64,000 nt of DNA, taken from NCBI GenBank assembly GCA_038896555.1, contig JAWACZ010000004.1, forward strand, positions 4,792 to 68,791. The letters are read 5' to 3'. Both the position numbers and the translations under genes were made by a program. Below the pieces are notes generated by a model. That model searched no databases and was not told where the DNA came from. It worked only from the letters and a program-made list of their open reading frames with translations. Positions 1 through 64,000 of the stretch are shown in pieces. Source of the DNA: Candidatus Caldarchaeum sp. (GTDB lineage: Archaea > Thermoproteota > Nitrososphaeria_A > Caldarchaeales > Caldarchaeaceae). The first letter of the stretch is position 1. Each line of letters starts with the position of its first letter.

Positions 1-184
1 GCATTTCACGGACTTTTACCGCAGGATTCTCTCTGATTATTTTGTCGGTTCTGTCGACATCCTCACGGCCTAGCTTTCGCCTAAACTTAATCAACGTTAC
101 GAAATGCATGAATTTTATCTGTATTGGATGCAATTATGTGTTTCGCCCGCAACGTTGATATACCCTGGCCCCCAGACATAACTA

Positions 185-451
185 ATGCCCTACATAACCC
201 GTGAGGAGAGAGCCGAGCTTGACAAGGAGGTTGAAGCCCTCGTGAAGAAGCTGGCTGCAGCCCCGCCTGAAAAGATGGACGGAAGGCTCAACTACGTGAT
301 AACACGTCTGCTGGCACAACTCTATCCGCCGGGCTACTTCAACTACAACAGGGCCATGGGAGTTCTTTCGTCAGTAGCTCACGAATACTACAGACGACGC
401 GTAGCCCCCTACGAGGACGAAAAGATTAAACAGAACGGCGACGTATACTAG
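185..451 (+). CDS. hypothetical small protein (88 aa)
   Basis: Intact ORF with no recognisable motif; charged N-terminal helix. Confidence 0.35.
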   Translation: MPYITREERAELDKEVEALVKKLAAAPPEKMDGRLNYVITRLLAQLYPPGYFNYNRAMGVLSSVAHEYYRRRVAPYEDEKIKQNGDVY

Positions 452-486
452 CTAAGCTATATATCGCCTACAAATGATTAACAGCC

Positions 487-1476
487 ATGGCCGAGCAGGA
501 GACTGAAATAGACCATGCAAGGCTTCTGACTTTCTTCAGAAAAATGGTTGAGATAAGGCTTTTCGAGGAAAGGGTTGAAAAGCTTTATCGCGAGGGCAGG
601 ATAGCCGGTCCAACACATCTCTACATAGGTCAGGAGGCGGTCGCGGTGGGTGTGATCGAAGCTCTCGACAAAGATGACGTAATAATCTCAACCTACAGGG
701 GGCATGGACACGGCTTGGCGAGAGGCGTTCCCATGCGGGCTGTTTTGGGCGAAATAATGGGAAAGTCTGTTGGAACATGCAAAGGCCTTGGAGGCTCTAT
801 GCATGCTCCAATAAGCGTTGAGAGGAAGATACTGTTTGCCACAGCAATAGTTGGCAGCGGTCTCCCAATAGCTGTCGGCGTGGCACTAGGGTTTAAACAA
901 CGTGGCGAAAAGAATTTGGCAGCAGTGTTTTTCGGCGACGGAGCCGTCAACACAGGAGCCTTCCACGAAGCATTGAATTTAGCGGCTGTCTGGAGTCTTC
1001 CAGTCCTATTCGTCTGCGAAAACAACCTTTACGCAATGAGCACAGCTCTTTCCAGAACCTTCGCCGGAGAAAGCATAGCCGCTCGAAGCTCGAGCTATGG
1101 GCTCAAAACCTTCACAGTCATGGGTAACGACGCCGTCGAAGTATACACCACAACACGTTCAGCAGCCTCATACATACGTGAAGGACGGGGTCCTGCTTTC
1201 ATCGAATGCAGAACATACCGTCAGAAAGGACACGGCGGATATGACTTGGGAACATGGTATAGACCGAGGGAGGAGATTGAAGAATGGCTGGTGAAAGACC
1301 CTATAGAGCTGTTGTTCAACCGTTTGAAGGCGGATGGGTTGCTCGACGAGCAGAGAAGAAAAGCGCTGGAACAGGATGTTAACAAGATGATTGACGGCGT
1401 CGTTGAGGAAGTGCTCAACGCCCCCTTAACCGATTTCAGGGTTTTGGAAGAGCTTGTCTACTCATCGAAAAGGTGA
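487..1476 (+). CDS. 2-oxoacid (pyruvate/acetoin/branched-chain) dehydrogenase E1 component alpha subunit, TPP-dependent
   Basis: TPP-binding GDGA-x-NTG motif and YRGHGHG loop typical of E1 alpha; directly upstream of E1 beta. Confidence 0.85.
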   Translation: MAEQETEIDHARLLTFFRKMVEIRLFEERVEKLYREGRIAGPTHLYIGQEAVAVGVIEALDKDDVIISTYRGHGHGLARGVPMRAVLGEIMGKSVGTCKGLGGSMHAPISVERKILFATAIVGSGLPIAVGVALGFKQRGEKNLAAVFFGDGAVNTGAFHEALNLAAVWSLPVLFVCENNLYAMSTALSRTFAGESIAARSSSYGLKTFTVMGNDAVEVYTTTRSAASYIREGRGPAFIECRTYRQKGHGGYDLGTWYRPREEIEEWLVKDPIELLFNRLKADGLLDEQRRKALEQDVNKMIDGVVEEVLNAPLTDFRVLEELVYSSKR

Positions 1477-1482
1477 AAGGCC

Positions 1483-2481
1483 ATGGGTGTTAGGGAGATC
1501 ACATACGTGGAAGCCTTGAACGAAGCTTTGAAGGAGGAGATGCGTCGAGACAGTTCTGTGATAGTTTTCGGTGAAGAAGTAGCTTTTGCCGGAGGCGTCT
1601 ACAAGGTGACCAAAGACCTTCTGAAAGAGTTCGGCCCTACAAGGGTTATGGACACGCCGATATCGGAGATAGCCATAGTAGGTGCTGCGATAGGGGCTGC
1701 GTTGAATGGTTTGAGGCCTGTCGCTGAGCTTATGTTTTTCGACTTCGCCGGCATAGCCTTTGACCAGATAGTGACGCATGCTTCTAAGATTCGTTTCACA
1801 TCGGGAGGGCAGGTCAAGCTATCTCTAGTTATCCGCACCCAGTACAGCCTTGGACGTTCATACGGTAGTCAGCACACGCAGTTTCTGACGGCTTCCTTTA
1901 TGCAGGCGCCTGGGCTGAAAATAGTTCTTCCATCGACGCCCTATGACGCAAAAGGCCTCCTCAAGTCTGCAATCCGCGATGACGACCCCGTTCTCTTCAT
2001 AGAATCTGGCGCACTCTACGTCAACAGGAGCTACTATGGATATAAAGGGCCCGTACCCGAGGAAGAATATTTGCTCCCAATAGGTAAAGCCGACGTCAAG
2101 GCTGAGGGGGATGATGTGACTGTTGTCGCTTTGTCGCGAACGGTGTCTGAGGCCATGGCTGCCGCCGGTCAGCTGAAAGAAGAGGGGTTGAAGGCCGAGG
2201 TAGTGGACCTGAGGACGGTTCAGCCGATGGATTACGAGACTGTCTTAAGGTCTGTAAGGAAGACGAACCGCTTAATCATAGCGGAGGACAGCGTAAAAAC
2301 CTGCGGCGTGTCGGCGGAGATAGCTGCATATGTTGCGGAAAACGCCCTAGACGCCCTTGAAGCCCCTGTGATAAGGCTTAACTCCCCACCCATGCCGGCA
2401 CCGCAATCACAGCCTCTCGAAAGACAGTATATGGTTACTGCTGACAAGATAGTTGAGGCCGTCAGAAAACTTTGTCTCTAG
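1483..2481 (+). CDS. 2-oxoacid dehydrogenase E1 component beta subunit (transketolase-like)
   Basis: E1 beta-like sequence over its full length (EVAFAGGVYKVTKDL..., C-terminal transketolase domain); follows E1 alpha after a 6-bp gap. Confidence 0.85.
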   Translation: MGVREITYVEALNEALKEEMRRDSSVIVFGEEVAFAGGVYKVTKDLLKEFGPTRVMDTPISEIAIVGAAIGAALNGLRPVAELMFFDFAGIAFDQIVTHASKIRFTSGGQVKLSLVIRTQYSLGRSYGSQHTQFLTASFMQAPGLKIVLPSTPYDAKGLLKSAIRDDDPVLFIESGALYVNRSYYGYKGPVPEEEYLLPIGKADVKAEGDDVTVVALSRTVSEAMAAAGQLKEEGLKAEVVDLRTVQPMDYETVLRSVRKTNRLIIAEDSVKTCGVSAEIAAYVAENALDALEAPVIRLNSPPMPAPQSQPLERQYMVTADKIVEAVRKLCL

Positions 2482-2723
2482 ATTTTCTGGATCTCCGCTA
2501 TTACCTCCCCCACACTGACCTCGTCCCCAACCTTGTGAAGTATCCTGACTATTTTGCCGTCCACCTCTGAAGGGATCTCAACAGCGGCTTTCTCCGTCTC
2601 AACGATGACTACGACCTCGCCCTTTTTTACTTGGTCGCCCTCCTTTTTCAGCCATTCAACTATCTTGCCCGACTCCATCGCAACATCTATCCTAGGCAGT
2701 ATGAGCTTATACAGCTCGGACAT
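2478..2723 (-). CDS. stand-alone lipoyl-domain protein (biotin/lipoyl attachment fold, ETEKA lipoyl-lysine motif)
   Basis: 81 aa with hybrid-barrel lipoyl domain signature (VETEKAAVEIPS..G). Convergent with E1 beta, stop codons overlapping. Confidence 0.7.
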   Translation of the reverse strand: MSELYKLILPRIDVAMESGKIVEWLKKEGDQVKKGEVVVIVETEKAAVEIPSEVDGKIVRILHKVGDEVSVGEVIAEIQKI

Positions 2724-2936
2724 GATCCTCTCAGGTTGTTTAAATAAGGCAGTTTATAAACCAGTATTACTTATTTAGGCTTAACAGCGTCAGAGTCTTA
2801 TACCTAGCCGCCATGTTAGCTGTGGTGGTGTTCATGGCCAGCCTTGACACTTTGATAAGCTTAATGATACTTGCCGTGTTGTGTTACGAAACATGGCTGA
2901 TGCATAAACTTTACAGGAGCGAGAACGGACGTAGGT

Positions 2937-3257
2937 CTAGGTGATGACGCAGCGGCGGCCGTCAAACTCGATGTTTTCATAAAACGTAACAATCCAGCCT
3001 CTGTCAACCGTCTGGCCTTCCTCAGGTTTTAGGAAGGCTATCAGCCCGTAAGCCGTGGACTTGATGACAAGCTCCTGTGCCACAAACTCCTCCTCCAAAA
3101 CAAACTTTCTACCCTGGATTCTCCCAACGCCCACCAGCCATCCCGGCTGGTCTTCGCCGAACTTCTTCCAGTAGTTTATTCTGACGGCTTTACGGCTGCT
3201 GACAAGGCTTAAAGCCTCCTCGGGCAGCAGTACGTCTTCGTAGACATACGTAGGCAT
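2937..3257 (-). CDS. hypothetical protein (106 aa)
   Basis: Intact ORF co-directional with the lipoyl protein; no recognisable motif. Confidence 0.4.
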   Translation of the reverse strand: MPTYVYEDVLLPEEALSLVSSRKAVRINYWKKFGEDQPGWLVGVGRIQGRKFVLEEEFVAQELVIKSTAYGLIAFLKPEEGQTVDRGWIVTFYENIEFDGRRCVIT

Positions 3258-3314
3258 GGTGAAATGGCTGGTTTTCGGTCGTTTTTAAAGTAATATCCCG
3301 CTTGAACAAATTAC

Positions 3315-4011
3315 ATGCGTTTTGACGTTGTTGTCGTGGGCGGCGGGTCTACAGGCGCTTCGATACCTATGCAAAATCGGCTGCGAACGAAGGATGTGTT
3401 CTGATGGAGTCTTGCGAGGTTAAAGGAGTGAGGATGGCCGGCAACCGTTTCGAACAGCTTTTAACCACCCGCGGCGATCTTGAGGCAGGCTTGGTTGTTA
3501 TCACTACAGGCGTATGGTGTAACAGTTTTTTGGAGCAGGCCTGAGTGTTTCCAAGGACAGCATCTTGTCGTAGGAGACCTTCCCTATAACTATTACATGC
3601 GGCCGTTTGGAGACGGCCAGACATACATGGGCAGCATTAACCCAGACATGAGTAGGCAGGAAAAATACCCGCAACGACCTTTAAGCTAAAGTCGGCATCG
3701 ACACTGCAGCGCTGTACTGCGAAGCCGTGTCTAAAAGTTTTTCGATCATGGCTGAAGCGAGGATGGCCGACGGATGGATAGGGATTTACGACGTCACACC
3801 CCACTGGCACCCCATAATAGGGTATTCGAAAACCGTTCAAAACTTTTTCAACGCGGTGGGCTTGAGTGGTCACGGCTTTAAGCTATGTCCGGCCATAGGA
3901 ATGTTCGCAGGCGATATCATCCTAGAAAACAAACCCACCTAGTCGACCTAGGAGTTCTTCAGCGAAGAAAGGTTTGAGAAAGGCAGGCTTATCGGCGTAT
4001 CCTACAAGTAA
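3315..4011 (+). pseudogene. decayed FAD-dependent oxidoreductase (DAO/sarcosine-oxidase family) pseudogene
   Basis: N-terminal Rossmann motif MRFDVVVVGGGSTGAS followed by a stop after about 30 codons. Internal VVITTGVWCNSF and C-terminal GHGFKLCPAIGMFAGDIILEN signatures lie in different frames. Total span is about 0.7 kb versus about 1.1 kb expected. Confidence 0.6.
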
Positions 4012-4063
4012 TGCGTCATATCTTGAGCACATTTTTAAGAAAGCATCAACAGATAATAGCCGC

Positions 4064-4164
4064 GCCCTGGTAGCTCAGCCTGGTGGAGCGCCCGCTTGGT
4101 AAGCGGTAGAACCCTTTAGGACGTAAGGGTGCCGAGGTCCGGGGTTCAAAGCCCCGCCAGGGCT
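4064..4164 (+). tRNA. tRNA-Thr (anticodon GGU) with ~27-nt intron at a non-canonical position (3' side of anticodon stem, about 42/43)
   Basis: Acceptor GCCCTGG/CCAGGGC, D-arm GCTC..GAGC, anticodon loop TTGGTAA and T-arm CGGGG-TTCAAAG-CCCCG are all present. The anticodon stem CCCGC/GCGG|G only closes if 4107-4133 is removed. Mature length would be 74 nt. Confidence 0.6.
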
Positions 4165-4209
4165 TAATCTCTCCCAACCTACTTTAAATAGAAAAACGCT
4201 TAGAGACGG

Positions 4210-4761
4210 TTGATGAACGAGCCCGACTGGCTTGTCATTCTTGTCGGCCACGGGCAGTTTCCCCTGGATATGCCCCATACCCTGCAAACCGAATATGTAA
4301 CGCTACTCCACAAACCTGACAGAACTCTTCAGGAGGAGCAGAGGCTTGCTGAGTTGACGAAAATTGTTCTGAGCTGGCCTAGAAGTGAGAGGAACGACCC
4401 TTACTGGTCGAGCGTTAGAAAGTTGGCGTTGCTTCTCGAACAAGCTCTCAAAGATAGTAAAGTAATGGTTGCTTTCAACGAGTTCTGTCCACCTCTCTTT
4501 GAAGAAGTGTTGGAAAACGCCTGCAAGTCAAACCATCAAAAGATTATGGTTTTGACGACCATGCTGATACCTGGGGGAGTTCACTCCGAGGTTGAGATAC
4601 CGAGGCTGATAGAAGATTTTAGCAGAAGGTATGGCAAGAAGATAGTTTATGTCTGGCCTGTCAGCGTGCAAAACTTAGTAGACCTTTACGTCAGAGAGAT
4701 TAAGGTCCGTTTAGGCAGCTCAGCCTCAGAAACCATGTTTAATAATTCACAGCGATTTTAA
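4210..4761 (+). CDS. CbiX-like sirohydrochlorin chelatase family protein
   Basis: LVILVGHG motif and class II chelatase-like architecture; somewhat longer than CbiXS. Confidence 0.5.
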   Translation: MMNEPDWLVILVGHGQFPLDMPHTLQTEYVTLLHKPDRTLQEEQRLAELTKIVLSWPRSERNDPYWSSVRKLALLLEQALKDSKVMVAFNEFCPPLFEEVLENACKSNHQKIMVLTTMLIPGGVHSEVEIPRLIEDFSRRYGKKIVYVWPVSVQNLVDLYVREIKVRLGSSASETMFNNSQRF

Positions 4762-4767
4762 ACAGTT

Positions 4768-5787
4768 GTGAAAGCCGCTGTAATGTATAGGGCGTTCGAC
4801 TTAAGGCTTGAGGAGATACCCGAGCCAGAGCTTGGGCCGGGAATGATGCTCGTGAGAGTGAAAGCCTGCGGGATATGTCCTGTAGATATACGTGTTTTCA
4901 ACGGAGAGGATGTTTGGGTCTCCCTTCCAGCCGCCGGGGTTTCGGGACATGAGATAGCTGGAGTTGTGGAGAAGGTTGGTGAAGGCGTGTTTACCCACAA
5001 GCCTGGCGACAGGGTAGCCGGCTCGCTCCACAAACCGTGCGGCCTCTGCAAATATTGTTTGACTGAAAGCGACAACCTCTGCTCCAACTCAGGTTTCTAC
5101 AAACCTCCTGTGTTCGGTTTTGCTGAATACGTTCTAGCATACCCTGACAAGATGCCTGTTTTCGGGGAGAGCCTAAGCTTCGAGGAGGCCGCTTTCACCG
5201 AGCCTTTGGCTTCATGCATCAACGCCGTCGAAAAATGTGGAGTAAAGCCTGGCGACTGGGTTGCTGTCGTAGGCGTCGGTCAGATAGGCCTAATGCATGT
5301 ACAGCTTGCGAAGCTTAAAGGTGCGAGGGTTGTAGCCATAGACCTTCTAGACGAGAGGCTGAGATTGGCTGAGAAACTCGGCGCCGATTACTCGGTTAAC
5401 AGCTCGGATAAAGACGCTGTCGAACAGTGCAGGCTTTTGACCAAGGATGATGGGTTTGACAAGGTTATTACATCTGTGGGAGGAGACGACGCCATACGTT
5501 TTGGGTTAAGCCTACTAGCGAAAAAAGGGATTATGAACATTTTCGCCTCAACCCATCCTAAAACAGAGATAAGCATAGACCCTAACACGATACATTACAA
5601 GGAAATAATCATCACGGGTACTTACGGCGGAACCAAAAAAGACTTCAAAACAGCCTTGACGCTAATCCAGCAAGGTGTTGTAAAAGTTAAACCTCTCATA
5701 ACCCACAGTCTGCCTCTTGAGAGAATCGTAGAAGGTTTGCAGCTCCACTCACAGAGAAAAAGTATTAAAGTAGTAATCACACCCTAG
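4768..5787 (+). CDS. zinc-dependent alcohol dehydrogenase (MDR family; threonine/sorbitol dehydrogenase-like)
   Basis: GHEIAGVVEKVG catalytic-zinc motif, structural-zinc Cys cluster (CGLCKYC), GVGQIG Rossmann motif. Confidence 0.85.
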   Translation: MKAAVMYRAFDLRLEEIPEPELGPGMMLVRVKACGICPVDIRVFNGEDVWVSLPAAGVSGHEIAGVVEKVGEGVFTHKPGDRVAGSLHKPCGLCKYCLTESDNLCSNSGFYKPPVFGFAEYVLAYPDKMPVFGESLSFEEAAFTEPLASCINAVEKCGVKPGDWVAVVGVGQIGLMHVQLAKLKGARVVAIDLLDERLRLAEKLGADYSVNSSDKDAVEQCRLLTKDDGFDKVITSVGGDDAIRFGLSLLAKKGIMNIFASTHPKTEISIDPNTIHYKEIIITGTYGGTKKDFKTALTLIQQGVVKVKPLITHSLPLERIVEGLQLHSQRKSIKVVITP

Positions 5788-5794
5788 CATCGCT

Positions 5795-6559
5795 GTGACC
5801 CTTGCCGGAAAAGCCATCCGTCTTAAACGCATATTCCAAGCCGACGGACGGAGCCTAATCTTTGCATTCGACCACGGTTCTTTCATGGGGCCGGTTAAGG
5901 GTTCTGAGAGGCCTTCGGAGATTCTCGCCAAAGTCGTGGCGGCTGGAGTCGACGCGGTGATGACAAGCCTGGGCTTGCTAAAGATGTACGCGTCCTCTCT
6001 GGCGAGGAAAAACTTGGGCTGGATACTGACTCTTCAAGACAAATCCCCCTCGACAATACCGTGGAGCGTCAAAGCAGCTTCGAACCATGGAGCCGACGCC
6101 GTCAAATATTTCGTCAAAATTGGAGGCGAAAACGAGCGGCAGGAGCTTGAGACGCTCTGGGCCCTGTCTGTTACGGCAGCCGATTATGGAATCCCTGTTC
6201 TCGCTGAGATGTATCCCGCCAAGCCGTCCATGGCTTCAGCGGTTGAAATCTCTAAAATGGCTAGAATAGGTGCCGAGTATGGGGCCGACTTCATAAAAAC
6301 TATGTACACCGGCGGTGTGGAAAGCTTCAGATACGTCGTCCGCTCGTGCCCTGTGCCGGTGGTTGTGCTGGGGGGCGAGTTTATGGAGTCTGACACAGAG
6401 GTTTTGCGGATGGTTTACGACAGCCTATCCGCCGGAGGAGCTGGGGTTGCTTTCGGCAGAAACATCTTCCAACACCCCAACCCTGAGAAAATCACAGAGG
6501 CTCTCTACGCGCTAATCCATGGAGGGCTTTCTCCTGAAAAGCTTTTGCCGCTGACCTAA
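5795..6559 (+). CDS. class I aldolase of the DhnA/FbaB family (archaeal fructose-bisphosphate aldolase or ADH synthase AroA')
   Basis: IFAFDHGSFMGPV and ADFIKT (Schiff-base Lys) signatures of the DhnA-type TIM-barrel aldolases. Confidence 0.7.
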   Translation: MTLAGKAIRLKRIFQADGRSLIFAFDHGSFMGPVKGSERPSEILAKVVAAGVDAVMTSLGLLKMYASSLARKNLGWILTLQDKSPSTIPWSVKAASNHGADAVKYFVKIGGENERQELETLWALSVTAADYGIPVLAEMYPAKPSMASAVEISKMARIGAEYGADFIKTMYTGGVESFRYVVRSCPVPVVVLGGEFMESDTEVLRMVYDSLSAGGAGVAFGRNIFQHPNPEKITEALYALIHGGLSPEKLLPLT

Positions 6560-7197
6560 GCTTTGTCGCGTGGTCTGGAAGCTCTCACAATCCATGGAAC
6601 CCACACGCTGCTCAAAGCCTTCGCCCTGTGGATCGTGTTCAACACAACGACTGTGGGAGCTAAGCTGAACCCCATGTGAAGGACGTTATAGGCCGCTGTG
6701 AAAAGCAGAACCAGAAACAGGCCTTGTAGGTCTGATGCAAGACGTAGGCCGAGGAAGGCGGAAAGGGTTGCTGTCGCAAAGTTCAGAAACTCTGGAAACA
6801 TCACAACCAACACCACATAGTTTGCCGCGGTCATCACAACGACCCTTAACACCGTCCCGACAACCGCGCCGGCTCCAACCATCGGCCCCATGCCTCTCAA
6901 GCTCAGCAGACGTGACCCTGCCCAAAAGCCTGCAACAGACGACAAAACCGCTAAGAACTTCATAGTAGGCCCTATAGGGGTGAACGCGCCCACCACAAGC
7001 AGCGCAAGATAGTAGATGAGCGCGGCCAGCATACCTGAAGAAGGTCCAAACCCAAGCAGGGCGATGAAGACAGGTATCTCAGCCGGGTCGAACCTGAGGT
7101 AGGGAACGGGGGGGAACGGGAAGCTCAGCGGCAGTACTGCGAGGACCAAGGCAAGAGCGGCCATAGAAGCCCCTGAGGTCAAAGACGTAAGCCTCAT
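6556..7197 (-). CDS. integral membrane protein, possibly ECF-transporter S (substrate-capture) component
   Basis: About 6 predicted TM helices and a PYLRFDPAEIPVFIA segment reminiscent of ECF S components. No EcfA/T genes adjacent. Confidence 0.4.
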   Translation of the reverse strand: MRLTSLTSGASMAALALVLAVLPLSFPFPPVPYLRFDPAEIPVFIALLGFGPSSGMLAALIYYLALLVVGAFTPIGPTMKFLAVLSSVAGFWAGSRLLSLRGMGPMVGAGAVVGTVLRVVVMTAANYVVLVVMFPEFLNFATATLSAFLGLRLASDLQGLFLVLLFTAAYNVLHMGFSLAPTVVVLNTIHRAKALSSVWVPWIVRASRPRDKA

Positions 7198-7346
7198 CTC
7201 CGATGACGGCCGGATGCTTCCTTTTTATTAAACGATGCGTAGCTACAAACAACCTTAGTTGACATGTTAGCCAGGACGTGGGCAAGGCGATTAACTTTGG
7301 TGTTCCCGCCATCCCTTAAATAGAATTTGTTCGATTTCCCAGGAAG

Positions 7347-8504
7347 ATGAATGTAGCGGACATAATGTTAACCGACTTTCCACGGGTTTACGACAACGAG
7401 CCTTTAACGAAGGTTCTAGGCCTGTTTGCTGAGAAGAAAGCCGATGTAGTTGTTGTTCAGAACAAGGAAAACGACAGGCTTGTCGGTGTTGTTACCAAAA
7501 GGTCTATGCTCAAGCCGAACCTTAACCCTTCAAAGGTTCCAGCGAGGACGTTGGCTGTAAAAACCCCACGGTTAAACCCGGAGGACGCGCTACACAAGGC
7601 TGCTAAGTTTATGATTGAAAGGAACATGAAGGCCTTGCCTGTAACCGACTCAGGAAAACCTTTAGGACTTGTGACGGTGGCAGACGTGGTTCTAAACTCT
7701 CACGATGCTTTGAGAAAAATAAGCGTGTCAAAAGTGATGACACGTGAGGTGATATCCATTGACGCTAAGGACACGATAGGAAGAGCTATATCTGTGATGC
7801 GTGACGAAGGCGTTTCAAGGCTTCCGGTTCTGGACAGAGAGAGGCTCGTGGGGATTGTTACAGTTACTGACATCGTTGAGAAGGTTGTCAAACCTCGGTT
7901 GAAAAATTCCTGGGGTGATGTTGTTGGCGAAAAAGTCAGAACCCTCAGCAACCCTGTGAAAAGCATTATGACAAGGGATGTCATGACGGTTCAGCCTTCT
8001 GAAAACATAGTTGAGGCAGTACGCAGGATGAAGGAGCATGGGTTCTCTTGTTTGGTTGTTACAGAGAGGCATAGAGTGGTTGGTATCTTTACTTTAATGG
8101 ATGCTTTGGAGCCCGTCGTGGCGCAGCTTCAAGAGACCGAGAGAAACATAGTTGTGGAGGTTAGCTACAAGATGGACAGAGTTGACGTGGATGATAAGGA
8201 GCGGGTGATGGAGGTTGCCGACCGTTTCGTAAAAAGGTTTAGGAAAACGCTTGGTAACGGCGTCCTCAGCCTTTATTTCAAGGAGCACAGGGAGAGACAT
8301 GGCGACCTGAGGCTGATACACTGCAGGGCACGGCTCAACTCCGACAGGTTTCAGTTCGTAGGCGTTGGAGAGGCTTGGCGACCAGACCTAGCGGCTCGGA
8401 CAGCTTTGAAAGTTATTGAAAGACAGTTTCTCGTGAAGAAAGAGCTTGCGTCCCAGTATCCTTTTGGAAGAGAGTTTTTCGAAAGCCTTGCCGAATCCTA
8501 CTGA
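7347..8504 (+). CDS. CBS-domain protein (4 CBS motifs = 2 Bateman modules) with C-terminal HPF/RaiA (ribosome hibernation factor, S30AE)-like domain
   Basis: Four repeats of the CBS pattern (..VGVVT..D.., ..LGLVTVADV.., ..LPVLD..LVGIVTVTDI.., ..CLVV....VVGIFTLMD). The last about 110 aa align in pattern with bacterial HPF/YfiA (M-x-vdvdd..v.e...DRf.K......LSLYFKEH...LRLIHCRARL....F..VGEA...DLAARTAL.VIERQ..K). Confidence 0.7.
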   Translation: MNVADIMLTDFPRVYDNEPLTKVLGLFAEKKADVVVVQNKENDRLVGVVTKRSMLKPNLNPSKVPARTLAVKTPRLNPEDALHKAAKFMIERNMKALPVTDSGKPLGLVTVADVVLNSHDALRKISVSKVMTREVISIDAKDTIGRAISVMRDEGVSRLPVLDRERLVGIVTVTDIVEKVVKPRLKNSWGDVVGEKVRTLSNPVKSIMTRDVMTVQPSENIVEAVRRMKEHGFSCLVVTERHRVVGIFTLMDALEPVVAQLQETERNIVVEVSYKMDRVDVDDKERVMEVADRFVKRFRKTLGNGVLSLYFKEHRERHGDLRLIHCRARLNSDRFQFVGVGEAWRPDLAARTALKVIERQFLVKKELASQYPFGREFFESLAESY

Positions 8505-8680
8505 CCCTCGCCCATATCTTTCAACATTGCAAAGTAGTCTTCTTCATCCATCTCAACGATAAAAGAGCCCACATACCCGCATGAAACACATCTGTAGACT
8601 TTCCCCAAATATCCGCCGAGGTAGAGGTCGAGGGTTGTTTTCCTACATACGGGACAGACCTGGACGTTTTTCTTTTTCAC
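8498..8680 (-). CDS. small zinc-ribbon protein (CPVC...CVSC)
   Basis: 60 aa, two CxxC pairs; overlaps the stop of the upstream Mrp gene (probable operon). Confidence 0.5.
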   Translation of the reverse strand: MKKKNVQVCPVCRKTTLDLYLGGYLGKVYRCVSCGYVGSFIVEMDEEDYFAMLKDMGEGQ

Positions 8681-9768
8681 GTTTTTTCAGCTTTGGCTTT
8701 GTTTTCATGAGCCAGTATGCTTATGCGCGCAGCTATGTTTCTCGATATTTCGTGAAGGGCTTTGGAAGCCGGCGATTTAGGGTCCGCCACTACTATCGGA
8801 ATACCTCTGTCATAGTGTGTGGATACCTCTGGCAGAAGCGGTATGCGTCCAAGCATGGGTGAGTCCAGCTCACCAGCCATCTTCTCCGCCACGCTGTCCC
8901 CGAACAGGTTCGACTCAGACCCGCAGTTTGGGCAGACATAATAGCTCATGTTCTCCACAATTCCTATTATTGGTATGCCAAGCCTTCTAAACATTCTCAA
9001 GGCTTTTGCGGCGATGACGGCTGCGGCGGCCTGCGGCGTGGTCACTATGACGACGCCTGTGAGAGGAATGGTTTGCGCAAGAGTCAGGGAGGCGTCACCC
9101 GTCCCTGGCGGGAGATCTACAATAAGATAGTCAAGGTCGCCCCATGCTGCATCTGTGAGCAATTGTTTAACAGCGCTCGCCACCAACGGCCCCCTCCAGA
9201 TTACGGCGGTGTTCTCGTCCACGAACAACCCCAGCGACATGACTTTTATTCCAAGCATCATTCTCGCAGGCTCTAATTTGTTGTTTCCAACCATTCTAGG
9301 AGGTTGTATGATGTTGACGATTTTCGGTATCATCGGGCCGTAGATGTCTGCGTCCACTAGACCTACCCTTGCCCCGCTGAGTGCAAGGCTGCAGGCTAGG
9401 TTTATTGCGACGGTGGTCTTGCCGACCCCCCCCTTCCCGCTTGCTACCGCTATGATATTTTTGACCGATGAGAAATTATTCAGGGAGGGTCCTAAAGGTC
9501 TCGCCGACCAAACACGGGCGGTCGCCTTCATGTCTACTTCTTTAACCCCGGGGATTGACTCTACCGCTCTTCGTGCGTTTTCCTCTATGTCTTTGTTGAA
9601 AGGGCAGGCGGGCGTGGTAAGCTCTAAAGTAAACTGAACCTTTCCTTTTTCGATTTTCAAATCCTTTACCATGCCGAGGCTCACTATGTCGGTTTTCAAA
9701 TCTGGGTCTATGACGCGCCTTAGCGAGTCTATGACGGTTTTTTCATCCACCAAAAATTCTCCACTCAA
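8677..9768 (-). CDS. apbC: Mrp/NBP35-family iron-sulfur cluster carrier ATPase (ApbC-like) with N-terminal DUF59/MIP18-like domain
   Basis: Deviant Walker A (SGKGGVGKTT), CPxC-type motif (CPNCG) and an N-terminal DUF59-like region. Confidence 0.9.
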   Translation of the reverse strand: MSGEFLVDEKTVIDSLRRVIDPDLKTDIVSLGMVKDLKIEKGKVQFTLELTTPACPFNKDIEENARRAVESIPGVKEVDMKATARVWSARPLGPSLNNFSSVKNIIAVASGKGGVGKTTVAINLACSLALSGARVGLVDADIYGPMIPKIVNIIQPPRMVGNNKLEPARMMLGIKVMSLGLFVDENTAVIWRGPLVASAVKQLLTDAAWGDLDYLIVDLPPGTGDASLTLAQTIPLTGVVIVTTPQAAAAVIAAKALRMFRRLGIPIIGIVENMSYYVCPNCGSESNLFGDSVAEKMAGELDSPMLGRIPLLPEVSTHYDRGIPIVVADPKSPASKALHEISRNIAARISILAHENKAKAEKT

Positions 9769-9807
9769 ATGGTTTCGTATTCGACGTTATTTATATCTTC
9801 CGCAGCA

Positions 9808-10290
9808 TCACATGTTGTTGACGGTTTTCCAGATCAGGTCGTCTACGTGGTGTAGGTTTTTTACCACACGGCCGTGGGTGGCCTCGGCTGCTTCAACGGA
9901 GCTTATCAAAGCCTGCCCTATTGCCAACGGCTTCGAATACATGTCGTCCCTAACCACGACCAAGCTGCCTTTCTCGAAGGCGTCCATGCATGTAATGCCT
10001 GGTCTCATTACGTCTGCTCCCGAAGCAATTTTCGGAACAGCTCCGCGGTCAACGTGGACGCATGGTAGCCTGTCTATTATGCGGGCGTTAGCCTCGGTAA
10101 GCGCTGGGAAAGTGTTTTCACCTATCATCACGAAGGAAAAGCCTGCCGTGAAGATGAGCTTTACTTTGCCCACCTCGACGGTAGTGACTCCTTGTTTCAG
10201 AATTTTTCTGATGTTCTCACCTTCGAGGAACGGGGCCAGCCGCATGGTCAGCTCAGCAACTTCTGCCGACGACAGGGTACGACGCCTCAA
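9808..10290 (-). CDS. PUA-domain RNA-binding protein (pre-PUA + PUA)
   Basis: C-terminal PUA signature (VVVRDDMYSKPLAIGQAL). The six-frame ORF runs on to 10488 but that portion overlaps tRNA-Leu. I took the first plausible start downstream of the tRNA, a TTG at 10290; the alternative is ATG at 10245. Confidence 0.55.
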   Translation of the reverse strand: MRRRTLSSAEVAELTMRLAPFLEGENIRKILKQGVTTVEVGKVKLIFTAGFSFVMIGENTFPALTEANARIIDRLPCVHVDRGAVPKIASGADVMRPGITCMDAFEKGSLVVVRDDMYSKPLAIGQALISSVEAAEATHGRVVKNLHHVDDLIWKTVNNM

Positions 10291-10367
10291 CGTGCGGAAC
10301 GCTTGAACCCAGCTTAAAAACCAGTCTGTAAAAATCAAAATACCGCGTGAAAGCCTCTTATGCCGAG

Positions 10368-10452
10368 GCGGGGGTTGCCAAGCCTGGTCAAAGGCGCAGG
10401 GCTTAGGACCCTGTCCCGAAGGGGTTCGTGGGTTCAAATCCCACCCCCCGCA
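10368..10452 (+). tRNA. tRNA-Leu (anticodon UAG), long variable arm, no intron
   Basis: Acceptor GCGGGGG/CCCCCGC, anticodon stem-loop CAGGG-CTTAGGA-CCCTG, 14-nt variable arm, T-arm GTGGG-TTCAAAT-CCCAC. Confidence 0.85.
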
Positions 10453-10803
10453 CACGGTTAACAGCTGATTAACCATGAATTTTTCCATGAGAGACCTTGG
10501 TTATGCAGTCATATGGTCTAAGTCTCGACATCTTCACCGAATATGACTAAAAGGTCTCATCCTCGAAGACACGGTTACGCAGCGGATGTGAAGTTTGGGC
10601 TGGCGGCTGTCTTTTCAGAATCCTCTCCTAAACATCTGTATAACTAGAAGCTCGGTGACAACAGGCGGCAGAGAGTTGAACAGCTGGTTTATCATAGCCA
10701 TTTCCGGGGTTTTCTGTCTTCTATTTCGGAGCTCTGAAAAGAAACCCTCACAGCATGAACAGATGTCTCCAGAGTCTGTGGATTGGTCAGCTAGTGAAAG
10801 CCG

Positions 10804-11217
10804 CTACTTTAACGGAACGTACATGCTGCTTCTTGTTGCGCCTACTCCAGCCCTGCCGTGGATGACTCTCTTGTTTGTGATTACGTATTCACCAAGCCGG
10901 TGTCCAATCATCTCAGGAGTTATCTCTACTGGTTGGAACTCTTTGCCGTTGTGGACGTGAATCGTCAAACCAACCATTTCAGGCAGTATGAACATGTCTC
11001 TGCAGTGTGTTTTGACGGGTTTCTCAGGCTTCTGACCCATCTCCAAAAGCTTCCTGTATTTCCGTATTTTGAAGAGAAGCTTAGACTGCGCCGGGGTTAA
11101 ACCTTTCTTGTAGAGGCTGCGTCTAGCTCGGCTGGGCAGTAGCTTTATGAAAGAATCCATGCTCATCGCTTTTATCTGGTCGAGCGTGTACCCCCTGTAG
11201 GTAAACTCTCTCACCAT
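10804..11217 (-). CDS. rps19: 30S ribosomal protein S19 (uS19)
   Basis: [24 protein letters not shown] signature. Confidence 0.9.
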
Positions 11218-11251
11218 CTACGTGACGCCTACATCCAACCCATTAATAAGC

Positions 11252-11974
11252 CTACGTCCTTTTCTTTCTTCCAGCCCGCCTAGCTGCTACGAGCCCCACC
11301 TTCCTGCCCGGCGGCGTCGTTCGTTTGACTGTTTCGGGCCTGCCTATCCTTTTGTGGCTTCCTCCTCCGAACGGGTGTACGGCGGGAACCATCGCAACAC
11401 CCCTAGACTTCGGCCAGTAACGATGCCTGGCCCTCAACAAGTGGAACTTCGCTCCCGCTTTGAGGAAAGGCTTCTCACCCCTGCCACCGCCGGCCACAAC
11501 ACCGACCAACGCCAAAGCCTTCGCAGAGACTTCAACGTCTTTCTTAGACGGCAGCCGTAGTATGGTTTTGTCGCCAAGCTGGGCCATGACCACGGCGTAG
11601 GCACCAGAAGACCTTACCAGCTTCCCCCCGTCTCCGGGCAGCCTCTCAACAACCGAGACGGTAGAGCCTTCGGGAAGTTTTCCAACCGGAACGATGTTCC
11701 CCGTTGAGGGCTTCGCCGCTTCACCTAGCTCAACCACCTGACCCACGTACATACCTTCCACAGCTGGTACTGCGAACTCCATGCCGTCATGTGCTACGAG
11801 AGCCACCGGCGCACCTCTTCCAGGGTCGTGCACTATGTCACGGACAACCGCCGATCGAATCGTCCCCGCATTTATCAGCCCGCTGGGATAGCCTACCATG
11901 TATCTACGGTGTTTTGAGGCTATAAACCGCGGCGAACCCCTTCCGATTCGCTGAGCTCTTATGTTCCTACCCAA
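11252..11974 (-). CDS. rpl2: 50S ribosomal protein L2 (uL2)
   Basis: uL2 C-terminal domain signature (GGGRGEKP, GSHKRIGRP... HPFGGG). Confidence 0.95.
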   Translation of the reverse strand: MGRNIRAQRIGRGSPRFIASKHRRYMVGYPSGLINAGTIRSAVVRDIVHDPGRGAPVALVAHDGMEFAVPAVEGMYVGQVVELGEAAKPSTGNIVPVGKLPEGSTVSVVERLPGDGGKLVRSSGAYAVVMAQLGDKTILRLPSKKDVEVSAKALALVGVVAGGGRGEKPFLKAGAKFHLLRARHRYWPKSRGVAMVPAVHPFGGGSHKRIGRPETVKRTTPPGRKVGLVAARRAGRKKRT

Positions 11975-11984
11975 TCTTCACACC

Positions 11985-12245
11985 CTAGAATATTCCAAGC
12001 TTGACAGCTAGGTCCGAGGCTTTATACTCTGGCTCGAGGCGGACGAAGGCTTTCTTTTCACCACGTGGCGTTATCAAAGTGTTCACTTTATCCACCTTAA
12101 CTTCATAGAGCTGTTCAACGGCATGTTTCACGGTTTTTTTGTCGGCTTTTATGTCCACTATAAAGACAAGCTTGTTCTCCTTTTCTATGAGCGATACGGC
12201 GTCCTGTGTTATGACAACTCTTTTGATAACGTCTTGGGGATTCAT
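11985..12245 (-). CDS. rpl23: 50S ribosomal protein L23 (uL23)
   Basis: Sits in the conserved L4-L23-L2 order; KENKLVFIVD..KKTVKHAVE pattern. Confidence 0.8.
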   Translation of the reverse strand: MNPQDVIKRVVITQDAVSLIEKENKLVFIVDIKADKKTVKHAVEQLYEVKVDKVNTLITPRGEKKAFVRLEPEYKASDLAVKLGIF

Positions 12246-13063
12246 TCAAACCTCCCTCTCAGCGCATCCAGCGAAGACCTAGTAAAGACTGCGAGCCTTC
12301 CGGGATGGCCTCCAGGGGCCAGGTCTAGAACACTCAAGTTTCTGGCCTCAACCACGTCCACGCCTGGAATATTCTCAGCCGCTTTAGACAGGCTGGACTT
12401 CTGCGAAACAACTATCAAAGGCCCCCTCGGTTTTTTATACCTGCGGCCACGCATCTTTCCTATTCCAGCCCTTATCTTCACTTTCATGCATCTCTTCAGC
12501 TCTATGTCAAGCTTGAGCTTGGAGAAAAACAACCTGACATCCCTGGTCTTGCTGAGTGATTCAAATTTATCCTCGACAACTATCGGTAGCTGAAGCCCTT
12601 CAGGTATCCTGTGCCCCCTCTTCCTCACCTGTTCGACACTGGATGTGAAAGCCAGTGCCGCAAGCAAAGCGTTTCTCAGCTCTTTTTTGTTGATTCTTTT
12701 GTGGATTTTCTTTTCAGGCACGGGTGGATGGGTGGGCCTGCCTCCTACGGCGGACGGCACCATCCCACCAGCTCCGTACTTGTGAGTCCCCCTCCCCTTA
12801 ACTCTCGAGATGCGGGCCATTCCAAACCCTGGACCCCACGACTCAACCGAGTGTTTGTGCCCTGAGAGCTTTGAGGCTCCCTTCGGCTGAAGCCGGTGGG
12901 TGGACAGGTGGAGAAAAGCCCTGTGGACAAGGTCTTCCCTCAGAGGGGCTGCAAAGAAGGGAGGCAGGGCTATTGAGCCTGTTGCATCTCCTTCTACGTT
13001 ATAGACTGGGGCTTGGACGGGCTGGGTTTTGAGCAGCTGCAAGGTTGCCGTGAAATCCACCAT
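12242..13063 (-). CDS. rpl4: 50S ribosomal protein L4 (uL4, L1e type)
   Basis: Archaeal L4 pattern and its position between L3 and L23. Confidence 0.85.
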   Translation of the reverse strand: MVDFTATLQLLKTQPVQAPVYNVEGDATGSIALPPFFAAPLREDLVHRAFLHLSTHRLQPKGASKLSGHKHSVESWGPGFGMARISRVKGRGTHKYGAGGMVPSAVGGRPTHPPVPEKKIHKRINKKELRNALLAALAFTSSVEQVRKRGHRIPEGLQLPIVVEDKFESLSKTRDVRLFFSKLKLDIELKRCMKVKIRAGIGKMRGRRYKKPRGPLIVVSQKSSLSKAAENIPGVDVVEARNLSVLDLAPGGHPGRLAVFTRSSLDALRGRFE

Positions 13064-13065
13064 CC

Positions 13066-14031
13066 CTACACCTCGAGAAGGGTTATCTGAGGAGGCTCAA
13101 GCGGCTTTGGCGGCCTAGCTGGTGTTCTAATGAATAACGGTCTTAGAGGAGTTCCAGGAAACGAGCCCTCAATAACTGCATAGTCTGTCTTAACCAGCCC
13201 AAACCTGTGCCATCCAGACTTTGGGTTGATTGCGCTGGTATCCGACGAGATCTTCAGAATCCTTTTATTGTATTCTGTCCGTCTGTGAAAACCCATCTGC
13301 CCAGAGCGGGGCACTGTATACATGACATAGTGAGGGTTCCAAGGCCCTATGGCGGCCACGCCACGCCTTGTTTTCCGAGACTTTCTCTGAAGAATTGAGA
13401 CGCCGTATCTTTTTACCACACCTTGAAATCCCTTACCCTTCGACACACCCAGCACATCAACATACTCTCCTTCCTTGAAAACGTCGGATATTTTAAGCTC
13501 CTTACCCAATAGCTCCAGCCCCTTTTTCAACGCTTCGCCAGGCTCACCTCCTATCTTTATCTCAGCGATGTGAGGTCTTTTCCCAGCGTTTGCGAGACGG
13601 GGTTGAGATGCAACTATGAGCCTTACTTCGGAAAACTTTCCTTCGAGATCCTGCAGCTTCTCAGGCCCGGGCGAGGGGGTGAATGTCTTGTTTCTTCGAA
13701 GTATGGCGTCGCCGGCTTCCTTGCTCCATATCCTACCGACTTCGACAAGCTTGCCGTCGAACACATCATAGAAAGCTAGGCCGACCACTTTTAGAGGGGG
13801 AGCCGCCACGACCGTGCAAGCTGCGGTTATTTCGCTGCCCTGAGTAGGCGACCCCGGCCTGTTGTCCACGTAGTGAACGGATGTCATGCCAACCTTGTAA
13901 ACTATGAACCCGAGGGGCCCTTGCCGGCCATCAGGCCAGTGCTTCACCCTTGGAAGGATGCCTCTAGCCCTACCTCTAGGTAGATAGGCTAGAGACCCGT
14001 GCCTTGGCCTTGAATATTTCCTGCGACCCAA
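13066..14031 (-). CDS. rpl3: 50S ribosomal protein L3 (uL3)
   Basis: uL3 signatures (GFQGVVKRYG, PRHGSLAYLPR). Confidence 0.95.
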   Translation of the reverse strand: MGRRKYSRPRHGSLAYLPRGRARGILPRVKHWPDGRQGPLGFIVYKVGMTSVHYVDNRPGSPTQGSEITAACTVVAAPPLKVVGLAFYDVFDGKLVEVGRIWSKEAGDAILRRNKTFTPSPGPEKLQDLEGKFSEVRLIVASQPRLANAGKRPHIAEIKIGGEPGEALKKGLELLGKELKISDVFKEGEYVDVLGVSKGKGFQGVVKRYGVSILQRKSRKTRRGVAAIGPWNPHYVMYTVPRSGQMGFHRRTEYNKRILKISSDTSAINPKSGWHRFGLVKTDYAVIEGSFPGTPLRPLFIRTPARPPKPLEPPQITLLEV

Positions 14032-14128
14032 TTTGAACTACCTGTCATCCGTGCAGGCATGCATGATAAAAACCTTAGCAGCAAGCCCTCCGGCTAAACC
14101 TTAATTCCAACCGTGAGTACTGCCAGAC

Positions 14129-14602
14129 ATGCCGGACGCGATCACAGACGAGATAATCCGGTTGATAGAATCTGAGGGCGTTGTAGGGTTGGCTACTCAC
14201 AGGCACTATCCTAGGGAGAAGATAATCTACACAAGGTTCGGCAGATGCGGTTTCGCCATAGACGTTGTAAAGATCGAGAATGGGCTGAGACGCACCTACT
14301 CCGTCCTCGTTGAAGCCGAGGCCCAAGCTCCTGGCGACTTTGTTGAAGACTTTCTCAGCCTACCGGGAAGGGTTCGCTACATTCTGTCGGTTGGGGAGAG
14401 CGGCGGCAAAACGTTGAAGGTTAAAAACGACACCTATAGAGATGCGTCAGACTTGTTTGAGAGCGTTGAGAGGGTTAGGCGGGTCTTCTACCGCGTCTAC
14501 CACGGCCTTAAGCAAAAACACAGGGAGGAGGTTGCAAGGATCGGTGAGGAAGTATTCCATGCAGTCGGGTTGACTGCCGACGAGCTCCACTTAGGCGTTT
14601 AA
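14129..14602 (+). CDS. hypothetical protein (157 aa)
   Basis: Intact ORF; no recognisable motif. Confidence 0.4.
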   Translation: MPDAITDEIIRLIESEGVVGLATHRHYPREKIIYTRFGRCGFAIDVVKIENGLRRTYSVLVEAEAQAPGDFVEDFLSLPGRVRYILSVGESGGKTLKVKNDTYRDASDLFESVERVRRVFYRVYHGLKQKHREEVARIGEEVFHAVGLTADELHLGV

Positions 14603-14713
14603 GCCGACAAGCCGTTTTACCCGTCTTTCTTCTTAACAGCAGGTATACGATAGACCTTAACCTCGTCCGGTGTCTGAACAAAGACGTCACCGCATTTAAC
14701 GCATCTAAAATAT

Positions 14714-16096
14714 TTGTTGACGCCTTGCTCGGCTTTCTGCTCACCTATGAACTCTAACGCATGGCTGCACTCTTCCGCCACAAAGCAGGAAGTTGGTCGC
14801 GGCTTTAAAGCCTTTAGGAGAGAAACGGCTATAAAAACGGCTTACCCGTCTTTCAGCGAAGTGTTAAAGTATTCTCTAGTCGTTGGCCGTGAGACGCCTT
14901 CGCCCAAAACGTTCAGGCATGATGTGTGCGAGGTTTTTGATTTAGACAGGGGGTTGAAGGCTAAACTCTACATCTCCGGCGAGGCCTACGAGTCCGATAA
15001 TTTTTACGAGGGGTTTGTGGGGGGTGGGGCTGTTGTCCAGCTTATCTCTCCCAACGCCAGTCAAACAGCCCAGCTCATGTGCCACGCCCACGATTTGACC
15101 GAGACTTTGAAGCAGGTGAATGGTTTTTTCGCGGGCATCGTGTTGGGAGAACATGTCATGGTTTTCAGAGACCATGTGGGCTTGGCTCCCGTCTACGTCG
15201 TGGGTAACGAGGTGAAAATTGTCACAAACCTGCCGGCTGAGGCCGCTGAATGGGCGGCCGACCCGAAACCAGTAAAACCCGCCACAGCAACGGACATAAT
15301 CGCCGGCAGGTCCTACAGCTTCTGGCAGCCCTCCGAAACCGAAAACGCTTCCGAAGGCCTTCTGGAACGTTTAACAATCAGTGTGAAAAATTTGTGTCCT
15401 AAAAATCCAGCCGTTTTCTTTTCAGGCGGCGTGGACAGCCTTGTTCTCGCAAAACTGCTCAGCCACCTTGGTTATAACCCGGTCTTGCTTACTCTGGGCG
15501 TTGAAGGCAGCCGTGACTTTGAGCGCAGCGAAAGGGCGGCAAAAACCCTAGGTCTTAACGTCGCTAGAGTTGACGTGGACAGAGATATGGTCGGAAACGT
15601 GTTGGAAAAGCTGAAGAGTTTGTTGGGGGAGATGTCGGTCATGGATGCTTCGATCGCCGCAGCGATGTACATACTGGCCGCGGAGGCGGTGGAGATGGGT
15701 TGTTCAGCTGCTGTTTCAGGGCAGGGCGCTGACGAGCTGTTTGCAGGCTATAGGAGATACGAAACCGTTCTCGCTGCAGAGGGATATAAGGGGTTGGATG
15801 AGGTTCTTAGAAGAGATTTTCTTAAGCTGCATGAATTCGGTCTGCCGAGGGATTTTTTAGCGGCCCGAGCCGGCGGAACATATATCATAACACCCTATCT
15901 AGCGAGAGAGGTCGTTGAAGCCGCTGCTTCCATACCATCCTCTAAAAAAATCTCTGTCGAGGAAGGTAGAGTAGTTAGAAAGCAGGTCTTGAGAGAGGTA
16001 TGCAGGCAGCTCGGGCTGGGAGAACTAGCCGACGTAGAGAAAAAAGCGCTCCAGTACAGCACAGGTTTGCAGAAGATTGTGAGGAAGATGGTTTGA
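14714..16096 (+). CDS. asparagine synthetase-related PP-loop ATP pyrophosphatase (AsnB C-terminal domain; N-terminal glutaminase domain degenerate, no Cys2)
   Basis: SGGVDS PP-loop and an AsnB-like synthetase domain. The N-terminal region resembles the Ntn fold but lacks the nucleophilic Cys. The true start is probably downstream of 14714, since the first about 25 codons overlap a conserved-looking antisense small ORF. Confidence 0.7.
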   Translation: MLTPCSAFCSPMNSNAWLHSSATKQEVGRGFKAFRRETAIKTAYPSFSEVLKYSLVVGRETPSPKTFRHDVCEVFDLDRGLKAKLYISGEAYESDNFYEGFVGGGAVVQLISPNASQTAQLMCHAHDLTETLKQVNGFFAGIVLGEHVMVFRDHVGLAPVYVVGNEVKIVTNLPAEAAEWAADPKPVKPATATDIIAGRSYSFWQPSETENASEGLLERLTISVKNLCPKNPAVFFSGGVDSLVLAKLLSHLGYNPVLLTLGVEGSRDFERSERAAKTLGLNVARVDVDRDMVGNVLEKLKSLLGEMSVMDASIAAAMYILAAEAVEMGCSAAVSGQGADELFAGYRRYETVLAAEGYKGLDEVLRRDFLKLHEFGLPRDFLAARAGGTYIITPYLAREVVEAAASIPSSKKISVEEGRVVRKQVLREVCRQLGLGELADVEKKALQYSTGLQKIVRKMV

Positions 16097-16116
16097 AGCC
16101 TCTAGAATCGGCGCTC

Positions 16117-16587
16117 ATGATGCTCAAACGCATTTCGCGTACGGGATGGGTTGAGCTAGGTGTGAGACGGCCAGAAAACGTGGCCAGCCATTGCCTCAGC
16201 CTTGCCGTGTTGGTGATGGTTGAGGCTGAGAGAAGGGGTTTGGATTGTTTGAAGGCTGTCAAAATGGCGTTGCTGCACGATATTCCTGAAAGCTATACGG
16301 GCGATTTGACACCCAAGATTAAGAGAAAGATCCCTAGGAAACTTCTGGAGAATGTTGAGTTATCGGTGATGAAGCAGCTTTTCATGAACGTTGGCGTCAA
16401 ACAGGAGGAAGACCTTATAAACCTCTACAGCGAATATTTGAAAGGTGTCTCGCCCGAGGCTAAGCTTGTCCACAGGCTTGATAGGGTTGAGATGGTGTTG
16501 GAGGCTTCATGGCTTGCATCTGACAAGGATGTTGACATACGCAAGCTCGAGCGGCATGGATTTATCCCACGCCATCGTAGAGGGTGA
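16117..16587 (+). CDS. HD-domain phosphohydrolase (YfbR-like 5'-deoxynucleotidase family)
   Basis: H..H and HD metal-binding motifs (HCLSLAVL, LLHDIPESYTGD). Start moved to ATG 16117, just after the upstream stop. Confidence 0.7.
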   Translation: MMLKRISRTGWVELGVRRPENVASHCLSLAVLVMVEAERRGLDCLKAVKMALLHDIPESYTGDLTPKIKRKIPRKLLENVELSVMKQLFMNVGVKQEEDLINLYSEYLKGVSPEAKLVHRLDRVEMVLEASWLASDKDVDIRKLERHGFIPRHRRG

Positions 16588-17663
16588 AGGGGTTGGCTGA
16601 AGACCTGTACGTAGAAGCATTGCTGTCCGGTTTCCCTTTCCTCAAGGTAGTAAGGGAATATGTTGCTCAGAAGAAACTACGTCTGGAAGATTTTGAGCAT
16701 GCTGAAAACCTCGTTAAGACGGCCGTAAAAAAAGTTGAGGAGGCTCTTGCACCATGGCCTTCAAGACAAGGCGTGGAAGTTTTGACGAGCGAGGTTGAGA
16801 TAATCTCGCATCCTCTGGCGATGGCTTTGGTAGCCATGCTCGACAGCCCTTTTGCGAAAAGAAGGTTCGCAGCATACGAGGCGGAACGGTATGCCAACCT
16901 GCTGAAAAACATCGAAGAAGGACAAAAACAGGCTCTACACTACATCATAGCCAACGTACTGGGGATGCGGGTCAGAGTCCACAACCCACCCAACGAGTTC
17001 TGGATACATTTCGCTGACTACCTCAAGATCGCCGTCAACCTTAACGAACCACGGTTCAAACTCGTCAACAGATTGCTGGATAAGGGATTTGTAGCTGTGA
17101 CTAGGAACGAGGCTATTACGCTGGTTAAGAACGGTCTTGAAAGGCTCATCCACCAAAGGCTGGAAACGATGGGCAGGATAGAGCCACCGTCCTTCCTGTT
17201 GGAGCATGTAAAGCATTTGAAGAAAATTTTGGAGACTGTTAGTCAGAAAGACCATTTTGAGTCTGTGAGGCTCGACCCGAGCATGTGGCCTCCATGCATG
17301 ACTGCTTTGAGGAACCGTCTGTTGGCGGGAGAGCCCGTCAGCCACTTCGGAAACTTCGCCATCGCCTCATTTATGCTGAGAATAGGGATAGGCGTCGACG
17401 AAGTCATAGCTGTCTATTCTCAAAGAGGTGACTTTGACCCACGCATAGCACGATATCAAGTGGAGCATATAGCAGGGTTGAAGGGGAGCAGGACCAAGTA
17501 CTCGGCCCCAAGCTGCACAACCATGCAAGCACACGGTCTCTGCATAGAAGAAGGAAGGTTCTGCGGAGGAGTCAAAAGCCCGATGCAGTTTTATAGGAGA
17601 AGAGCAAAAGCCGTGAAGGGCCCAGAAGGTGAAAGAGATAAGCCTAAAGAAAACAGTAGTTAA
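16584..17663 (+). CDS. priL: DNA primase large subunit PriL
   Basis: Archaeal PriL-like helical N-terminal domain and C-terminal 4-Cys Fe-S domain (C..C..C..C near PSCTTMQAHGLC). Confidence 0.75.
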   Translation: MKGLAEDLYVEALLSGFPFLKVVREYVAQKKLRLEDFEHAENLVKTAVKKVEEALAPWPSRQGVEVLTSEVEIISHPLAMALVAMLDSPFAKRRFAAYEAERYANLLKNIEEGQKQALHYIIANVLGMRVRVHNPPNEFWIHFADYLKIAVNLNEPRFKLVNRLLDKGFVAVTRNEAITLVKNGLERLIHQRLETMGRIEPPSFLLEHVKHLKKILETVSQKDHFESVRLDPSMWPPCMTALRNRLLAGEPVSHFGNFAIASFMLRIGIGVDEVIAVYSQRGDFDPRIARYQVEHIAGLKGSRTKYSAPSCTTMQAHGLCIEEGRFCGGVKSPMQFYRRRAKAVKGPEGERDKPKENSS

Positions 17664-18834
17664 AAACATAGCGCTTCTCACATCCTGTCAAGCATTGAAC
17701 ACTATCGTCGTCCAGTTTTTCATTGTATTCGCTCCAGTGGCGATTCTTCTGCTCGGCGGCTCCGAAGCCCTCGCAGGCCTCGGCTCAGCATTCATATGGG
17801 GAGGACGTCTGGTAAGCACCTACCAAATCGGGGTTCTGATGGACAGGTTTGGAAGAAGGCCGGTAATAGCGGGCGGTATGACGTTAGGCGCTGCAGCATC
17901 CTTGCTTGCCGCTATTTCTGTGAACAGGAACAACCTACTGATGTTTCTGCTAACGCTTCTTCTCTACGGAGTAGGACGCGGCATGGTTGAGTTTTCCCGC
18001 GTAGCCGTCGCAGACATGCTTCCATCCAGCAGGAGAGGCTTGGGGACAGGCGTCATACTAACGGGCAGTATAGCGGGAACATTGGCCGCTCCGCTGCTCA
18101 TCTACCACGTAACGCATCAGCCCAACTCAACACAGTCCTCAGACATAATTACTTCCTTGCATTATGCTGGGTTTCTGTCCGTGACGGGTTTGATGCTGTC
18201 CTTGATGGTTTGGCCAGACCCGTTAAAAATGGCGGGCGGGAGCAACAACGCAAGATGGAGAGGATGGGATTTGGGTGGGAAACTTCGTCATAAAGGTGTT
18301 TCAGCCGCTGTTCTTTCCATGGCTGCGGCAACAGGCGTTATGGTGGCTGTCATGTCGCTTAACACCGTCATAATGTACGGACATCACTACAGCGCAGTAG
18401 ACATATCCACGGTAGTAATGATACACGTCATAGGAATGTACGCGTTCTCCATACCTCTTGGAAGGCTTTCAGACAAGTTTGGCAGGCCAGCCGTCATGCT
18501 GACAGGTCTCGCGGTAACTCTATCAGGAGTCATCATGCTCCCGCTCTCAAACGACATGAACGTCATCACATTGGCTTTGTTCCTTGTAGGCCTAGGCTGG
18601 AACGCCGTCTGGGTTGCCTCATCCGCTTACATAGCTGACTTGACTGTGGTTGAGGAGAGGGGTGGCGTGATGGGTGTTGCCGACGCCGTGGCTGCAGGCT
18701 CGTCGATAATCATGCCCATGCTAGGGGGCTTGGCTCTTGAGGCCGGGGGCGCAGGCTTGCTGGCTGCGACGGCCGTGGCCGCCTCTCTGCCTTCTATAGC
18801 AGCGTGCACAAGGGTTCTGAGGTTTAAACCCTGA
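17629..18834 (+). CDS. MFS-family transporter
   Basis: 12 predicted TM segments and the MFS loop motif (GVLMDRFGRRP). Confidence 0.8.
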   Translation: MKEISLKKTVVKNIALLTSCQALNTIVVQFFIVFAPVAILLLGGSEALAGLGSAFIWGGRLVSTYQIGVLMDRFGRRPVIAGGMTLGAAASLLAAISVNRNNLLMFLLTLLLYGVGRGMVEFSRVAVADMLPSSRRGLGTGVILTGSIAGTLAAPLLIYHVTHQPNSTQSSDIITSLHYAGFLSVTGLMLSLMVWPDPLKMAGGSNNARWRGWDLGGKLRHKGVSAAVLSMAAATGVMVAVMSLNTVIMYGHHYSAVDISTVVMIHVIGMYAFSIPLGRLSDKFGRPAVMLTGLAVTLSGVIMLPLSNDMNVITLALFLVGLGWNAVWVASSAYIADLTVVEERGGVMGVADAVAAGSSIIMPMLGGLALEAGGAGLLAATAVAASLPSIAACTRVLRFKP

Positions 18835-19429
18835 CTTTGGAGAACCTCTTGTCCACATCGTCCCAGTTCACAACGTTCCACCAGTTGTCCACGTAGGCCG
18901 CTCTGTCGTTCTTATACTGGAGATAATACGCGTGCTCCCAAACGTCCAGGGTTAGAAGCAGAGGGAGGTCTGGCGGATGCATGAAGTTCTGTTTCTCAAC
19001 CTGGTAGATGACCAGGGTTTCGGACTCTGCGTCATAGGTTAGCACAGCCCAGCCGACGGCCTCCACGTTCTTGGCGGCGTCGGAATACTGCTTCTTGAAA
19101 GATTCAAAGTTGCCGAAGTCTTTGTTTATCTGGTCCGCTATGCTTCCGCCGGGTTTTCCACCGCCCTTCCCAGCGGGTGCCATGTTGGGCCAGAAGACCG
19201 CGTGAAGCTTGTGTCCGCTCAGGTTGAAGCTTAAGTCGCGGAGGATGCCTCTTATGTTTTCAGGGTTTTCGCCTTTTCTATGTTTCTCAAGCCTCTCCAA
19301 AGCGGCGTTCGCACCGTTGACATAGGCTTGGTGATGTTTGGTATGGTGTAGCGTCATGATTTCCGCTGAAATGTAGGGTTCTAGAGCGTTGTATGCGTAG
19401 GGAAGCTGAGGAAGAACGTATTTCTTCAT
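18824..19429 (-). CDS. sod: Fe/Mn superoxide dismutase
   Basis: Metal ligand signature (HHTKHH ... DVWEHAYY). Confidence 0.95.
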   Translation of the reverse strand: MKKYVLPQLPYAYNALEPYISAEIMTLHHTKHHQAYVNGANAALERLEKHRKGENPENIRGILRDLSFNLSGHKLHAVFWPNMAPAGKGGGKPGGSIADQINKDFGNFESFKKQYSDAAKNVEAVGWAVLTYDAESETLVIYQVEKQNFMHPPDLPLLLTLDVWEHAYYLQYKNDRAAYVDNWWNVVNWDDVDKRFSKVRV

Positions 19430-19450
19430 GCATGAGGAACTTCAAAACGT

Positions 19451-19460
19451 TTATAAAAAA
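19451..19460. promoter_or_regulatory. AT-rich TATA-like box in the sod/nth divergent intergenic region
   Basis: TTATAAAAAA lies about 22-30 bp upstream of the leaderless sod start on the minus strand. A second box, CTATAAAAA, sits about 20 bp upstream of the nth ATG. Confidence 0.3.
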
Positions 19461-19507
19461 TTATCGCACCAACCATACTAACAACAGCTATAAAAAGGGT
19501 TTATCTC

Positions 19508-20185
19508 ATGACTGCTTCAACCTCGGCTCAGAAAGGCTTGGATAAAACCGAGTTCGGAGAAGTAGTCAAAATTTTAAAGGCGCGATACATGTCGGGAGCT
19601 CGGCCTGAGCATGTTGCGGGCAGCGACCCTTTCAAAGTCCTTGTAGGCGCATTGCTATCCCATAGGACGCGTGACGAGATGACCGATATGGCTTACAACA
19701 AACTTTTCAGCCAGTTCAAAGACCCGCCCCAGCTTGCTAATGCTGACGTACGAGAGATAGCTCAGACGATAAAAGCGGTTGGCTTTTACAGGCAGAAAGC
19801 AAAACGAATCAAAAGGATAGCTCAAATTATCTATTGGGAAAGGAGTGGGAAGGTTCCAGAAGACCGTGAAGAGTTGATGAAGCTTCCCGGAGTTGGGCCT
19901 AAGACGGCCGACATAGTTCTGTCAGCCTGCTTCGGAAAACCCGAGGTTGCCGTTGACACCCATGTTAAAACAGTAGCGGTCAGGCTCGGCATCGCCTCGG
20001 AGAAATCAGGCTATGAAGAGATCAAAAGCAACGTAACGAAGCTAGCTCCAGCAGATGACCTATTTTTGATAAACCAGCTGTTTGTAAGGTTCGGGAGGGA
20101 GATATGCAGAAGACCTAAACCAAAATGTAATGTCTGCCCTATAACAGCATACTGCAGATTTTATCAGACAGGCTTCAAAGCTTGA
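19508..20185 (+). CDS. nth: endonuclease III (HhH-GPD DNA glycosylase/AP lyase with 4Fe-4S)
   Basis: HhH-GPD motif (LPGVGPKTA) and C-x6-C-x2-C-x5-C cluster. Confidence 0.9.
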   Translation: MTASTSAQKGLDKTEFGEVVKILKARYMSGARPEHVAGSDPFKVLVGALLSHRTRDEMTDMAYNKLFSQFKDPPQLANADVREIAQTIKAVGFYRQKAKRIKRIAQIIYWERSGKVPEDREELMKLPGVGPKTADIVLSACFGKPEVAVDTHVKTVAVRLGIASEKSGYEEIKSNVTKLAPADDLFLINQLFVRFGREICRRPKPKCNVCPITAYCRFYQTGFKA

Positions 20186-20657
20186 GCTCTTTGAGCTTGG
20201 CGAGCACTTCATCCGCATGGCCTTCTGCCGTAACTTTGTGGAAGGCAGCCCTTATGGTGCCTGAGCCGTCTATAATGAATGTTTTACGCAGGCATCTGCC
20301 TTTCTCAGGGCTGTAGGCGTTGAACAGACTCGCGACCCTGCCTTCCTTGTCAGACAAAAGCATGAAGTTTAAGCGGTGTCTTGATGCAAAACTTTTATGA
20401 GACTCGGCGTCGTCAACGCTCACCCCTACAACGTTGACGTTCATCTTCCTAAACTTTTCGAGAGAATCACGAAATCCACAAGCTTCAGCAGTGCAGCCGG
20501 GTGTGTCATCACGGGGATAAAAGTAGAGCACCAGGGCCTTATGGCCAGCCAGCAAATCCTTTAGACTGTGTTCCCTTCCCTCTGGGTCAGGCAGCGTGAA
20601 ATCCGGAGCCCTGTCGCCTAGCTCGGGCTTCATCTCATGTTGAATGAATGGCCGCAT
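20175..20657 (-). CDS. bcp: peroxiredoxin, Bcp-type thiol peroxidase
   Basis: PRDDTPGCT peroxidatic Cys motif. Confidence 0.85.
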   Translation of the reverse strand: MRPFIQHEMKPELGDRAPDFTLPDPEGREHSLKDLLAGHKALVLYFYPRDDTPGCTAEACGFRDSLEKFRKMNVNVVGVSVDDAESHKSFASRHRLNFMLLSDKEGRVASLFNAYSPEKGRCLRKTFIIDGSGTIRAAFHKVTAEGHADEVLAKLKELKL

Positions 20658-20980
20658 CCGCAGGTAGAAGCGACGTTAGGGTTGTTGATGGCGAAACCAG
20701 ACCCCATCACATCTTCAACGTAGTCTATCTCCGACCCATCGAGGAACTGGGCGCTAAAAGAATCTACCACTATATTCACACCGTGGGCTTCGACAACGAC
20801 GTCGTCGTCGTAAACGTTTTCATCTAATGCCATACCATACCTGAAGCCTGCGCACCCTCCTCCAGTGACGTAAATCCTCAACGCAAGCTTGTCGTTCTGC
20901 TCCTCGGAAATGAGCTGAGCAATCTTCCTTGCCGCCCTCTCCGTAACTTTGAGGCTAAACGGCTCTAGTTTGGCTTCCAT
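20630..20980 (-). CDS. HesB/IscA-family iron-sulfur cluster insertion protein
   Basis: C-terminal CGCGHSF motif, about 115 aa. Confidence 0.85.
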   Translation of the reverse strand: MEAKLEPFSLKVTERAARKIAQLISEEQNDKLALRIYVTGGGCAGFRYGMALDENVYDDDVVVEAHGVNIVVDSFSAQFLDGSEIDYVEDVMGSGFAINNPNVASTCGCGHSFNMR

Positions 20981-21030
20981 GTTAAGGACTAACGCAGGAT
21001 GGCTTTATTAAAACGTTTTGGTTGTACAAA

Positions 21031-21038
21031 TTTAAATA
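21031..21038 (+). promoter_or_regulatory. TATA-like box upstream of rpoD cluster
   Basis: TTTAAATA lies about 45 bp upstream of the rpoD start. A GAGG Shine-Dalgarno-like element lies 8 bp before the start. Confidence 0.3.
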
Positions 21039-21082
21039 ATGTAAAAGACCCAAAGCTCTAGCAGACAGCAGAGGAAACAGGC

Positions 21083-21721
21083 TTGAAGATAGTAGCCGAG
21101 ACCAGCGAATCAATCACAATAGAGGTAAGCGAGATCCCTCACCATCTAGCGAACGCTATAAGGAGAACTATCATCAAAGAAGTCCCCACCATGGCTGTAG
21201 AGGAAGTTCTCATAATCGAGAATACGTCAAACATGCCAAACGAGCTATTGGCTCATCGCTTATCCCTCATACCTTTTATAACCGATTTGGATAACTACCG
21301 TTTACCCGAGGAATGTGATTGCCAAAGCAAGCTTGGATGTGAGAGATGTGTGGTTAGGTTTACGCTTAGAGCTGAGGCCAGCGAAACACCCATAACGCTT
21401 TATTCACGCGACATAACTCCGGAGAAACGGGAGGGGGTTGTAGCCCCGTTTAACGGCGACATACCCATAGTCTCTCTAGCAACTGGACAGAGGGTGGAGC
21501 TTGAGCTCTACGTAAGGCTTGGAAAGGGACGGAAACACTCGAAATGGACGCCTGGAATAGCCACACTTTATGAGGAAAACGGAAAAAAATACATGTACGT
21601 CGAAAGCTACGGCTTCCTACCACCTAGAAGAATCGTGGAGGAGGCGAAGAAGATAATAAGGGTAAAAGTAGCAATGCTCGAGAAAGCCTTCAAGGAGGTT
21701 GTCGGCGGTGAATGGAACTAA
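21083..21721 (+). CDS. rpoD: DNA-directed RNA polymerase subunit D (Rpo3) with Fe-S cluster domain
   Basis: Rpo3 dimerisation domain plus CDCQ..C..C cysteine cluster; TTG start. Confidence 0.9.
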   Translation: MKIVAETSESITIEVSEIPHHLANAIRRTIIKEVPTMAVEEVLIIENTSNMPNELLAHRLSLIPFITDLDNYRLPEECDCQSKLGCERCVVRFTLRAEASETPITLYSRDITPEKREGVVAPFNGDIPIVSLATGQRVELELYVRLGKGRKHSKWTPGIATLYEENGKKYMYVESYGFLPPRRIVEEAKKIIRVKVAMLEKAFKEVVGGEWN

Positions 21722-22043
21722 AAGGTTTGAAACCACTGTGAGAAAGCTTGCGGCAAAATCACGTTTCAGAGAAAGGCTCCTCAAGGAATTAAAGAGAAGC
21801 AGAGGGATGATGAGGGAAGTTAACCTGTCGCGTATACAACGTCATGCAAAGCAAAACGAGGTTGTCTTCGTCCCAGGAAAAGTTTTAGGACACGGCGTCT
21901 TAACTAAAAAACTGACTGTGGGAGCCTTCAGCTTTTCCCGGCCAGCTTTAAAGAAGATCATGGCCGCCGGCGGAAGGGCTCTACTTTTTGAGGATTTTCT
22001 CAAAGAGTTTAGTGACGGCTCAGGGGTGAGGATAATTGGCTGA
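21699..22043 (+). CDS. rpl18e: 50S ribosomal protein L18e (eL18)
   Basis: eL18 pattern; conserved rpoD-L18e-L13-S9-rpoN order. Confidence 0.8.
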   Translation: MSAVNGTKRFETTVRKLAAKSRFRERLLKELKRSRGMMREVNLSRIQRHAKQNEVVFVPGKVLGHGVLTKKLTVGAFSFSRPALKKIMAAGGRALLFEDFLKEFSDGSGVRIIG

Positions 22044-22491
22044 GAAAACATATGTAGTGAACGCTGAAGGCTACAGGCTCGGCCGGCTCGCCTCTCACGT
22101 CGCAAAGCTTTTGCTCAAAGGCCATAGGGTGAAAATATACAACGCTGAGAAGGCGGTGATTACAGGCACGAAGTCCTCGATCCTAGAACATTACCTGATG
22201 CTGAGACAGAGACGCCAGCTTACCTCCCATAAGAAGATAACGGTATGGTATCCTACAAAGGCTGAGGCCATACTGAGGTATGCCGTGATAAGGATGCTGC
22301 CGAGGCGAAAGCCAAAGGGACTGGATGCGGCAAAAAGGCTTGAAGTTGTTAGGGGAGGGATGCAGCCCGCGGGGGAGGTGATAGAGTTCCAAGATGCTAA
22401 GCTGGGCAAGCCTGTAAGCAGGTCAGGCAAGTTCATAAGATACATTACACTGGAAGAGCTGTCTAATCTGTTGAGAGGTGGAAGGACGTGA
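22036..22491 (+). CDS. rpl13: 50S ribosomal protein L13 (uL13)
   Basis: uL13 signature (GRLAS.VAK.LL.G..V...NAEK). Confidence 0.9.
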   Translation: MAEKTYVVNAEGYRLGRLASHVAKLLLKGHRVKIYNAEKAVITGTKSSILEHYLMLRQRRQLTSHKKITVWYPTKAEAILRYAVIRMLPRRKPKGLDAAKRLEVVRGGMQPAGEVIEFQDAKLGKPVSRSGKFIRYITLEELSNLLRGGRT

Positions 22492-22883
22492 AAAAAGCTA
22501 CTCAACACTTTGTAGGCCGTCGCAAAACCTCGGTCGCGAAAGTATTCGTCAAACCAGGGAAAGGGAACATATTCGTAAACAAAACACCTTTGCATCTTTT
22601 CGGCGAGCTTTTTAAAAGCAAGATACTGACTCCGTTAAAACTTCTTCCCGAGTTCTGGAAAAGCCACGACTTCCACATAGACGTGAGAGGGGGCGGAATG
22701 TCTTCTTCAGCGGATGCTGCAGCAATAGCAATTTCAAAAGCAGCAGCTGCCCTGACACCCGAGGGAAGGAGTATCATCGCTGGCTACGATAGATATCTCC
22801 TGGTGGACGACCCACGTCAGGCAGAGCCTAAGAAACCTAACAGAAGAAGCGCCAGACGTTTCAAGCAGAAGAGCTACAGGTGA
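22488..22883 (+). CDS. rps9: 30S ribosomal protein S9 (uS9)
   Basis: uS9 pattern with basic C-terminal tail (...RRFKQKSYR). Confidence 0.9.
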   Translation: MKKATQHFVGRRKTSVAKVFVKPGKGNIFVNKTPLHLFGELFKSKILTPLKLLPEFWKSHDFHIDVRGGGMSSSADAAAIAISKAAAALTPEGRSIIAGYDRYLLVDDPRQAEPKKPNRRSARRFKQKSYR

Positions 22884-22891
22884 AACATTCT

Positions 22892-23116
22892 ATGATGTTT
22901 CCGATAAGGTGCTTCAGCTGCGGCCGAGTCATAGCTCACAAATGGGATGAGTACAGGGCTCGAGTCCAGGCGGGAGAGCATCCCCGCGACGTGTTGGACA
23001 GCTTAGGTTTCAAAAGATACTGCTGCCGAAGAATGTTTATCTCAGCCGTAAACGTGATGGATGAGCTCTTGGAGTTTCAACAAAAATACACAGCTGCGGG
23101 AGCTGGACAGCGTTGA
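22892..23116 (+). CDS. rpoN: DNA-directed RNA polymerase subunit N (Rpo10)
   Basis: MMFPIRCFSCG...RYCCRRM zinc-binding signature. Carries a C-terminal extension of about 12 aa that overlaps the enolase start. Confidence 0.85.
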   Translation: MMFPIRCFSCGRVIAHKWDEYRARVQAGEHPRDVLDSLGFKRYCCRRMFISAVNVMDELLEFQQKYTAAGAGQR

Positions 23117-24357
23117 CGGCCTTTTACAAGATAACCGACGCTAAGGCTATGGTAGTTTTCGACAGCAGAGGCTCGGAAACGGTGGAGGTCGAGCTCTGGT
23201 CTGAAAAAATCTCCGCGAAGGCGTCAGCGCCCTCGGGCAAAAGCAGGGGAAGCAGAGAGGCTCTGCCGTTTCCGTCAAACGACGTCAAAAAATCATTAGA
23301 AGCCTTCACAAAAACATTGAAACATCGCCTAATAGGTTTTGACGCTGCGGACCAGGCGGGGATAGACTCGATGCTCAAGGAGGTCGACGGCACAGAAAAC
23401 TTTTCAAACATCGGGGGAAACCTAGCCTACGCCGTATCGGCGTGTGCTGCTGCTTTAACAGCACGTTTAAAGAATATGCCGTTATGGCGATACATCTCCG
23501 AGCTTTCAGGTATGAAGCCGGCGATTCCTCTCCCGCTTGGTAACGTGTTAGGAGGTGGAGCTCACGCTGGCGCAGGCTCGCCCGACATCCAGGAATTCTT
23601 GGTTTTTCCAGCCAAAGCACAGACCGTCGAAGAAGCTGTGAAAACTAACATCGAAGCCCATCGAAGGCTTGGAAACATTTTATTAAAAAAGGCCGGTAGA
23701 TACGGGGGAGGCAAGGGTGATGAGGGTGGTTATGCACCGCCCCTCGACGATGTTTCCGCCCTTGAGTCTGTCGTCGAAGCCTCGAAGGGGCTTTCGGTGG
23801 GGCTTGGTCTTGATGTTGCTGCCTCAAGCCTTTATGACACGTCTACAAAGCTGTATGTCTACAGAAACAAAGGTGAGAAAAGGACTGCTACGGAACAGAT
23901 GGACTACATAGCTGGTTTGGTGGAGCGTTATGGAATTACGTACGTTGAAGACCCGTTTGAGGAGTCCGATTTTGAATCTTTCACCCGTCTGTGTAAAACT
24001 TTCCCCAAGCTGTTGGTGAGCGGGGACGACCTTATTGTGACGAGGCCGGAGCTTGTGAGGAAGGCGGCTAAACTTGGTGCCGTGAGAGCCGTTATTCTCA
24101 AACCTAACCAAGTGGGCACCCTGTCCGATACGATAGAAGCGGCGGTAGAAGCCGAACGCCATGGAATCATACGTGTTGTGTCCCACAGGTCAGGTGAGAC
24201 ATGCGACGCATTTCTATCCCATCTGGCGGTTGGGTTGAGAAGCAAATTTATTAAGGCAGGAGTTGTTGGAGGTGAAAGGGTGGCGAAGGCCAATGAGATG
24301 CTTAGGATCTACCAAAACGACAAAGGTCTTCAACTGCAGGAGGTGGAGATGGATTGA
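23113..24357 (+). CDS. eno: enolase (phosphopyruvate hydratase)
   Basis: Enolase signatures (DSRGSETVEVE, SHRSGET); TTG start. Confidence 0.95.
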   Translation: MTAFYKITDAKAMVVFDSRGSETVEVELWSEKISAKASAPSGKSRGSREALPFPSNDVKKSLEAFTKTLKHRLIGFDAADQAGIDSMLKEVDGTENFSNIGGNLAYAVSACAAALTARLKNMPLWRYISELSGMKPAIPLPLGNVLGGGAHAGAGSPDIQEFLVFPAKAQTVEEAVKTNIEAHRRLGNILLKKAGRYGGGKGDEGGYAPPLDDVSALESVVEASKGLSVGLGLDVAASSLYDTSTKLYVYRNKGEKRTATEQMDYIAGLVERYGITYVEDPFEESDFESFTRLCKTFPKLLVSGDDLIVTRPELVRKAAKLGAVRAVILKPNQVGTLSDTIEAAVEAERHGIIRVVSHRSGETCDAFLSHLAVGLRSKFIKAGVVGGERVAKANEMLRIYQNDKGLQLQEVEMD

Positions 24358-24980
24358 CTTTGACTGCTGAGCAGGAAGCGGAGATACTTGAACAGCTAGT
24401 GAAATATAATGTCCACGTCGGTTCTCGGATTAAGGTTAAGCACATGGAGCCGTTCATCTTCAGAATGCGCTACGACGGCGTATATCTTTTCGACGTCAAA
24501 AAAATACTGGAAAGGCTTAACCTTGCCGCACGCATAATATCCTACTATCCGCTGGATAAGGTGGTGGCTGTTTCGACACATGTTTTCGGAATGAAAGCTG
24601 TTCAAAAGTTCGCAGAGTTGACGGGGGCCGTTGCTATTGCAGGCAAGATGGCAGCCGGCATGTTTACCAACAGGACGTTGAAGAACTATATGGAGCCCGA
24701 CCTTGTTATAATCTCCGACCCAAGGTATGACATTCAAGCGCTTGATGAAGCTAGGATTGCGAGGATACCTGTCATAGCCATGTGCAGCACGGACAACATA
24801 TGCGCAAACGTTGATCTCGTTATTCCGATGAACAACAGAAGCAGGACATCCCTACCCTATGCCTTCTGGTACCTTACCAGAAAAGTTTTGGAGGAAAACA
24901 GGCAGCTATCCCCTGATTTTGACGCGTTAGTGAAACCGGAGGACTTTATGACGCTAGCGTCGTCCACTGAGCTTGAGTAG
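24354..24980 (+). CDS. rps2: 30S ribosomal protein S2 (uS2)
   Basis: uS2 pattern (VHVGSR, IISDPR...IPVIA.CSTD). Confidence 0.9.
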   Translation: MTLTAEQEAEILEQLVKYNVHVGSRIKVKHMEPFIFRMRYDGVYLFDVKKILERLNLAARIISYYPLDKVVAVSTHVFGMKAVQKFAELTGAVAIAGKMAAGMFTNRTLKNYMEPDLVIISDPRYDIQALDEARIARIPVIAMCSTDNICANVDLVIPMNNRSRTSLPYAFWYLTRKVLEENRQLSPDFDALVKPEDFMTLASSTELE

Positions 24981-27098
24981 TAAAGGCTGTAGAACGGTCT
25001 CCATGCAGCGGCGTAGGAAAGCGGCATAGAATTCTTCTTCATAACTTTGGTCGTTTAAAAGCTGTAGCGGTGTTGCGCTGTTATGTTTGACGACGTAGGC
25101 AACCTGCTGCCCTGGCGAAAGCTTTACGCCAGCCTGTCCTAGCTTTTTGGCCGCAGTCACATGCTTCAACCTTTTCGTGTAATGTTTCGGATACATGCCC
25201 AAGCTCTTGACGATCGTCAACAGCTCTTGCCCAACAGCACCCGAGTAAACTAGCTTAAGATACTCGTTGAATATTCCTAGACATTCTGATGCTTTGCGCT
25301 GGAGCTCTTCCGGCGACCTGGCCTCGGCCAGCTTTTCAAGAAGCTCCCTCTGCATCTGCTTGGCTAGAGGCGGAGTGTCCCTACGCCTCAGCTCGATTCC
25401 CCTGAATTTTAGACGGCCGTCGGTGTAGACGCCGAAATACCTGTTGTTGACAGGCCTTCCAGGATGCGTGCGTGAGGGAAGGAAGGCTATCCATCTATAG
25501 GTTCCCTCATAGCCTATCGGCAGGCCCAGCCTCTTCTCCAGCTCCTCTCCCAGCTTTCTGTAGTCCTCCTCACAAGCATCCCGCCCCCAGACCCAGAGGC
25601 AGTCTACGATGCCGTGCAACACTTTAAACCCTTTTTCCTCAGCTATTTTGACGCTTTTCAGCAAGGTGTCTCGGGCTAGGGCGCAGACAGCCATATGGGC
25701 CTCACGGCTTCCGAACTTAGCCTTCCTGTAGCCGAGGTAGCCGAAGGATGTGACGAGTATCCATTTGAGGGCGTCAGACCTAGCTTTGTAAATCTTTAAG
25801 CCCGTCTCCACGTAAAGCCTCTTGTACTCCAGCCTTCTCCTCAAAGGCGTTTCAACAGCCGAGGGCACTATTCCACGCCATCTTCTACATACGTGGTATC
25901 CCAGCTCGGGTATGTCGCTGCCTTCGCAGCACTTGCAGTTGACGGTCTCGCCGCTTATGTTGTGTTTGAGCATCAGCGTTGGGTAGAGGCTGTGGAAGTC
26001 AAGCTCGCCGACGTTCCAGTAAACACCCGGCCTGTGGTCGAGAATCCAACCGCCTCTGTCCGCTGTAACAAGCTCGGCGGCGGTCATGCACGTAGGCCTC
26101 CCCGGCTCGGAAGGTATGAGAACGTCGTTCAGGTAGGCTTGACGATACTGTAGAGAGGTCATGCACCTGCCTATCGTGTAGCGGGCCGCGTCTTGGACTG
26201 GCACGCTTACAACTCTCGCAACCTCCAGCACGCCTTCAAGCCCTGTCTCGCCGTAGAGCATGGAGTTGTCGGCGTCTATGTGAAGCCTGCCGTTGAGCTT
26301 GTATCCGCCAAACCTATGGTAAACCCTTCCATAGCTGATGTAGGAGAAGCCTTTCGAGGTTTTAACCCGGTCTTCTCCACGGCCTAGACGCAGCTTGACG
26401 TTGTTGGCTGAAGCTCTCTCCCGCAGGTATCGCATTAGAAAACCGTCTCCGCCGTGGGTGACAACAACGTCCACATCCCATTCGTCCAAGAGCTTCGTCA
26501 GGCTTTGGAGTATCTCATCCTCGCATCCGTCTAACACCGCCTCGTCCCCGTCCACCCTCACTCTCACAAGCCTAAGACCGTCGGAAAACCTGGGCAGAGG
26601 CCCTGAAGCCTCAGCCTCCACATCCAAAAACGCAACCCTGAGGAAGGATGTGTCGTAGAAAAGGTTGTTGACGTCTTCCGCTGGCTCTGGAATGTTGTCG
26701 TGGATTTTGACGTAGGCTGTGGGCGTCAAACCGTGTTCGTAGAGAAATTCTTGGAGCAGAGGTATGTCGGTGTTGTAGGTTTTTACGCCGAGGCAGCTCC
26801 ATCTCTCTGCGATGACGTTTGCAAGCCAGCGTTTCTCGGCGGGCGGTGTAAAAACCTCCAAAGCGTCGACTAAGCCGGCTTCGGGAACCCTCTTCACAAC
26901 AGGCCTGACCTCATACCTGTCGGAAAGCGTCCTCGCAACATCTCGGAGAACGGCCGAGGGCCCTGCAGCATACAGCCTCGCTCTCCAGCCAACAGCCCTT
27001 TTCACCACGCCGCATTTACCCCTCAGCCACAGGAAAACACCGTTACCGTTATCTAAACAAACATCAAGCAGCCAGCCTTCCACACATACTCCAGCCAA
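24954..27098 (-). CDS. family-B DNA polymerase paralog with degenerate catalytic motifs (PolB2/inactivated-PolB-like)
   Basis: Motif A DFHSLYPTLM and motif B K...SFGYLGY are retained. Motif C YGDTDS is replaced by HGIVDC. Exo I is present (FLDVEAE) but Exo II (NxxxFD) reads THGGDGFLMRYL. The protein is 714 aa. Confidence 0.85.
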   Translation of the reverse strand: MAGVCVEGWLLDVCLDNGNGVFLWLRGKCGVVKRAVGWRARLYAAGPSAVLRDVARTLSDRYEVRPVVKRVPEAGLVDALEVFTPPAEKRWLANVIAERWSCLGVKTYNTDIPLLQEFLYEHGLTPTAYVKIHDNIPEPAEDVNNLFYDTSFLRVAFLDVEAEASGPLPRFSDGLRLVRVRVDGDEAVLDGCEDEILQSLTKLLDEWDVDVVVTHGGDGFLMRYLRERASANNVKLRLGRGEDRVKTSKGFSYISYGRVYHRFGGYKLNGRLHIDADNSMLYGETGLEGVLEVARVVSVPVQDAARYTIGRCMTSLQYRQAYLNDVLIPSEPGRPTCMTAAELVTADRGGWILDHRPGVYWNVGELDFHSLYPTLMLKHNISGETVNCKCCEGSDIPELGYHVCRRWRGIVPSAVETPLRRRLEYKRLYVETGLKIYKARSDALKWILVTSFGYLGYRKAKFGSREAHMAVCALARDTLLKSVKIAEEKGFKVLHGIVDCLWVWGRDACEEDYRKLGEELEKRLGLPIGYEGTYRWIAFLPSRTHPGRPVNNRYFGVYTDGRLKFRGIELRRRDTPPLAKQMQRELLEKLAEARSPEELQRKASECLGIFNEYLKLVYSGAVGQELLTIVKSLGMYPKHYTKRLKHVTAAKKLGQAGVKLSPGQQVAYVVKHNSATPLQLLNDQSYEEEFYAAFLRRCMETVLQPLLLKLSGRR

Positions 27099-27127
27099 AA
27101 CCCGAATATATCATGAGAGAAGGCTGA

Positions 27128-27231
27128 AAATGCGAACCGGGCCCGGTGGGACTTGAACCCACGACCTCCGGCTCCGGAGGCCGACGCTGCAGAGATATTA
27201 ACGAGATAATATCTTCTCTGTCCATTCTGAG
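27128..27231 (-). tRNA. tRNA-Arg (anticodon CCG) with a 29-nt intron inside the D-arm (non-canonical position about 23-25)
   Basis: On the minus strand: acceptor GGGCCCG/CGGGCCC, anticodon stem-loop TCGGC-CTCCGGA-GCCGG, variable AGGTC, T-arm GTGGG-TTCAAGT-CCCAC. The D-stem GCTC/GAGC only forms after removing about 29 nt (AAGATATTATCTCGTTAATATCTCTGCAG). Mature length would be 75 nt. Confidence 0.65.
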
Positions 27232-27391
27232 CTACGGGCCCATGAAGAACAACAGTTTCCCATATATATGTTTGGCTGGAGGCCCGTAGTTTGACAACGT
27301 CTAGGAAGCAGGATGAAAACCATGCATTGCCTTCGGAATCGCTGTAAAGCGTTCGCCGCGCTATTGCCCGGCCTTCATCCGGTTTTCCCCG

Positions 27392-27415
27392 CTGTCCATT
27401 CTGCGCCACGGGCCC
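27392..27415 (-). repeat. orphan tRNA 5' fragment (positions 1-24) duplicating the 5' end of tRNA-Arg
   Basis: The minus-strand read GGGCCCGTGGCGCAGAATGGACAG matches the first 24 nt of tRNA-Arg(UCU) at 36003 (21/21 identical, then 1 mismatch) and 22/24 nt of the adjacent tRNA-Arg(CCG). No downstream tRNA body is present. Confidence 0.45.
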
Positions 27416-27519
27416 AACGCATAATTCGCACCGCCTTTTTAAATCCTTTAGCAGCATGTCCGCATCTACACACAAAAATACAAAAATGTAGTCAAAAATT
27501 TTTATCAAAGCTAATTGAT

Positions 27520-28083
27520 ATGTATAGCATGACACAGATGTTGGTAAAAGGCAAGTGGGCTACAAGGTTTATAACCGCAGCAATTATCCAAGGAGCTTTG
27601 GCTACAGCTGTGACGTTGTTCTGGGTTGTTGGCCAGCTCGGCTTAATGAAGCCTGAGTTCAGCAGGGTCATCGCTTTCGGCAGCGCTGGAAACTGGTTTA
27701 CTGTCGGCTACACAACCTACCTAATCGTTGGGGTTATGGGCGTGGCCGTCACCGCCCTCTTCTACTACCACATCGAAAACGTTCTCGGGAAGACGTACAC
27801 TGGGATAGCAAGTAAGCTTGCTGGGCTTCACCTAATTTTGATGAACGTAGGAGTGGTGGGCGCGACCTGGCTTATGATGGTGGGAGGCTACTTGGCCGGC
27901 GCGGCGATGCTGCCTCCAGAGGTTGGCGGCAGAGGCTGGAACGCAGGACAGGTTCACACAAACATCTTCTACGGAATACCGCTGGGATATCCGACTTGGA
28001 TAGCCTTGTTCATCTTCGTGCTTGCAGCCGGAGTTGTACTAGGCGGCTTGGGTTACTTGATAACCTGGCGCCGAAAAGATTAA
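27520..28083 (+). CDS. integral membrane protein (about 5 TM), unknown function
   Basis: Hydrophobic TM segments. Start trimmed from the ORF-track 27313 to ATG 27520, because the upstream portion overlaps the tRNA-fragment region and looks non-coding. Confidence 0.5.
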   Translation: MYSMTQMLVKGKWATRFITAAIIQGALATAVTLFWVVGQLGLMKPEFSRVIAFGSAGNWFTVGYTTYLIVGVMGVAVTALFYYHIENVLGKTYTGIASKLAGLHLILMNVGVVGATWLMMVGGYLAGAAMLPPEVGGRGWNAGQVHTNIFYGIPLGYPTWIALFIFVLAAGVVLGGLGYLITWRRKD

Positions 28084-28191
28084 ACACTCATTACTTTTTT
28101 CCTGTTGTCATCCTAGGTTATTACCTGGGAAACATCTTCGAACGAGTTTTGCGACAGGCTTTTTAACCATCGGTGGTCGCAGGCGCCGAGG

Positions 28192-28773
28192 ATGATGTTC
28201 GGACTGTTCCGGAAAAAACAGCCGCTGAAACCCCCCTTCGAAGAAAGGCTGACGGAGATAGTTACGAGGCTGATGACCATTCAGAACCGGATGGACGCTA
28301 AAGCCCGTGCCATGCAGATGAGGGGAAGGGAGCTTTTCAACCAGGTTGTTAAGGCAAAAATGGAGAAGGATAATGAGAGGGCTGCGGTCTACGCCAACGA
28401 GCTGGCCCAGCTTAGAAGAATGATGCATGCTACGGTCAGGAGCCAAGCTTCTTTGGAAGGCGTGGTGCTAAGGCTTGAGGCCGTCAAAGACTACAACGAG
28501 GTCAAGAAAGTCATAGGCCCTGTGGCGGCGGTGGTGATGGCCGTCCAAAAGGATGTCGGAGGCGTCATGCCTGAGATCTCGCACGGCCTCCGAGGAGTCC
28601 AAGACCTGTTGGACGACCTTTCAGTCAGCGTGGGCACCGTCTCTGACACTGTCACGGGTTACAGCGTCTCCGACCCGGAGGCGGAGGCGATTCTCAGAGA
28701 GGCTTCGGAGATAGCTGCGCAAAGGCTGAAAAAAGAGATGCCGGACATAGAGGGCGGGCAGTTCATAACATAA
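28192..28773 (+). CDS. ESCRT-III / Snf7-family protein (CdvB-like)
   Basis: N-terminal basic MFGLFRKK followed by coiled-coil helices whose pattern parallels Snf7/Vps2 (..KDNERAAVYANELAQLRRM..LEAVKDYNEVKKVIGPVAAVVMAVQKD..). Acidic C-terminus. Confidence 0.55.
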   Translation: MMFGLFRKKQPLKPPFEERLTEIVTRLMTIQNRMDAKARAMQMRGRELFNQVVKAKMEKDNERAAVYANELAQLRRMMHATVRSQASLEGVVLRLEAVKDYNEVKKVIGPVAAVVMAVQKDVGGVMPEISHGLRGVQDLLDDLSVSVGTVSDTVTGYSVSDPEAEAILREASEIAAQRLKKEMPDIEGGQFIT

Positions 28774-28803
28774 ATTAATAGGCTGTGAAGACTCAAGGAC
28801 GGC

Positions 28804-31755
28804 TTGACGAATAACGCCGACCAGCTGGTTGAGCTAGGGTTCAAGCTCGGAGGCAAAAACAGGATCAGCTCACCTAAACCATACGAAAGAAGATGGGCTT
28901 CCGAATGGCGTGTAGCTAAATTGTTTGAAGCCAAGCCAGACCCTTCGAAGCCCAAGTTCTTCATATGCGTCCCCTACTCATACCAAAACGGCCCTCTCCA
29001 CCTAGGGCATGGCTTCACCTTCACACGGGGAGACGTGATAGCTCGCTACAAAAGGATGCGAGGTTTCAACGTTCTCTTCCCGTGGGCTTGGCACTGGACT
29101 GGGGAGGCTGTGGCTGGCACGAGCGAGAGATTGCGCAGGGGGGATGAGTCGGTTAAAAGAATGCTTGTGGAGATGGATGGAGTACCTGAAGAGCTGCTGC
29201 ACCATTTCATGAACCCGGAATTCATCTGCGCATACTACACGGCGGAAAACAGACAGGTTGTCGACGTCATGGGCTGGTCCGTCGACTGGACGAGAGAGTT
29301 CTACACCACAAGCTTACATCCATACTACAGCAACTTCATCCGCTGGCAGTATGATGTTTTGAGAAGAAAAGGGCTTGTAGCGATGGGCCGTCATCCTGTG
29401 GTGTGGTGTCCACGCTGCCAAAGCGCCACAGGAGACCACGACAGGCTCAGAGGTGAGGGTATTTACCCAGAAGAGTTCACGCTTATCTACTTTGACGCGG
29501 ACGGGTTTAAGCTCGCTGCCGCAACGCTTAGGCCGGAGACAGTTTACGGCGTCACAAACATCTGGCTAAACCCTCACGCAACATACGTAGTCGTCGAAAA
29601 GGATGGCATCAGGTTTCTAATCAGTAAAGAAGCCGTAGCAAAGCTTTCTGAACAATGGGGGGACGTGAAGGTCGTCAAACCGATACATGCGAGAGAGCTT
29701 ATCGGCAAGGCCGCGACAGCCCCGCTCTCAGGTAGAAAAATTCCAATACTTCCGGCTCCGTTTGTCGACCCATCGATAGGCACCGGCGTAGTCTACAGCG
29801 TGCCAGCTCACGCTCCATACGACTACGTTGCTTTGAGAGACTTGGTTGAAAACTCCAGGCTTCTTACGGATTTCGGCTTAGATGAATCGCTGGCATCATC
29901 GATCAAACCAATCAAAGTTATCAGCGTTGAGGGTTTCGGAGATTTCCCTGCAGTTGAAATCGTGGAAAAACTCGGTATCAAAAGCCAGTCGGACGAAAGG
30001 CTTGAAGACGCAACGAGGGAGATATACTCGCGGGAATTCCACTCGGGAGTCATGGTCGTCGACGAGTTGAAAGGGCTCAGCGTCTCCGTAGCTAGGAAGG
30101 TTGTGCAGGACAGGCTGGTGAAAAACAACTACGGCAGCATCTTCTACGACCTTGCTGGAAAAGTCGTCTGCAGGTCTGGGGACGAATGCGTGGTGAAGAT
30201 CGTTGAAGACCAGTGGTTTCTAACTTTCTCAGACGCCGAATGGAAGGAAAAGGTGAGAAGCCTTGTAAACAGCATGAACATTTACCCGGAGGCGGCGAGG
30301 ACATGGTTCCTCAACGTTGTCGACTGGCTGAAAGACTGGGCCTGCACTCGCAAAACAGGGCTTGGAACGAACCTTCCATGGGACCCGTCTTGGAAGATAG
30401 AAACGCTCAGCGACTCAACGATCTATCCAGCGCTCTACACGGTCAGCGGAATTCTGAACAAGCATTTGGAAACTGCCGCACGCCTGCCGCCTGAGGTTTT
30501 CGACTACGTCTGCCTCGGGCTCGGCGACCCGAAAAAGATCGCCGCCGGAGAAAAGATCGACGTAACGCTTCTGGAGTCAATGCGCATGGAATACCTCTAC
30601 TGGTATGGCGTAGACTTGCGTGTTTCAGCTAAGGACCTCGTCCCCAACCACCTGACATTCTACCTCTTCCACCACACAGGCATTTTTGAGCCTCGGCACT
30701 GGCCTCGTGGAATAAGCGTCAACGGAATGATATCGATAGAAGGGCAGAAAATGTCGAAGAGTAAGGGTAACTTCATATCGTTGAAGACCGCTGTCCAGAA
30801 GCATGGAGCCGACGCGACAAGAATTGCTCTGATGCTGAGCGCCGAGGACCTCGACGACCCGGACTGGCGAACCAAAAACGCCGAGGAAGCAGAACAGTTC
30901 ATCCAAAACTTTCTAAACATAGTTCAAAAGGTTTCAGGAGAGGGTGACAGTTCGGAAGGCCCTGCGGACAGATGGCTGCTTGCCTCTCTGAAAATTTCTA
31001 TCAAGACAGTCACGGATGCTCTTGAAAAGGTGAAAACCCGCACGGCTTGCAATGAGGTTGTCTACGGGATGCTCAACGCTTGGAGATGGTGGGCGAGACG
31101 TAACAACGGAAAGATAACACGTGCGGGGAAGCAGTTTGTTGAGCAGTGGACTTTATTGCTCGCGCCGTTCGCCCCTTTCGCAGCGGAAGAATCTTGGAAA
31201 ACGCTGGGAAAAAACGGGTTCGCCTCCGTTCAGAAGTGGCCGGAAACGCAGCTGTCGATAGACGATGTTTTACCGCTTGTCTACGAGGACGTGGTCAAAG
31301 AAATTTTGTCCGATGTTAGAGAGGTTCTCGGAGTGGTGCGCGGTAAGCCTAAGCGCATCAAGCTATTTACCGCCAGTGAGTGGAAAACATCTCTGGCGAA
31401 AAACCTTCTCAAGTCTTCGCTGTATGAGGCGCTGTCTTGGCTCTCCAAAACTCATCCCGATAAGGCGAAGACAGCGCAGAAAATAGCGCCGAAAATATCT
31501 GAGGTCCTTAGAGGCTGGGAGGAAAAAAGCAGAAAATACCCCGGAGTAATGGAGCTTGGCGACGTTAAAAGCTTAGTGGAGAAAATATTGCCCGCCGACA
31601 GAACTTTAACCCATGAGGCGGCAGCCCTGATAGAGCAAGAGACGAGAATACCGGTGACTGTTTTAGACGAGCAGGAGGCTGTTCAAGGAATGGAGGCCTC
31701 AAAAGCATCTAACGCCACACCGTTAAAGCCAGCAATATACGTTGAAACGGAATGA
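28804..31755 (+). CDS. leuS: leucyl-tRNA synthetase (archaeal type)
   Basis: HLGH (HIGH-class) and KMSKS motifs, CP1 editing domain; 983 aa. Confidence 0.95.
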   Translation: MTNNADQLVELGFKLGGKNRISSPKPYERRWASEWRVAKLFEAKPDPSKPKFFICVPYSYQNGPLHLGHGFTFTRGDVIARYKRMRGFNVLFPWAWHWTGEAVAGTSERLRRGDESVKRMLVEMDGVPEELLHHFMNPEFICAYYTAENRQVVDVMGWSVDWTREFYTTSLHPYYSNFIRWQYDVLRRKGLVAMGRHPVVWCPRCQSATGDHDRLRGEGIYPEEFTLIYFDADGFKLAAATLRPETVYGVTNIWLNPHATYVVVEKDGIRFLISKEAVAKLSEQWGDVKVVKPIHARELIGKAATAPLSGRKIPILPAPFVDPSIGTGVVYSVPAHAPYDYVALRDLVENSRLLTDFGLDESLASSIKPIKVISVEGFGDFPAVEIVEKLGIKSQSDERLEDATREIYSREFHSGVMVVDELKGLSVSVARKVVQDRLVKNNYGSIFYDLAGKVVCRSGDECVVKIVEDQWFLTFSDAEWKEKVRSLVNSMNIYPEAARTWFLNVVDWLKDWACTRKTGLGTNLPWDPSWKIETLSDSTIYPALYTVSGILNKHLETAARLPPEVFDYVCLGLGDPKKIAAGEKIDVTLLESMRMEYLYWYGVDLRVSAKDLVPNHLTFYLFHHTGIFEPRHWPRGISVNGMISIEGQKMSKSKGNFISLKTAVQKHGADATRIALMLSAEDLDDPDWRTKNAEEAEQFIQNFLNIVQKVSGEGDSSEGPADRWLLASLKISIKTVTDALEKVKTRTACNEVVYGMLNAWRWWARRNNGKITRAGKQFVEQWTLLLAPFAPFAAEESWKTLGKNGFASVQKWPETQLSIDDVLPLVYEDVVKEILSDVREVLGVVRGKPKRIKLFTASEWKTSLAKNLLKSSLYEALSWLSKTHPDKAKTAQKIAPKISEVLRGWEEKSRKYPGVMELGDVKSLVEKILPADRTLTHEAAALIEQETRIPVTVLDEQEAVQGMEASKASNATPLKPAIYVETE

Positions 31756-32108
31756 ATGACTCGAAGATACTCTTCATAATAGTTTCGGGCCCCGACGAGG
31801 TCGAAAAAGCACGCCAAGGGCTTAGGATAGCGAGAAACATCGCACGCGAAAAACTTGCGAAAGAGGTTAGAGTTCTGTTCTTGGGGCCTGGAATCTACTT
31901 GCTCGACCCGTCAAACAAACACTATAAGCTTGTCAGCGATTACCTGACGGCTTTGAAGGAGAGCGGTGTTCACGTTGCGGCTTGTGCGGGAAACCTGAAG
32001 GCCTACGGTCTTGAGGAGAAGTTTGACAAAAAGCTTGTAGTCGCGGACGACTCTGCTGCTGTTGTGGCTGAGGCAGCGTCGATGGGTTTTATCACAGCAA
32101 CGTTCTAG
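31752..32108 (+). CDS. DsrE/DsrF-like family protein
   Basis: DsrE fold pattern with conserved Cys (VHVAACAG). 4-nt start/stop overlap with leuS. Confidence 0.55.
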   Translation: MNDSKILFIIVSGPDEVEKARQGLRIARNIAREKLAKEVRVLFLGPGIYLLDPSNKHYKLVSDYLTALKESGVHVAACAGNLKAYGLEEKFDKKLVVADDSAAVVAEAASMGFITATF

Positions 32109-32147
32109 GAAAACGTTTAATAGCACTAACCTAGCAATACGTCGCGC

Positions 32148-33194
32148 ATGGTGTCGGCTAAAACTTTCGCGACAGCAGCCGTCTTCCTAGTTATCGGACT
32201 AGTCGTCGGGATTTTCATAAGCCCAGTGGTGATGCCAGCCCCTAAGCCACAGATAGTCTCAATAAAATTCGTCCTAGACTGGGCTATCCAAGGGCCTCAG
32301 GCCCCTTTCATCGTCGCTCTTGAGAAGGGATATTTTGCTGATGAAGGGCTTGCGGTGACAGTCGATAGAGGCTACGGTTCGGCGGACGCCATCACTAAAG
32401 TCGCATCCGGAGTATATCAGATGGGGTATGGAAGCCTCGACGCCTTAATCGAGTTCAACGTGAAGAACCCCGGCAAAGAGCTGATGGCCGTCTATGTGGT
32501 TCTCAACAAACCGCCCTACTCGGTGATAACCCTGAAGAACAAAGGCATAAATTCGGTGAAAGACCTTGAGGGCAAGAAGATAGGAGCACCTGAAGGTGAC
32601 GCACCGCGAAGGCTTTTCCCCGTACTAGCCAGAGCCACTGGTGTAGACCAGTCGAAGATACAGTGGGTCAGCATGTCGCCTCCGTTGAGAGAGCCGTCCC
32701 TCGTCCAAGGGGAGGTTGACGCCATAACCGGTTTCTACTTCACGGCCTATCTCAACCTAGTGGCGCTGAAGGTTGATCCCTCGCAGATAGTGGCCTTCAA
32801 GTACACCGACTTCGGAGTTGAGCTTTACGGCAACGCTATAATAGTGAGAAAAGATTTCATGCAGTCGAACCCTGACGCTGTCGCTCGGTTTGTCAGAGCC
32901 GTAAACAAGGCGTTGAAAGAAGTTATAAATGACCCGTCGAAGGCCGCGGACTATGTTAAGCTGAGAGACCCGCTTGTCGACCGTGACGTGGAATATCAGA
33001 GGTTACAGCTGGCTTTGAAGGACAACATATTGACGGAAGAGGTGAGGCGTAACGGCTTGGGAGCCGTGGACCGGGCTAGGCTTGAGAAGACGATAGAAGC
33101 TGTCGTAACCGCCTTCGGACTGTCGAGAAAGCCCGCTCCCGACGAAATCTTCACAGACCGCTTCCTGCCACCCAAGGAGGAGAGAACAATCTAA
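32148..33194 (+). CDS. ABC transporter substrate-binding protein, NMT1/THI5-like (nitrate/sulfonate/HMP family)
   Basis: N-terminal signal/TM anchor followed by a periplasmic-binding-protein type 2 fold typical of SsuA/ThiY-like proteins. Confidence 0.75.
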   Translation: MVSAKTFATAAVFLVIGLVVGIFISPVVMPAPKPQIVSIKFVLDWAIQGPQAPFIVALEKGYFADEGLAVTVDRGYGSADAITKVASGVYQMGYGSLDALIEFNVKNPGKELMAVYVVLNKPPYSVITLKNKGINSVKDLEGKKIGAPEGDAPRRLFPVLARATGVDQSKIQWVSMSPPLREPSLVQGEVDAITGFYFTAYLNLVALKVDPSQIVAFKYTDFGVELYGNAIIVRKDFMQSNPDAVARFVRAVNKALKEVINDPSKAADYVKLRDPLVDRDVEYQRLQLALKDNILTEEVRRNGLGAVDRARLEKTIEAVVTAFGLSRKPAPDEIFTDRFLPPKEERTI

Positions 33195-33224
33195 AAACAC
33201 CCTTTTTTTATAATCGGTGCCGGG

Positions 33225-34010
33225 TTGATAGAATTAAAGAATGTAAGCCTAGAATACGTCTCCAAGTCAGGTTTCCGAACAATATCAACAATAAAAGCGC
33301 TTGAAAACGTCAACCTAGCAGTTGACAGAGGAAGCTTCACGTCTATTGTGGGGCCGAGCGGCTGCGGCAAAACAACTATCCTCAAAATTATATCAGGGCT
33401 CTTACCGCCAACCGGAGGTGAGGTGTGTGTCAACGGCAGGGTTGTCGACAAGCCTCTTTCGATTGTGGGCATGGCTTTCCAAAACCCAGTCCTGCTGCCG
33501 TGGCGAACGGTGCTGCAGAACATCCTGCTGCCATTAGAGGTCGTTGAGCCACACAAATCCCAGTTCGCCGTCAGAAGAAGGGAATATGTCGAGAAAGCTC
33601 TGAACTTGCTCAAAACCGTTGGGCTTGAAGGGTTCGCGGACAAGAAACCATGGGAGCTTTCGGGAGGGATGCAGCAGCGTGTTTCTCTGTGCAGAGCCTT
33701 GATACACGACCCGGCTATACTGCTTCTCGACGAACCGTTCGGCGCGCTAGACCTGTTCACCAGGGAAGAGCTTTGGAACGTTCTACAAAACCTGTGGCTG
33801 AGAACACGCTGCACTGTAGTAATGGTTACGCACGACCTCAAAGAAGCGCTGTATCTATCCGACAAAGTCTACGTCATGAGTAAAAGGCCCGGCAGGGTTA
33901 TCGACGTGATGGTCTCAGACTATCCCAGGCCGAGAGAAATAGAGATAACCTATGACGAGAAGTTCGTTCGTCAGATGCAGAGGCTCCATGAGCTGATAAG
34001 GGTGAAATAA
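33225..34010 (+). CDS. ABC transporter ATP-binding protein (SsuB/TauB/ThiZ type)
   Basis: Walker A GPSGCGKTT, signature LSGGMQQR, Walker B ILLLDEPFGALD. Confidence 0.9.
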   Translation: MIELKNVSLEYVSKSGFRTISTIKALENVNLAVDRGSFTSIVGPSGCGKTTILKIISGLLPPTGGEVCVNGRVVDKPLSIVGMAFQNPVLLPWRTVLQNILLPLEVVEPHKSQFAVRRREYVEKALNLLKTVGLEGFADKKPWELSGGMQQRVSLCRALIHDPAILLLDEPFGALDLFTREELWNVLQNLWLRTRCTVVMVTHDLKEALYLSDKVYVMSKRPGRVIDVMVSDYPRPREIEITYDEKFVRQMQRLHELIRVK

Positions 34011-34790
34011 ATGGCGAAACAACCTGTCTCCCAGCTCGTTGTCTCAGCCCTGAAGGAGTACGGCCTGCCAGTCCTAGTGTTCATAGCGTTTTTCGCGGCA
34101 TGGGAGGCTGCCGTAGAAATATTTGACATCCCCGAGTTTGTTCTGCCATCTCCCTCGAAAATATTGCTGTCTATGCGGCAAACCTTCAACATCATTCTCA
34201 TGCATTCCTATGCCACGCTCGAATCCACGCTCATCGGCTTCGCCATGTCAATAGTCTTCGGGCTGGGTTTAGGCCTAGCCGTCGGATACTCAGCAATCAT
34301 ATACAGGGCTGTCTACCCTCTTCTAGTCGCGTTCAACACCATCCCCAAAGTCGCCATAGTGCCAATCCTAGTAATCTGGTTCGGCGTAGGAAAAGTACCA
34401 GCAATACTCACAGCCTTCCTCATCTCCTTCTTCCCCATAGTTGTAAACGTGGCCATAGCCCTCGCCACGATAGAACCAGAGATTAAAGACGTCCTCAGGT
34501 CACTGGGCGCAGGGAAGCGCGCAATATTCATAAAGATAGGCCTGCCCAGGTCGATGCCCTATTTCTTCGGCTCTCTTAAAGTGGCTTCAACCCTCGCGTT
34601 CGTCGGAGCCGTCATATCGGAAACGGTCGCAAGCAACGAGGGAACAGGCTATCTGATGATAGCTGCGAGCTCGAGGTTTGACGTCCCGCTTGTCTTCGCC
34701 GGACTTCTGGTGATATCGTTTCTGGGCATAAGCCTGTTCCTTGTCTTTGCCCTGCTCGAGAAGAAACTCGTGAGCTGGGCTTACAGATAA
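34011..34790 (+). CDS. ABC transporter permease (SsuC/TauC/ThiX type)
   Basis: 6 TM helices with EAA-like loop; adjacent to the ATPase with a 0-bp gap. Confidence 0.85.
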   Translation: MAKQPVSQLVVSALKEYGLPVLVFIAFFAAWEAAVEIFDIPEFVLPSPSKILLSMRQTFNIILMHSYATLESTLIGFAMSIVFGLGLGLAVGYSAIIYRAVYPLLVAFNTIPKVAIVPILVIWFGVGKVPAILTAFLISFFPIVVNVAIALATIEPEIKDVLRSLGAGKRAIFIKIGLPRSMPYFFGSLKVASTLAFVGAVISETVASNEGTGYLMIAASSRFDVPLVFAGLLVISFLGISLFLVFALLEKKLVSWAYR

Positions 34791-34823
34791 AGCTAATGAC
34801 CAGCTCGCATTTCTTATTTCTGG

Positions 34824-35942
34824 ATGAAAGCTCAGAGGGCCTGCCAGGTCTGCGGCAGCATTGGAATAGTGTCGAAAACGATTGGCGTATGTCTAGGCTG
34901 TTTGAGGGAAAGGCCCGACAAAGCGGTTGCCGTAGCTGAGATGGGTCACGCCTACTCGCGGAAACTCTTCAACCTCCCGGTCAAACCGCCAAAAACAGCC
35001 GGCGGCATCCCCTGCAAGCTCTGCGCGGCGGAGTGCGTCATGGGCGACGGGGAGATGGGCTACTGTGGAATACGTGGAAACAGGAAAGGCCGGATGTTTT
35101 GTTTGACGCCGGCCGATTCAGGCCTTCTCCACTACTACCTCGACCCCCACATAACCAACTGCTGCAACGCCTACTTCTGCCCAGCAGCAACAGGATGCGG
35201 ATACCCAAGATACGCTTACAGACGAGGGGCGGAAACAGGATACTACAATCTCGCGCTGTTTTTCTACGGCTGCAGCCTAAACTGCCTCTTCTGCCAGAAC
35301 TGGAGCCACAAGAGGTTGGCGGAAGCACCTACAGTGGACGCTCAAGAGCTCGTAAACGTGACTCTCAGCAATCAGTTGATATCCTGCTGGTGTTGGTTCG
35401 GCGGATCAGCAGAGCCTCAGCTGCCTCTCGCAATAAAAGCATCGAGGCTTATCGCCGAGTCTAAACCCTCCGACAGGATTGTGAGAATATGCTATGAGTG
35501 GAACGGCGACGGCGATCCCGCACTTGTCAAACGTGCCTTGGAAACAGTTGTCGAGACGGGGGGAAACGTGAAATTCGATTTGAAGGCCTTCAACCCAGCG
35601 GTTCACAAAGCGTTAACTGGTATGGACAACGGCCGAATCCTTCAGAATTTTGAGATGGCTTACAGGCTGTTCTACGACAGTAGAAGCGATTGTCCAGTAC
35701 TCGCCGCTACAACGCTGCTTGTCCCAGGATACGTAGACGCGGAGGAAGTGGAGCGCATAGCCGAGTTCATAGCCGGCTTGGACGACAGGATACCATACAG
35801 CCTTCTAGTTTTCCATCCAGACTTCATGATGAACGACATGCCGATAACGCCGTTCAAGCAGGTTGCAGAATGTCACAGAGCAGCTTTGAAACACCTCAAG
35901 AAAGTTCACCTGGGAAACCTGCATCTTCTCCAAAAGATGTAA
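34824..35942 (+). CDS. radical SAM enzyme of the PFL-activase/AmrS-like type with Cys-rich ~150-aa N-terminal extension
   Basis: CSLNCLFCQNW (Cx3Cx2C) at about residue 150. Upstream lie a Zn-ribbon (CQVCG...CLGC) and a second Cys cluster (CKLCAAEC...C). Confidence 0.7.
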   Translation: MKAQRACQVCGSIGIVSKTIGVCLGCLRERPDKAVAVAEMGHAYSRKLFNLPVKPPKTAGGIPCKLCAAECVMGDGEMGYCGIRGNRKGRMFCLTPADSGLLHYYLDPHITNCCNAYFCPAATGCGYPRYAYRRGAETGYYNLALFFYGCSLNCLFCQNWSHKRLAEAPTVDAQELVNVTLSNQLISCWCWFGGSAEPQLPLAIKASRLIAESKPSDRIVRICYEWNGDGDPALVKRALETVVETGGNVKFDLKAFNPAVHKALTGMDNGRILQNFEMAYRLFYDSRSDCPVLAATTLLVPGYVDAEEVERIAEFIAGLDDRIPYSLLVFHPDFMMNDMPITPFKQVAECHRAALKHLKKVHLGNLHLLQKM

Positions 35943-36002
35943 CGGAGCGTTGAAACAAACCTCAAATACTCCACGTCAAAATTTTCCAGCGAGCAGACAG
36001 CT

Positions 36003-36107
36003 GGGCCCGTGGCGCAGAATGGATAGCGCACCGGCCTTCTAAGTCGGGGGTCGTGAGCAAAGGGCTTGAAAGCCTTTGCCGATAGGGTTCAAGTCCCACC
36101 GGGCCCG
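36003..36107 (+). tRNA. tRNA-Arg (anticodon UCU) with ~30-nt intron inside the T-stem (non-canonical position about 50-52)
   Basis: Acceptor GGGCCCG/CGGGCCC, D-arm GCGC..GCGC, anticodon stem-loop CCGGC-CTTCTAA-GTCGG. The T-stem GTG|GG pairs with CCCAC only after removing AGCAAAGGGCTTGAAAGCCTTTGCCGATAG. Mature length would be 75 nt. Confidence 0.65.
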
Positions 36108-36113
36108 TGAAAA

Positions 36114-36188
36114 GCCCTGGTAGCTCAGCCCGGTTAGAGCGGCCGCCTCGTAAGCGGCAGGTCGAGGGTTCAAAGCCCTCCCAGGGCT
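36114..36188 (+). tRNA. tRNA-Thr (anticodon CGU), no intron
   Basis: Acceptor GCCCTGG/CCAGGGC, anticodon stem-loop GCCGC-CTCGTAA-GCGGC, T-arm GAGGG-TTCAAAG-CCCTC. Starts 6 nt after tRNA-Arg(UCU). Confidence 0.85.
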
Positions 36189-37304
36189 TCATCGGTCCTC
36201 GTCTAAAATACTTTTAAGAGTTTCTGCAAACCTGTTGTTTTCTCTCTTCGTTAACACCGTGACCCGTAGCGAGTTCTGCACCGTGTCCGAAAGGTTTCTG
36301 ACCACTATGCCTTTACTCATGAGTTTTTCATGAACCTGGCCCGCAGAAACACCGTTAAACCTGATTAGCAGGAAGTTTGCGTGAGACGGGTAGACCTTCA
36401 GCCGGCTGTCGGCTTCAAGAATCTGCTTGAGCCTTTCTCTTTCCTCCACGACTTTTCCAACCCATTTCCTTACTTCGTCCACATTTTTCAGCGCCTGCTG
36501 AGCCAGAACTGTTGAGAAGACGCCGACGCTGTTAGGAGGCCTAACCATGTTCAGCTGCTTGATTGTTTCCTGTGCAGCGATGGCGTAGCCAAGTCTAACG
36601 CCTGCCAGCGAAAATGCCTTTGACATCGTTCTAACGACGATAAGATTGGAATAACTTGAAACCAAGGGTGCAAACGTTTTGCCAGAGTACTCATAGTATG
36701 CTTCGTCAACGACCATTACTGAGTCGAGCTCCGTCAACAGCTTACGTAAGACGCTCTGTTCCACCAAGTTGCCCGTCGGGTTGTTAGGGCTACAGAGGAA
36801 AACAATGTGTGTGTTATCTTTGGCCGCTGTCAATATGCTGTCTACGTCGTCGCGGAAGTCGGCTTTTCTACCTACCTTGACCACTTTACCGCCCATTATT
36901 TCTGCGCATACACGGAAATATGAGTAGCTGGGATGGCTTATCAAAGCCTGTCCACCCCTTTCCATGTAGGTTTGAGAAACCATCATCAAGCATTCGTCCG
37001 CACCGTTTCCTACAGTAATCTCATCAACGTCCCTCCCAGCATACTCGGCTATAGCCGTCCGCAACTCACTATAGCTGGTGTCAGGGTAGTTGTTGACGGG
37101 GATTTTCTGAATCTTCCTCGACAACGTAGCCAGCCATCTTTTAGGCTGGAAAGGAGAGGTGTTAAGGTCCATCCTTATAACCGTCTCAGGCCTCAGACCA
37201 TACTTAACAGCGATCTCATGCGTTGGTGTTTCCCAAGAGTATGGAGTGAAGCTAACAAGCTCGCTTCTTACCTGCGGCATGAAAAACACTACTTTAGCAA
37301 ACAT
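36189..37304 (-). CDS. hisC: histidinol-phosphate aminotransferase-like class I/II PLP aminotransferase
   Basis: LNTSPF, NYPD, SPNNPTG and PLP-Lys (TMSKAFSLAGVRLGY) motifs. Confidence 0.8.
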   Translation of the reverse strand: MFAKVVFFMPQVRSELVSFTPYSWETPTHEIAVKYGLRPETVIRMDLNTSPFQPKRWLATLSRKIQKIPVNNYPDTSYSELRTAIAEYAGRDVDEITVGNGADECLMMVSQTYMERGGQALISHPSYSYFRVCAEIMGGKVVKVGRKADFRDDVDSILTAAKDNTHIVFLCSPNNPTGNLVEQSVLRKLLTELDSVMVVDEAYYEYSGKTFAPLVSSYSNLIVVRTMSKAFSLAGVRLGYAIAAQETIKQLNMVRPPNSVGVFSTVLAQQALKNVDEVRKWVGKVVEERERLKQILEADSRLKVYPSHANFLLIRFNGVSAGQVHEKLMSKGIVVRNLSDTVQNSLRVTVLTKRENNRFAETLKSILDEDR

Positions 37305-37337
37305 TTTTAATATTATGTCTGTTCCCGTCGGAAACCG

Positions 37338-37345
37338 TTTAAATA
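37338..37345 (+). promoter_or_regulatory. TATA-like box upstream of tRNA-Ile
   Basis: TTTAAATA lies about 31 bp upstream of the tRNA 5' end. Confidence 0.35.
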
Positions 37346-37375
37346 TGAACGGTAACTAATAAGAAAATAGACCTT

Positions 37376-37450
37376 GGGCCGGTAGCTCAGCATGGCTAGA
37401 GCGTTCGGCTGATAACCGAAAGGTCGGGAGTTCGAATCTCCCCCGGCCCA
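37376..37450 (+). tRNA. tRNA-Ile (anticodon GAU), no intron
   Basis: Acceptor GGGCCGG/CCGGCCC, anticodon stem-loop TTCGG-CTGATAA-CCGAA, T-arm GGGAG-TTCGAAT-CTCCC. Confidence 0.85.
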
Positions 37451-37565
37451 CACAGAATTCGTGGATATGTCTTTCGTATGACGGGGGTTTCCATAACTCC
37501 GTTAACGCTTATATTTTCCACGGGCAGTGTAACTGTCAGGCAATATCCTTTGGAGGTGGAGCCGA

Positions 37566-38048
37566 ATGCAGTATGACGAAAGGCTTGAAAAAGCCGAGAG
37601 CTTCGACGAAGTTTACAGACTGGTGAAACAGCTTGTCATGGAGAAGTTTGGTCTCAGGCGCGCGGGTATGGGACTGGTTCTCGCAGACTTGCCTAGCCAG
37701 CTGATGGCCTACCATGAGGTCGGATCGAACGCCATCGTAGTAAACAAAACTTTGCTCAACGCGGTGTCGGCTATAAGTAAGTCCAAGAAAACCGTCAACA
37801 GCTACATATTTGTGATACTTCTCCACGAATACCTGCATACGCTCGGCTTCGACGAAAGACAGACGCGTGAGCTTGTAAAGGAAGCGGTTTTGTCGGTTTT
37901 CCCGTTTGAACACACAGTCGTCCGTCTGGCAACTACATCTGTGTATGAAGTGTTTCCAGAGCTTAAAAACATCCAGCTGCCCGCCGGGTCTTCGAAGCCC
38001 GTCATCGTTAAGGATTTTGACACAGACGGCATCAACTACATAGGTTAG
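37566..38048 (+). CDS. hypothetical protein with HExxH (HEYLH) zinc-metallopeptidase-like motif
   Basis: Single HEYLH motif in a 160-aa soluble protein; otherwise unrecognised. Confidence 0.4.
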   Translation: MQYDERLEKAESFDEVYRLVKQLVMEKFGLRRAGMGLVLADLPSQLMAYHEVGSNAIVVNKTLLNAVSAISKSKKTVNSYIFVILLHEYLHTLGFDERQTRELVKEAVLSVFPFEHTVVRLATTSVYEVFPELKNIQLPAGSSKPVIVKDFDTDGINYIG

Positions 38049-38091
38049 ATGGAAAAAAATAAATAATATTAGGTAAAGTTTTCACACCACA

Positions 38092-39324
38092 TTGCGAAGC
38101 AGCCAAGAAATACTGAAAAAGCTTGAAAGGGTTGAGCGACAATACCTACTTCAGTACAACAGCTCAAAGAACTGGATCGCTGTATCATACTATTCTGGAT
38201 GGCGTCACGCTCTTGAATGGGTGAGCAAGAGAGGTGACCAAGTTATAGTTGACGAAGTTGTCGGAACAGGACGATGCAGCGGTTGCGCTGCATGCGTAGC
38301 CATTTGCCCCACAAATGTCTTTGACTATGTGGAAGACAAACCGGTCAACACACGGCTAAACCATTGTATAGACTGCGACCTATGCGTCGAATCATGTCCA
38401 GAACTCCATCTGTCGGACATGGATGTGGAAATAAAATCATTGGACAGTTATGCCACATTCGAGGATGATTTCGGAAGATATGGCTCGTTATTGTTAACTA
38501 GGAGCACTGATGAAAAAATTCTTAAAAAATCTCAGGACGGCGGTACAGTTTCATCGCTTCTTGTCCATTGTTTGGAGAGCGGAATCATAGACGCTGCCGT
38601 TGTCTCAACCACATCTCCCGAAAGACCTTTATACCCTGTCGCGAAGCTCGTTTTTAACTCGAAAGAGGTCTTAGAGTGTGCTGGCTCTAGGTACACTTAT
38701 GCACCTAACCTGCTCGCCTTAAGGGAAGCTTACGAGCGTGGTGTTGAGAAGATTGCTGTTGTGGGAGTGCCGTGTCAGATAGATGGTCTGAGGTATTTGC
38801 AGCACTCTACACCCGACCTTGAAGTCGCCAAATGGTATGAAAAACATGTTGTCCTAAGCATAGGGCTTTTTTGCTCAGAAGTTTTCACATACAACGGATT
38901 GATGAAGTATCTCGAGGAAGTTTGCATAAATCCAGAAGATGTTGAAAAAATCAACATCAAAGGAAAGGTAATAATATCCTTGAAGAACGGCGACGAGGTC
39001 GTAAAGCCTTTGAAACAGCTCCATAAATACGAAAGACCCGCGTGTCGTTTCTGCAAGGATTATTCCGCAGAGTTAGCCGACATATCATGCGGAGGACTAG
39101 CAACTAAGGGATGGACGATAACAGTCATCAGAACTAGGACAGGCCTTTCAATCGTAGAAAACGCTGTCAACGCCGGGATTTTAGAATCCAAAAAAATAGA
39201 ATTAAACTCTGAGCCGATGAATCTGTTGAGAAAATTGTGCAAGCAAAAGCGCAAAAGACAACCTCCACCATTGAAAACATTTTTCAACTTGGAAAATTTT
39301 TTATCCCAAGTAATGTTTAAATAA
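38092..39324 (+). CDS. FrhB/FdhB/FpoF-family protein (coenzyme F420 hydrogenase/dehydrogenase beta-subunit-like) with N-terminal 2x[4Fe-4S] ferredoxin domain
   Basis: Two CxxCxxCxxxCP ferredoxin motifs followed by the FrhB-like flavin-binding N- and C-domains. Confidence 0.65.
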   Translation: MRSSQEILKKLERVERQYLLQYNSSKNWIAVSYYSGWRHALEWVSKRGDQVIVDEVVGTGRCSGCAACVAICPTNVFDYVEDKPVNTRLNHCIDCDLCVESCPELHLSDMDVEIKSLDSYATFEDDFGRYGSLLLTRSTDEKILKKSQDGGTVSSLLVHCLESGIIDAAVVSTTSPERPLYPVAKLVFNSKEVLECAGSRYTYAPNLLALREAYERGVEKIAVVGVPCQIDGLRYLQHSTPDLEVAKWYEKHVVLSIGLFCSEVFTYNGLMKYLEEVCINPEDVEKINIKGKVIISLKNGDEVVKPLKQLHKYERPACRFCKDYSAELADISCGGLATKGWTITVIRTRTGLSIVENAVNAGILESKKIELNSEPMNLLRKLCKQKRKRQPPPLKTFFNLENFLSQVMFK

Positions 39325-39344
39325 CCTTAACACATATAGAGTTT

Positions 39345-39545
39345 ATGCCGAGAAAGAAGTTGTCCCAAAAGATTTTGGAAGCGATTGAGCTTTCTGAACA
39401 GCTGAACAGGTTGTTGAACACGTTATCGCCTGAAATACGGGAAATTGTTCTCAGATATATGCAACGAAGGCCTGCTCGAAGGAGGAGAAGAGTAAAAGTT
39501 ATGGGCAGGAGGAGAAGGAGAGCAAAGGAAGTTATGGGCCAGTAA
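39345..39545 (+). CDS. small Arg-rich basic protein (66 aa) with internal tandem repeat
   Basis: N-terminal helix then RRPARRRRRVKVMGRRRRRAKEVMGQ. The DNA carries a GTTATGGGC repeat. Confidence 0.35.
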   Translation: MPRKKLSQKILEAIELSEQLNRLLNTLSPEIREIVLRYMQRRPARRRRRVKVMGRRRRRAKEVMGQ

Positions 39546-39550
39546 ACCTT

Positions 39551-39859
39551 TCACTCTTTTTTAAGCTCTTCGTTGAGCTCTTTCTCTATCTCTTCCAGCG
39601 GTTTAGGCGGTGGTGTAGTCGCCAGAGTGTAGCCTATCCACCCCACTATCCCCAGTATCCCAGCGACAGCCACAAAACCTGTTAGCTTCAACACTATCAG
39701 GTCGAGACCAGCTATTGGCGGTAGGAAAACAGCCCATCCATAAAGTAGTATGCCTACTATGCTTGCGAGAAGAAGCAAACCTCCTACGGTTTGGTCTTTT
39801 GCCATGGGTTTAAACCTCATTATACTGAATATAAACTTAACTTTTGGAATAATCTGCAT
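39551..39859 (-). CDS. small membrane protein (2 TM) with acidic C-terminal tail
   Basis: Two hydrophobic helices followed by EEIEKELNEELKKE. Confidence 0.4.
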   Translation of the reverse strand: MQIIPKVKFIFSIMRFKPMAKDQTVGGLLLLASIVGILLYGWAVFLPPIAGLDLIVLKLTGFVAVAGILGIVGWIGYTLATTPPPKPLEEIEKELNEELKKE

Positions 39860-39867
39860 CTAAAGGG

Positions 39868-40332
39868 TTGGATAGAAAGTCAGCTGTTGTTGTGAGGATA
39901 AAGCATGGAGATAACGAGGTGGAGTTTGAGGGCGGAGTGGATGATGTTTGGACAGCCGTCAACAAATACTTCTCACAAACCCTTGGTCCAATCCAAATAA
40001 TCTCAAGGCTTATGGGCGAGGCTGACCTGACCGAGCTCGCGCATGGACTAGCAGACAAGGTAGTGATAACGAAGGAGGGTATAGACGTTGTCCAACAGGG
40101 CGATGCGAAGAAACGTATAGTCCTCTGTCTTGCCGCTGCGTACGCTGGCAAAAGGCTTGGCATCTTTGTGGAGGAAGCTCTGACTCCGAAGAAAGTGGCT
40201 GGATACATTCGCATGGATGAAAGAGTCGTCAGGGCAAGGTTGAGCGAGCTGTGGAAAGAGGGGCTTGTAGACAGGGATGCTGAAGGACGTTATATATTTA
40301 AACCATCCATGGCTATGAAGATGCTAAAGTGA
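39868..40332 (+). CDS. paralog 1 of a beta-hairpin + winged-helix small protein family
   Basis: N-terminal VVVRIKHGDNEVEFEGGVDDV and C-terminal wHTH-like LSELWKEGLVDRDAEGRYIF. Shares architecture with the two genes that follow. Confidence 0.5.
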   Translation: MDRKSAVVVRIKHGDNEVEFEGGVDDVWTAVNKYFSQTLGPIQIISRLMGEADLTELAHGLADKVVITKEGIDVVQQGDAKKRIVLCLAAAYAGKRLGIFVEEALTPKKVAGYIRMDERVVRARLSELWKEGLVDRDAEGRYIFKPSMAMKMLK

Positions 40333-40338
40333 TGGGCT

Positions 40339-40821
40339 GTGACTTCGCTTAAAGTTACTATTGCCTACGGCGAGCTCAAGGCAGAGTTTGAAGGGGCGCC
40401 GGAGGAAGTCTATCTTAACGTTGTTAGGTTTCTCGAGAAGTCGATACCTGCATACTCGCTTGCGTCTAGGCTTCAGAAGTCGGTGGGTGTGGAGGAGCTG
40501 CTTGAAAAACTGCGGGACAAGCTAGTCTACGTACAAGGTGAGGGAGTAGTCGTCAAAACGCCCCTGTCCAATCTGCCAACGTCAAACGCCATTCTCCTCT
40601 ACGCCGGCGCACGCTACCTCAGCCATCTCCTCGGGCTTGTTGAGAAGGCAGAATGCACGTCTTCAGAGTTTGCGTACGTAATGGCGAAGCCCGAAAAGAC
40701 AATATCGGGCAGGCTGACCGAGCTGGTTCAAAAAAACTTTTTGAAAAGGGTTGGGAGAGGCGGTTACGTAATCACTGTCTTGGGCCTAAGCTATCTAGCG
40801 GAGTCGTCGGGCTCTGTTTGA
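40339..40821 (+). CDS. paralog 2 of the beta-hairpin + winged-helix small protein family
   Basis: N-terminal LKVTIAYGELKAEFEGAPEEV and C-terminal LTELVQKNFLKRVGRGGYVIT. Confidence 0.5.
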   Translation: MTSLKVTIAYGELKAEFEGAPEEVYLNVVRFLEKSIPAYSLASRLQKSVGVEELLEKLRDKLVYVQGEGVVVKTPLSNLPTSNAILLYAGARYLSHLLGLVEKAECTSSEFAYVMAKPEKTISGRLTELVQKNFLKRVGRGGYVITVLGLSYLAESSGSV

Positions 40822-41204
40822 GTTTTCTCCAAGACCGTCTTGGAGGCCTCGGTGTACACGTATCTTCTTGTCTCACCCACCCTTTCGAGAACTCCAGACC
40901 TTACAAGGTCCAGCAGGACGTGGGCGACGGCTGTCGTATCGTAAAAGAAGCCCCGCCTTTCCAGCTCTGCCACCACCTCGGAGAGCGTTCGCCCTGTTTT
41001 CATCCATCCTGCCTTCATCAGTTCCTCCACAGCTTTCCTGCAGGTTATCGTTTTTCTCTGCTGGGCTGGCTTTGGCTGCTGCGCTTGGTCGGATGCCTTC
41101 AACGCATTCAGCACGTTCTTGACGGCTTCCTCTAATCTTTCCACAGGTGCTTCTACTTCTACGGTTGTGTTACCCATGGTTATCTTTATTTTTGCTTGAC
41201 TCAA
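40791..41204 (-). CDS. paralog 3 of the beta-hairpin + winged-helix small protein family (divergent from nurA-herA)
   Basis: N-terminal KIKITMGNTTVEVEAPVERLEE and C-terminal LLDLVRSGVLERVGETRRYVYT. Its 3' end overlaps paralog 2 convergently. Confidence 0.5.
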   Translation of the reverse strand: MSQAKIKITMGNTTVEVEAPVERLEEAVKNVLNALKASDQAQQPKPAQQRKTITCRKAVEELMKAGWMKTGRTLSEVVAELERRGFFYDTTAVAHVLLDLVRSGVLERVGETRRYVYTEASKTVLEKTQTEPDDSAR

Positions 41205-41224
41205 CTTGTTGCACCATTTTGGTC

Positions 41225-41246
41225 ATGTTGCGCAACATTTATATTT
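41225..41246. promoter_or_regulatory. 14-bp perfect palindrome ATGTTGCGCAACAT abutting a TATA-like box (TTTATATTT) in the paralog-3/nurA divergent intergenic region
   Basis: Palindrome at 41225-41238 and TATA at 41238-41246, about 40 bp upstream of the nurA ATG at 41285. An additional TGTTGC half-site lies at 41210-41215. Confidence 0.35.
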
Positions 41247-41284
41247 AACCAAATGAAGACGTTTTGTAGGAATTGGTGTTCAAG

Positions 41285-42307
41285 ATGACCAACCAACTCC
41301 TTCACCAATTACCCCCATATGATGAGCTGACAAACCTGCTAAAAACGTTTTCCTCAGTCACTCTAGACACGGTCACAGTCCTACGCAACATCGAGGCATA
41401 TCATCCCACGCCTGAAAACGACGAACCAAATGACATGCTGTTAGACAACATCTTAGCGGATGGCCTTGAGACAATCATTTTAACCCCCGCCGAAAAGAGC
41501 CTGCCCGTCGTCGCCTGCGACATGTCGACGGTCAAGATAGCCGACACCTCTCGTGGAAGCGTATGGGCTGTGAGGGGAAGCATTGTGATAAGGGAAAAAG
41601 GATTGGTCAAAGCAGCTGTCGTCGGCCCCTTCGCCTACACAGTATCAAAAACCACGGTGGAGAAAATAATCGATGTTTTGTTCATGTATTTGGGACTCGA
41701 GAGGAAGCAGAGGTTCTTAGAGATGTCGGCCGTTCCGAAAGTTATTAGCAATCTCTTTGAGAAAGTGTTGCAGGTTTACGCCACTACATGGCTTAAGGGA
41801 GGAGTTCTCCTGCTCGACGGCGCACTCACCTCAGGGCCTTTGGACAGCCCACCGGCAGCTGTTGAGAAAATAGTTGAGTCCGCAAAAACTTCCGGGATCG
41901 GTGTTGCGGCTTTCTCGAAGTCTACAACGCTCATGTTTCTCGGACGGAGGATAACCTATTTCGCAGGCAAATGCAGACCACCATATGTCATGAGGCTTCC
42001 TTTGTCCAGCTCCCGACCATGGGGCGTAAACGGCTCCGTTTACGTCTCGCATCTGTCATCCTCTCTTTTCCCCTTCCGTGTTGACGTGGCGTCCAAAACA
42101 AGCGATGAAGATGTCTTCCGGCATATCCTCTCCAGCGAAAACATAATCCACGGCTATCCCGAATCACTTATCATAGCCCACCAGCTTGCGAAACTCAGGT
42201 GGATAGACGTGCTAGGTATCCGCGCAAGCCTAGAGTCTCTTGTTAAGCTAAAATTTTCTTCAAGCGTTGACGTCAGGTCAACAATCTTTGCCCCGTTAGA
42301 GGGATGA
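41285..42307 (+). CDS. nurA: NurA-family 5'-3' nuclease
   Basis: NurA-like conserved acidic positions (VVACDMS, VLLLDGAL) and C-terminal YPESLIIAHQLA motif. Immediately upstream of herA. Start set to the first ATG. Confidence 0.55.
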   Translation: MTNQLLHQLPPYDELTNLLKTFSSVTLDTVTVLRNIEAYHPTPENDEPNDMLLDNILADGLETIILTPAEKSLPVVACDMSTVKIADTSRGSVWAVRGSIVIREKGLVKAAVVGPFAYTVSKTTVEKIIDVLFMYLGLERKQRFLEMSAVPKVISNLFEKVLQVYATTWLKGGVLLLDGALTSGPLDSPPAAVEKIVESAKTSGIGVAAFSKSTTLMFLGRRITYFAGKCRPPYVMRLPLSSSRPWGVNGSVYVSHLSSSLFPFRVDVASKTSDEDVFRHILSSENIIHGYPESLIIAHQLAKLRWIDVLGIRASLESLVKLKFSSSVDVRSTIFAPLEG

Positions 42308-42313
42308 TGCGCT

Positions 42314-43807
42314 ATGAGAATCCTTCAGAAGAAAGGCGACAGTTTGGAAATACTCTGCGTTCCAACCGAGCTGGATTTCGAGATAGGAGATTATCTTAAG
42401 GTCAGCCAAGACGACCGCTTATTGCTTCTGCAGGTTATCGACGTCTCGTATCCGGATCTTCCAGGAACATTGGAGGAGCTTCTCCGCGACCTTGTCATGC
42501 AAGAGGTTGATGGAGCAAACGTTCTCGACCTCTACAACACAGCCTCGATAGCTATGCTGATGAAGGAGGTGAGGCTCGTCACCGCAAAAATAAGAGCGCT
42601 ACTCAGTAAAGAATCGTTGAAGCCAAACTCTCCATGGCTTCCAAGCCGCTTTTCAGCTACATTCGAGAAAGCCTCGACAGATTTTCTCCAAAGCATTACT
42701 TCAAACGAAGACCAAGGGCTTAAAGTTGAGATAGGCATGGTAAGCGGCCAACCATACTCCATCTCCTTAACCAGCCTAGACGGCTGTCTAACCATAATCA
42801 CTGGGAAGAAAGAGAGCGGAAAATCACACCTCGCTAAGATTCTTGTTGAAGGCATCGCCGCCAACGGCGGAACCGTACTCGTGCTTGATGTGAATGGTGA
42901 GTACTTGAGCTTAGATAGAACAGTTGACGGCAACCCCAGCCATCTTACTTCATCTATCCAAGTTTTGCAGCCTGGCGTGAACTTTAAGGCATCTTTGCAG
43001 GCTATGGGGTTGAAGACCTTTCTAGACGTTTTAGAGCATGTTTACGGAACGCCTTCTACGAGCTTGAGAGAGCTTGCAAGATTATGGCGAAGAGTGGAAA
43101 AAAGAGGGGTAACCATTACTGTAGATACGTTGATGGATGCCGTTGAACGAGAGCAGATTAACGAGGCTGTTAGAGACGCTCTCTTATCCAGGCTTCAAAG
43201 CATCAAGTCGTCGGGATTCATAGACGAGGATTGTTCGACGGACTTGGAAGAGGTTTTATCGACTAAGCCATGCGGAAACGTTACCGTGGTCAACCTTTCA
43301 AACCTGTTACCAAGCGTTAGAAGGCTTGTCGTGGAATACCTGCTCAGCCATCTATCAACGCTCCTGAGTCAAAACGGGCTGGAGCCCTTATTTCTGCTGG
43401 CTGAAGAAGCCCATCTCTATCTCCGTGAAACCTACTGGGAGGACATAGTCACCAGAATGAGACACATCGGCCTCTTCCCAATTTTCGTCACCAACCAGCC
43501 AGACTCAATACCTGAGCTCGTTTACAGACAGTCAGACAACATTTTCCTCTTCAACTTTACCAACGATGGAGACCTTGAGAAAATAGCGAGGGTTTCAAAA
43601 ATAGACGCCGAAACGGTTAAAACTCTTGTCAAAAAAATGCCTGCATGCCATTGTCTCTTGATGGGGAAGATGGTATCAGACATACCTTTGATGGTTAAGG
43701 TCAGGGCCAGCACCCTTCAAACGATGGGAGTGACAAAACGATTTTTTAGAAACCGGCTGTCGAAATACCATAGGCTTGAAACCGAGCCAGCTTACCAAAG
43801 AATATGA
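42314..43807 (+). CDS. herA: HerA-family hexameric ATPase/helicase (HAS-barrel + RecA-like domain)
   Basis: N-terminal HAS-barrel-like segment, Walker A GKKESGKS, HerA-type VLDVNGEY motif, Walker B LFLLAEEAH. Confidence 0.8.
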   Translation: MRILQKKGDSLEILCVPTELDFEIGDYLKVSQDDRLLLLQVIDVSYPDLPGTLEELLRDLVMQEVDGANVLDLYNTASIAMLMKEVRLVTAKIRALLSKESLKPNSPWLPSRFSATFEKASTDFLQSITSNEDQGLKVEIGMVSGQPYSISLTSLDGCLTIITGKKESGKSHLAKILVEGIAANGGTVLVLDVNGEYLSLDRTVDGNPSHLTSSIQVLQPGVNFKASLQAMGLKTFLDVLEHVYGTPSTSLRELARLWRRVEKRGVTITVDTLMDAVEREQINEAVRDALLSRLQSIKSSGFIDEDCSTDLEEVLSTKPCGNVTVVNLSNLLPSVRRLVVEYLLSHLSTLLSQNGLEPLFLLAEEAHLYLRETYWEDIVTRMRHIGLFPIFVTNQPDSIPELVYRQSDNIFLFNFTNDGDLEKIARVSKIDAETVKTLVKKMPACHCLLMGKMVSDIPLMVKVRASTLQTMGVTKRFFRNRLSKYHRLETEPAYQRI

Positions 43808-44405
43808 AAAATTTAAACAGTCTATTTCAAACGCTCTGCAAAGCTTTAGAGAAACCCGTAAAAATCCTCAAACAGTTTTGGAGGAGCTGGTATTCTGTTT
43901 ATGCACACCCCAGACTAAAGCACGAAATGCTTTAAAAGCCGTAGAAGAAATAAAGAACCAAGGTCTTCTGACAAAACCAGACCTGCCAAGAATATCCGAA
44001 ATCTTACGAAGGTCTGGAGTGCGTTTCCATAGAAAAAAGGCGGAAAATATAATGTCTGTTTTTAAAATTTTTCCGGCAATAATCGATAAAATAAACGAAA
44101 ACCATAATCAAAAGCTGGACATGTTAAGGGATTTTCTCGTAGAAAACGTCAAAGGACTTGGGATGAAAGAAGCAAGCCACTTCCTGAGAAACATAGGCTA
44201 CGAAAACGTGGCAATTATCGACAGACATATTTTGAAATTCCTACAGACCCAGCGAATTGTCAAAAAGAAGGTCAGAAACATAACCAAAAAACAGTATCTT
44301 CAGCTGGAGAAAAAATTTATCGAACAGGCGGGAAAATATGGATTAAGCCCAGCTGAGCTGGACCTTCTGGTGTGGGCTGTCTACACCGGCGAGGTCTTAA
44401 AATGA
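43776..44405 (+). CDS. ogg: archaeal 8-oxoguanine DNA glycosylase / N-glycosylase-DNA lyase (Ogg2 family, HhH)
   Basis: GLGMKEASHFLRNIG...IIDRHILKFL helix-hairpin-helix/catalytic Lys-Asp region typical of archaeal Ogg. Confidence 0.7.
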   Translation: MKPSQLTKEYEKFKQSISNALQSFRETRKNPQTVLEELVFCLCTPQTKARNALKAVEEIKNQGLLTKPDLPRISEILRRSGVRFHRKKAENIMSVFKIFPAIIDKINENHNQKLDMLRDFLVENVKGLGMKEASHFLRNIGYENVAIIDRHILKFLQTQRIVKKKVRNITKKQYLQLEKKFIEQAGKYGLSPAELDLLVWAVYTGEVLK

Positions 44406-45337
44406 AACCCAGTTTGAGCGAGGAACTAAAGCTCTTCATAAGCGAGTTTATACCCGAGCATTTTGATAAGCTGGTTGAATCATATTCGAAGCCGCTTCCT
44501 GAGACGTTTAGAGTCAACACTTTGAAGACAACTGTGAGCGAGTGCTTGAGCTTGCTGGCTGAGGACGGAGTGGAAGCTAAACCTGTTCCGTGGACTAAGC
44601 TGGGATTCTACGCCGAGCCACCCGGACGTCTATCAACCTCTCTCTGGCACATGCTCGGACTGGTGTACATCCAAGGCCCCGTGTCAATGCTTGTAGCAGA
44701 CTTGCTTGACGTCAAGCCTGGAGAACGCGTCCTTGACCTCTGCGCAGCCCCCGGAAGCAAATCCACCCAAATAGGACAAAACCTAGCTGGAGAAGGCGTT
44801 CTGGTCGCTAACGATGTTTCGAGAACAAGGATTAAAGCGCTCACCTCAAACCTTCAACGCTGTGGTGTGCTAAATTGCGTCGTCACGTTGGCGGACGGCA
44901 GATACATAGGCTTTAAGATGCAGGAGTATTTTGATAGGGTGCTTGTTGACGCGCCATGCAGCTCGCTGGGAGTGGGTGCAAAAGATTGGAGTGTTTTGAA
45001 GAACTGGAGCAGTAAGCTTTCCGAAAGGATGGGCAAGCTTCAGAAAGCCCTACTGTTTTCAGGGTTTAGAGCCCTTAATCCCGGGGGAGAACTGGTTTAC
45101 GCCACCTGCACTTATCATCCCTTGGAGAACGAAGCTGTGGTTTCATCGCTCTTAGACAAGTTTGAAAACGCGTCCTTGCTAGACATAAAGATTGATGGCA
45201 TAAGGTTTAGCCATGGCGTGGAAAGTTGGAGGGGGCTGAGCTTCAGAGACGAGGTCAAGAAAGCCGTCAGAATATACACATTCCAAAGCGGGGCGGAAGG
45301 TTTTTTCATAGCTAAAGTAATGAAAAAAGCGGACTAA
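44402..45337 (+). CDS. NOL1/NOP2/Sun-family RNA cytosine-C5 methyltransferase
   Basis: SAM motif DLCAAPGSKS, catalytic DAPCS and TC-T motifs; start at ATG 44402. Confidence 0.8.
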   Translation: MKPSLSEELKLFISEFIPEHFDKLVESYSKPLPETFRVNTLKTTVSECLSLLAEDGVEAKPVPWTKLGFYAEPPGRLSTSLWHMLGLVYIQGPVSMLVADLLDVKPGERVLDLCAAPGSKSTQIGQNLAGEGVLVANDVSRTRIKALTSNLQRCGVLNCVVTLADGRYIGFKMQEYFDRVLVDAPCSSLGVGAKDWSVLKNWSSKLSERMGKLQKALLFSGFRALNPGGELVYATCTYHPLENEAVVSSLLDKFENASLLDIKIDGIRFSHGVESWRGLSFRDEVKKAVRIYTFQSGAEGFFIAKVMKKAD

Positions 45338-45338
45338 C

Positions 45339-45794
45339 ATGCTAAAGACATTCGACAACAATAACAGGAGCAGGTTCTTGGAAGATGTATACAGCTCGCT
45401 GAAATGTCGGCTAAACATAAACAACCTGGTGCTTGTCCAAGCGGGCGAAAACAAAATCAGAGTCACGACCAAAGAAACTTATGAAACTGCGTTAAGGATG
45501 CCGGGCGTCCAGAATGTTGGGCTCTACATCGCGAAAAGAAGAAAAGATTTCACAACCTTGACGGTGGAAGGATGCATGTTTCTATCAAAAGTAGACGAAT
45601 CAGTGGTTATGGACCTGAGCAGGGAGCAGGCTCTTATGTGGATGAAAGGAGGGCCGGTGAAAGTCGGTATGAAAGAAAAACTTCTGCTGGGAAGATACAA
45701 ACGCTTCTACCTCGGCTCGGCGGTTGTTGACCGTTTAGGAAACGCGTATCCCCAAATTCCGGTTTGGCGGAGAATCCCGCCGGAAACCATTTAG
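45339..45794 (+). CDS. PUA-like RNA-binding protein (Nip7/UPF0113-like)
   Basis: About 150 aa with a C-terminal PUA-like pattern (MWMKGGPVKVG). Lies directly downstream of the Sun methyltransferase. Confidence 0.45.
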   Translation: MLKTFDNNNRSRFLEDVYSSLKCRLNINNLVLVQAGENKIRVTTKETYETALRMPGVQNVGLYIAKRRKDFTTLTVEGCMFLSKVDESVVMDLSREQALMWMKGGPVKVGMKEKLLLGRYKRFYLGSAVVDRLGNAYPQIPVWRRIPPETI

Positions 45795-48017
45795 TTATTT
45801 GACAGATATCTTAACAGGTAGATATCTGCTCACATGATATACCGCATAGCCTGCCACTCCCTTAACAGTTGAGAACTCGTTGATTTCAGTCTGTAGTTGA
45901 ATGGCGGGGGTCATCCATCCCTCGGCTATGTCCATCACGTTTATCGTAAAGAGCACTCTGGCTCTTTTCGCAGCTGACATCTCCACGACTTTTTCCAGAA
46001 GCCTCTTAAACTCAGCGGTAGTGTAATTTCCTATAGCCGGACCCTTCACCGACCTTAAAAACGGATTGGTTACTAAAACAACGTAGTCGACGTGGTTGAG
46101 CAATTCCTCAGCCGAATTCATGAAAGTGAGCGGATTTTTAAAGCTCATAGGGTCGAACTCTAAGAAAACATTTAGACCATATGGTCTTGATTTAACGATT
46201 AAATTTTTCAAAAGTATGAGAAGGCTGTCTAAAGCAGCGACTCCTCTGTCCCAGCCAACTCCCATGATGTAGACTCCTCCGAAACCCATGGAAACAGCTG
46301 AGTCAACAATTCTCTGAGAGAAATGATCTGCAAAATCCAATTTCTTAGCCGTGGTGCATTGGAAGTTGATGTTGCCGTAGCCGTCTACACATTCTGGAAA
46401 GTTTTCGGTCAAAAAGGATGCGTTGTATCCATGGTAGCCATAGTGTATCGTGGTGTAATACGCTTTCAGGTAAACCCCCAACAAGGGTTTGACGCCAGCC
46501 CTTCTCATCGATTCGGCAAGCTTTCTAAGATCATTCTGCCGCCACTCATCGTTAGTGAGCTTAAACCTGAAACTTTTCGAATAGTCTCCGTCGTAAAGAA
46601 TTCCGTCAGGGCCTATTGGAACAACTATGTGGGTGAGGTTGTATTTGCTTACAAGAAAACCCGAGTCATATTCATCTGATTTGCTGTACAGTGCTTCCAC
46701 ACCTTCCATCACGCCTACCCGGACGCTTGTTCTAGGGACTACGACACCCTGTCCGGCTGGGAAAAGGCCCACCACAAAAGCGAACATCAGGAGTATAGAT
46801 ATGATGGCTATTCTTTGAATGCTCCATAGTGCTTTACCTCCCTCCCTCATAATGTTTAAGAAAAGTGTTATGAACCTAGTGCCTCCGATGAGAGCAGATA
46901 TTATGAGCGCCACGCCTCCGAGGGTTGCAGACTCGACCTCTTTCGAAACAACTATTTTTCCGAGGTTCCGCAGGTCGAAAATGGCCAAAGCAACTTGGGC
47001 CGCGACTATAAACAGCAGCCCTACCACGATGAGCACCAAAACGTTTATTCTGAATTCTCTGTTGTTCTTTCTTAAAGCATGTAGAATCAGGAACGGGAGA
47101 ACCCAGAGAACATATTGAACATTTACCTTCGCTGAAGTAGCTAGGAAGGCGAGCAGAGATGCTTGGGAGAGCTCAGCTAACCCCGCGTTGTTTTTTACCT
47201 GCTTCCTCAAAGCTATGTAGAGCAGAATTATGAAAAGCCCCTGTGACAGCAGCGGAACAGCTGGAGGTGGTGATATTATTGAAAGAACAGTCCAGTAAGT
47301 GAAGCTGCCAACGTTACCGAAATGATAAAGCAGCTTGTCGAAGAGAGGAAAGGGGTTTTGAAGAAAAGACAGCATAGGTAACGCGAACGCTACAACTGTA
47401 CCCAAAACTGTTTTGAAAACCTCGTTCAAGCTCCTTTTTCTGACATACATCAAAAACAAAGCCGTTGGGACGAGGATGAGTAGGGGGTAAATTTTCACCG
47501 CGCCGCCTAGACCTAGAAATACCCCAGCCAGAAAATTCCTTCCTCTGAGAACAGCCAAAACCCCGGCTAGGCAGAACACCACCGCAATAGAGTCGAACAT
47601 GCCCCACACGGCCGATATGGCTATGACGAGAGGGTTGAACAACCATAGGAGAGAAGCCCGTCCAGCATCCTTCAACATGCCAAGCTCGACTGCAAGCTTG
47701 GAGATTAGGACCGCGACTATAATGTCCGCGGCTATCATCGGTGTTTTGATAAGCATGAGTTGGAGGTTGAGGTTGTTCAAGGACGTTGTAAGGTAATGGA
47801 CCAGCCCAACCCAGTAAAGCCATACCGGCGGGTAGGCGTAGAAACCCCAGGGAAAATCGGTTAAGCTTTTGATCTCATACACGTTTACCCCCCTGTAGAA
47901 AAGCTCGCCGCTCTTAAGCCAGACGTAAACATCCCACGAATGGCCGAAGAACGGGGCTAAAGCTAGGCGAACAGCAGCCGCAGACAAGAAGACTGCGGCT
48001 GTTTTAGCCGAGGGCAT
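45795..48017 (-). CDS. polytopic membrane protein, GT-C-like glycosyltransferase N-terminal module (DUF2029-like) fused to a ~350-aa extracytoplasmic C-terminal domain
   Basis: About 11 TM helices with a GT-C-like first loop (HSWDVYVW...YPPVWLYW), then a soluble TIM-barrel-like domain that may be glycoside-hydrolase-like. Confidence 0.45.
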   Translation of the reverse strand: MPSAKTAAVFLSAAAVRLALAPFFGHSWDVYVWLKSGELFYRGVNVYEIKSLTDFPWGFYAYPPVWLYWVGLVHYLTTSLNNLNLQLMLIKTPMIAADIIVAVLISKLAVELGMLKDAGRASLLWLFNPLVIAISAVWGMFDSIAVVFCLAGVLAVLRGRNFLAGVFLGLGGAVKIYPLLILVPTALFLMYVRKRSLNEVFKTVLGTVVAFALPMLSFLQNPFPLFDKLLYHFGNVGSFTYWTVLSIISPPPAVPLLSQGLFIILLYIALRKQVKNNAGLAELSQASLLAFLATSAKVNVQYVLWVLPFLILHALRKNNREFRINVLVLIVVGLLFIVAAQVALAIFDLRNLGKIVVSKEVESATLGGVALIISALIGGTRFITLFLNIMREGGKALWSIQRIAIISILLMFAFVVGLFPAGQGVVVPRTSVRVGVMEGVEALYSKSDEYDSGFLVSKYNLTHIVVPIGPDGILYDGDYSKSFRFKLTNDEWRQNDLRKLAESMRRAGVKPLLGVYLKAYYTTIHYGYHGYNASFLTENFPECVDGYGNINFQCTTAKKLDFADHFSQRIVDSAVSMGFGGVYIMGVGWDRGVAALDSLLILLKNLIVKSRPYGLNVFLEFDPMSFKNPLTFMNSAEELLNHVDYVVLVTNPFLRSVKGPAIGNYTTAEFKRLLEKVVEMSAAKRARVLFTINVMDIAEGWMTPAIQLQTEINEFSTVKGVAGYAVYHVSRYLPVKISVK

Positions 48018-48071
48018 ACCTAGATGGTGCAGCCATAAACCCTATTTAAGTGATATTGCGTAGAACAGCGC

Positions 48072-48956
48072 ATGAGGCTGGAAGAAGACATGCGGTTTAG
48101 CCTTCGTCAAAGAGAGACATTCATCGGCGTTGACGGCGATCTTACCGATGCAAAATACTTCATCTTCGGCGTGCCATATGATTTGACAAGCTCTTTCAGA
48201 CCAGGCTCTCGGTACGGTCCCGAAGCCGTGAGAAAATTCAGCGCTAACATCGAGTCTAACAGCTACAGGGTGGCGTATGACGCGGCCGCCGCGAAGATTT
48301 TCGATGGAGGAGACATAGTCTTTAGCTACAAGCTGTCGACGATGCTGAAACGTGTTTTCAGGGTTGTCAAAAACGTGTCTCAGTCAGGCAAGATCCCCGT
48401 CATGGTGGGCGGCGAGCATACGTTCACATATGCGGCGTTCCTAGCCGTTTCACAGAAGGCATCAGCGCTTATAGTCATAGATGCCCACTTCGACCTGAGA
48501 GACGAATACTGCGGGCTTAGGCTTAACCATGCAACCTACTTAAGACGTCTAGTTGAGAAAAAGCTCGACAAAAAAGTTGTGGTCTTAGGTGTCAGGGCAT
48601 ACGACTTTAGCGAGATGAAATTCGCCCAAGAGAAAAACATAATCTTCATCAGGTCTTCTGAGCTTAAGGATGTTTCTAGAACCATTAGGATACTGAAGGA
48701 AGTTACGGACAACAGGCCTTTCTACGTCTCCGTAGACCTAGATGTCTTAGACCCATGCTACGCTCCCGGTGTCGGTAACCCAGAGCCTGGCGGGATAACC
48801 CCTGAACAGCTATTCGACCTGATCCACTTTTTCGGGAAACATGGTCCTTTGGCCTTCGACCTGATGGAAGTAAACCCGCTCTACGACAACGGCTCTACAG
48901 TGGCGGTTGCTTCCAAGCTGTTGATAGAGTTTCTGGCTTCCACGGCGGAAAGCTAA
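48072..48956 (+). CDS. speB: agmatinase (arginase family)
   Basis: Mn-binding motifs GGEHT, DAHFD, SVDLDVLDP. Confidence 0.9.
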   Translation: MRLEEDMRFSLRQRETFIGVDGDLTDAKYFIFGVPYDLTSSFRPGSRYGPEAVRKFSANIESNSYRVAYDAAAAKIFDGGDIVFSYKLSTMLKRVFRVVKNVSQSGKIPVMVGGEHTFTYAAFLAVSQKASALIVIDAHFDLRDEYCGLRLNHATYLRRLVEKKLDKKVVVLGVRAYDFSEMKFAQEKNIIFIRSSELKDVSRTIRILKEVTDNRPFYVSVDLDVLDPCYAPGVGNPEPGGITPEQLFDLIHFFGKHGPLAFDLMEVNPLYDNGSTVAVASKLLIEFLASTAES

Positions 48957-48974
48957 AAAGCCATCGTTGACTGG

Positions 48975-51458
48975 ATGTTTCGGAAGATGTCTAAGTGTTT
49001 CCTCTTAGGCGTTGGGTATGATGGGCAGGAGAGGAAGGCTTACCTCAAGCTGCTTGACCTCGAAACCAAGAGAGTCACAATCTACATGGATACTACAGGC
49101 CATAAACCATACTGCTTGAGCGACAGACCTGCGGCCGAGCTGGCTAACGACCCAAGGCTTAAAGAGGCTGGGGCGGTAGAGTTCGTCGAGGTTGAGAAAT
49201 ACGACAGCATCAACGACCGAAACATAACCATGACTTTGATAAAGGCTACAGACCCGCTCGCAGTAGGTGGAACAAAAAAGTCGATACGAGAGATTGTGAA
49301 AAGCTGGGAAGCCGACATACCCTACCATCTAAACTACATCTATGATAACAAGCTCGTTCCAAGCCTAGTTTACACGTTTGAAAACGGTAAATTCACACCC
49401 CTTCTGGGTGAAGAGGAGAAAGTCCAGCAAATCCTTGAGAAGTTTTTCAAGGATCTTTCCGACAACGAGAAGAGGCAGATAAAAAAATGGCTTGAAATTC
49501 TCGAGTCGGAGCATCCTCCCATCGATTTCACCGCTTTAGACATTGAGATTCTAGGCGAGTCGCCCACCCGTGTGCCATCCCCCTCCAACCCGGAGGACAG
49601 AGTTGTAGCAGTATCCTTCTCTGGAACAAAGAACATGAACAAAGTGCTAGTGTTAAAGAGAGATAATATTGACATGAACTTTGAGGGCGGCGAGTTCGCT
49701 TTGGAAGTATTTGACGATGAGGAAGCGCTGCTGTTAAGATGTTTCGAGATAATGGAAGACTATCCGATTGTTGTGTCATTCAACGGTGACGAATTCGACC
49801 TACCCTACCTCAAAAACAGGGCCGAAAAGCTCAACATCCCAAGGAACAAAATACCGATAAACATTGGAAGGGATGGTGCAACCCTTAGAAAGGGAGTGCA
49901 TCTCGACCTTTACCGTTTTTTCAACAACAAGTCGGTGCAGGTCTACGCCTTCGACAACCGCTACCGGGAATACACGCTTGACGGCGTGGCTAAAGCTTTG
50001 CTCGGGGTTGGGAAGGTTCATGTTGAGAAACCTTTGGGCGAGCTCAGCCTTCAAGAGCTGGCGAGCTACAGCTACAGAGACTCAAGGCTTTTGAGAGACA
50101 TGGTTGAGGTTGGTGACCGCCTTCTTCTGAGGCTGATGGCAGTTATCTCACGCATAAGCAGAATGTCTTTGGAAGACGTTTGTAGACACGGCGTAAGCGG
50201 ATGGATCAAAAACCTTCTGTACTGGGAGCTCCGGGGGCTGAACTGGTTGATACCCTTGAAAGAAGACCTAATATCAGCCAAGGGAGAAACCAGTACAAAA
50301 GCCATCATAGAAGGGAAAAAATACAGGGGTGGGCTGGTCGTCGAACCAGTTCCCGGCGTTCATTTCAACGTAACAGTGTTGGATTTCGCCTCACTGTATC
50401 CAAGCATTCTCAAGGAATACAACCTGAGCTTCGAAACAATCAACTGCCCCCATCAAGAGTGCAGAAGCAACAAAATCCCTGAGACAACCCACTGGGTTTG
50501 CTCGAATAGACAAGGGCTCCAAAGCAGCATAATAGGCGCGATAAGAGACATTCGGGTTAAATGGTATAAGCCGATGGTGTCCGACAAATCGTTAACAGCT
50601 GTTCAGAGAAGCTGGTACGAGGTTGTTCAAAGGGCTTTAAAGGTATTCCTTAACGCAAGCTACGGCGTCCTAGGTTTTGAGGAGTTTCCTCTATACTGCC
50701 CGCCTCTTGCCGAAAGCACTACGGCCATAGGTCGGTATGTTTTTCAGTCGGCTATCGAGAAAGCCAGGTCGCTTAACATACTCGTCGTGTACGGTGACAC
50801 GGACTCTATCTTCCTTAAGACAACAGACCCTGCTCAGGTAAATGAGCTGATCAGATGGGCTGGGGAAAAGTTCAGGCTGGAGCTTGAGTTTGACAAAGTC
50901 TATAGATATGTGGTTTTCAGCCGGAGGAAAAAGAACTACTTAGGCGTTACCGACAGAGGAATCGTAGATGTTAAGGGGCTGACGGGCAAGAAGAGAAACA
51001 TCCCCGTATTCATCAAGGAAGCCTTCGACGACATGCTGAGGCAGCTGGCGGAGGTAAAGACGGCCGAAGACCTCGAGAGGGTCAAGAAAAACATACGGGA
51101 GGTAATAGCGGCTTGGTATTCGAAGCTCAAGAACCGAACCTTCGAGATCGACCAGCTTGCGTTCAGGGTCATGATGTCCAAGACGATTGAGAGATATGAG
51201 AAGACAACTCCGCAGCATGTTAAGGCGGCTAAGAAGCTTCAGGCTATGGGGGTTAAAGTCGGGCCAGGCGACATCATAAGCTTCGTGAAGACGAAGGATA
51301 AGGAGGGGGTGACGCCGCTTCAGCTCGCCAGGAAGGAAGCCGTTGACGTGGACAAGTACATAGAATACATGCGTTCGACGTTTGAGCAGGTTCTCGACCC
51401 GCTGGAGATAGATTTCGACAGCGTCGTCGGCCTCACGAGCCTCGAAAGCTTTATGTAG
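48975..51458 (+). CDS. polB: family-B DNA polymerase (intact exonuclease and polymerase motifs)
   Basis: Exo I LDIEI, Exo II FNGDEFDLPYL, motif A DFASLYPSIL, motif B K..LNASYGVLG, motif C VVYGDTDSIFL; 827 aa. Confidence 0.95.
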   Translation: MFRKMSKCFLLGVGYDGQERKAYLKLLDLETKRVTIYMDTTGHKPYCLSDRPAAELANDPRLKEAGAVEFVEVEKYDSINDRNITMTLIKATDPLAVGGTKKSIREIVKSWEADIPYHLNYIYDNKLVPSLVYTFENGKFTPLLGEEEKVQQILEKFFKDLSDNEKRQIKKWLEILESEHPPIDFTALDIEILGESPTRVPSPSNPEDRVVAVSFSGTKNMNKVLVLKRDNIDMNFEGGEFALEVFDDEEALLLRCFEIMEDYPIVVSFNGDEFDLPYLKNRAEKLNIPRNKIPINIGRDGATLRKGVHLDLYRFFNNKSVQVYAFDNRYREYTLDGVAKALLGVGKVHVEKPLGELSLQELASYSYRDSRLLRDMVEVGDRLLLRLMAVISRISRMSLEDVCRHGVSGWIKNLLYWELRGLNWLIPLKEDLISAKGETSTKAIIEGKKYRGGLVVEPVPGVHFNVTVLDFASLYPSILKEYNLSFETINCPHQECRSNKIPETTHWVCSNRQGLQSSIIGAIRDIRVKWYKPMVSDKSLTAVQRSWYEVVQRALKVFLNASYGVLGFEEFPLYCPPLAESTTAIGRYVFQSAIEKARSLNILVVYGDTDSIFLKTTDPAQVNELIRWAGEKFRLELEFDKVYRYVVFSRRKKNYLGVTDRGIVDVKGLTGKKRNIPVFIKEAFDDMLRQLAEVKTAEDLERVKKNIREVIAAWYSKLKNRTFEIDQLAFRVMMSKTIERYEKTTPQHVKAAKKLQAMGVKVGPGDIISFVKTKDKEGVTPLQLARKEAVDVDKYIEYMRSTFEQVLDPLEIDFDSVVGLTSLESFM

Positions 51459-51459
51459 G

Positions 51460-52695
51460 CTATCGGTCTGCTTCGACGGGCCAGTAGTTGAGCGACCAGT
51501 AGATTGGCGGGATGTTGGCTATCTGCTCCCCTTTCAACAGATGTTTCATCACAGGTAGAAGTCTGAAGGAGGGCGGGCTTATCTTAACCCTGTATGGCTT
51601 GTCTCCACCTTCGCTTCTGATGTAGTACATCATCTCGCCGCGGGCTGCTTCAGTTCTGGCAACAGCCTCACCCGCTGGGACGCGTATGTTTATCGGATGC
51701 TGCTTGACCTTGACAGGCCCTTCAGGCATCATCTCGACGGCTTGGCTTATTATCTTCACGCTTTCACGCATCTCCCTGAACCCGACCACCGCCCTGTCGT
51801 AGCAATCTCCCCTTGATCCCACTGGGATGTCGAACTTGAGCTGGAAGTAGGCGTCGTAAGGGTTGTTTACTCTGTTGTCGTATTTTATGCCTGAAGCCCT
51901 GAGTGTTGTGCCTACAGCTCCAAGCCTTACAGCGTCCTCCTGTGTTAACACGCCGACGTCCTTCGTCCTGCTTATGAAAAGCTCGTTGTTGAAGAACATG
52001 TCCCAGTAGTCGTCAAGCCTTCCGTCAAAGAACTCACACACGGCCAGCGTGTATTTTTTGAAGTCTGTATTGTCTAACGGAAGCTCTTTACCCGTAACCA
52101 TTCTGTAGTAGCGTGAAAACTCTTTCACCAGCTCCCTCGGCACATTCTTTGGAATGTCATTCCTAACTCCTCCTGGCTCGAAGTATGCGTGTGTGATACG
52201 CTGCCCCCCTATCAGGGATGTCAAGTCAACCAAGTATTCCCGGTCTCCGAAGCACCAGAGGAACATGGTTGTATGTCCGAGGAAGACGCCGTAGAGGGCG
52301 AACCAGTAAAGATGGCTTGCAATCCTCTGAAGCTCAGCCATGAGTACCCTAAGGTATTTGGCCCTCTCAGGCGGCTCCACGCCCATCAGCTTTTCAACAG
52401 CCAGAACGTATGGATACTGTATCCCAGCAGAGTCCAGTATGACCGGCCTCTCCAAGTGGGGTATGTTTGTTATCCATGTTTTGTATTCCGCAAGCTTTTC
52501 TTCGCCTCTATGGACGAAGCCAGGGTCAGGGTCTGCTTCGACAACTGTGTCGCCTGAAACGGTGACGATGAGCCTGAAGTGGCCCGTTCCTGGATGCTGA
52601 GGGCCGTAGCTAACCTTTAAAACGGCTTCCCCAACATCATAAAACTCCATTTGCCTGACTTCCTCTTTCTTCTCCGTCACAGTCAACGCAATCAC
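51460..52695 (-). CDS. nuoD: NADH-quinone oxidoreductase subunit D (49-kDa; NiFe-hydrogenase large-subunit-like)
   Basis: NuoD-like sequence over its full length (about 410 aa). Confidence 0.9.
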   Translation of the reverse strand: MIALTVTEKKEEVRQMEFYDVGEAVLKVSYGPQHPGTGHFRLIVTVSGDTVVEADPDPGFVHRGEEKLAEYKTWITNIPHLERPVILDSAGIQYPYVLAVEKLMGVEPPERAKYLRVLMAELQRIASHLYWFALYGVFLGHTTMFLWCFGDREYLVDLTSLIGGQRITHAYFEPGGVRNDIPKNVPRELVKEFSRYYRMVTGKELPLDNTDFKKYTLAVCEFFDGRLDDYWDMFFNNELFISRTKDVGVLTQEDAVRLGAVGTTLRASGIKYDNRVNNPYDAYFQLKFDIPVGSRGDCYDRAVVGFREMRESVKIISQAVEMMPEGPVKVKQHPINIRVPAGEAVARTEAARGEMMYYIRSEGGDKPYRVKISPPSFRLLPVMKHLLKGEQIANIPPIYWSLNYWPVEADR

Positions 52696-53180
52696 CTGCC
52701 TGGGGGTTCGTACTCCTTAAGCATGGGTGGAATATCACTCCAGTATTCAGGGAGGAGAAGCCTCTTGAGGTCGGGATGGCCTTCGAAAAACACTCCAAAC
52801 ATCTCGTAAACCTCTCTTTCATGGTATTCGCAGCTCGGCCATATATCCGTCAAAGAGGGCATGCGTGGGTTGGTTTTGTCGAGCTTTACCGAAAGAGCCA
52901 AATCGGCTCTGAAAAGCTCCTGCCTACTGTAGGAACCCAAGTGATAAATTACTTCTATCTTGTTTTCCTTCTTGAGAATCCTGCTTAAGTCAACAGCCGT
53001 GACTGCCTTCACGTGGTCGAATCCATGATTGTCCCGTAAGTAGGCAGCAGCTTTCTTCAGAACGTCAACTTCTACAACCATCTTAACCAATTTTTTCTCG
53101 TCAACGACCTTCTCCAAGGCTTTCCCGAACCTGTTTTCAACCGATTCCAAAACAGCTTGGTGGGGAGATGCTGACATCAA
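52692..53180 (-). CDS. nuoC: NADH-quinone oxidoreductase subunit C (30-kDa)
   Basis: NuoC pattern; 4-nt overlap with nuoD and nuoB. Confidence 0.85.
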   Translation of the reverse strand: MMSASPHQAVLESVENRFGKALEKVVDEKKLVKMVVEVDVLKKAAAYLRDNHGFDHVKAVTAVDLSRILKKENKIEVIYHLGSYSRQELFRADLALSVKLDKTNPRMPSLTDIWPSCEYHEREVYEMFGVFFEGHPDLKRLLLPEYWSDIPPMLKEYEPPGR

Positions 53181-53833
53181 ACCGCCCTCCCGTAAAGGAT
53201 TTTCTCGCGGAGAAGCAGGATAGCTTGGAAAAGTGTTTCAGGCCGCGGCGGGCAGCCGGGAACGTAGACATCCACGGGGAGGATGTCGTCTATGCCCTGG
53301 ATCACGTTGTAGGAGTCTTTCGCGTACAGTCCTCCGCTTATAGCGCAGGCGCCCATCGCTATGACCCATTTTGGGTCAGGCATTTGGTCGTAGATTAGCC
53401 TCAGCCGCATGGCCATTTTAGCTGAAACTGTTCCTTCAACAACCAAAACGTCGGACTGTCGCAGGCTTCCCGTCGCCGGCAGCCATCCAAACCTCTCCGG
53501 GTCGTATCGGGGAGAGTGTGTTGCAGCAAACTCCACAGAACAGCATGCGGTCGTTATATGGGCTGGAAAAAGAGAGGCCATCCTACCCCAGTTGAGGAGG
53601 TACCGGACCAGCCTAAAGTTCCGGAACCTATACAGGAAATAGTCAACTCCACGAGGGCCTTCTACTTTATGGACTTTCTCAACTCCGTATCTTGCGATTG
53701 TTACATCCACTTTTTTGGCAGGCACCTCAGTCTCCTCAACCATTTCCAAAATCGAATTTGAGTCGGCGTACCTATACCCGAATATTCCCGTCTTATAGTA
53801 TCCTGGGAGGACAGACCTAACAGGGGTCCACAT
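53177..53833 (-). CDS. nuoB: NADH-quinone oxidoreductase subunit B (20-kDa, N2 cluster)
   Basis: Cys ligands CCSVEF...GACA..GG...C.PGCPP. Confidence 0.9.
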   Translation of the reverse strand: MWTPVRSVLPGYYKTGIFGYRYADSNSILEMVEETEVPAKKVDVTIARYGVEKVHKVEGPRGVDYFLYRFRNFRLVRYLLNWGRMASLFPAHITTACCSVEFAATHSPRYDPERFGWLPATGSLRQSDVLVVEGTVSAKMAMRLRLIYDQMPDPKWVIAMGACAISGGLYAKDSYNVIQGIDDILPVDVYVPGCPPRPETLFQAILLLREKILYGRAV

Positions 53834-53877
53834 GACTTAGCCAATCAACAGGTTGCTGATTTTTATAGATATAGAAT

Positions 53878-54555
53878 TCAGCCGTAATAGTACCATTCTG
53901 GTCTCCAGCGTCTACGCAGCGGCAGCGAGAAGAGAAGGCCTGCTATGAAACCCCCAACGTGGGCGGTGTAGGCTATTGTGCTGAAAGGGGTGGTGAGCAT
54001 GAAGACAGTCTGAATCAGAATAAACCCTAGGATAACAACGTAAGCGGGAGCAACCATCGGTATGAACCACATGAAGGCGTAAAGACGCCTATGCGGGAAA
54101 AAGACCAGGTAACTGCCCATGATTCCGAATATAGCTCCCGAGGCTCCTATGGAAGGAGTTAAACATGCTGACGGTATAGGTCTCATGAACAGGGAACACT
54201 CAAGCGACAGAAACCAGGCAAAGTAAAAGATGTGGAAGAGTGCGGCTGCAACCCCGCTCAACAGATATACAGCTAAAAACTTTCCCGACCCGACATCGTT
54301 TTCCACATCCCTGCCGAATAGGAAAAGGCTGTACATGTTGAGAAGTATGTGGATCAGGTCAACGTGTACAAACATGTAGGTGACAAGCGAGAAGAAGTTT
54401 TGGCCGTTCAGTATGAATATGGGAATAGCTCCAAATGTTAAAAGGAAGGCTGAGAGCAGCGTCTCGCTTCTGAACACAAGGTTTACCATAAGCCAGACGG
54501 CGAAGTTTACGGCGATCAAGCCATAAGTGACTGTCGGCCTTCTCCCATACATCAA
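53878..54555 (-). CDS. rhomboid-family intramembrane serine protease
   Basis: Catalytic GASGAIFG (Ser) and AHVGGFIAG (His) in TM helices. Confidence 0.8.
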   Translation of the reverse strand: MMYGRRPTVTYGLIAVNFAVWLMVNLVFRSETLLSAFLLTFGAIPIFILNGQNFFSLVTYMFVHVDLIHILLNMYSLFLFGRDVENDVGSGKFLAVYLLSGVAAALFHIFYFAWFLSLECSLFMRPIPSACLTPSIGASGAIFGIMGSYLVFFPHRRLYAFMWFIPMVAPAYVVILGFILIQTVFMLTTPFSTIAYTAHVGGFIAGLLFSLPLRRRWRPEWYYYG

Positions 54556-54583
54556 ACTAATTCCTCACGGCTTTCTCATAAGT

Positions 54584-54946
54584 TTAGAGTAACGGCAAGC
54601 TTCCCGTTATCCTGTCAACCTCTTCCTCAGGAGCTGGACCTATGCCGAGGGCGGTAGCCGTGCCCGGAGGGAGCTCAGTTAAGCCAGCGTCCTCAACAAC
54701 TTCATGCGGAAGACCCCTGAAGGCACAGAGTTCTGCAAGCCTTCTCAACTCCTGTTCAGAGACGACTTTAAGAACCACTTTTTTCTGGCCAGACGCAAAC
54801 CATTCCTCAACCCAGTCGGGATTATTTTTCCTAGCGTTCTCTAATGCAAGCACGGCTGCATGGGATGCTTGAGCGGCCGTCTTGCCAACGCTCATCCTGA
54901 GGTCTGAGCGAATAACGATGACTTGTTTATATTTGCGCATCGACAT
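54584..54946 (-). CDS. pth2: peptidyl-tRNA hydrolase, archaeal type (Pth2)
   Basis: QVIVIRSDL..GKTAAQASHAAV Pth2 signature; about 118 aa. Confidence 0.85.
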   Translation of the reverse strand: MSMRKYKQVIVIRSDLRMSVGKTAAQASHAAVLALENARKNNPDWVEEWFASGQKKVVLKVVSEQELRRLAELCAFRGLPHEVVEDAGLTELPPGTATALGIGPAPEEEVDRITGSLPLL

Positions 54947-55763
54947 GTTTTTCCCGAGCTTGGTTAAAAACTTGAAAAAGCCGGTTGTAGCTTTGCTGAC
55001 GGATTATGGAACACGGGACACGTACGTAGCCGAGGTTAAGGCCGTCATCCTCAAACACAGGGCTGATGCAGTAATAGTTGACATCACCCACGAAATCGAT
55101 GCCTTTAACGTTCTAGAGGGAGCTTTTCTCCTCATGCTTGCGGCAAAATCTTTCCCGAATAACACAGTCTTCTTAGCTATTGTAGACCCCACCGTTGGCG
55201 GTCATCGGGACGCCATAGCCGTGAAGACAGCGAGGGGAAAAATGTTCATAGGCCCTGACACGGGATTGCTTTATCCAGCAGTATCAGCCGAGGGTATCTC
55301 GAAAATTTACAGGATTGTTGTTGAGAAAATCCCCTCCGTCTCTCCGACCTTCCATGGGCGAGATGTTTTCGCCGAGTTCGCGGGTCTTTTTATCTCGGGA
55401 AAAAATTGGCTCAGGTTTGTTGAGGAGAAAAAACAAATGAATGAGCTTGAGATTACGAAGCCGAAGTGGGGGGAGAATTCGGTGGAAGCCACAGCTTTAC
55501 ACGTCGACAGGTTTGGAAACATCATACTGAACATCCAAGGCACGCTCCCCGAAAGCTGGAAAACCGTTGACATAAAGGCCGCCGACAGCTCCTTCAACAA
55601 CGTTAAGGTCATGAGCTACTATTCACAGGCCTCTGAAGGCGAGCTTGTTTTGCTGGTTGGGGGAACAGGCTACTTGGAGATAGCTGTAAACAGGGGAAAC
55701 GCTGCGAAAGCCCTCGCAATACGGCCTAGCGAAAGGTTGTTGATATCTAAAAGTCGTTTTTAA
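54945..55763 (+). CDS. SAM hydroxide adenosyltransferase / SAM hydrolase family protein (DUF62)
   Basis: N-terminal LLTDYGTRDTYVAEVKAVI signature of the DUF62/fluorinase-like family. Start set to ATG 54945. Confidence 0.75.
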   Translation: MFFPSLVKNLKKPVVALLTDYGTRDTYVAEVKAVILKHRADAVIVDITHEIDAFNVLEGAFLLMLAAKSFPNNTVFLAIVDPTVGGHRDAIAVKTARGKMFIGPDTGLLYPAVSAEGISKIYRIVVEKIPSVSPTFHGRDVFAEFAGLFISGKNWLRFVEEKKQMNELEITKPKWGENSVEATALHVDRFGNIILNIQGTLPESWKTVDIKAADSSFNNVKVMSYYSQASEGELVLLVGGTGYLEIAVNRGNAAKALAIRPSERLLISKSRF

Positions 55764-56265
55764 CGAGGGCTGCTAGCCTCTCCTCGCACCTAATGCTTTC
55801 AAGATATCTAACGGCTTCGGGGTGGAGCCTGCTCCGCCAATCTCCTGACCGTGCTATCAGCTTTCTAATCTCCGTACCCATCAGCCTGCTGCGGTCAAAG
55901 AATGGAACATCTTCCACCTTGTAACCCCATTCCTCGAACAAGATTCTCACAAGGCTGTTGTTGCTGTAGACTGTTTGGAAGGCTGGACAGAAAGAGACCA
56001 CGCGTGAAACCCAAAGCTTATGCTCGCCGATGTCAGGCACTGGGATTACGTAGCACCTGCTCAAATCAACCCCCGACGGCTTAAGCGTACGATATATTAT
56101 TTCAACCCTCTCGCCTGCTGTGAAAGGGTTTTCAACCGTGTGGCTGAACTGGGCGCTCCCAACACCTATTATGCATTCATCTTCTCTTTCAAGAATGTAT
56201 TTGACGGCTTCCAAGTGTCCTAGATGAAAAGGCTGGAACCTTCCGATGAAAAGCCCCCTTCTCAT
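55747..56265 (-). CDS. nadM: nicotinamide-nucleotide adenylyltransferase, archaeal type
   Basis: GRFQPFHLGHLE (HxGH) and SAQFSHTVENPFTAGER motifs. Confidence 0.9.
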   Translation of the reverse strand: MRRGLFIGRFQPFHLGHLEAVKYILEREDECIIGVGSAQFSHTVENPFTAGERVEIIYRTLKPSGVDLSRCYVIPVPDIGEHKLWVSRVVSFCPAFQTVYSNNSLVRILFEEWGYKVEDVPFFDRSRLMGTEIRKLIARSGDWRSRLHPEAVRYLESIRCEERLAALVKNDF

Positions 56266-56305
56266 CCCGACTCAACACGGTTTGGTTGTATATTAGGCGT
56301 TAGCG

Positions 56306-57409
56306 TTAAGCGCTGGCGAGATTTTTGTTAACGAAACCTACTCCATCTATCTCAATCATCCCTCTTTCGTTCAAAGACCCATGCACTCTTGCTTTGCAGC
56401 CAGTCAAAATCTGGCATAACTTTACGCTGGTCAGAGTGTGGCTTGTCAGCTTCGTCACCTCATAGACTGAGCGGCAGTCCGCTAAGGCGGCGTAGATTGT
56501 GAGCATGTCGCCTAAATGTCTGTCAACAGGCGCTTTTTGCTGCAGCTCGGAGACAAGGTCCTCAGCGGCTGCCTGCCCAACCTTTTCAGCTGGCACACCT
56601 TTCTCGCCAAGCCTGTCAACACCTATGCGAACCCCGTTCTCGCAAACGGCAACAAGGCATACCCCAGCGCCGGCGTCCAGGGCGCACTTTGCATCAACCT
56701 CCGTCAAAACTTCTTTTTCAATGAATACGTTTTCATAGCCTTTTTCAACCAAGTGTTTTTCACATGTTTTTGCCATCCGCTCAGCGACATGAGATGGAAG
56801 GCGGGAGGTGTAAGCTATCCCCACGACCTTAACCACTTTAGGCTCTCCTGTCAGATTTATCGGGATCAGCTTTCTGACAGGCCTGCACAACCCGCTGACC
56901 ATACCGTTCCCACGAGGGTAGAACCCTCTCTTCAAAAGCCTCAGCTCCACATCCAACCCCATGGACGCAACCGACGGAAGAAAAACTTGCTCGAAATACT
57001 CGTATGTGGGGGCGTTAGGGTTGTTTGTCCCACCCTTGACGCTGAAGCTTGTTAACCCTGTGCCAAAGCACAAGACCGGAAGCAAAGATTGGAGGACGAG
57101 CGTCGTGCTGCCTGCTGTACCGGTGTCAAGCTCAAGTCTCGATGTTGAAATCCTGCCTGGACTAAAATAAAGTTCGGTTGAGCCTATGAACGCCCCCTTC
57201 ACCTGGGCGGAACACGCTTTCTGCACGGCGGTAACAGCTGTCAGATGCTGGTTGCGAAGACCTGGGTTCTGTCTTTTTCGCCTGATGTTGGTTATGTGGA
57301 GTGGCTTTCCTAGAACGGCTGAGATGGCCAAGGCTACGCGTAAAACCTGTCCACCACCCTCGCCTATTGAGCCGTCTAGCTGAACGTAATCCTCCATCCA
57401 ATCAGACAA
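56306..57409 (-). CDS. rtcA: RNA 3'-terminal phosphate cyclase
   Basis: GGGQVLRVALAIS signature and RtcA-like sequence over its full length (367 aa). Confidence 0.9.
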   Translation of the reverse strand: MSDWMEDYVQLDGSIGEGGGQVLRVALAISAVLGKPLHITNIRRKRQNPGLRNQHLTAVTAVQKACSAQVKGAFIGSTELYFSPGRISTSRLELDTGTAGSTTLVLQSLLPVLCFGTGLTSFSVKGGTNNPNAPTYEYFEQVFLPSVASMGLDVELRLLKRGFYPRGNGMVSGLCRPVRKLIPINLTGEPKVVKVVGIAYTSRLPSHVAERMAKTCEKHLVEKGYENVFIEKEVLTEVDAKCALDAGAGVCLVAVCENGVRIGVDRLGEKGVPAEKVGQAAAEDLVSELQQKAPVDRHLGDMLTIYAALADCRSVYEVTKLTSHTLTSVKLCQILTGCKARVHGSLNERGMIEIDGVGFVNKNLASA

Positions 57410-57486
57410 AGGGATCGATTGTTTTTATGGATTGACGTGTTAAGAGTTAATTAGAGGCGATACAAGTAACTGGCTGGGTCTCAAGG

Positions 57487-58092
57487 TTGGCTGCACCATT
57501 ATACTACCCTGGAGCTACAACGGTGGGCATAAGGGGACGTGACTGCGTCGCTATCGCAGCGGAGAAGAGGTTTGCCTATGGATATTTTGTCATGTCTAAA
57601 CAAGCCCGTAAAGTCTTCAAAATAACAAACTACGTGGGAGCGGCGTGCGCCGGAGTAGTGGCAGACATGCAAAACCTTATAAAGGAAGTGACGGCGGTAG
57701 CTAACCTGTACAAGCTCGAGCAGAACATAGAGCCCAACGTTAGAACAGTGGCTAAAATACTGTCATGGAACCTTTTCGGCAACAGGTTTTTTCCATACTT
57801 CATGGAAACTATTGTCGGCGGCGTTGACCGAGAGGGGCCCCACGTAATAGTCCTCGACCCCCTAGGCTCAATGATTGAAGATGATTACGCTGTCGTTGGG
57901 ACCGGCGCCGAGATAGCGGTGGGTGTTATTGAAAACCTGTACAAACGCGACATGGGGCCGGCCGAGGTTTACGAACTTGCCGCAAAATCCATCAAAGCCT
58001 CAATATCTAGGGATGCGGGCAGCGGTAACGGGATAGACATTTTGCTTTACACGTCAAACGGCCTGAAAGCAGATGACACGATAAGCCTTTAA
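57487..58092 (+). CDS. psmB: proteasome subunit beta (with short propeptide, mature N-terminal Thr)
   Basis: GATTVGIRG processing site/Thr1 and Ntn-hydrolase fold pattern. Confidence 0.9.
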   Translation: MAAPLYYPGATTVGIRGRDCVAIAAEKRFAYGYFVMSKQARKVFKITNYVGAACAGVVADMQNLIKEVTAVANLYKLEQNIEPNVRTVAKILSWNLFGNRFFPYFMETIVGGVDREGPHVIVLDPLGSMIEDDYAVVGTGAEIAVGVIENLYKRDMGPAEVYELAAKSIKASISRDAGSGNGIDILLYTSNGLKADDTISL

Positions 58093-58134
58093 TGCTTTTT
58101 AGACCTAATATTTAAATGGCGCCCGTGGAAAAAC

Positions 58135-58887
58135 TTGACGAGGTTGCAGAACCTCTCTCTGAGGGAGAAAGTATTGATTTACTTGGCTGAAACAGGCGCT
58201 ATAACCAACAGCCTCAAAATCACCACCCCAATCCTGTCAAAACATTTCGGAACGTCCCAGCAATCAGCCTCTAGGCTTTTGATAATCTTGGAGAGAGACG
58301 GATTGATTGAAAGACGTGTAGTAGGAAGGACCAGCTACGTCAAACTGACAAAGAAAGGGGTGGCGCGTCTGCTGGACCTCTATCTTTCGTTGAAGATGGT
58401 TTTCGAAAGACCCGTCAAGATTGTTATGGAAGGACGTGTTTTCTCAGGCTATGGTGAAGGGACTTACTACATGAGCCTGCCCGGCTACGTAAAACAGATG
58501 AAGGAAAAATTCGGCTTCATCCCGTATCCAGGCACGTTGAACGTATCTCTGCTGTCCAAGGACTCGATCGAGAATAAGCTGTTTCTTCAGAAGCATGCCG
58601 ACATCGAGATAAGCGGCTTCCGTGACGAGAAACGAACCTACGGACTTGTGAAAGCCATAAAAGTGCTGGTTAACGATACCCAGCCAGCTGTTATGGTTTT
58701 CCCTGAGAGAACCCTTTACGACAGCTCTGTAGCCGAGCTCGTGGCCGAGGAGAACCTTAGGGAAAAGCTTGGCTTGAAAGACGGTTCACTGATAAAAATC
58801 TCAGCCACCCTTCCACCCAAGCTTTTCTATGAAGGATTCAAACCAGGCAGCTTAACATCTCAACCTTCGACGCATAATACGTCTTAG
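58135..58887 (+). CDS. ribK: CTP-dependent riboflavin kinase (archaeal RibK) with N-terminal winged-helix domain
   Basis: C-terminal GYGEGTYYMSLPGY...PYPGTLNV riboflavin-kinase (MJ0056-type) motifs; N-terminal HTH-like 90 aa. Confidence 0.8.
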   Translation: MTRLQNLSLREKVLIYLAETGAITNSLKITTPILSKHFGTSQQSASRLLIILERDGLIERRVVGRTSYVKLTKKGVARLLDLYLSLKMVFERPVKIVMEGRVFSGYGEGTYYMSLPGYVKQMKEKFGFIPYPGTLNVSLLSKDSIENKLFLQKHADIEISGFRDEKRTYGLVKAIKVLVNDTQPAVMVFPERTLYDSSVAELVAEENLREKLGLKDGSLIKISATLPPKLFYEGFKPGSLTSQPSTHNTS

Positions 58888-59301
58888 CACGTCGCTGCTG
58901 CTCATAGGGTTGACTTTATACTTTTTAAGAGTAACAACCTTTATCTTCAGCCTTCGTTCTCTGCAGAATTTTAAGAATGCTTTCTTTATTCTTGTCTGGT
59001 CGTAGCCGAAAGCCACGACGTCGGGTTTCACCTTCTTCAGCACCTTCTCAAAGGATAGCGGGTCGTAGCCTACAATCGCCTGGTCAACAGGCTTCAAGAA
59101 CTCGACCATTTTCTTCCTTTCTCTTGCTGCGAACACAGGCGGTCTCCTCTTATTCTTCATAACCGTCTTGTCAGACGCAACCAGGACGATGAGCTTTGAT
59201 TTAGGTCCGCCGACCTTCTTCGCGTCGGAAAACATTTTCATATGTCCTAGGTGGAGTATGTCGAAGGCTCCTGTGGTAAGGACAACTTTTGGCTTCACCA
59301 C
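58852..59301 (-). CDS. ribL: FAD synthase (FMN adenylyltransferase), archaeal RibL
   Basis: Cytidylyltransferase-like TTGAFDILHLGH (HxGH) motif; about 149 aa. Confidence 0.8.
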   Translation of the reverse strand: MVKPKVVLTTGAFDILHLGHMKMFSDAKKVGGPKSKLIVLVASDKTVMKNKRRPPVFAARERKKMVEFLKPVDQAIVGYDPLSFEKVLKKVKPDVVAFGYDQTRIKKAFLKFCRERRLKIKVVTLKKYKVNPMSSSDVLRRIMRRRLRC

Positions 59302-60314
59302 TTAAAATCCACCTCCTTCATAAGCCTCAACGCGTCCAGTAGCCCTTCGGCATATCCTATGGAAAGCAGCGAATTCATCATGTCGCCTGACTGCATGAAT
59401 TTCTCCGCATCTTCAACGTAACTTTTTACGTAATTAACATATTCCTCTAGACTCCTGTGCTTAGATACGTAGTTTAAGACTATCCTGCATTTTTCGACGT
59501 ACTTGTTTACCCTGCTGACGAACGGGTTCACGGCCGCGGCTTTGTCCAAAACCTCAGGGCTCAACGCATATGTTTTCACTATTTCACGCTCTGAGAAATG
59601 TAGGCTGGAGGGTATTATAAGACAGTGTGGAGGCTGTGGGAGACTCAGGCTTACTATGTCCTTGGCCAAGCATGCTTTTACCAAAGCATCTTCCGAACCA
59701 AGCTTAGCGACTACAATCGACAGCATATCGTCTCTGAATACCTCTCGCCTCATCAGCCTGGCTGCTTGCAGCAAGTTTTCAACCGCTGCGCATGCTGTAA
59801 GCCCTCCGCCTGCTGTGTCCAGAAGAAACAGAGTATGCAGCCCTCTTGACAGGTTTTCCTCAAGTGTCAGCAAAGGCTGAACATACATTTCGACCTCGTC
59901 AGCCTTCGGTATTGTCGCTATCTTTCCGAATTTGTAGACGTGAAGGCCTGAGACGCTGATTGCAGCCGAAATTATTGAGACGCCGTTAACTATCTTCACA
60001 CCCACGTTTTTTCGGACGGCGAGCGCCCACAAGGCTGCGTGCGTGGTAGCTATCAACGGGTCGCCGGGGGCAAGCACTCCAACAAGTTTGCTGTACGCCT
60101 CGTTTACGATACTGTTAGCCCCATCTTCAAGAATCTTGCGGTCAGCTACCACCATCTTCTTAACGATATCTTTTACATAGAGGAGGAAGTCTTCACTCCA
60201 CATGCTCGTGTAACTATCTACGTACACTATGTCGCACTCTCTCAACGCTTCCTCGGCGTCGTGGGTTAGGGAGCCTTTCCCCCCAAGACCTCCGCCGATC
60301 AGGTACAGCACCAT
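59295..60314 (-). CDS. dph5: diphthine synthase (Dph5; tetrapyrrole-methylase fold) with ~85-aa C-terminal extension
   Basis: N-terminal LYLIGGGLG...CDIVYVDSYTS diphthine-synthase pattern. The protein is 339 aa against about 260 typical, with an extra helical C-terminus. Confidence 0.7.
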   Translation of the reverse strand: MVLYLIGGGLGGKGSLTHDAEEALRECDIVYVDSYTSMWSEDFLLYVKDIVKKMVVADRKILEDGANSIVNEAYSKLVGVLAPGDPLIATTHAALWALAVRKNVGVKIVNGVSIISAAISVSGLHVYKFGKIATIPKADEVEMYVQPLLTLEENLSRGLHTLFLLDTAGGGLTACAAVENLLQAARLMRREVFRDDMLSIVVAKLGSEDALVKACLAKDIVSLSLPQPPHCLIIPSSLHFSEREIVKTYALSPEVLDKAAAVNPFVSRVNKYVEKCRIVLNYVSKHRSLEEYVNYVKSYVEDAEKFMQSGDMMNSLLSIGYAEGLLDALRLMKEVDFKW

Positions 60315-60345
60315 GTCCTGCTATTGTTATATTGAGCTGATTATA

Positions 60346-61404
60346 ATGGATTCTGGGTTGAAGGCGGTAATCCTGGCCGCTGGTTATGGAAAGAGGTTAA
60401 TGCCTCTTACGGCCGACAGGCCTAAGCACGTCTTGCCGTTGGCTGGAAAACCTCTCATCAGCCACACTGTGGAAGCCTTAGCTAAAGCCGGTTTAGCCAA
60501 AATAGGTATCCTGCTTGGATACCGTTCCGAGGAAATCGTGAATGCGTTGAAAAAGTTTGACGATGTTAAGCTGGAGTACATCTATCAAGAGAAAATAACG
60601 GGCACGGGAGCGGCCCTTAAAGAATGCATGGGTTTTCTAGCTGGGGAAGACCATTTTCTCGTTGTTTACGGCGACATAACCCTCACTCCAGAGGTCTTGA
60701 CCGCGCTTCTAGATTTCTTTAAACAAAGTAGGCTTGACGGCGTGCTGGCTGCTGTTGAAGTTGACGAAACCAAAGCCTACGGCGTGGTTGAAACAAGAGA
60801 TGGGTTGCTGAATAGGATTGTGGAAAAGGGAAAACTCCCCGGCCCAGTCAACGCTGGAATATACATACTCAGCGGCGACGTCTTCGAAGAGCTGGATAAA
60901 ACAACACCCTCCGTCAGGGGTGAAATAGAGCTTACAGACGCTCTGAACAGCCTTGTAGCTAAGGGGGCAAGGATAGGCGTGATATTTTTGGAGAAGGGAT
61001 GGTGGTTTGACATCGGTAGACCTGCTGACTACCTCGCCGCCAACCAAGCCTACATCGGCAAGCTTTTAGGCAAGGGGGTGATGGTTGAACAAAAAGCCTA
61101 CTTTGGAGACAAGGTTTCGCTAAAAGGCCCTCTCATAATAGGCCAGGAAGTCGTGATCGAAGACAACTGTGTGGTCGAGGGGCCGACAATGATCTGCGAG
61201 GGTGTGAAAATCGCTGCCGGCAGCGTTGTTAAAAGCAGCGTGATTTTAGAGGACTGCTACATAGGTCCCGGCTCAAAGCTTCATAACTCGATTTTATGCG
61301 AGAAAACAGTGCTTGAGAAAGGGGTTGAGGTGGTTGCAGATGGTTTTCCAGCATACATGAGCATGCCCGCGACGACGGTCAGGGAGAGGCTTAAAGTTGT
61401 CTGA
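60346..61404 (+). CDS. sugar-1-phosphate nucleotidyltransferase with C-terminal left-handed beta-helix domain (GlmU/ST0452-like)
   Basis: N-terminal ILAAGYGKRLMPLT nucleotidyltransferase motif; C-terminal hexapeptide-repeat region. Start at ATG 60346. Confidence 0.8.
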   Translation: MDSGLKAVILAAGYGKRLMPLTADRPKHVLPLAGKPLISHTVEALAKAGLAKIGILLGYRSEEIVNALKKFDDVKLEYIYQEKITGTGAALKECMGFLAGEDHFLVVYGDITLTPEVLTALLDFFKQSRLDGVLAAVEVDETKAYGVVETRDGLLNRIVEKGKLPGPVNAGIYILSGDVFEELDKTTPSVRGEIELTDALNSLVAKGARIGVIFLEKGWWFDIGRPADYLAANQAYIGKLLGKGVMVEQKAYFGDKVSLKGPLIIGQEVVIEDNCVVEGPTMICEGVKIAAGSVVKSSVILEDCYIGPGSKLHNSILCEKTVLEKGVEVVADGFPAYMSMPATTVRERLKVV

Positions 61405-61975
61405 GCCTCAAAACGCTCCGCGCCACCATTTTCGCTAAACGCACGGGCTCAGGGTATCGACCTTCGAGAGTAAATTTATCAAGAAGTTTCTTAGCATCCT
61501 CGACGTCAATCCCAAAGCATCGTACAAAAAGTTTGTATCCTGTCTTCAGGATAACAGGGAGCCTCTCGCCGTTTCCTCTGTGGACTTCAAGCCTTTGCAC
61601 CCAGTCAAGGGGAAACCTTTTTTTAAACACCTCATCCAACCCGTCTGACTCCCTGTAGGTTATGCAGATGAGGGGTGTTGAGGTTATTTCGTATAGCTGT
61701 CGTAGGTTTACTACGTTGAACCAGCTTATCACACTGCCCCCCAGCAAAATGATGTTTATGTCGTCTCTGTCCAGGGTTTTCCACATCGATATTATCGAGT
61801 CAGTTGAGTCCATGCCGCCGACGGTGCAGGTGTTGAGCACCAGCCCGTCGACCAGTAGGTCTGAGCGCATAACTACGCCGGCTAGCATGGCTTTGCTCCC
61901 GATTTCCTTCCTGAAGCTTTCAGCTATCCCAAAGCATCTTACGCCCTTCTTACCTATGTTCACTCTCATGGGCAA
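61391..61975 (-). CDS. DUF99/UPF0215-family protein (predicted EndoV-like endonuclease fold)
   Basis: About 190-aa archaeal UPF0215-like pattern (VRCFGIAESF...). Confidence 0.45.
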   Translation of the reverse strand: MPMRVNIGKKGVRCFGIAESFRKEIGSKAMLAGVVMRSDLLVDGLVLNTCTVGGMDSTDSIISMWKTLDRDDINIILLGGSVISWFNVVNLRQLYEITSTPLICITYRESDGLDEVFKKRFPLDWVQRLEVHRGNGERLPVILKTGYKLFVRCFGIDVEDAKKLLDKFTLEGRYPEPVRLAKMVARSVLRLRQL

Positions 61976-62918
61976 GGGCTTTCACAACCGCCGTCCACGC
62001 TCTCGCTACATTGTCTGGGTCGTAGCCGCCTCCCCCCATGGCTAAGATTTTACCCTCACATTTTTCCTCGGCGATTTTCTTCAGAGACACAGCGGCATGA
62101 CGATGTGCCTCAGGAGAGTACTGTAGGTTTGTTAGAGGGTCGCCCAAAAGTCCGTCGGCACCGCATTGAAGTAGGAGAAAATCAAACTCAAACTGTCTTA
62201 GAAAGTTTTCAACCTCCTCGAATGCTTTGATGAACTCGCCGTCCCCCGAGAAGGGCAGCAGCGGTATGTTTAGCTTTCTACCCTTGGCCCTTCCCTCGCC
62301 GGTCTCGTTCCTAAAACCTGTTCCCGGATAAAGTGTTCTCCCATCCTGATGGATGTCGGCGTAAATAACGCGTTCATCGCTGTAAAAGTCGTAGCAGACA
62401 CCATCGCCGTGATGGGCGTCAATGTCAACGTAGGCTATGTTGTTGACTCGCTCGACCTTCAGCAGGTATTCGATTGCAACGGCTGCGTCGTTGAATATGC
62501 AGAAACCACCTGCCCTATCACGTCGGGCGTGATGAAGCCCGCCCATAGGATTGAAGCCGCCTGCAAACTCTCCTCTCAGTATCCTCTTCAAAATGTCCAG
62601 AGTTGTTCCAACAACGTATGACGCTGCTTCAAAACAGCCGGGAAAGGCTGGAGTGTCACCGTAGTCCAAATAGCCATAGCCCTGTCTACACTTCTCCTCC
62701 ACAAACCTCATATACTTCTCGGTGTGGAAAAGAACAATCTCGTCGTAACCGGCTTTGACGGGTTTTACGAACACAGCGTTTTCAACAACCGATTTTTCCC
62801 TGCCGAGCAGCTCATAAAACCGTTCAAGCCTGACCTTGTTAAGCGGATGAGGTTCTGGGAAGCTGTACATCATAAGCTCCTCTCCCTTAGCAACAGCAAC
62901 CCTAGCCATGTTTTTCAC
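61950..62918 (-). CDS. histone deacetylase-family enzyme (AcuC/acetylpolyamine amidohydrolase-like)
   Basis: Zn-binding DIDAHHGDG and catalytic His-His (GGLHHARRD) motifs. Confidence 0.85.
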   Translation of the reverse strand: MKNMARVAVAKGEELMMYSFPEPHPLNKVRLERFYELLGREKSVVENAVFVKPVKAGYDEIVLFHTEKYMRFVEEKCRQGYGYLDYGDTPAFPGCFEAASYVVGTTLDILKRILRGEFAGGFNPMGGLHHARRDRAGGFCIFNDAAVAIEYLLKVERVNNIAYVDIDAHHGDGVCYDFYSDERVIYADIHQDGRTLYPGTGFRNETGEGRAKGRKLNIPLLPFSGDGEFIKAFEEVENFLRQFEFDFLLLQCGADGLLGDPLTNLQYSPEAHRHAAVSLKKIAEEKCEGKILAMGGGGYDPDNVARAWTAVVKALAHESEHR

Positions 62919-62971
62919 AGAACAATACTAGATACATGAATTTATACGTCTTTAGCGTGGTTTGTAGAAGG

Positions 62972-64000
62972 TTGAGCAAAGTAGTTCTGTTCATGGACCT
63001 CGACTACTTTTTCGCACAGGTTGAGGAGGTTGAGAACCCTTCCTACAGAATCAGGCCTCTAGTTGTATGCGTTTATTCTGGAAGAACTGAAGACAGCGGA
63101 GTCATCAGCTCAGCCAACTACCTAGCTAGAAAATACGGGGTTAAGGCCGGGATGCCGATAAAAAGGGCAAAACATCTTCTTCCAAGCGACGCGGTCTACC
63201 TTCCCGTCAGGCTGGAACACTATGCAGCGGTCTCGAGGCAGGTGATGGCAATGCTTGAAAAGTACACCGACAGAGTGCGTGTTGAAAGCATTGACGAAGC
63301 CGTCATAGATATCACAGAAGTTGTAGAGAAGGATTTCAAAAAAGCGGAGGAGCTGGCCATAGAGCTGAAGAAAGAGCTAAGGGACAAAATGGCTTTGAAA
63401 TGCAGTATAGGTATAGCACCCAACAGAGTGGTTGCTAAGATTGCAGCCGATACAGCCAAGCCAGACGGCTTGAAAACTGTTAGGCCGGAGGAGGTGTTAG
63501 ATTTTCTCAAGCCGTTGCCAATCTCAGCCCTTCCCGGCATAGGCGTTAAAGCCGAGGCTTTACTGGAGGACATGGGGGTTAAAACAATAGGCGACCTAGC
63601 CGCCCAGCCCATAGAAGTCTTGGAAAAGCTTTTCGGCCCCAAGAAGGCCCGCTACATCTATCTTGCATCCCGCGGCGAGTTCGACGAACCCATACAGGAG
63701 AAGGGAACCGTGAAGCAGGTGAGCAAGATTATAACTTTAAAGAGGAACACCAAAGACCTAGAGGAAATAGTTTCTGCGCTAGCTCCTGTTGTGAACGTCG
63801 TCTTAGCAAGGCTTGAAACATACAGCCTCGAGGCAACGAAAGTTGGGATTGTAGCCATCACAGCCGACCTCAGAACGGTCACTAGGCAAACACAAATAAG
63901 GCCCGGAGCACATTTTGAGGAGACAATGAAGGCTGTTAAACAACTTTTCGAAGAACTTTTGCAGGAGGATGGGGGGATGGTCCTTCGAAGGGCTGGTGTG
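62972..64000 (+). CDS. dbh: Y-family DNA polymerase IV (Dpo4/Dbh), partial - continues beyond window end
   Basis: N-terminal VLFMDLDYFFAQVEE, SIDEAVIDIT catalytic motifs; little-finger domain begins before the window ends. The ORF is open at 64000. Confidence 0.85.
   Translation, partial: MSKVVLFMDLDYFFAQVEEVENPSYRIRPLVVCVYSGRTEDSGVISSANYLARKYGVKAGMPIKRAKHLLPSDAVYLPVRLEHYAAVSRQVMAMLEKYTDRVRVESIDEAVIDITEVVEKDFKKAEELAIELKKELRDKMALKCSIGIAPNRVVAKIAADTAKPDGLKTVRPEEVLDFLKPLPISALPGIGVKAEALLEDMGVKTIGDLAAQPIEVLEKLFGPKKARYIYLASRGEFDEPIQEKGTVKQVSKIITLKRNTKDLEEIVSALAPVVNVVLARLETYSLEATKVGIVAITADLRTVTRQTQIRPGAHFEETMKAVKQLFEELLQEDGGMVLRRAGV

Follow-up and report, generated by a model that had tools for sequence, protein, structure and literature searches.

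A Candidatus Caldarchaeum protein joining a CBS tetrad to an HPF/RaiA-like domain is very probably an ortholog of HibA, a ribosome hibernation factor of archaea

Introduction

Does an archaeal protein in which four CBS motifs are followed by a domain resembling the bacterial ribosome hibernation factor HPF represent a new system, and is it likely to act on the ribosome? The question is raised by a gene on contig JAWACZ010000004.1 of Candidatus Caldarchaeum sp. (assembly GCA_038896555.1), located in a stretch of 64,000 nucleotides that was analysed as a whole and is called here the window. The original prediction, made from the letters of the window, did not know this architecture as a described archaeal system. 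In fact, it was published by several groups between October 2025 and April 2026 under the names HibA, Hib and AHA, and the Caldarchaeum gene is an ordinary ortholog of this already described family.

HibA was reported by Madru et al. (Nat Commun 2026; PMC13324472), whose preprint used the name Hib, in Thermococcales (accessions: Pyrococcus abyssi PAB1, Q9UYR4; Thermococcus barophilus, F0LKU5). It consists of four CBS domains (residues 1-269) and a C-terminal HPF/RaiA-like domain (residues 270-392). [quoted passage not shown] HibA inhibits translation in vitro, and its C-terminal domain is required for this effect; in T. barophilus, deletion of hibA doubles the regrowth lag and lowers the 70S ribosomes by about 60% (PMC13324472). 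The family was found in 47% of archaeal genomes, and Caldarchaeum subterraneum is one of the 22 Caldarchaeales entries in the genome set used by the authors (PMC13324472). In Haloferax volcanii the family was independently named AHA; there the HPF domain lies at the 30S site known from bacterial HPF, and the knockout has phenotypes, a regrowth lag among them (preprint, PMC12934967).

With HibA/AHA, the HPF/RaiA hibernation domain extends beyond bacteria and plastids and is physically joined to an AMPK-gamma-like nucleotide-binding module. The family is relevant to the questions of whether ribosome hibernation goes back to LUCA and of how the ribosome is informed of the energy status of the cell. 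This case was already made in 2025-2026, by cryo-EM and genetic work on Thermococcales and Haloferax; the gene studied here adds one more uncharacterised ortholog, from the thermophilic, uncultured Caldarchaeum.

The gene and its protein product

The gene and the parts of its product are the following, with coordinates given in the window.

7347..8504, + strand: hibA/AHA-family gene, 385 amino acids and a stop codon, read from the first in-frame ATG
7347..8129, + strand: CBS module, residues 1-261, with its four CBS motifs arranged as two Bateman modules (Pfam, AlphaFold2, Foldseek)
8142..8462, + strand: HPF/RaiA-like domain, residues 266-372, putative plug of the 30S mRNA/tRNA channel by homology
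8382..8456, + strand: helix alpha-2, residues 346-370, including AARTALKVIERQFLVKK, the segment with detectable similarity to bacterial RaiA/HPF
8463..8501, + strand: C-terminal tail, residues 373-385, with an extra short helix (residues 374-384 of the AlphaFold2 model, pLDDT about 60)

The coordinates and length of the open reading frame agreed exactly with those originally given. A protein from a metagenome-assembled genome, also attributed to 'Candidatus Caldarchaeum sp.' (P0001), has the same sequence (100% identity) along all 385 amino acids, and this full-length identity supports the start codon. Its database label is only 'CBS domain-containing protein'.

The Pfam family PF00571 covers four CBS stretches of the protein (E=2.4e-45, 153 bits as compared to a cut-off of 24). 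In the AlphaFold2 model of the whole protein, which has a mean pLDDT of 85, a disc of four CBS motifs (pLDDT about 90) is followed by a separate C-terminal domain. The four CBS motifs, or two Bateman modules, that had been read from the sequence are therefore present both in the Pfam match and in the model. When the full-length model was compared with known structures by Foldseek, the result was dominated by the CBS tetrads of SriA-D, MJ1225, AMPK-gamma and Dri (E from 1e-22 to 1e-16). HibA was not listed in this search, the library of which ends at 8 April 2026, and the HibA entries were released later. By homology, residues 1-261 would be the part of the protein that docks on the large subunit and binds adenylates.

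Conservation was evaluated on an alignment of 56 full-length homologs (A1) and on one of 21 diverse C-terminal domains (A2). Full-length homologs are present in Caldarchaeales, Nitrososphaerota, Bathyarchaeota and Halobacteria, and C. subterraneum carries one such ortholog (P0030). Caldarchaeales, the former Aigarchaeota, are placed in Nitrososphaerota by NCBI and in Thermoproteota by GTDB.

The C-terminal domain

The C-terminal part of the protein had been said to follow the HPF/YfiA pattern closely, and residues 270-385 were expected to match the Pfam family PF02482. No such match was obtained: PF02482 did not match the full protein at E<=10, and the last 135 residues, searched alone against Pfam and NCBIfam, gave zero matches at E<=10, PF02482 included. 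The HPF identity of the domain was tested by family-wide scans, by a family profile and by fold comparison.

In the family-wide scan, PF02482 weakly matched 12 of the 21 orthologous C-terminal domains, with a best E value of 3.6e-05, and no other family recurred. The profile built from these domains (A2), searched against all PDB sequences, retrieved 9L96_a (5e-28) and 9SR9_H (2e-21), together with marginal matches to the RaiA/YfiA and HPF chains of E. coli (E=0.07-0.4). Every RaiA/HPF match involved the same segment, profile positions 65-105 being aligned to RaiA/HPF positions 51-91. In the printed profile alignment the family consensus '...AArealdriERQllesK', which corresponds to the helix AARTALKVIERQ..K, lies on '...YTAINELINKLERQLNK' of RaiA, so that the helix singled out in the original prediction does correspond to alpha-2 of HPF. 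For this helix, profile positions 66-103 fall on residues 52-89 of E. coli RaiA. At least 96% of the 56 family members retain A353, E358 and R359 of the helix.

Since CBS tetrads had prevailed among the fold matches of the full-length model, the C-terminal domain was folded and searched separately. The AlphaFold2 model of residues 262-385 alone had a pLDDT of 87.4 and a pTM of 0.76. Both this model and that of the whole protein show a b-a-b-b-b-a arrangement with a short terminal helix, the core elements being b(268-275), a(281-302), b(305-318), b(321-332), b(336-343) and a(346-370). When the isolated domain was compared with the PDB by Foldseek, the top 27 consecutive chains were all HPF, RaiA, pY, PSRP1 or RafH proteins (E from 1e-06 to 1e-03; best TM 0.81), and unrelated folds ranked below all of them. 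The predicted fold is therefore not of the ACT or unrelated ferredoxin-like kind that had been named as an alternative. Compared with double-stranded RNA-binding domains (dsRBDs), the HPF-family matches scored at least 3 Z units higher and covered 94-114 residues as against about 70. The core of the domain is basic (23 K+R vs 16 D+E, pI 9.9), which is consistent with rRNA binding.

The likeness of the C-terminal domain to HPF/RaiA is real, but it is a likeness of structure and not one of closely matching sequences; as judged on the predicted structures, the fold match is unambiguous. As to the close agreement first claimed, the motifs were found where they had been placed and their correspondence to HPF was right, whereas the sequence similarity was overstated, the identity to bacterial HPFs being 8-20% in the structural alignments.

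The domain therefore has the same fold as bacterial HPF, RaiA (YfiA, pY) and plastid PSRP1, with an alpha-2 that can be aligned in sequence, but its sequence identity to them is 5-20% and it fails the PF02482 model. It also differs from the bacterial proteins in that alpha-2 is longer, two archaeal insertions are present and the extra helix is found at the terminus. Bacterial HPF is either a stand-alone protein of about 95-115 amino acids or, as long HPF, an N-terminal HPF domain followed by a C-terminal dimerisation domain, whereas the HPF-like domain of Caldarchaeum is itself C-terminal, comes after a CBS tetrad of 261 residues and lacks the C-terminal domain of long HPF. With the Pfam threshold failed and a different domain context, the Caldarchaeum protein is outside bacterial HPF/RaiA in the narrow sense; the binding site would, by homology, be common to both. 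Because PF02482 misses the HPF domain, genes of this kind continue to be annotated as 'CBS domain-containing protein' or 'IMP dehydrogenase'.

Relationship with HibA and AHA

A phmmer search matched the Caldarchaeum protein end to end (query residues 3-381, target residues 6-388) with the PDB chain 9SR9_H, a protein of 392 amino acids (E=4.6e-57, 197 bits). The matched HibA chains belong to entries 9SR9-9SRF and 9T7H which, according to the data availability statement of PMC13324472, contain P. abyssi HibA on the 70S ribosome. The C-terminal domain alone also matched HibA, with an E value of 9e-12. Residues 6-388 of P. abyssi HibA (Pa-HibA) were rebuilt from the phmmer alignment and then aligned globally with the Caldarchaeum protein. 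Over 375 columns the identity of the two sequences is 32%; it amounts to 33% for the CBS module and to 30% for the HPF domain, with short gaps only and no large insertions or deletions.

The two proteins are therefore collinear and similar in size (385 vs 392 amino acids), with four CBS motifs followed by the HPF/RaiA domain. [quoted passage not shown] Both are present without gaps in the Caldarchaeum protein, where RHGDLRL stands opposite KFRGVHL, and the lengths of the insertion segments are constant in 54 of the 56 family members. Besides these insertions of equal length, the Caldarchaeum protein retains the CBS3/CBS4 aspartate pair. Apart from the low sequence identity, the two proteins differ in origin, HibA coming from Thermococcales and the present protein from an uncultured Caldarchaeales lineage.

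Every defining feature of HibA/AHA that sequence and model can check was found in the Caldarchaeum protein, and its domain architecture, fold, full-length homology and conserved hallmark residues were all established directly on it. We consider it very probable that the gene encodes the Caldarchaeum ortholog of HibA (Hib/AHA), the factor by which archaeal ribosomes are put into hibernation. The collinear homology to HibA also argues for the view, expressed in the original prediction, that the combination of CBS tetrad and HPF/RaiA-like domain makes an archaeal ribosome-silencing factor. An architecture discovered by means of cryo-EM had thus been recognised from the letters of the sequence.

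AHA shares family and two-module architecture with the Caldarchaeum protein. The haloarchaeal members of AHA type are about 405 amino acids long, are about 28-31% identical to it and have a CBS3 loop of 43 rather than 18 residues. A further PDB chain, 9L96_a (406 amino acids, 'CBS domain-containing protein'), was matched by phmmer over both modules (E=5e-37), and 9L96 probably belongs to the same subgroup as AHA; a literature search with this PDB code found no relevant paper.

The adenylate site and the CBS3 loop

Two features of the second half of the CBS module are relevant to the comparison.

7851..8108, + strand: CBS3/CBS4 region with the G-h-h-T-x-x-D ribose-binding motifs G169...D175 and G246...D252, predicted adenylate site
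7896..7949, + strand: extended loop after CBS3, residues 184-201 (RLKNSWGDVVGEKVRTLS), counterpart of the 'PTC loop' of HibA (P. abyssi residues 190-207)

G169, D175, G246 and D252 are invariant in 56 out of 56 family members. In contrast, the ribose-binding motif of CBS1 is degenerate, with Ser53 at the position of the aspartate, and D113 of CBS2 is conserved in only 61% of the 56 members. This invariance of the CBS3/CBS4 motifs, as compared to the degeneracy of CBS1 and CBS2, agrees with the CBS3/CBS4 nucleotide site of HibA and AHA. The Caldarchaeum protein is predicted to bind an adenylate, preferentially AMP, at its CBS3/CBS4 junction.

In HibA, the loop formed by residues 190-207 imitates the CCA ends of tRNAs in the PTC (PMC13324472); the counterpart of the long CBS3 loop in AHA was named 'loop 3'. 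The Caldarchaeum loop RLKNSWGDVVGEKVRTLS aligns with RFKAQYGELAGEKIPPFS of Pa-HibA, which has the same length of 18 residues, and 8 of the 18 positions are identical, a G...GEK motif being common to both proteins. The loop is 18 residues long in 49 of the 56 family members and 43 residues long in five, which are haloarchaeal. Within it, all 56 members have G194, and at least 93% of them have G190 and E195. Residues 186-197 are the only segment of the AlphaFold2 model of the free protein with a pLDDT below 50, a disorder that fits a loop ordering only on the ribosome. As judged from the alignment, the CBS3 loop of the Caldarchaeum protein would be equivalent to the loop that HibA inserts into the PTC.

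CBS-only ribosome factors and alternative identities

CBS tetrads are also found in archaeal ribosome factors that consist of CBS domains only, namely Dri (Pyrobaculum calidifontis, 9E6Q/9E7F), SriA-D (Methanosarcina acetivorans, 9ZNF-9ZNI) and ARC-A/ARC-P (Methanolobus). The Caldarchaeum protein has in common with them the tetrad, as seen in the Foldseek matches to the SriA/B chain 9znf_4 (E=1.7e-22) and to Dri (E=1e-16), as well as the long loop after CBS3; like HibA, these factors bind functional sites of the ribosome. However, they have no HPF/RaiA domain: Dri is made of two CBS tetrads, and Sri and ARC are stand-alone tetrads with small occlusion elements. The sequence similarity of the Sri and Dri chains to the Caldarchaeum protein is confined to the CBS region and reaches at most 58 bits, as compared to the 197 bits of HibA. 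Factors of the Dri/Sri/ARC type and HibA/AHA are reported to exclude each other in most genomes. We rejected membership in Dri, Sri or ARC for a protein that has a single tetrad and an HPF-fold domain. ARC-A/ARC-P, in particular, was set aside as a distinct, HPF-less CBS system.

A CBS tetrad might also belong to a regulator that never meets the ribosome, acting on transcription like HhpR (CM-3) or in the manner of AMPK-gamma, with the HPF-like domain as a generic RNA- or protein-binding module. Such a role would be in line with a partial match to the NCBIfam model of HhpR (E=2e-17), with the structural similarity of the tetrad to AMPK-gamma and MJ1225, and with HibA pull-downs that reportedly recover DNA replication and recombination proteins. 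The HhpR match (NF053603), however, reaches 63.3 bits as compared to a cut-off of 520 and involves CBS residues only, and neither HhpR nor AMPK-gamma contains any HPF domain. The full-length score of HibA, well above that of any CBS-only protein (at most 59 bits), and the advantage of HPF-type folds over dsRBDs along the whole C-terminal domain point in the same direction, and we regard a non-ribosomal role as very improbable. Still less credible, to the point of being negligible, is that the gene encodes a fragment of a metabolic enzyme, that is a dehydrogenase of the IMP or acetoin type. This identity would be suggested by names, since the homolog P0026 is called 'Inosine-5'-monophosphate dehydrogenase' and the PDB molecule name of 9SR9_H is 'Dehydrogenase', and by a partial match to TIGR01302 (E=7.7e-16). 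The latter stops at 58 bits, where the cut-off is 481.5, and profile positions 86-203, to which it is limited, are the CBS subdomain only; the chain of 9SR9_H is HibA itself under a legacy annotation. The TIM-barrel catalytic domain is absent from the Pfam and NCBIfam results and from the AlphaFold2 model, and without a catalytic domain the identification as IMP dehydrogenase, or as any dehydrogenase, is refuted. The HibA/AHA assignment is therefore retained.

Proposed mode of action and the question of an adenylate gate

Ribosome binding, inhibition of translation, preservation of 70S ribosomes and AMP binding are known from orthologs only, and from these we infer the same role for the Caldarchaeum protein. 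By analogy with HibA and AHA, the basic domain with HPF/RaiA fold would plug the mRNA/tRNA channel and the decoding centre of the 30S subunit, while the N-terminal CBS tetrad would sit on the 50S side, over the A, P and E tRNA sites, with the CBS3 loop able to enter the PTC. A single polypeptide would in this way clamp the idle 70S ribosome and block translation, and the functional sites of the ribosome would be shielded from degradation in stationary phase or under stress.

The 'energy-gated' silencing that the original prediction had proposed can be hypothesised for the HibA/AHA family. In such a scheme the AMP-bound form would silence ribosomes, ATP at CBS3/CBS4 would release them, and the energy charge would set the hibernating fraction. 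Invariant ribose-binding aspartates in CBS3 and CBS4 are compatible with it, as is the preference of the CBS module of HibA for AMP (Kd 12 uM) over ADP (65 uM) and ATP (113 uM) (PMC13324472). Ribosome-bound AHA carries two AMP molecules, as compared to the one nucleotide of HibA, and the level of AHA is constant across growth phases (PMC12934967), which points to post-translational control. On the other hand, saturating AMP or ATP left the binding of HibA to the 70S ribosome and the conformational landscape of the complex largely unchanged, and native HibA complexes were nucleotide-free (PMC13324472). Release triggered by ATP has been demonstrated for ARC-A/ARC-P only, which are different factors devoid of an HPF domain. 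Taking these results together, we hold an adenylate gate to be possible but rather doubtful. If it existed, a sensor of the AMPK-gamma type and an HPF plug would be directly coupled within one polypeptide; the question is no easier to address with the Caldarchaeum protein than in the existing model organisms.

Genomic context and promoter

No further CBS or hibernation-type genes were found in the window by phmmer and tblastn. The hibA gene stands alone. Upstream lies a divergent gene for the S component of an ECF transporter; on the downstream side there are a convergent ORF of 60 amino acids resembling a zinc ribbon and a gene for an Mrp/NBP35 Fe-S carrier, beyond which follow a gene for a PUA protein, a tRNA-Leu gene and a ribosomal protein cluster (uS19-uL2-...). 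The order ADH-ECF-hibA-Mrp-PUA is kept in a Caldarchaeum relative with 67% identity and holds within the genus only. No conserved hibA operon was found, the neighbours being unrelated in C. subterraneum and in a Thaumarchaeota metagenome-assembled genome. Since synteny is lost outside the genus, the context carries no functional signal, and a functional link of hibA to its neighbours, including the nearby uS19 gene, was rejected for the same reason.

A scan for sigma-70 promoters and terminators, which is uninformative for an archaeon, gave no more sites than shuffled controls. A candidate promoter element was instead read from the sequence.

7316..7322, + strand: TTAAATA, resembling a TATA box, with its centre about 28 nt upstream of the ATG

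The position of this element, together with the divergent gene upstream and the convergent genes downstream, suggests that hibA may be transcribed as a leaderless or near-leaderless monocistronic mRNA.

HPF domain and homologs of HibA

The HPF domain of the window protein (8130-8501, + strand) is missed by the bacterial HPF/RaiA model of Pfam (Ribosomal_S30AE, PF02482), which gives a weak match in the C-terminal domains of 12 of the 21 relatives scanned. In the precomputed annotations of all homologous proteins collected (P0001-P0090), CBS is the sole Pfam entry. For these reasons, members of the family carry names such as "CBS domain-containing protein", "Inosine-5'-monophosphate dehydrogenase" and "Dehydrogenase".

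The first of these names is also the one deposited for a second full-length homolog of solved structure, the 406-aa chain a of PDB entries 9L96, 9L98, 9L9C and 9L9V. The top PDB match to the C-terminal profile of the family is 9L96 chain a (E=5e-28); no paper citing any of the four entries was found in the literature library searched.

In the alignment of 56 full-length homologs, the PTC loop that follows CBS3 has 43 residues in five members, as compared to the usual 18. These five proteins are haloarchaeal and about 405 aa long (compare 9L96 chain a). The 43-residue loop is an expansion, specific to this lineage, of the element that inserts into the peptidyl-transferase centre.

Genomic context of hibA

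The features around hibA that are considered here are the following (window coordinates, except for the last):
8498-8680, - strand, 60-aa zinc-ribbon-like ORF with two CxxC pairs (CPVC...CVSC)
9808-10488, - strand, PUA-domain ORF, 226 aa in the mechanical listing
10368-10453, + strand, tRNA-Leu (anticodon TAG), inside the PUA-domain ORF
10804-11217, - strand, uS19 gene, first of the uS19-uL2-...-uL3 ribosomal protein cluster
6122-6643, + strand, NUDIX hydrolase gene in L003, the hibA locus of a Thaumarchaeota MAG (GCA_025058225.1)

The ribosomal protein cluster extends to about 14031, with 2.3 kb between uS19 and hibA. The uS19 protein of P. abyssi has an extended C-terminal tail, to which one of the HibA insertions binds. 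Since the adjacency is not kept in the more distant relatives L001 and L003, the proximity of the two genes is probably a coincidence.

In L003, the NUDIX hydrolase gene and the stop of the hibA homolog share 4 nt. This arrangement suggests that, in that lineage, a nucleotide-metabolising enzyme and an adenylate-binding hibernation factor may be co-transcribed.

The 60-aa ORF converges on hibA, whose 3' end it overlaps by 7 nt, and adjoins an Mrp/NBP35 gene. It has no Pfam match and is not called in the relative L004. The N-terminus of the 226-aa PUA ORF ("...GGWDLNPRTP...") is the tRNA gene read from the opposite strand; the true PUA gene probably encodes about 161 aa, matching L004.

What the first reader, a model, noticed from the sequence alone, without database searches (positions are those of the whole stretch)
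39868..41284. Triplicated beta-hairpin + winged-helix paralogs, one divergently paired with nurA-herA through a palindromic operator
Three adjacent small proteins (154, 160, 137 aa) share the same two-part architecture. Each has an N-terminal beta-hairpin (hydrophobic-x-I-x-x-G-x-x-x-V/A-E-F/V-E-G/A, then acidic residues) and a C-terminal winged-helix (L.EL...G.L.R.G.G.Y). Two are tandem on the plus strand. The third is convergent and overlaps paralog 2 by 31 bp. That third copy is transcribed divergently from nurA-herA across a 68-80 bp spacer. The spacer contains a 14-bp perfect palindrome, ATGTTGCGCAACAT, abutting the TATA box, which is a textbook position for an archaeal repressor/activator site. 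This looks like a dedicated, possibly auto-regulated, transcription-factor family controlling the end-resection machinery. I know of no such regulator.
Basis: partly seen in the sequence, partly recalled or inferred. Interest (0 to 1): 0.65.

Follow-up and report, generated by a model that had tools for sequence, protein, structure and literature searches.

The report
Conserved regulator beside archaeal nurA-herA genes
A small, unnamed DNA-binding protein always sits back-to-back with the DNA-end-processing genes nurA-herA in two uncultured archaeal groups, next to a promoter motif conserved in both groups, so it is very probably their dedicated transcriptional switch, although no binding has been tested.

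Summary
The three ORFs, the 31-bp convergent overlap, the 68-bp spacer and the palindrome ATGTTGCGCAACAT (41225-41238) touching a TATA box are all present. P1 and P2 are clear paralogs (BLASTP 3e-14). P3 is related only at profile level, but in both modules (hhalign N-terminal E 2.4e-6, wHTH E 5.8e-5; shuffled controls much weaker).

The window comes from a Ca. Caldarchaeum genome. P3 homologs are divergent from nurA-herA in every locus that has upstream DNA: 47/47 species genomes across Caldarchaeales and Bathyarchaeia. TATAAA+TGTTGCGCA is the most conserved stretch of that intergenic region in both classes.

The 14-bp palindrome itself is lineage-specific and not significant on its own (6 in the window, 3.9 expected). 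A second inverted copy of the motif covers the nurA start.

Best reading: P3 is an autoregulated local wHTH regulator, probably a repressor, of nurA-herA(-ogg-rsmB). P1/P2 are an ancient paired relative whose role is unknown.

No binding or expression has been tested. This NurA-HerA is divergent and has no mre11-rad50 nearby, so "end resection" is an assumption.

The family is uncharacterised. It is a new member of a familiar kind of system. Csa3a binding of nurA-herA promoters in Sulfolobus is a partial precedent.

The parts
40791..41204 (-). P3, 137 aa. It has an N-terminal beta-hairpin plus helix, a disordered linker and a BlaI-like winged-helix domain. It is the candidate regulator.
   Evidence: - ORF.
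- Pfam Penicillinase_R scores 25.0 bits against a gathering cut-off of 22.6, for residues 60-118.
- AlphaFold2 model: pLDDT 70.9, strands 3-10 and 13-20, helix 21-40, winged helix 55-119.
- Best Foldseek PDB matches are BlaI, MecI and Fur winged-helix domains.
- The family has 846 clusters, all hypothetical and without Pfam annotation.
- It is always divergent from nurA-herA.
41219..41238 (-). Operator O1. On the P3 strand it reads ATGTTGCGCAACATGACCAA. The conserved core is TGTTGCGCA.
   Evidence: - The core 9-mer occurs once in 64 kb.
- It is the most conserved intergenic stretch in both Caldarchaeales and Bathyarchaeia.
- In the ~8-kb loci it occurs in the P3-nurA spacer, with only occasional extra copies elsewhere.
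41206..41218 (-). Further TGnnCAA-like repeats (ATGACCAA overlapping the 3' end of O1, then TGGTGCAA) between O1 and the P3 start codon.
   Evidence: TGNNCAA occurs 5 times within 100 nt here, against 0.22 expected. This is the densest cluster in the window. Equivalent repeats with a spacing of roughly 10 bp are seen in the other lineages.
41238..41248 (.). Near-symmetric TATA box TTTATATTTAA, probably shared by the divergent P3 and nurA promoters.
   Evidence: Read directly from the sequence. The TATAAA hexamer on the P3 strand (41238-41243) ends 33 nt before the P3 start codon. On its other side, 29 nt separate it from the nurA start codon. The nurA distance stays at 29-35 nt across the loci.
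41273..41292 (+). Probable second operator O2, TTGGTGTTCAAGATGACCAA. It is an inverted imperfect copy of O1 that covers the nurA start codons.
   Evidence: - repeat finder pair I1: 22 nt, 77% complementary.
- It matches O1 at 15 of 20 positions at a fixed 29 nt from the TATA in genus Caldarchaeum. None of 200 random segments per locus reached that.
- The match is weaker in Bathyarchaeia.
- The site is also coding sequence, so part of its conservation may be due to the protein.
41273..42307 (+). nurA, a NurA-domain nuclease of 344 aa. It may instead start at the ATG at 41285.
   Evidence: Pfam NurA at 1.5e-5, above the cut-off. No sequence-level PDB match. Conserved next to P3.
42314..43807 (+). 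herA, a HerA/FtsK-type ATPase of 497 aa. Walker A is GKKESGKS and Walker B is LLAEEAH.
   Evidence: Pfam DUF87 at 6.5e-16. The best solved relative is Sulfolobus HerA 4D2I at 5e-9. The NCBIfam HerA equivalogs score far below their cut-offs.
43776..45337 (+). An ogg gene (8-oxoguanine glycosylase) and an RsmB/F-like methyltransferase gene. They overlap herA and each other, so they are probably co-transcribed. This holds in Caldarchaeales only.
   Evidence: Pfam Ogg-HhH at 8e-53. The same gene order occurs in all Caldarchaeum, Pelearchaeum and Terraquivivens loci but is absent in Bathyarchaeia and in the Nitrososphaeria MAG L025.
39868..40332 (+). P1, 154 aa, a paralog of P2.
   Evidence: BLASTP to P2 gives E 3e-14. 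PADLOC and Pfam give only sub-threshold winged-helix hits.
40339..40821 (+). P2, 160 aa. It has a beta-hairpin plus helix, a helical and hairpin insert, and a winged helix.
   Evidence: - AlphaFold2 pLDDT 84.9, pTM 0.70.
- Foldseek against the PDB finds only generic winged-helix factors.
- The family has 364 clusters at 50% identity among 1.84 billion proteins.
- P1 and P2 occur as a tandem pair in most Caldarchaeales and about half of the Bathyarchaeia loci.
39829..39844 (+). P1-P2 promoter: a TATA box plus AACTTAACTTT. This is a different conserved motif from O1.
   Evidence: It is conserved upstream of P1 in Caldarchaeum and Pelearchaeum loci. No TGTTGCGCA occurs there.

Best explanation
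P3 is a sequence-specific winged-helix transcription factor dedicated to the divergent nurA-herA operon. In Caldarchaeales that operon continues into ogg and an rsmB-like gene.

Proposed mechanism:
- P3 binds operator O1 (core TGTTGCGCA plus TGnnCAA repeats). O1 abuts the single, near-symmetric TATA box.
- O1 lies between the TATA and the P3 start, so binding would block polymerase recruitment at the P3 promoter and cause autorepression.
- The same site lies over the BRE position of the nurA promoter, so binding would also block TFB.
- In genus Caldarchaeum, P3 probably also binds an inverted copy, O2, over the near-leaderless nurA start.
- The N-terminal beta-hairpin-helix module probably mediates dimer or oligomer formation along the roughly 10-bp-spaced repeats. 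It could also sense a signal that releases repression.
- P1 and P2 share both modules. They are an ancient tandem pair, probably a heterodimeric DNA-binding protein, with their own promoter. Their link to nurA-herA is only by neighbourhood.

Shown here: the gene order, the domain content, and the conservation and uniqueness of the motif.
Inferred: that P3 binds the motif, the direction of regulation, oligomerisation, and the existence of a signal.
For: 1. Synteny. P3 homologs lie divergent from NurA-HerA in all 47 genome loci that have upstream DNA, from Caldarchaeales to Bathyarchaeia (38-93% identity). The same holds in C. subterraneum and in metagenome contigs.
2. Operator. TATAAA+TGTTGCGCA has the highest information content in the intergenic region in both classes. 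In the window it occurs once. In the ~8-kb loci it occurs in the P3-nurA spacer, with only occasional extra copies elsewhere. Half-site-like TGNNCAA repeats are 20-fold enriched there.
3. Geometry. The nurA start stays 29-35 nt from the TATA. The P3 start is 27-33 nt away on the other side in Caldarchaeales. The motif therefore overlaps core promoter elements of both genes.
4. Second site. An inverted copy sits over the nurA start.
5. DNA-binding domain. P3 has a bona fide BlaI-type winged helix. Its recognition helix TAVAHVLLD is nearly invariant.
6. Alternatives excluded. There is no known RNA family, no viral copies and no defence-system match for P3 or NurA.
Against: - No binding, footprint, transcription start site or expression data exist.
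- The loci were retrieved with the peptide pattern TA[VI]AHVLLD. Invariance of the recognition helix is therefore partly built in, and no helix/operator co-variation test was possible.
- Part of the conserved block is the TATA/BRE itself, and O2 is also coding sequence.
- The site position directly upstream of the nurA TATA is also compatible with activation.
- P3 is about as conserved as HerA (roughly 40% identity between classes), which would also fit a structural partner.
- Only 64 kb of this genome was seen, so the size of the regulon is unknown.
Confidence: 0.65

Rival explanations
1. P3 binds the same motif but acts as an activator of nurA-herA. It would sit immediately upstream of the TATA and recruit or replace TFB/TBP contacts, as Ptr2-type and TFB-RF1-type archaeal activators do, while still repressing its own gene.
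For: Relative to nurA, O1 lies upstream of the TATA, which is the usual activator side. Csa3a activates nurA-herA promoters in Sulfolobus (PMC5587795).
Against: O1 touches the TATA with no gap and so covers the BRE rather than lying upstream of it. The inverted copy O2 over the nurA start is a classic repressor position.
Confidence: 0.15
2. P3, and perhaps P1/P2, are not transcription factors. They would be DNA-binding accessory subunits or loaders of this divergent NurA-HerA machine. The conserved promoter motif would then be a core-promoter feature or the site of another factor.
For: The three-gene linkage is strict and P3 is about as conserved as HerA. The N-terminal module has no known function. 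There is weak similarity to the winged-helix-like domain of reverse gyrase/topoisomerase IA (E 0.03).
Against: P3 is always divergent and never co-oriented in the operon. A unique, deeply conserved motif with inverted-repeat character sits in its own promoter. The BlaI-type winged helix is typical of repressors.
Confidence: 0.1
3. The cluster is a mobile or anti-virus HerA-NurA-type defence island that carries its own winged-helix regulators.
For: HerA scores about as well against anti-phage HerA and MADS models as against repair HerA. P1/P2 give weak AbiEi and Csa3-like winged-helix hits.
Against: - The chromosomal context is stable, among housekeeping genes (ogg, rsmB, TBP, ribosomal proteins, FrhB), across genera.
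- There is no compositional anomaly.
- No viral contigs encode P3 relatives.
- P3 and NurA give no PADLOC hit, and no toxin or effector partner is present.
- The best solved relative of HerA is the Sulfolobus repair HerA.
Confidence: 0.04

Closest known systems
Csa3a (CARF + winged-helix regulator) of Saccharolobus islandicus
   Same: It is a winged-helix factor that binds specific motifs in nurA-herA promoters and changes their expression (PMC5587795). The C-terminal ~90 aa of P1 and P2 weakly match Csa3-type profiles (E 5e-5).
   Different: Csa3a is encoded in a CRISPR-cas locus, has a CARF sensor domain and acts on many promoters. P3 has no CARF domain, is encoded next to its presumed target and belongs to a different, unannotated family. 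No cas genes are present here.
BlaI/MecI/CopY repressors (Pfam PF03965)
   Same: The P3 winged helix passes the Pfam gathering score, and BlaI is the top structural match. Both are autoregulated repressors of a divergent operon that bind inverted repeats overlapping the promoter (my own knowledge).
   Different: Those proteins dimerise through a C-terminal helical domain and are inactivated by a cognate sensor-protease or by metal. P3 lacks that domain and carries an N-terminal beta-hairpin-helix module instead. No such partner gene is nearby.
Archaeal promoter-occluding local regulators such as Phr, MDR1, LrpA and TrmB/TrmBL1 (my own knowledge)
   Same: The operators overlap or flank the TATA/BRE or the transcription start, autoregulation is common, and the mechanism is to block TBP/TFB or polymerase recruitment.
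   Different: The protein families and targets differ. None of them controls HerA-NurA.
Orc1-2 / TFB3 DNA-damage response of Sulfolobales (PMC12490963, PMC6101594) and bacterial LexA
   Same: These regulators link DNA damage to expression of repair genes. LexA is an autoregulated winged-helix repressor that binds palindromic boxes.
   Different: P3 has no Orc/Cdc6, TFB or S24 peptidase domain. Only one site was seen in 64 kb, so P3 looks local rather than global.

Membership tests
BlaI/MecI/CopY (Pfam Penicillinase_R, PF03965) - for P3 | N-terminal winged-helix DNA-binding domain matching the family model | tested here: met
   25.0 bits against a gathering score of 22.6, P3 residues 60-118 on profile positions 6-63. 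BlaI 1p6r is the top Foldseek hit (E 7e-3). NCBIfam CopY/TcrY scores only 20.7 against a cut-off of 122.
BlaI/MecI/CopY (Pfam Penicillinase_R, PF03965) - for P3 | C-terminal helical dimerisation domain (profile positions ~64-115) | tested here: not met
   The match stops at profile position 63 of 115. After the wing, P3 has only an 18-residue tail predicted to be disordered.
BlaI/MecI/CopY (Pfam Penicillinase_R, PF03965) - for P3 | Adjacent sensor-protease (BlaR1/MecR1) or copper-handling genes | tested here: not met
   The neighbours are nurA, herA, P1 and P2 in all loci.
Csa3-type CARF + winged-helix regulators - for P1/P2 | N-terminal CARF (Rossmann-like) sensor domain | tested here: not met
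   The PADLOC CARF3 hits cover only profile positions ~109-205. The P2 model has a beta-hairpin, helices and a small hairpin before the winged helix, with no Rossmann fold.
AbiEi antitoxin (type IV toxin-antitoxin) - for P1/P2 | AbiEi winged helix together with an adjacent AbiEii nucleotidyltransferase toxin | tested here: not met
   Only sub-threshold AbiEi hits were found (PF13338 on two homologs). No toxin gene is present in any locus.
Canonical archaeal end-resection cluster (herA-mre11-rad50-nurA) | A NurA-domain nuclease paired with a HerA ATPase | tested here: met
   Pfam NurA is above its cut-off and DUF87/HerA scores 6.5e-16. Sulfolobus HerA 4D2I matches at 5e-9. Walker A and B motifs were read in the sequence.
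Canonical archaeal end-resection cluster (herA-mre11-rad50-nurA) | Linked mre11 and rad50, and an equivalog-level match to repair HerA | tested here: not met
   No Mre11 or Rad50 is present in the 64-kb window or in the related loci. HerA_Thermprot scores 42.6 bits against a cut-off of 800. Whether mre11-rad50 lie elsewhere in the genome could not be checked.
LexA-type SOS repressor | S24 autoprotease domain and a multi-gene regulon of operator boxes | tested here: not met
   No peptidase domain was found. The motif occurs once in 64 kb. A genome-wide scan was not possible.
Autoregulated local archaeal transcription factor with a promoter-overlapping operator | A DNA-binding domain, conserved adjacency to the target, and a conserved site in the shared promoter | tested here: met
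Autoregulated local archaeal transcription factor with a promoter-overlapping operator | Demonstrated specific binding and an effect on transcription | not testable with these tools
   This needs EMSA or footprinting and in vitro transcription.

The most novel reading that the evidence does not exclude
P3 is the sensor-regulator of an inducible DNA-damage or oxidative-damage response in Bathyarchaeia and Caldarchaeales. The invariant Thr-Cys at the N-cap of the first winged-helix helix (T54-C55) would act as a one-cysteine redox switch, by analogy with OhrR. Alternatively, the N-terminal module would sense a damage signal. Either event would release repression of nurA-herA, and of ogg in Caldarchaeales. 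This would be an SOS-like circuit built from a protein family with no characterised member. The tandem P1/P2 pair would act as co-regulators through the shared N-terminal module.
Probability: 0.12. Interest if true: 0.75.

Novelty: new member of a known kind. Interest (0 to 1): 0.5.

Why it matters
Regulation of DNA repair in archaea is poorly understood. The known cases are the Orc1-2/TFB3 response and Csa3a, both in Sulfolobales. HerA-NurA is usually treated as constitutive and essential.

A dedicated regulator conserved across two classes, with a conserved operator, implies that expression of this nuclease-helicase pair is controlled in Bathyarchaeia and Caldarchaeales, two abundant uncultured lineages. 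It also provides a defined protein-DNA pair that can be tested in vitro without culturing the organisms.

The finding also gives a first functional hypothesis for two unannotated families. One has about 850 clusters at 90% identity and the other about 360 clusters at 50% identity.

Tried and rejected
- **BLASTP of P3 against P1 and P2.** It found nothing. Profiles were needed.
- **The palindrome as evidence on its own.** Rejected, because the window holds 6 perfect 14-bp palindromes against 3.9 expected.
- **The same motif upstream of P1/P2 or elsewhere in the window.** It is absent. The only other TTGCGCAA, at 9073, lies inside a coding ORF.
- **Regulon search with TATAAATGTTGCGCA in metagenomes.** Of 120 hits, 108 were unrelated contigs and the 12 related ones were again P3/nurA loci. 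This gave no regulon information.
- **Viral contigs.** No P3 relatives were found.
- **Rfam on 39300-41600.** Nothing was found.
- **Membership in Csa3, AbiEi or LexA.** Rejected on missing domains or partner genes.
- **Helix/operator co-variation.** Not possible, because the loci were selected through the recognition-helix peptide and the distant hits were not listed.
- **Literature searches.** They found no dedicated nurA-herA regulator other than Csa3a.
Full report
**What is in the window**

| Feature | Coordinates | Notes |
|---|---|---|
| P1 | 39868-40332 (+) | 154 aa; in tandem with P2, 6 nt apart |
| P2 | 40339-40821 (+) | 160 aa |
| P3 | 40791-41204 (-) | 137 aa; converges on P2 with a 31-bp overlap |
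| nurA | 41273-42307 (+) | divergent from P3 |
| herA | 42314-43807 (+) | follows nurA |
| ogg | 43776-44405 (+) | 8-oxoguanine glycosylase gene; overlaps herA |
| rsmB/F-like | 44372-45337 (+) | overlaps ogg |

- The P3-nurA spacer is 68 bp.
- ATGTTGCGCAACAT lies at 41225-41238. Its last base is the first base of TTTATATTTAA (41238-48).
- nurA passes the Pfam NurA threshold, and herA matches DUF87/HerA at 6.5e-16.
- The best solved relative of HerA is Sulfolobus HerA 4D2I at 5e-9.
- Both proteins are nevertheless divergent. HerA_Thermprot scores 42.6 bits against an equivalog cut-off of 800. NurA has no sequence-level PDB hit.
- There is no mre11 or rad50 in the 64 kb. The large ORFs are LeuRS, two family-B polymerases and others.
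- Base composition is flat across the region.

**Are the three proteins related?**

- P1 and P2 are clear paralogs (26% identity, E 3e-14).
- P3 gives no BLASTP hit to either.
- With profiles built from 54 P3-family and 69 P1/P2-family sequences taken from related loci, hhalign aligns them colinearly (P3 2-117 with P2 2-145, E 2.1e-4).
- Taken domain by domain, both modules are significant.
  - The N-terminal module gives probability 89%, E 2.4e-6, score 27.5. Fifteen column-shuffled controls reached at most 11.8.
  - The recognition helix plus wing gives E 5.8e-5, score 27.1, against a control maximum of 15.7.
  - Cross-domain comparisons score nothing.
- AlphaFold2 predicts the same N-terminal element in both models.
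  - P3: strands 3-10 and 13-20, helix 21-40 (pLDDT 70.9).
  - P2: strands 4-10 and 13-19, helix 21-35 (pLDDT 84.9, pTM 0.70).
  - Each is followed by a winged helix. P2 has an extra helical/hairpin insert of about 40 residues.
- The 'shared two-part architecture' is therefore real. 'Triplicated' is too strong: P1/P2 are an old pair and P3 is a remote relative.

**What the domains are**

- The P3 winged helix passes the Pfam gathering score for Penicillinase_R, the BlaI/MecI/CopY family (25.0 against 22.6, residues 60-118 on profile 6-63 of 115).
- BlaI, MecI, Fur and RosR winged helices are its best structural matches.
- P3 lacks that family's C-terminal dimerisation domain.
- P1/P2 give only sub-threshold generic winged-helix hits. 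These include the C-terminal part of Csa3-type 'CARF3' profiles and AbiEi. The P2 model has no CARF/Rossmann domain, and no solved structure matches the whole architecture.
- The N-terminal module has no hit in Pfam, NCBIfam, PADLOC or the PDB.
- All homologs are annotated as hypothetical.
  - The P3 family has 846 clusters at E<=0.01.
  - The P1/P2 family has 364 clusters at 50% identity among 1.84 billion proteins. It includes rare fusions to a Ser/Thr kinase and to DUF488.

**Comparative genomics**

- The closest relatives (93-94% identity) are from a Ca. Caldarchaeum MAG.
- A scan of one genome per species found 50 loci encoding P3 relatives. They come from Caldarchaeum, Pelearchaeum and Terraquivivens (Caldarchaeales), one other Nitrososphaeria MAG, and Bathyarchaeia (38-44% identity).
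- I ran tblastn with the window's proteins against these loci. In every locus that has upstream DNA (47 of 47; three are cut by contig ends), the P3 gene is divergent from nurA followed by herA.
- The same arrangement holds in the complete Ca. C. subterraneum genome and in metagenome contigs.
- ogg and rsmB follow herA in the Caldarchaeum, Pelearchaeum and Terraquivivens loci, but not in Bathyarchaeia or in the Nitrososphaeria MAG L025.
- A P1/P2-like tandem pair lies convergent to P3 in nearly all Caldarchaeales loci. It lies within 0.7-3.5 kb in about half of the Bathyarchaeia loci and is not seen within 4 kb in the rest.
- The invariant unit is therefore P3 - promoter - nurA - herA.

**The promoter region**

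- I aligned the intergenic regions on the TATA box. TATAAA followed directly by TGTTGCGCA is the most conserved stretch in both classes, with information content near the maximum. The flanks are not conserved between classes.
- The 9-mer occurs once in the 64-kb window. In the ~8-kb loci it occurs in the P3-nurA spacer, with occasional extra copies elsewhere.
- The 14-bp palindrome is one lineage's version of this element. Other lineages show:
  - TTGCGCAAGATGAGCAA
  - TTGCGCAATTTGGGTAATTTGCTCA
  - GTTGCGCATGCGCAAC
  - the 32-bp palindrome ATGTTGCGCATCTTGGCCAAGATGCGCAACAT
- The common theme is TTGCGCA followed by TGnnCAA-like units at a spacing of roughly 10 bp.
- In the window, TGNNCAA occurs 5 times within 100 nt against 0.22 expected, the densest cluster in 64 kb.
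- A 14-bp perfect palindrome alone means little, since the window has 6 against 3.9 expected.
- An inverted imperfect copy of the operator lies at 41273-41292, TTGGTGTTCAAGATGACCAA. It matches O1 at 15 of 20 positions and covers the nurA start codons.
  - In genus Caldarchaeum it sits at a fixed 29 nt from the TATA. Random segments of the same loci never match as well.
  - In Bathyarchaeia the nurA start region (ATGTTGnTGATTGAACAA) resembles O1 more weakly.
  - This site is also coding sequence, which weakens the inference.

**Geometry and mechanism (inferred)**

- The nurA start stays 29-35 nt from the TATA in all lineages. In Caldarchaeales the P3 start is 27-33 nt away on the other side.
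- Archaeal transcription usually starts about 25 nt downstream of the TATA (my own knowledge). Both mRNAs would therefore be leaderless or nearly so, and would arise from one near-symmetric TATA.
- O1 then spans roughly -23 to -10 of the P3 promoter, and the extra repeats run over the start site. The same O1 covers the BRE position of the nurA promoter. O2 covers the nurA start site.
- This is the layout of a promoter-occluding, autoregulated repressor. Activation of nurA from the upstream side cannot be excluded.
- The repeats and the shared N-terminal module suggest cooperative oligomeric binding.
- The invariant T54-C55 at the start of the first winged-helix helix invites a redox-switch hypothesis, given ogg in the operon. 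That is speculation.

**Alternatives**

- **Accessory-subunit role for P3.** This is not excluded. It is disfavoured by the constant divergent orientation and by the conserved site in P3's own promoter.
- **Defence or mobile-island reading.** This is disfavoured by several results:
  - the synteny with housekeeping genes is stable;
  - composition is flat;
  - no viral contigs carry P3 relatives;
  - no defence-specific partners are present.
- **Known RNA family.** None matches.

**Relation to what is known**

- Literature searches found no dedicated regulator encoded next to nurA-herA.
- The nearest precedent is Csa3a of S. islandicus, a CARF plus winged-helix factor that binds nurA-herA and other repair promoters (PMC5587795).
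- The Orc1-2 and TFB3 damage responses are unrelated in protein family.
- P3 works like a BlaI-type or other local winged-helix repressor. It is not a full member of that family, because it has no C-terminal dimerisation domain and no sensor partner.

**Limits**

- Nothing here shows binding or regulation.
- The genome loci were retrieved through the recognition-helix peptide. Its invariance is therefore partly circular, and no helix/operator co-variation test was possible.
- Whether this divergent NurA-HerA is the cell's end-resection machine, and where mre11-rad50 lie, could not be checked.

**Verdict**

This is a real, well-conserved and previously undescribed regulator-operator-operon unit. 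It is a new member of a familiar kind of system, and of moderate interest.

Noticed in passing
window 39806-39867 (motif at 39829-39844); related loci L001, L005-L018: The P1-P2 operon has its own conserved promoter, a TATA box followed by AACTTAACTTT. It appears to be shared with the divergent small membrane-protein gene. The listed 102-aa ORF at 39551-39859 is probably over-extended, with its true start at the conserved MAKDQ codons near 39805. This may be a separate operator for P1/P2 autoregulation.
   Followed up: partly
window 40791-40821: The 31-bp convergent overlap of P2 and P3 encodes conserved residues on both strands (P2 ...LAESS, P3 ...DDSAR). The P3 tail is predicted to be disordered, so its conservation is probably a by-product of the P2 C-terminal helix. 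The overlap is 26-31 bp in Caldarchaeum and absent in Terraquivivens.
   Followed up: partly
L025 5483-5929 (-): One Nitrososphaeria MAG has a fourth paralog, P3-like but with a different recognition helix (NTKPVDKALRMLIRKG). It lies directly upstream of P1-P2 on the same strand. It would be useful for a helix/operator co-variation test.
   Followed up: no
window 41219-41238 versus 41273-41292: Operator O1 resembles the 5' coding end of nurA in inverted orientation (for example ATGACCAA on both sides, and ATGAGCAA on both sides in C. subterraneum). This could reflect an ancient inverted duplication of the nurA start region as well as a second binding site.
   Followed up: partly
window 39345-39545 (+): A 66-aa ORF has an extremely arginine-rich C-terminus (RRPARRRRRVKVMGRRRRRAKE). 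It is conserved in position in Ca. C. subterraneum (69 aa, L001 7642-7851). No family match was found.
   Followed up: no
P3 residues ~54-94; PDB 4ddt, 7fse: The P3-family profile weakly resembles (E 0.03) the winged-helix-like segment of reverse gyrase/topoisomerase IA (T..S.VEE..K.G.GRPSTYA.IV..L..RGYVY). This is probably generic winged-helix similarity.
   Followed up: no
P0176 (535 aa), P0270 (326 aa): Rare relatives of P1/P2 are fused to a Ser/Thr protein kinase domain or to DUF488. This hints that the module can be coupled to signalling domains.
   Followed up: partly
window 24954-27098 (-) and 48975-51458 (+): Two family-B DNA polymerase genes lie in the same 64 kb as the nurA-herA-ogg cluster. 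Neither has the TGTTGCGCA motif upstream.
   Followed up: partly
Bathyarchaeia loci, e.g. L028 4434-5009, L033 4378-4926, L053 4405-4956: In many Bathyarchaeia loci a conserved ~185-aa protein (motif SHC[LI]LN..[ST]RWW) follows P3 on the same strand. It may be a further member of the neighbourhood.
   Followed up: no
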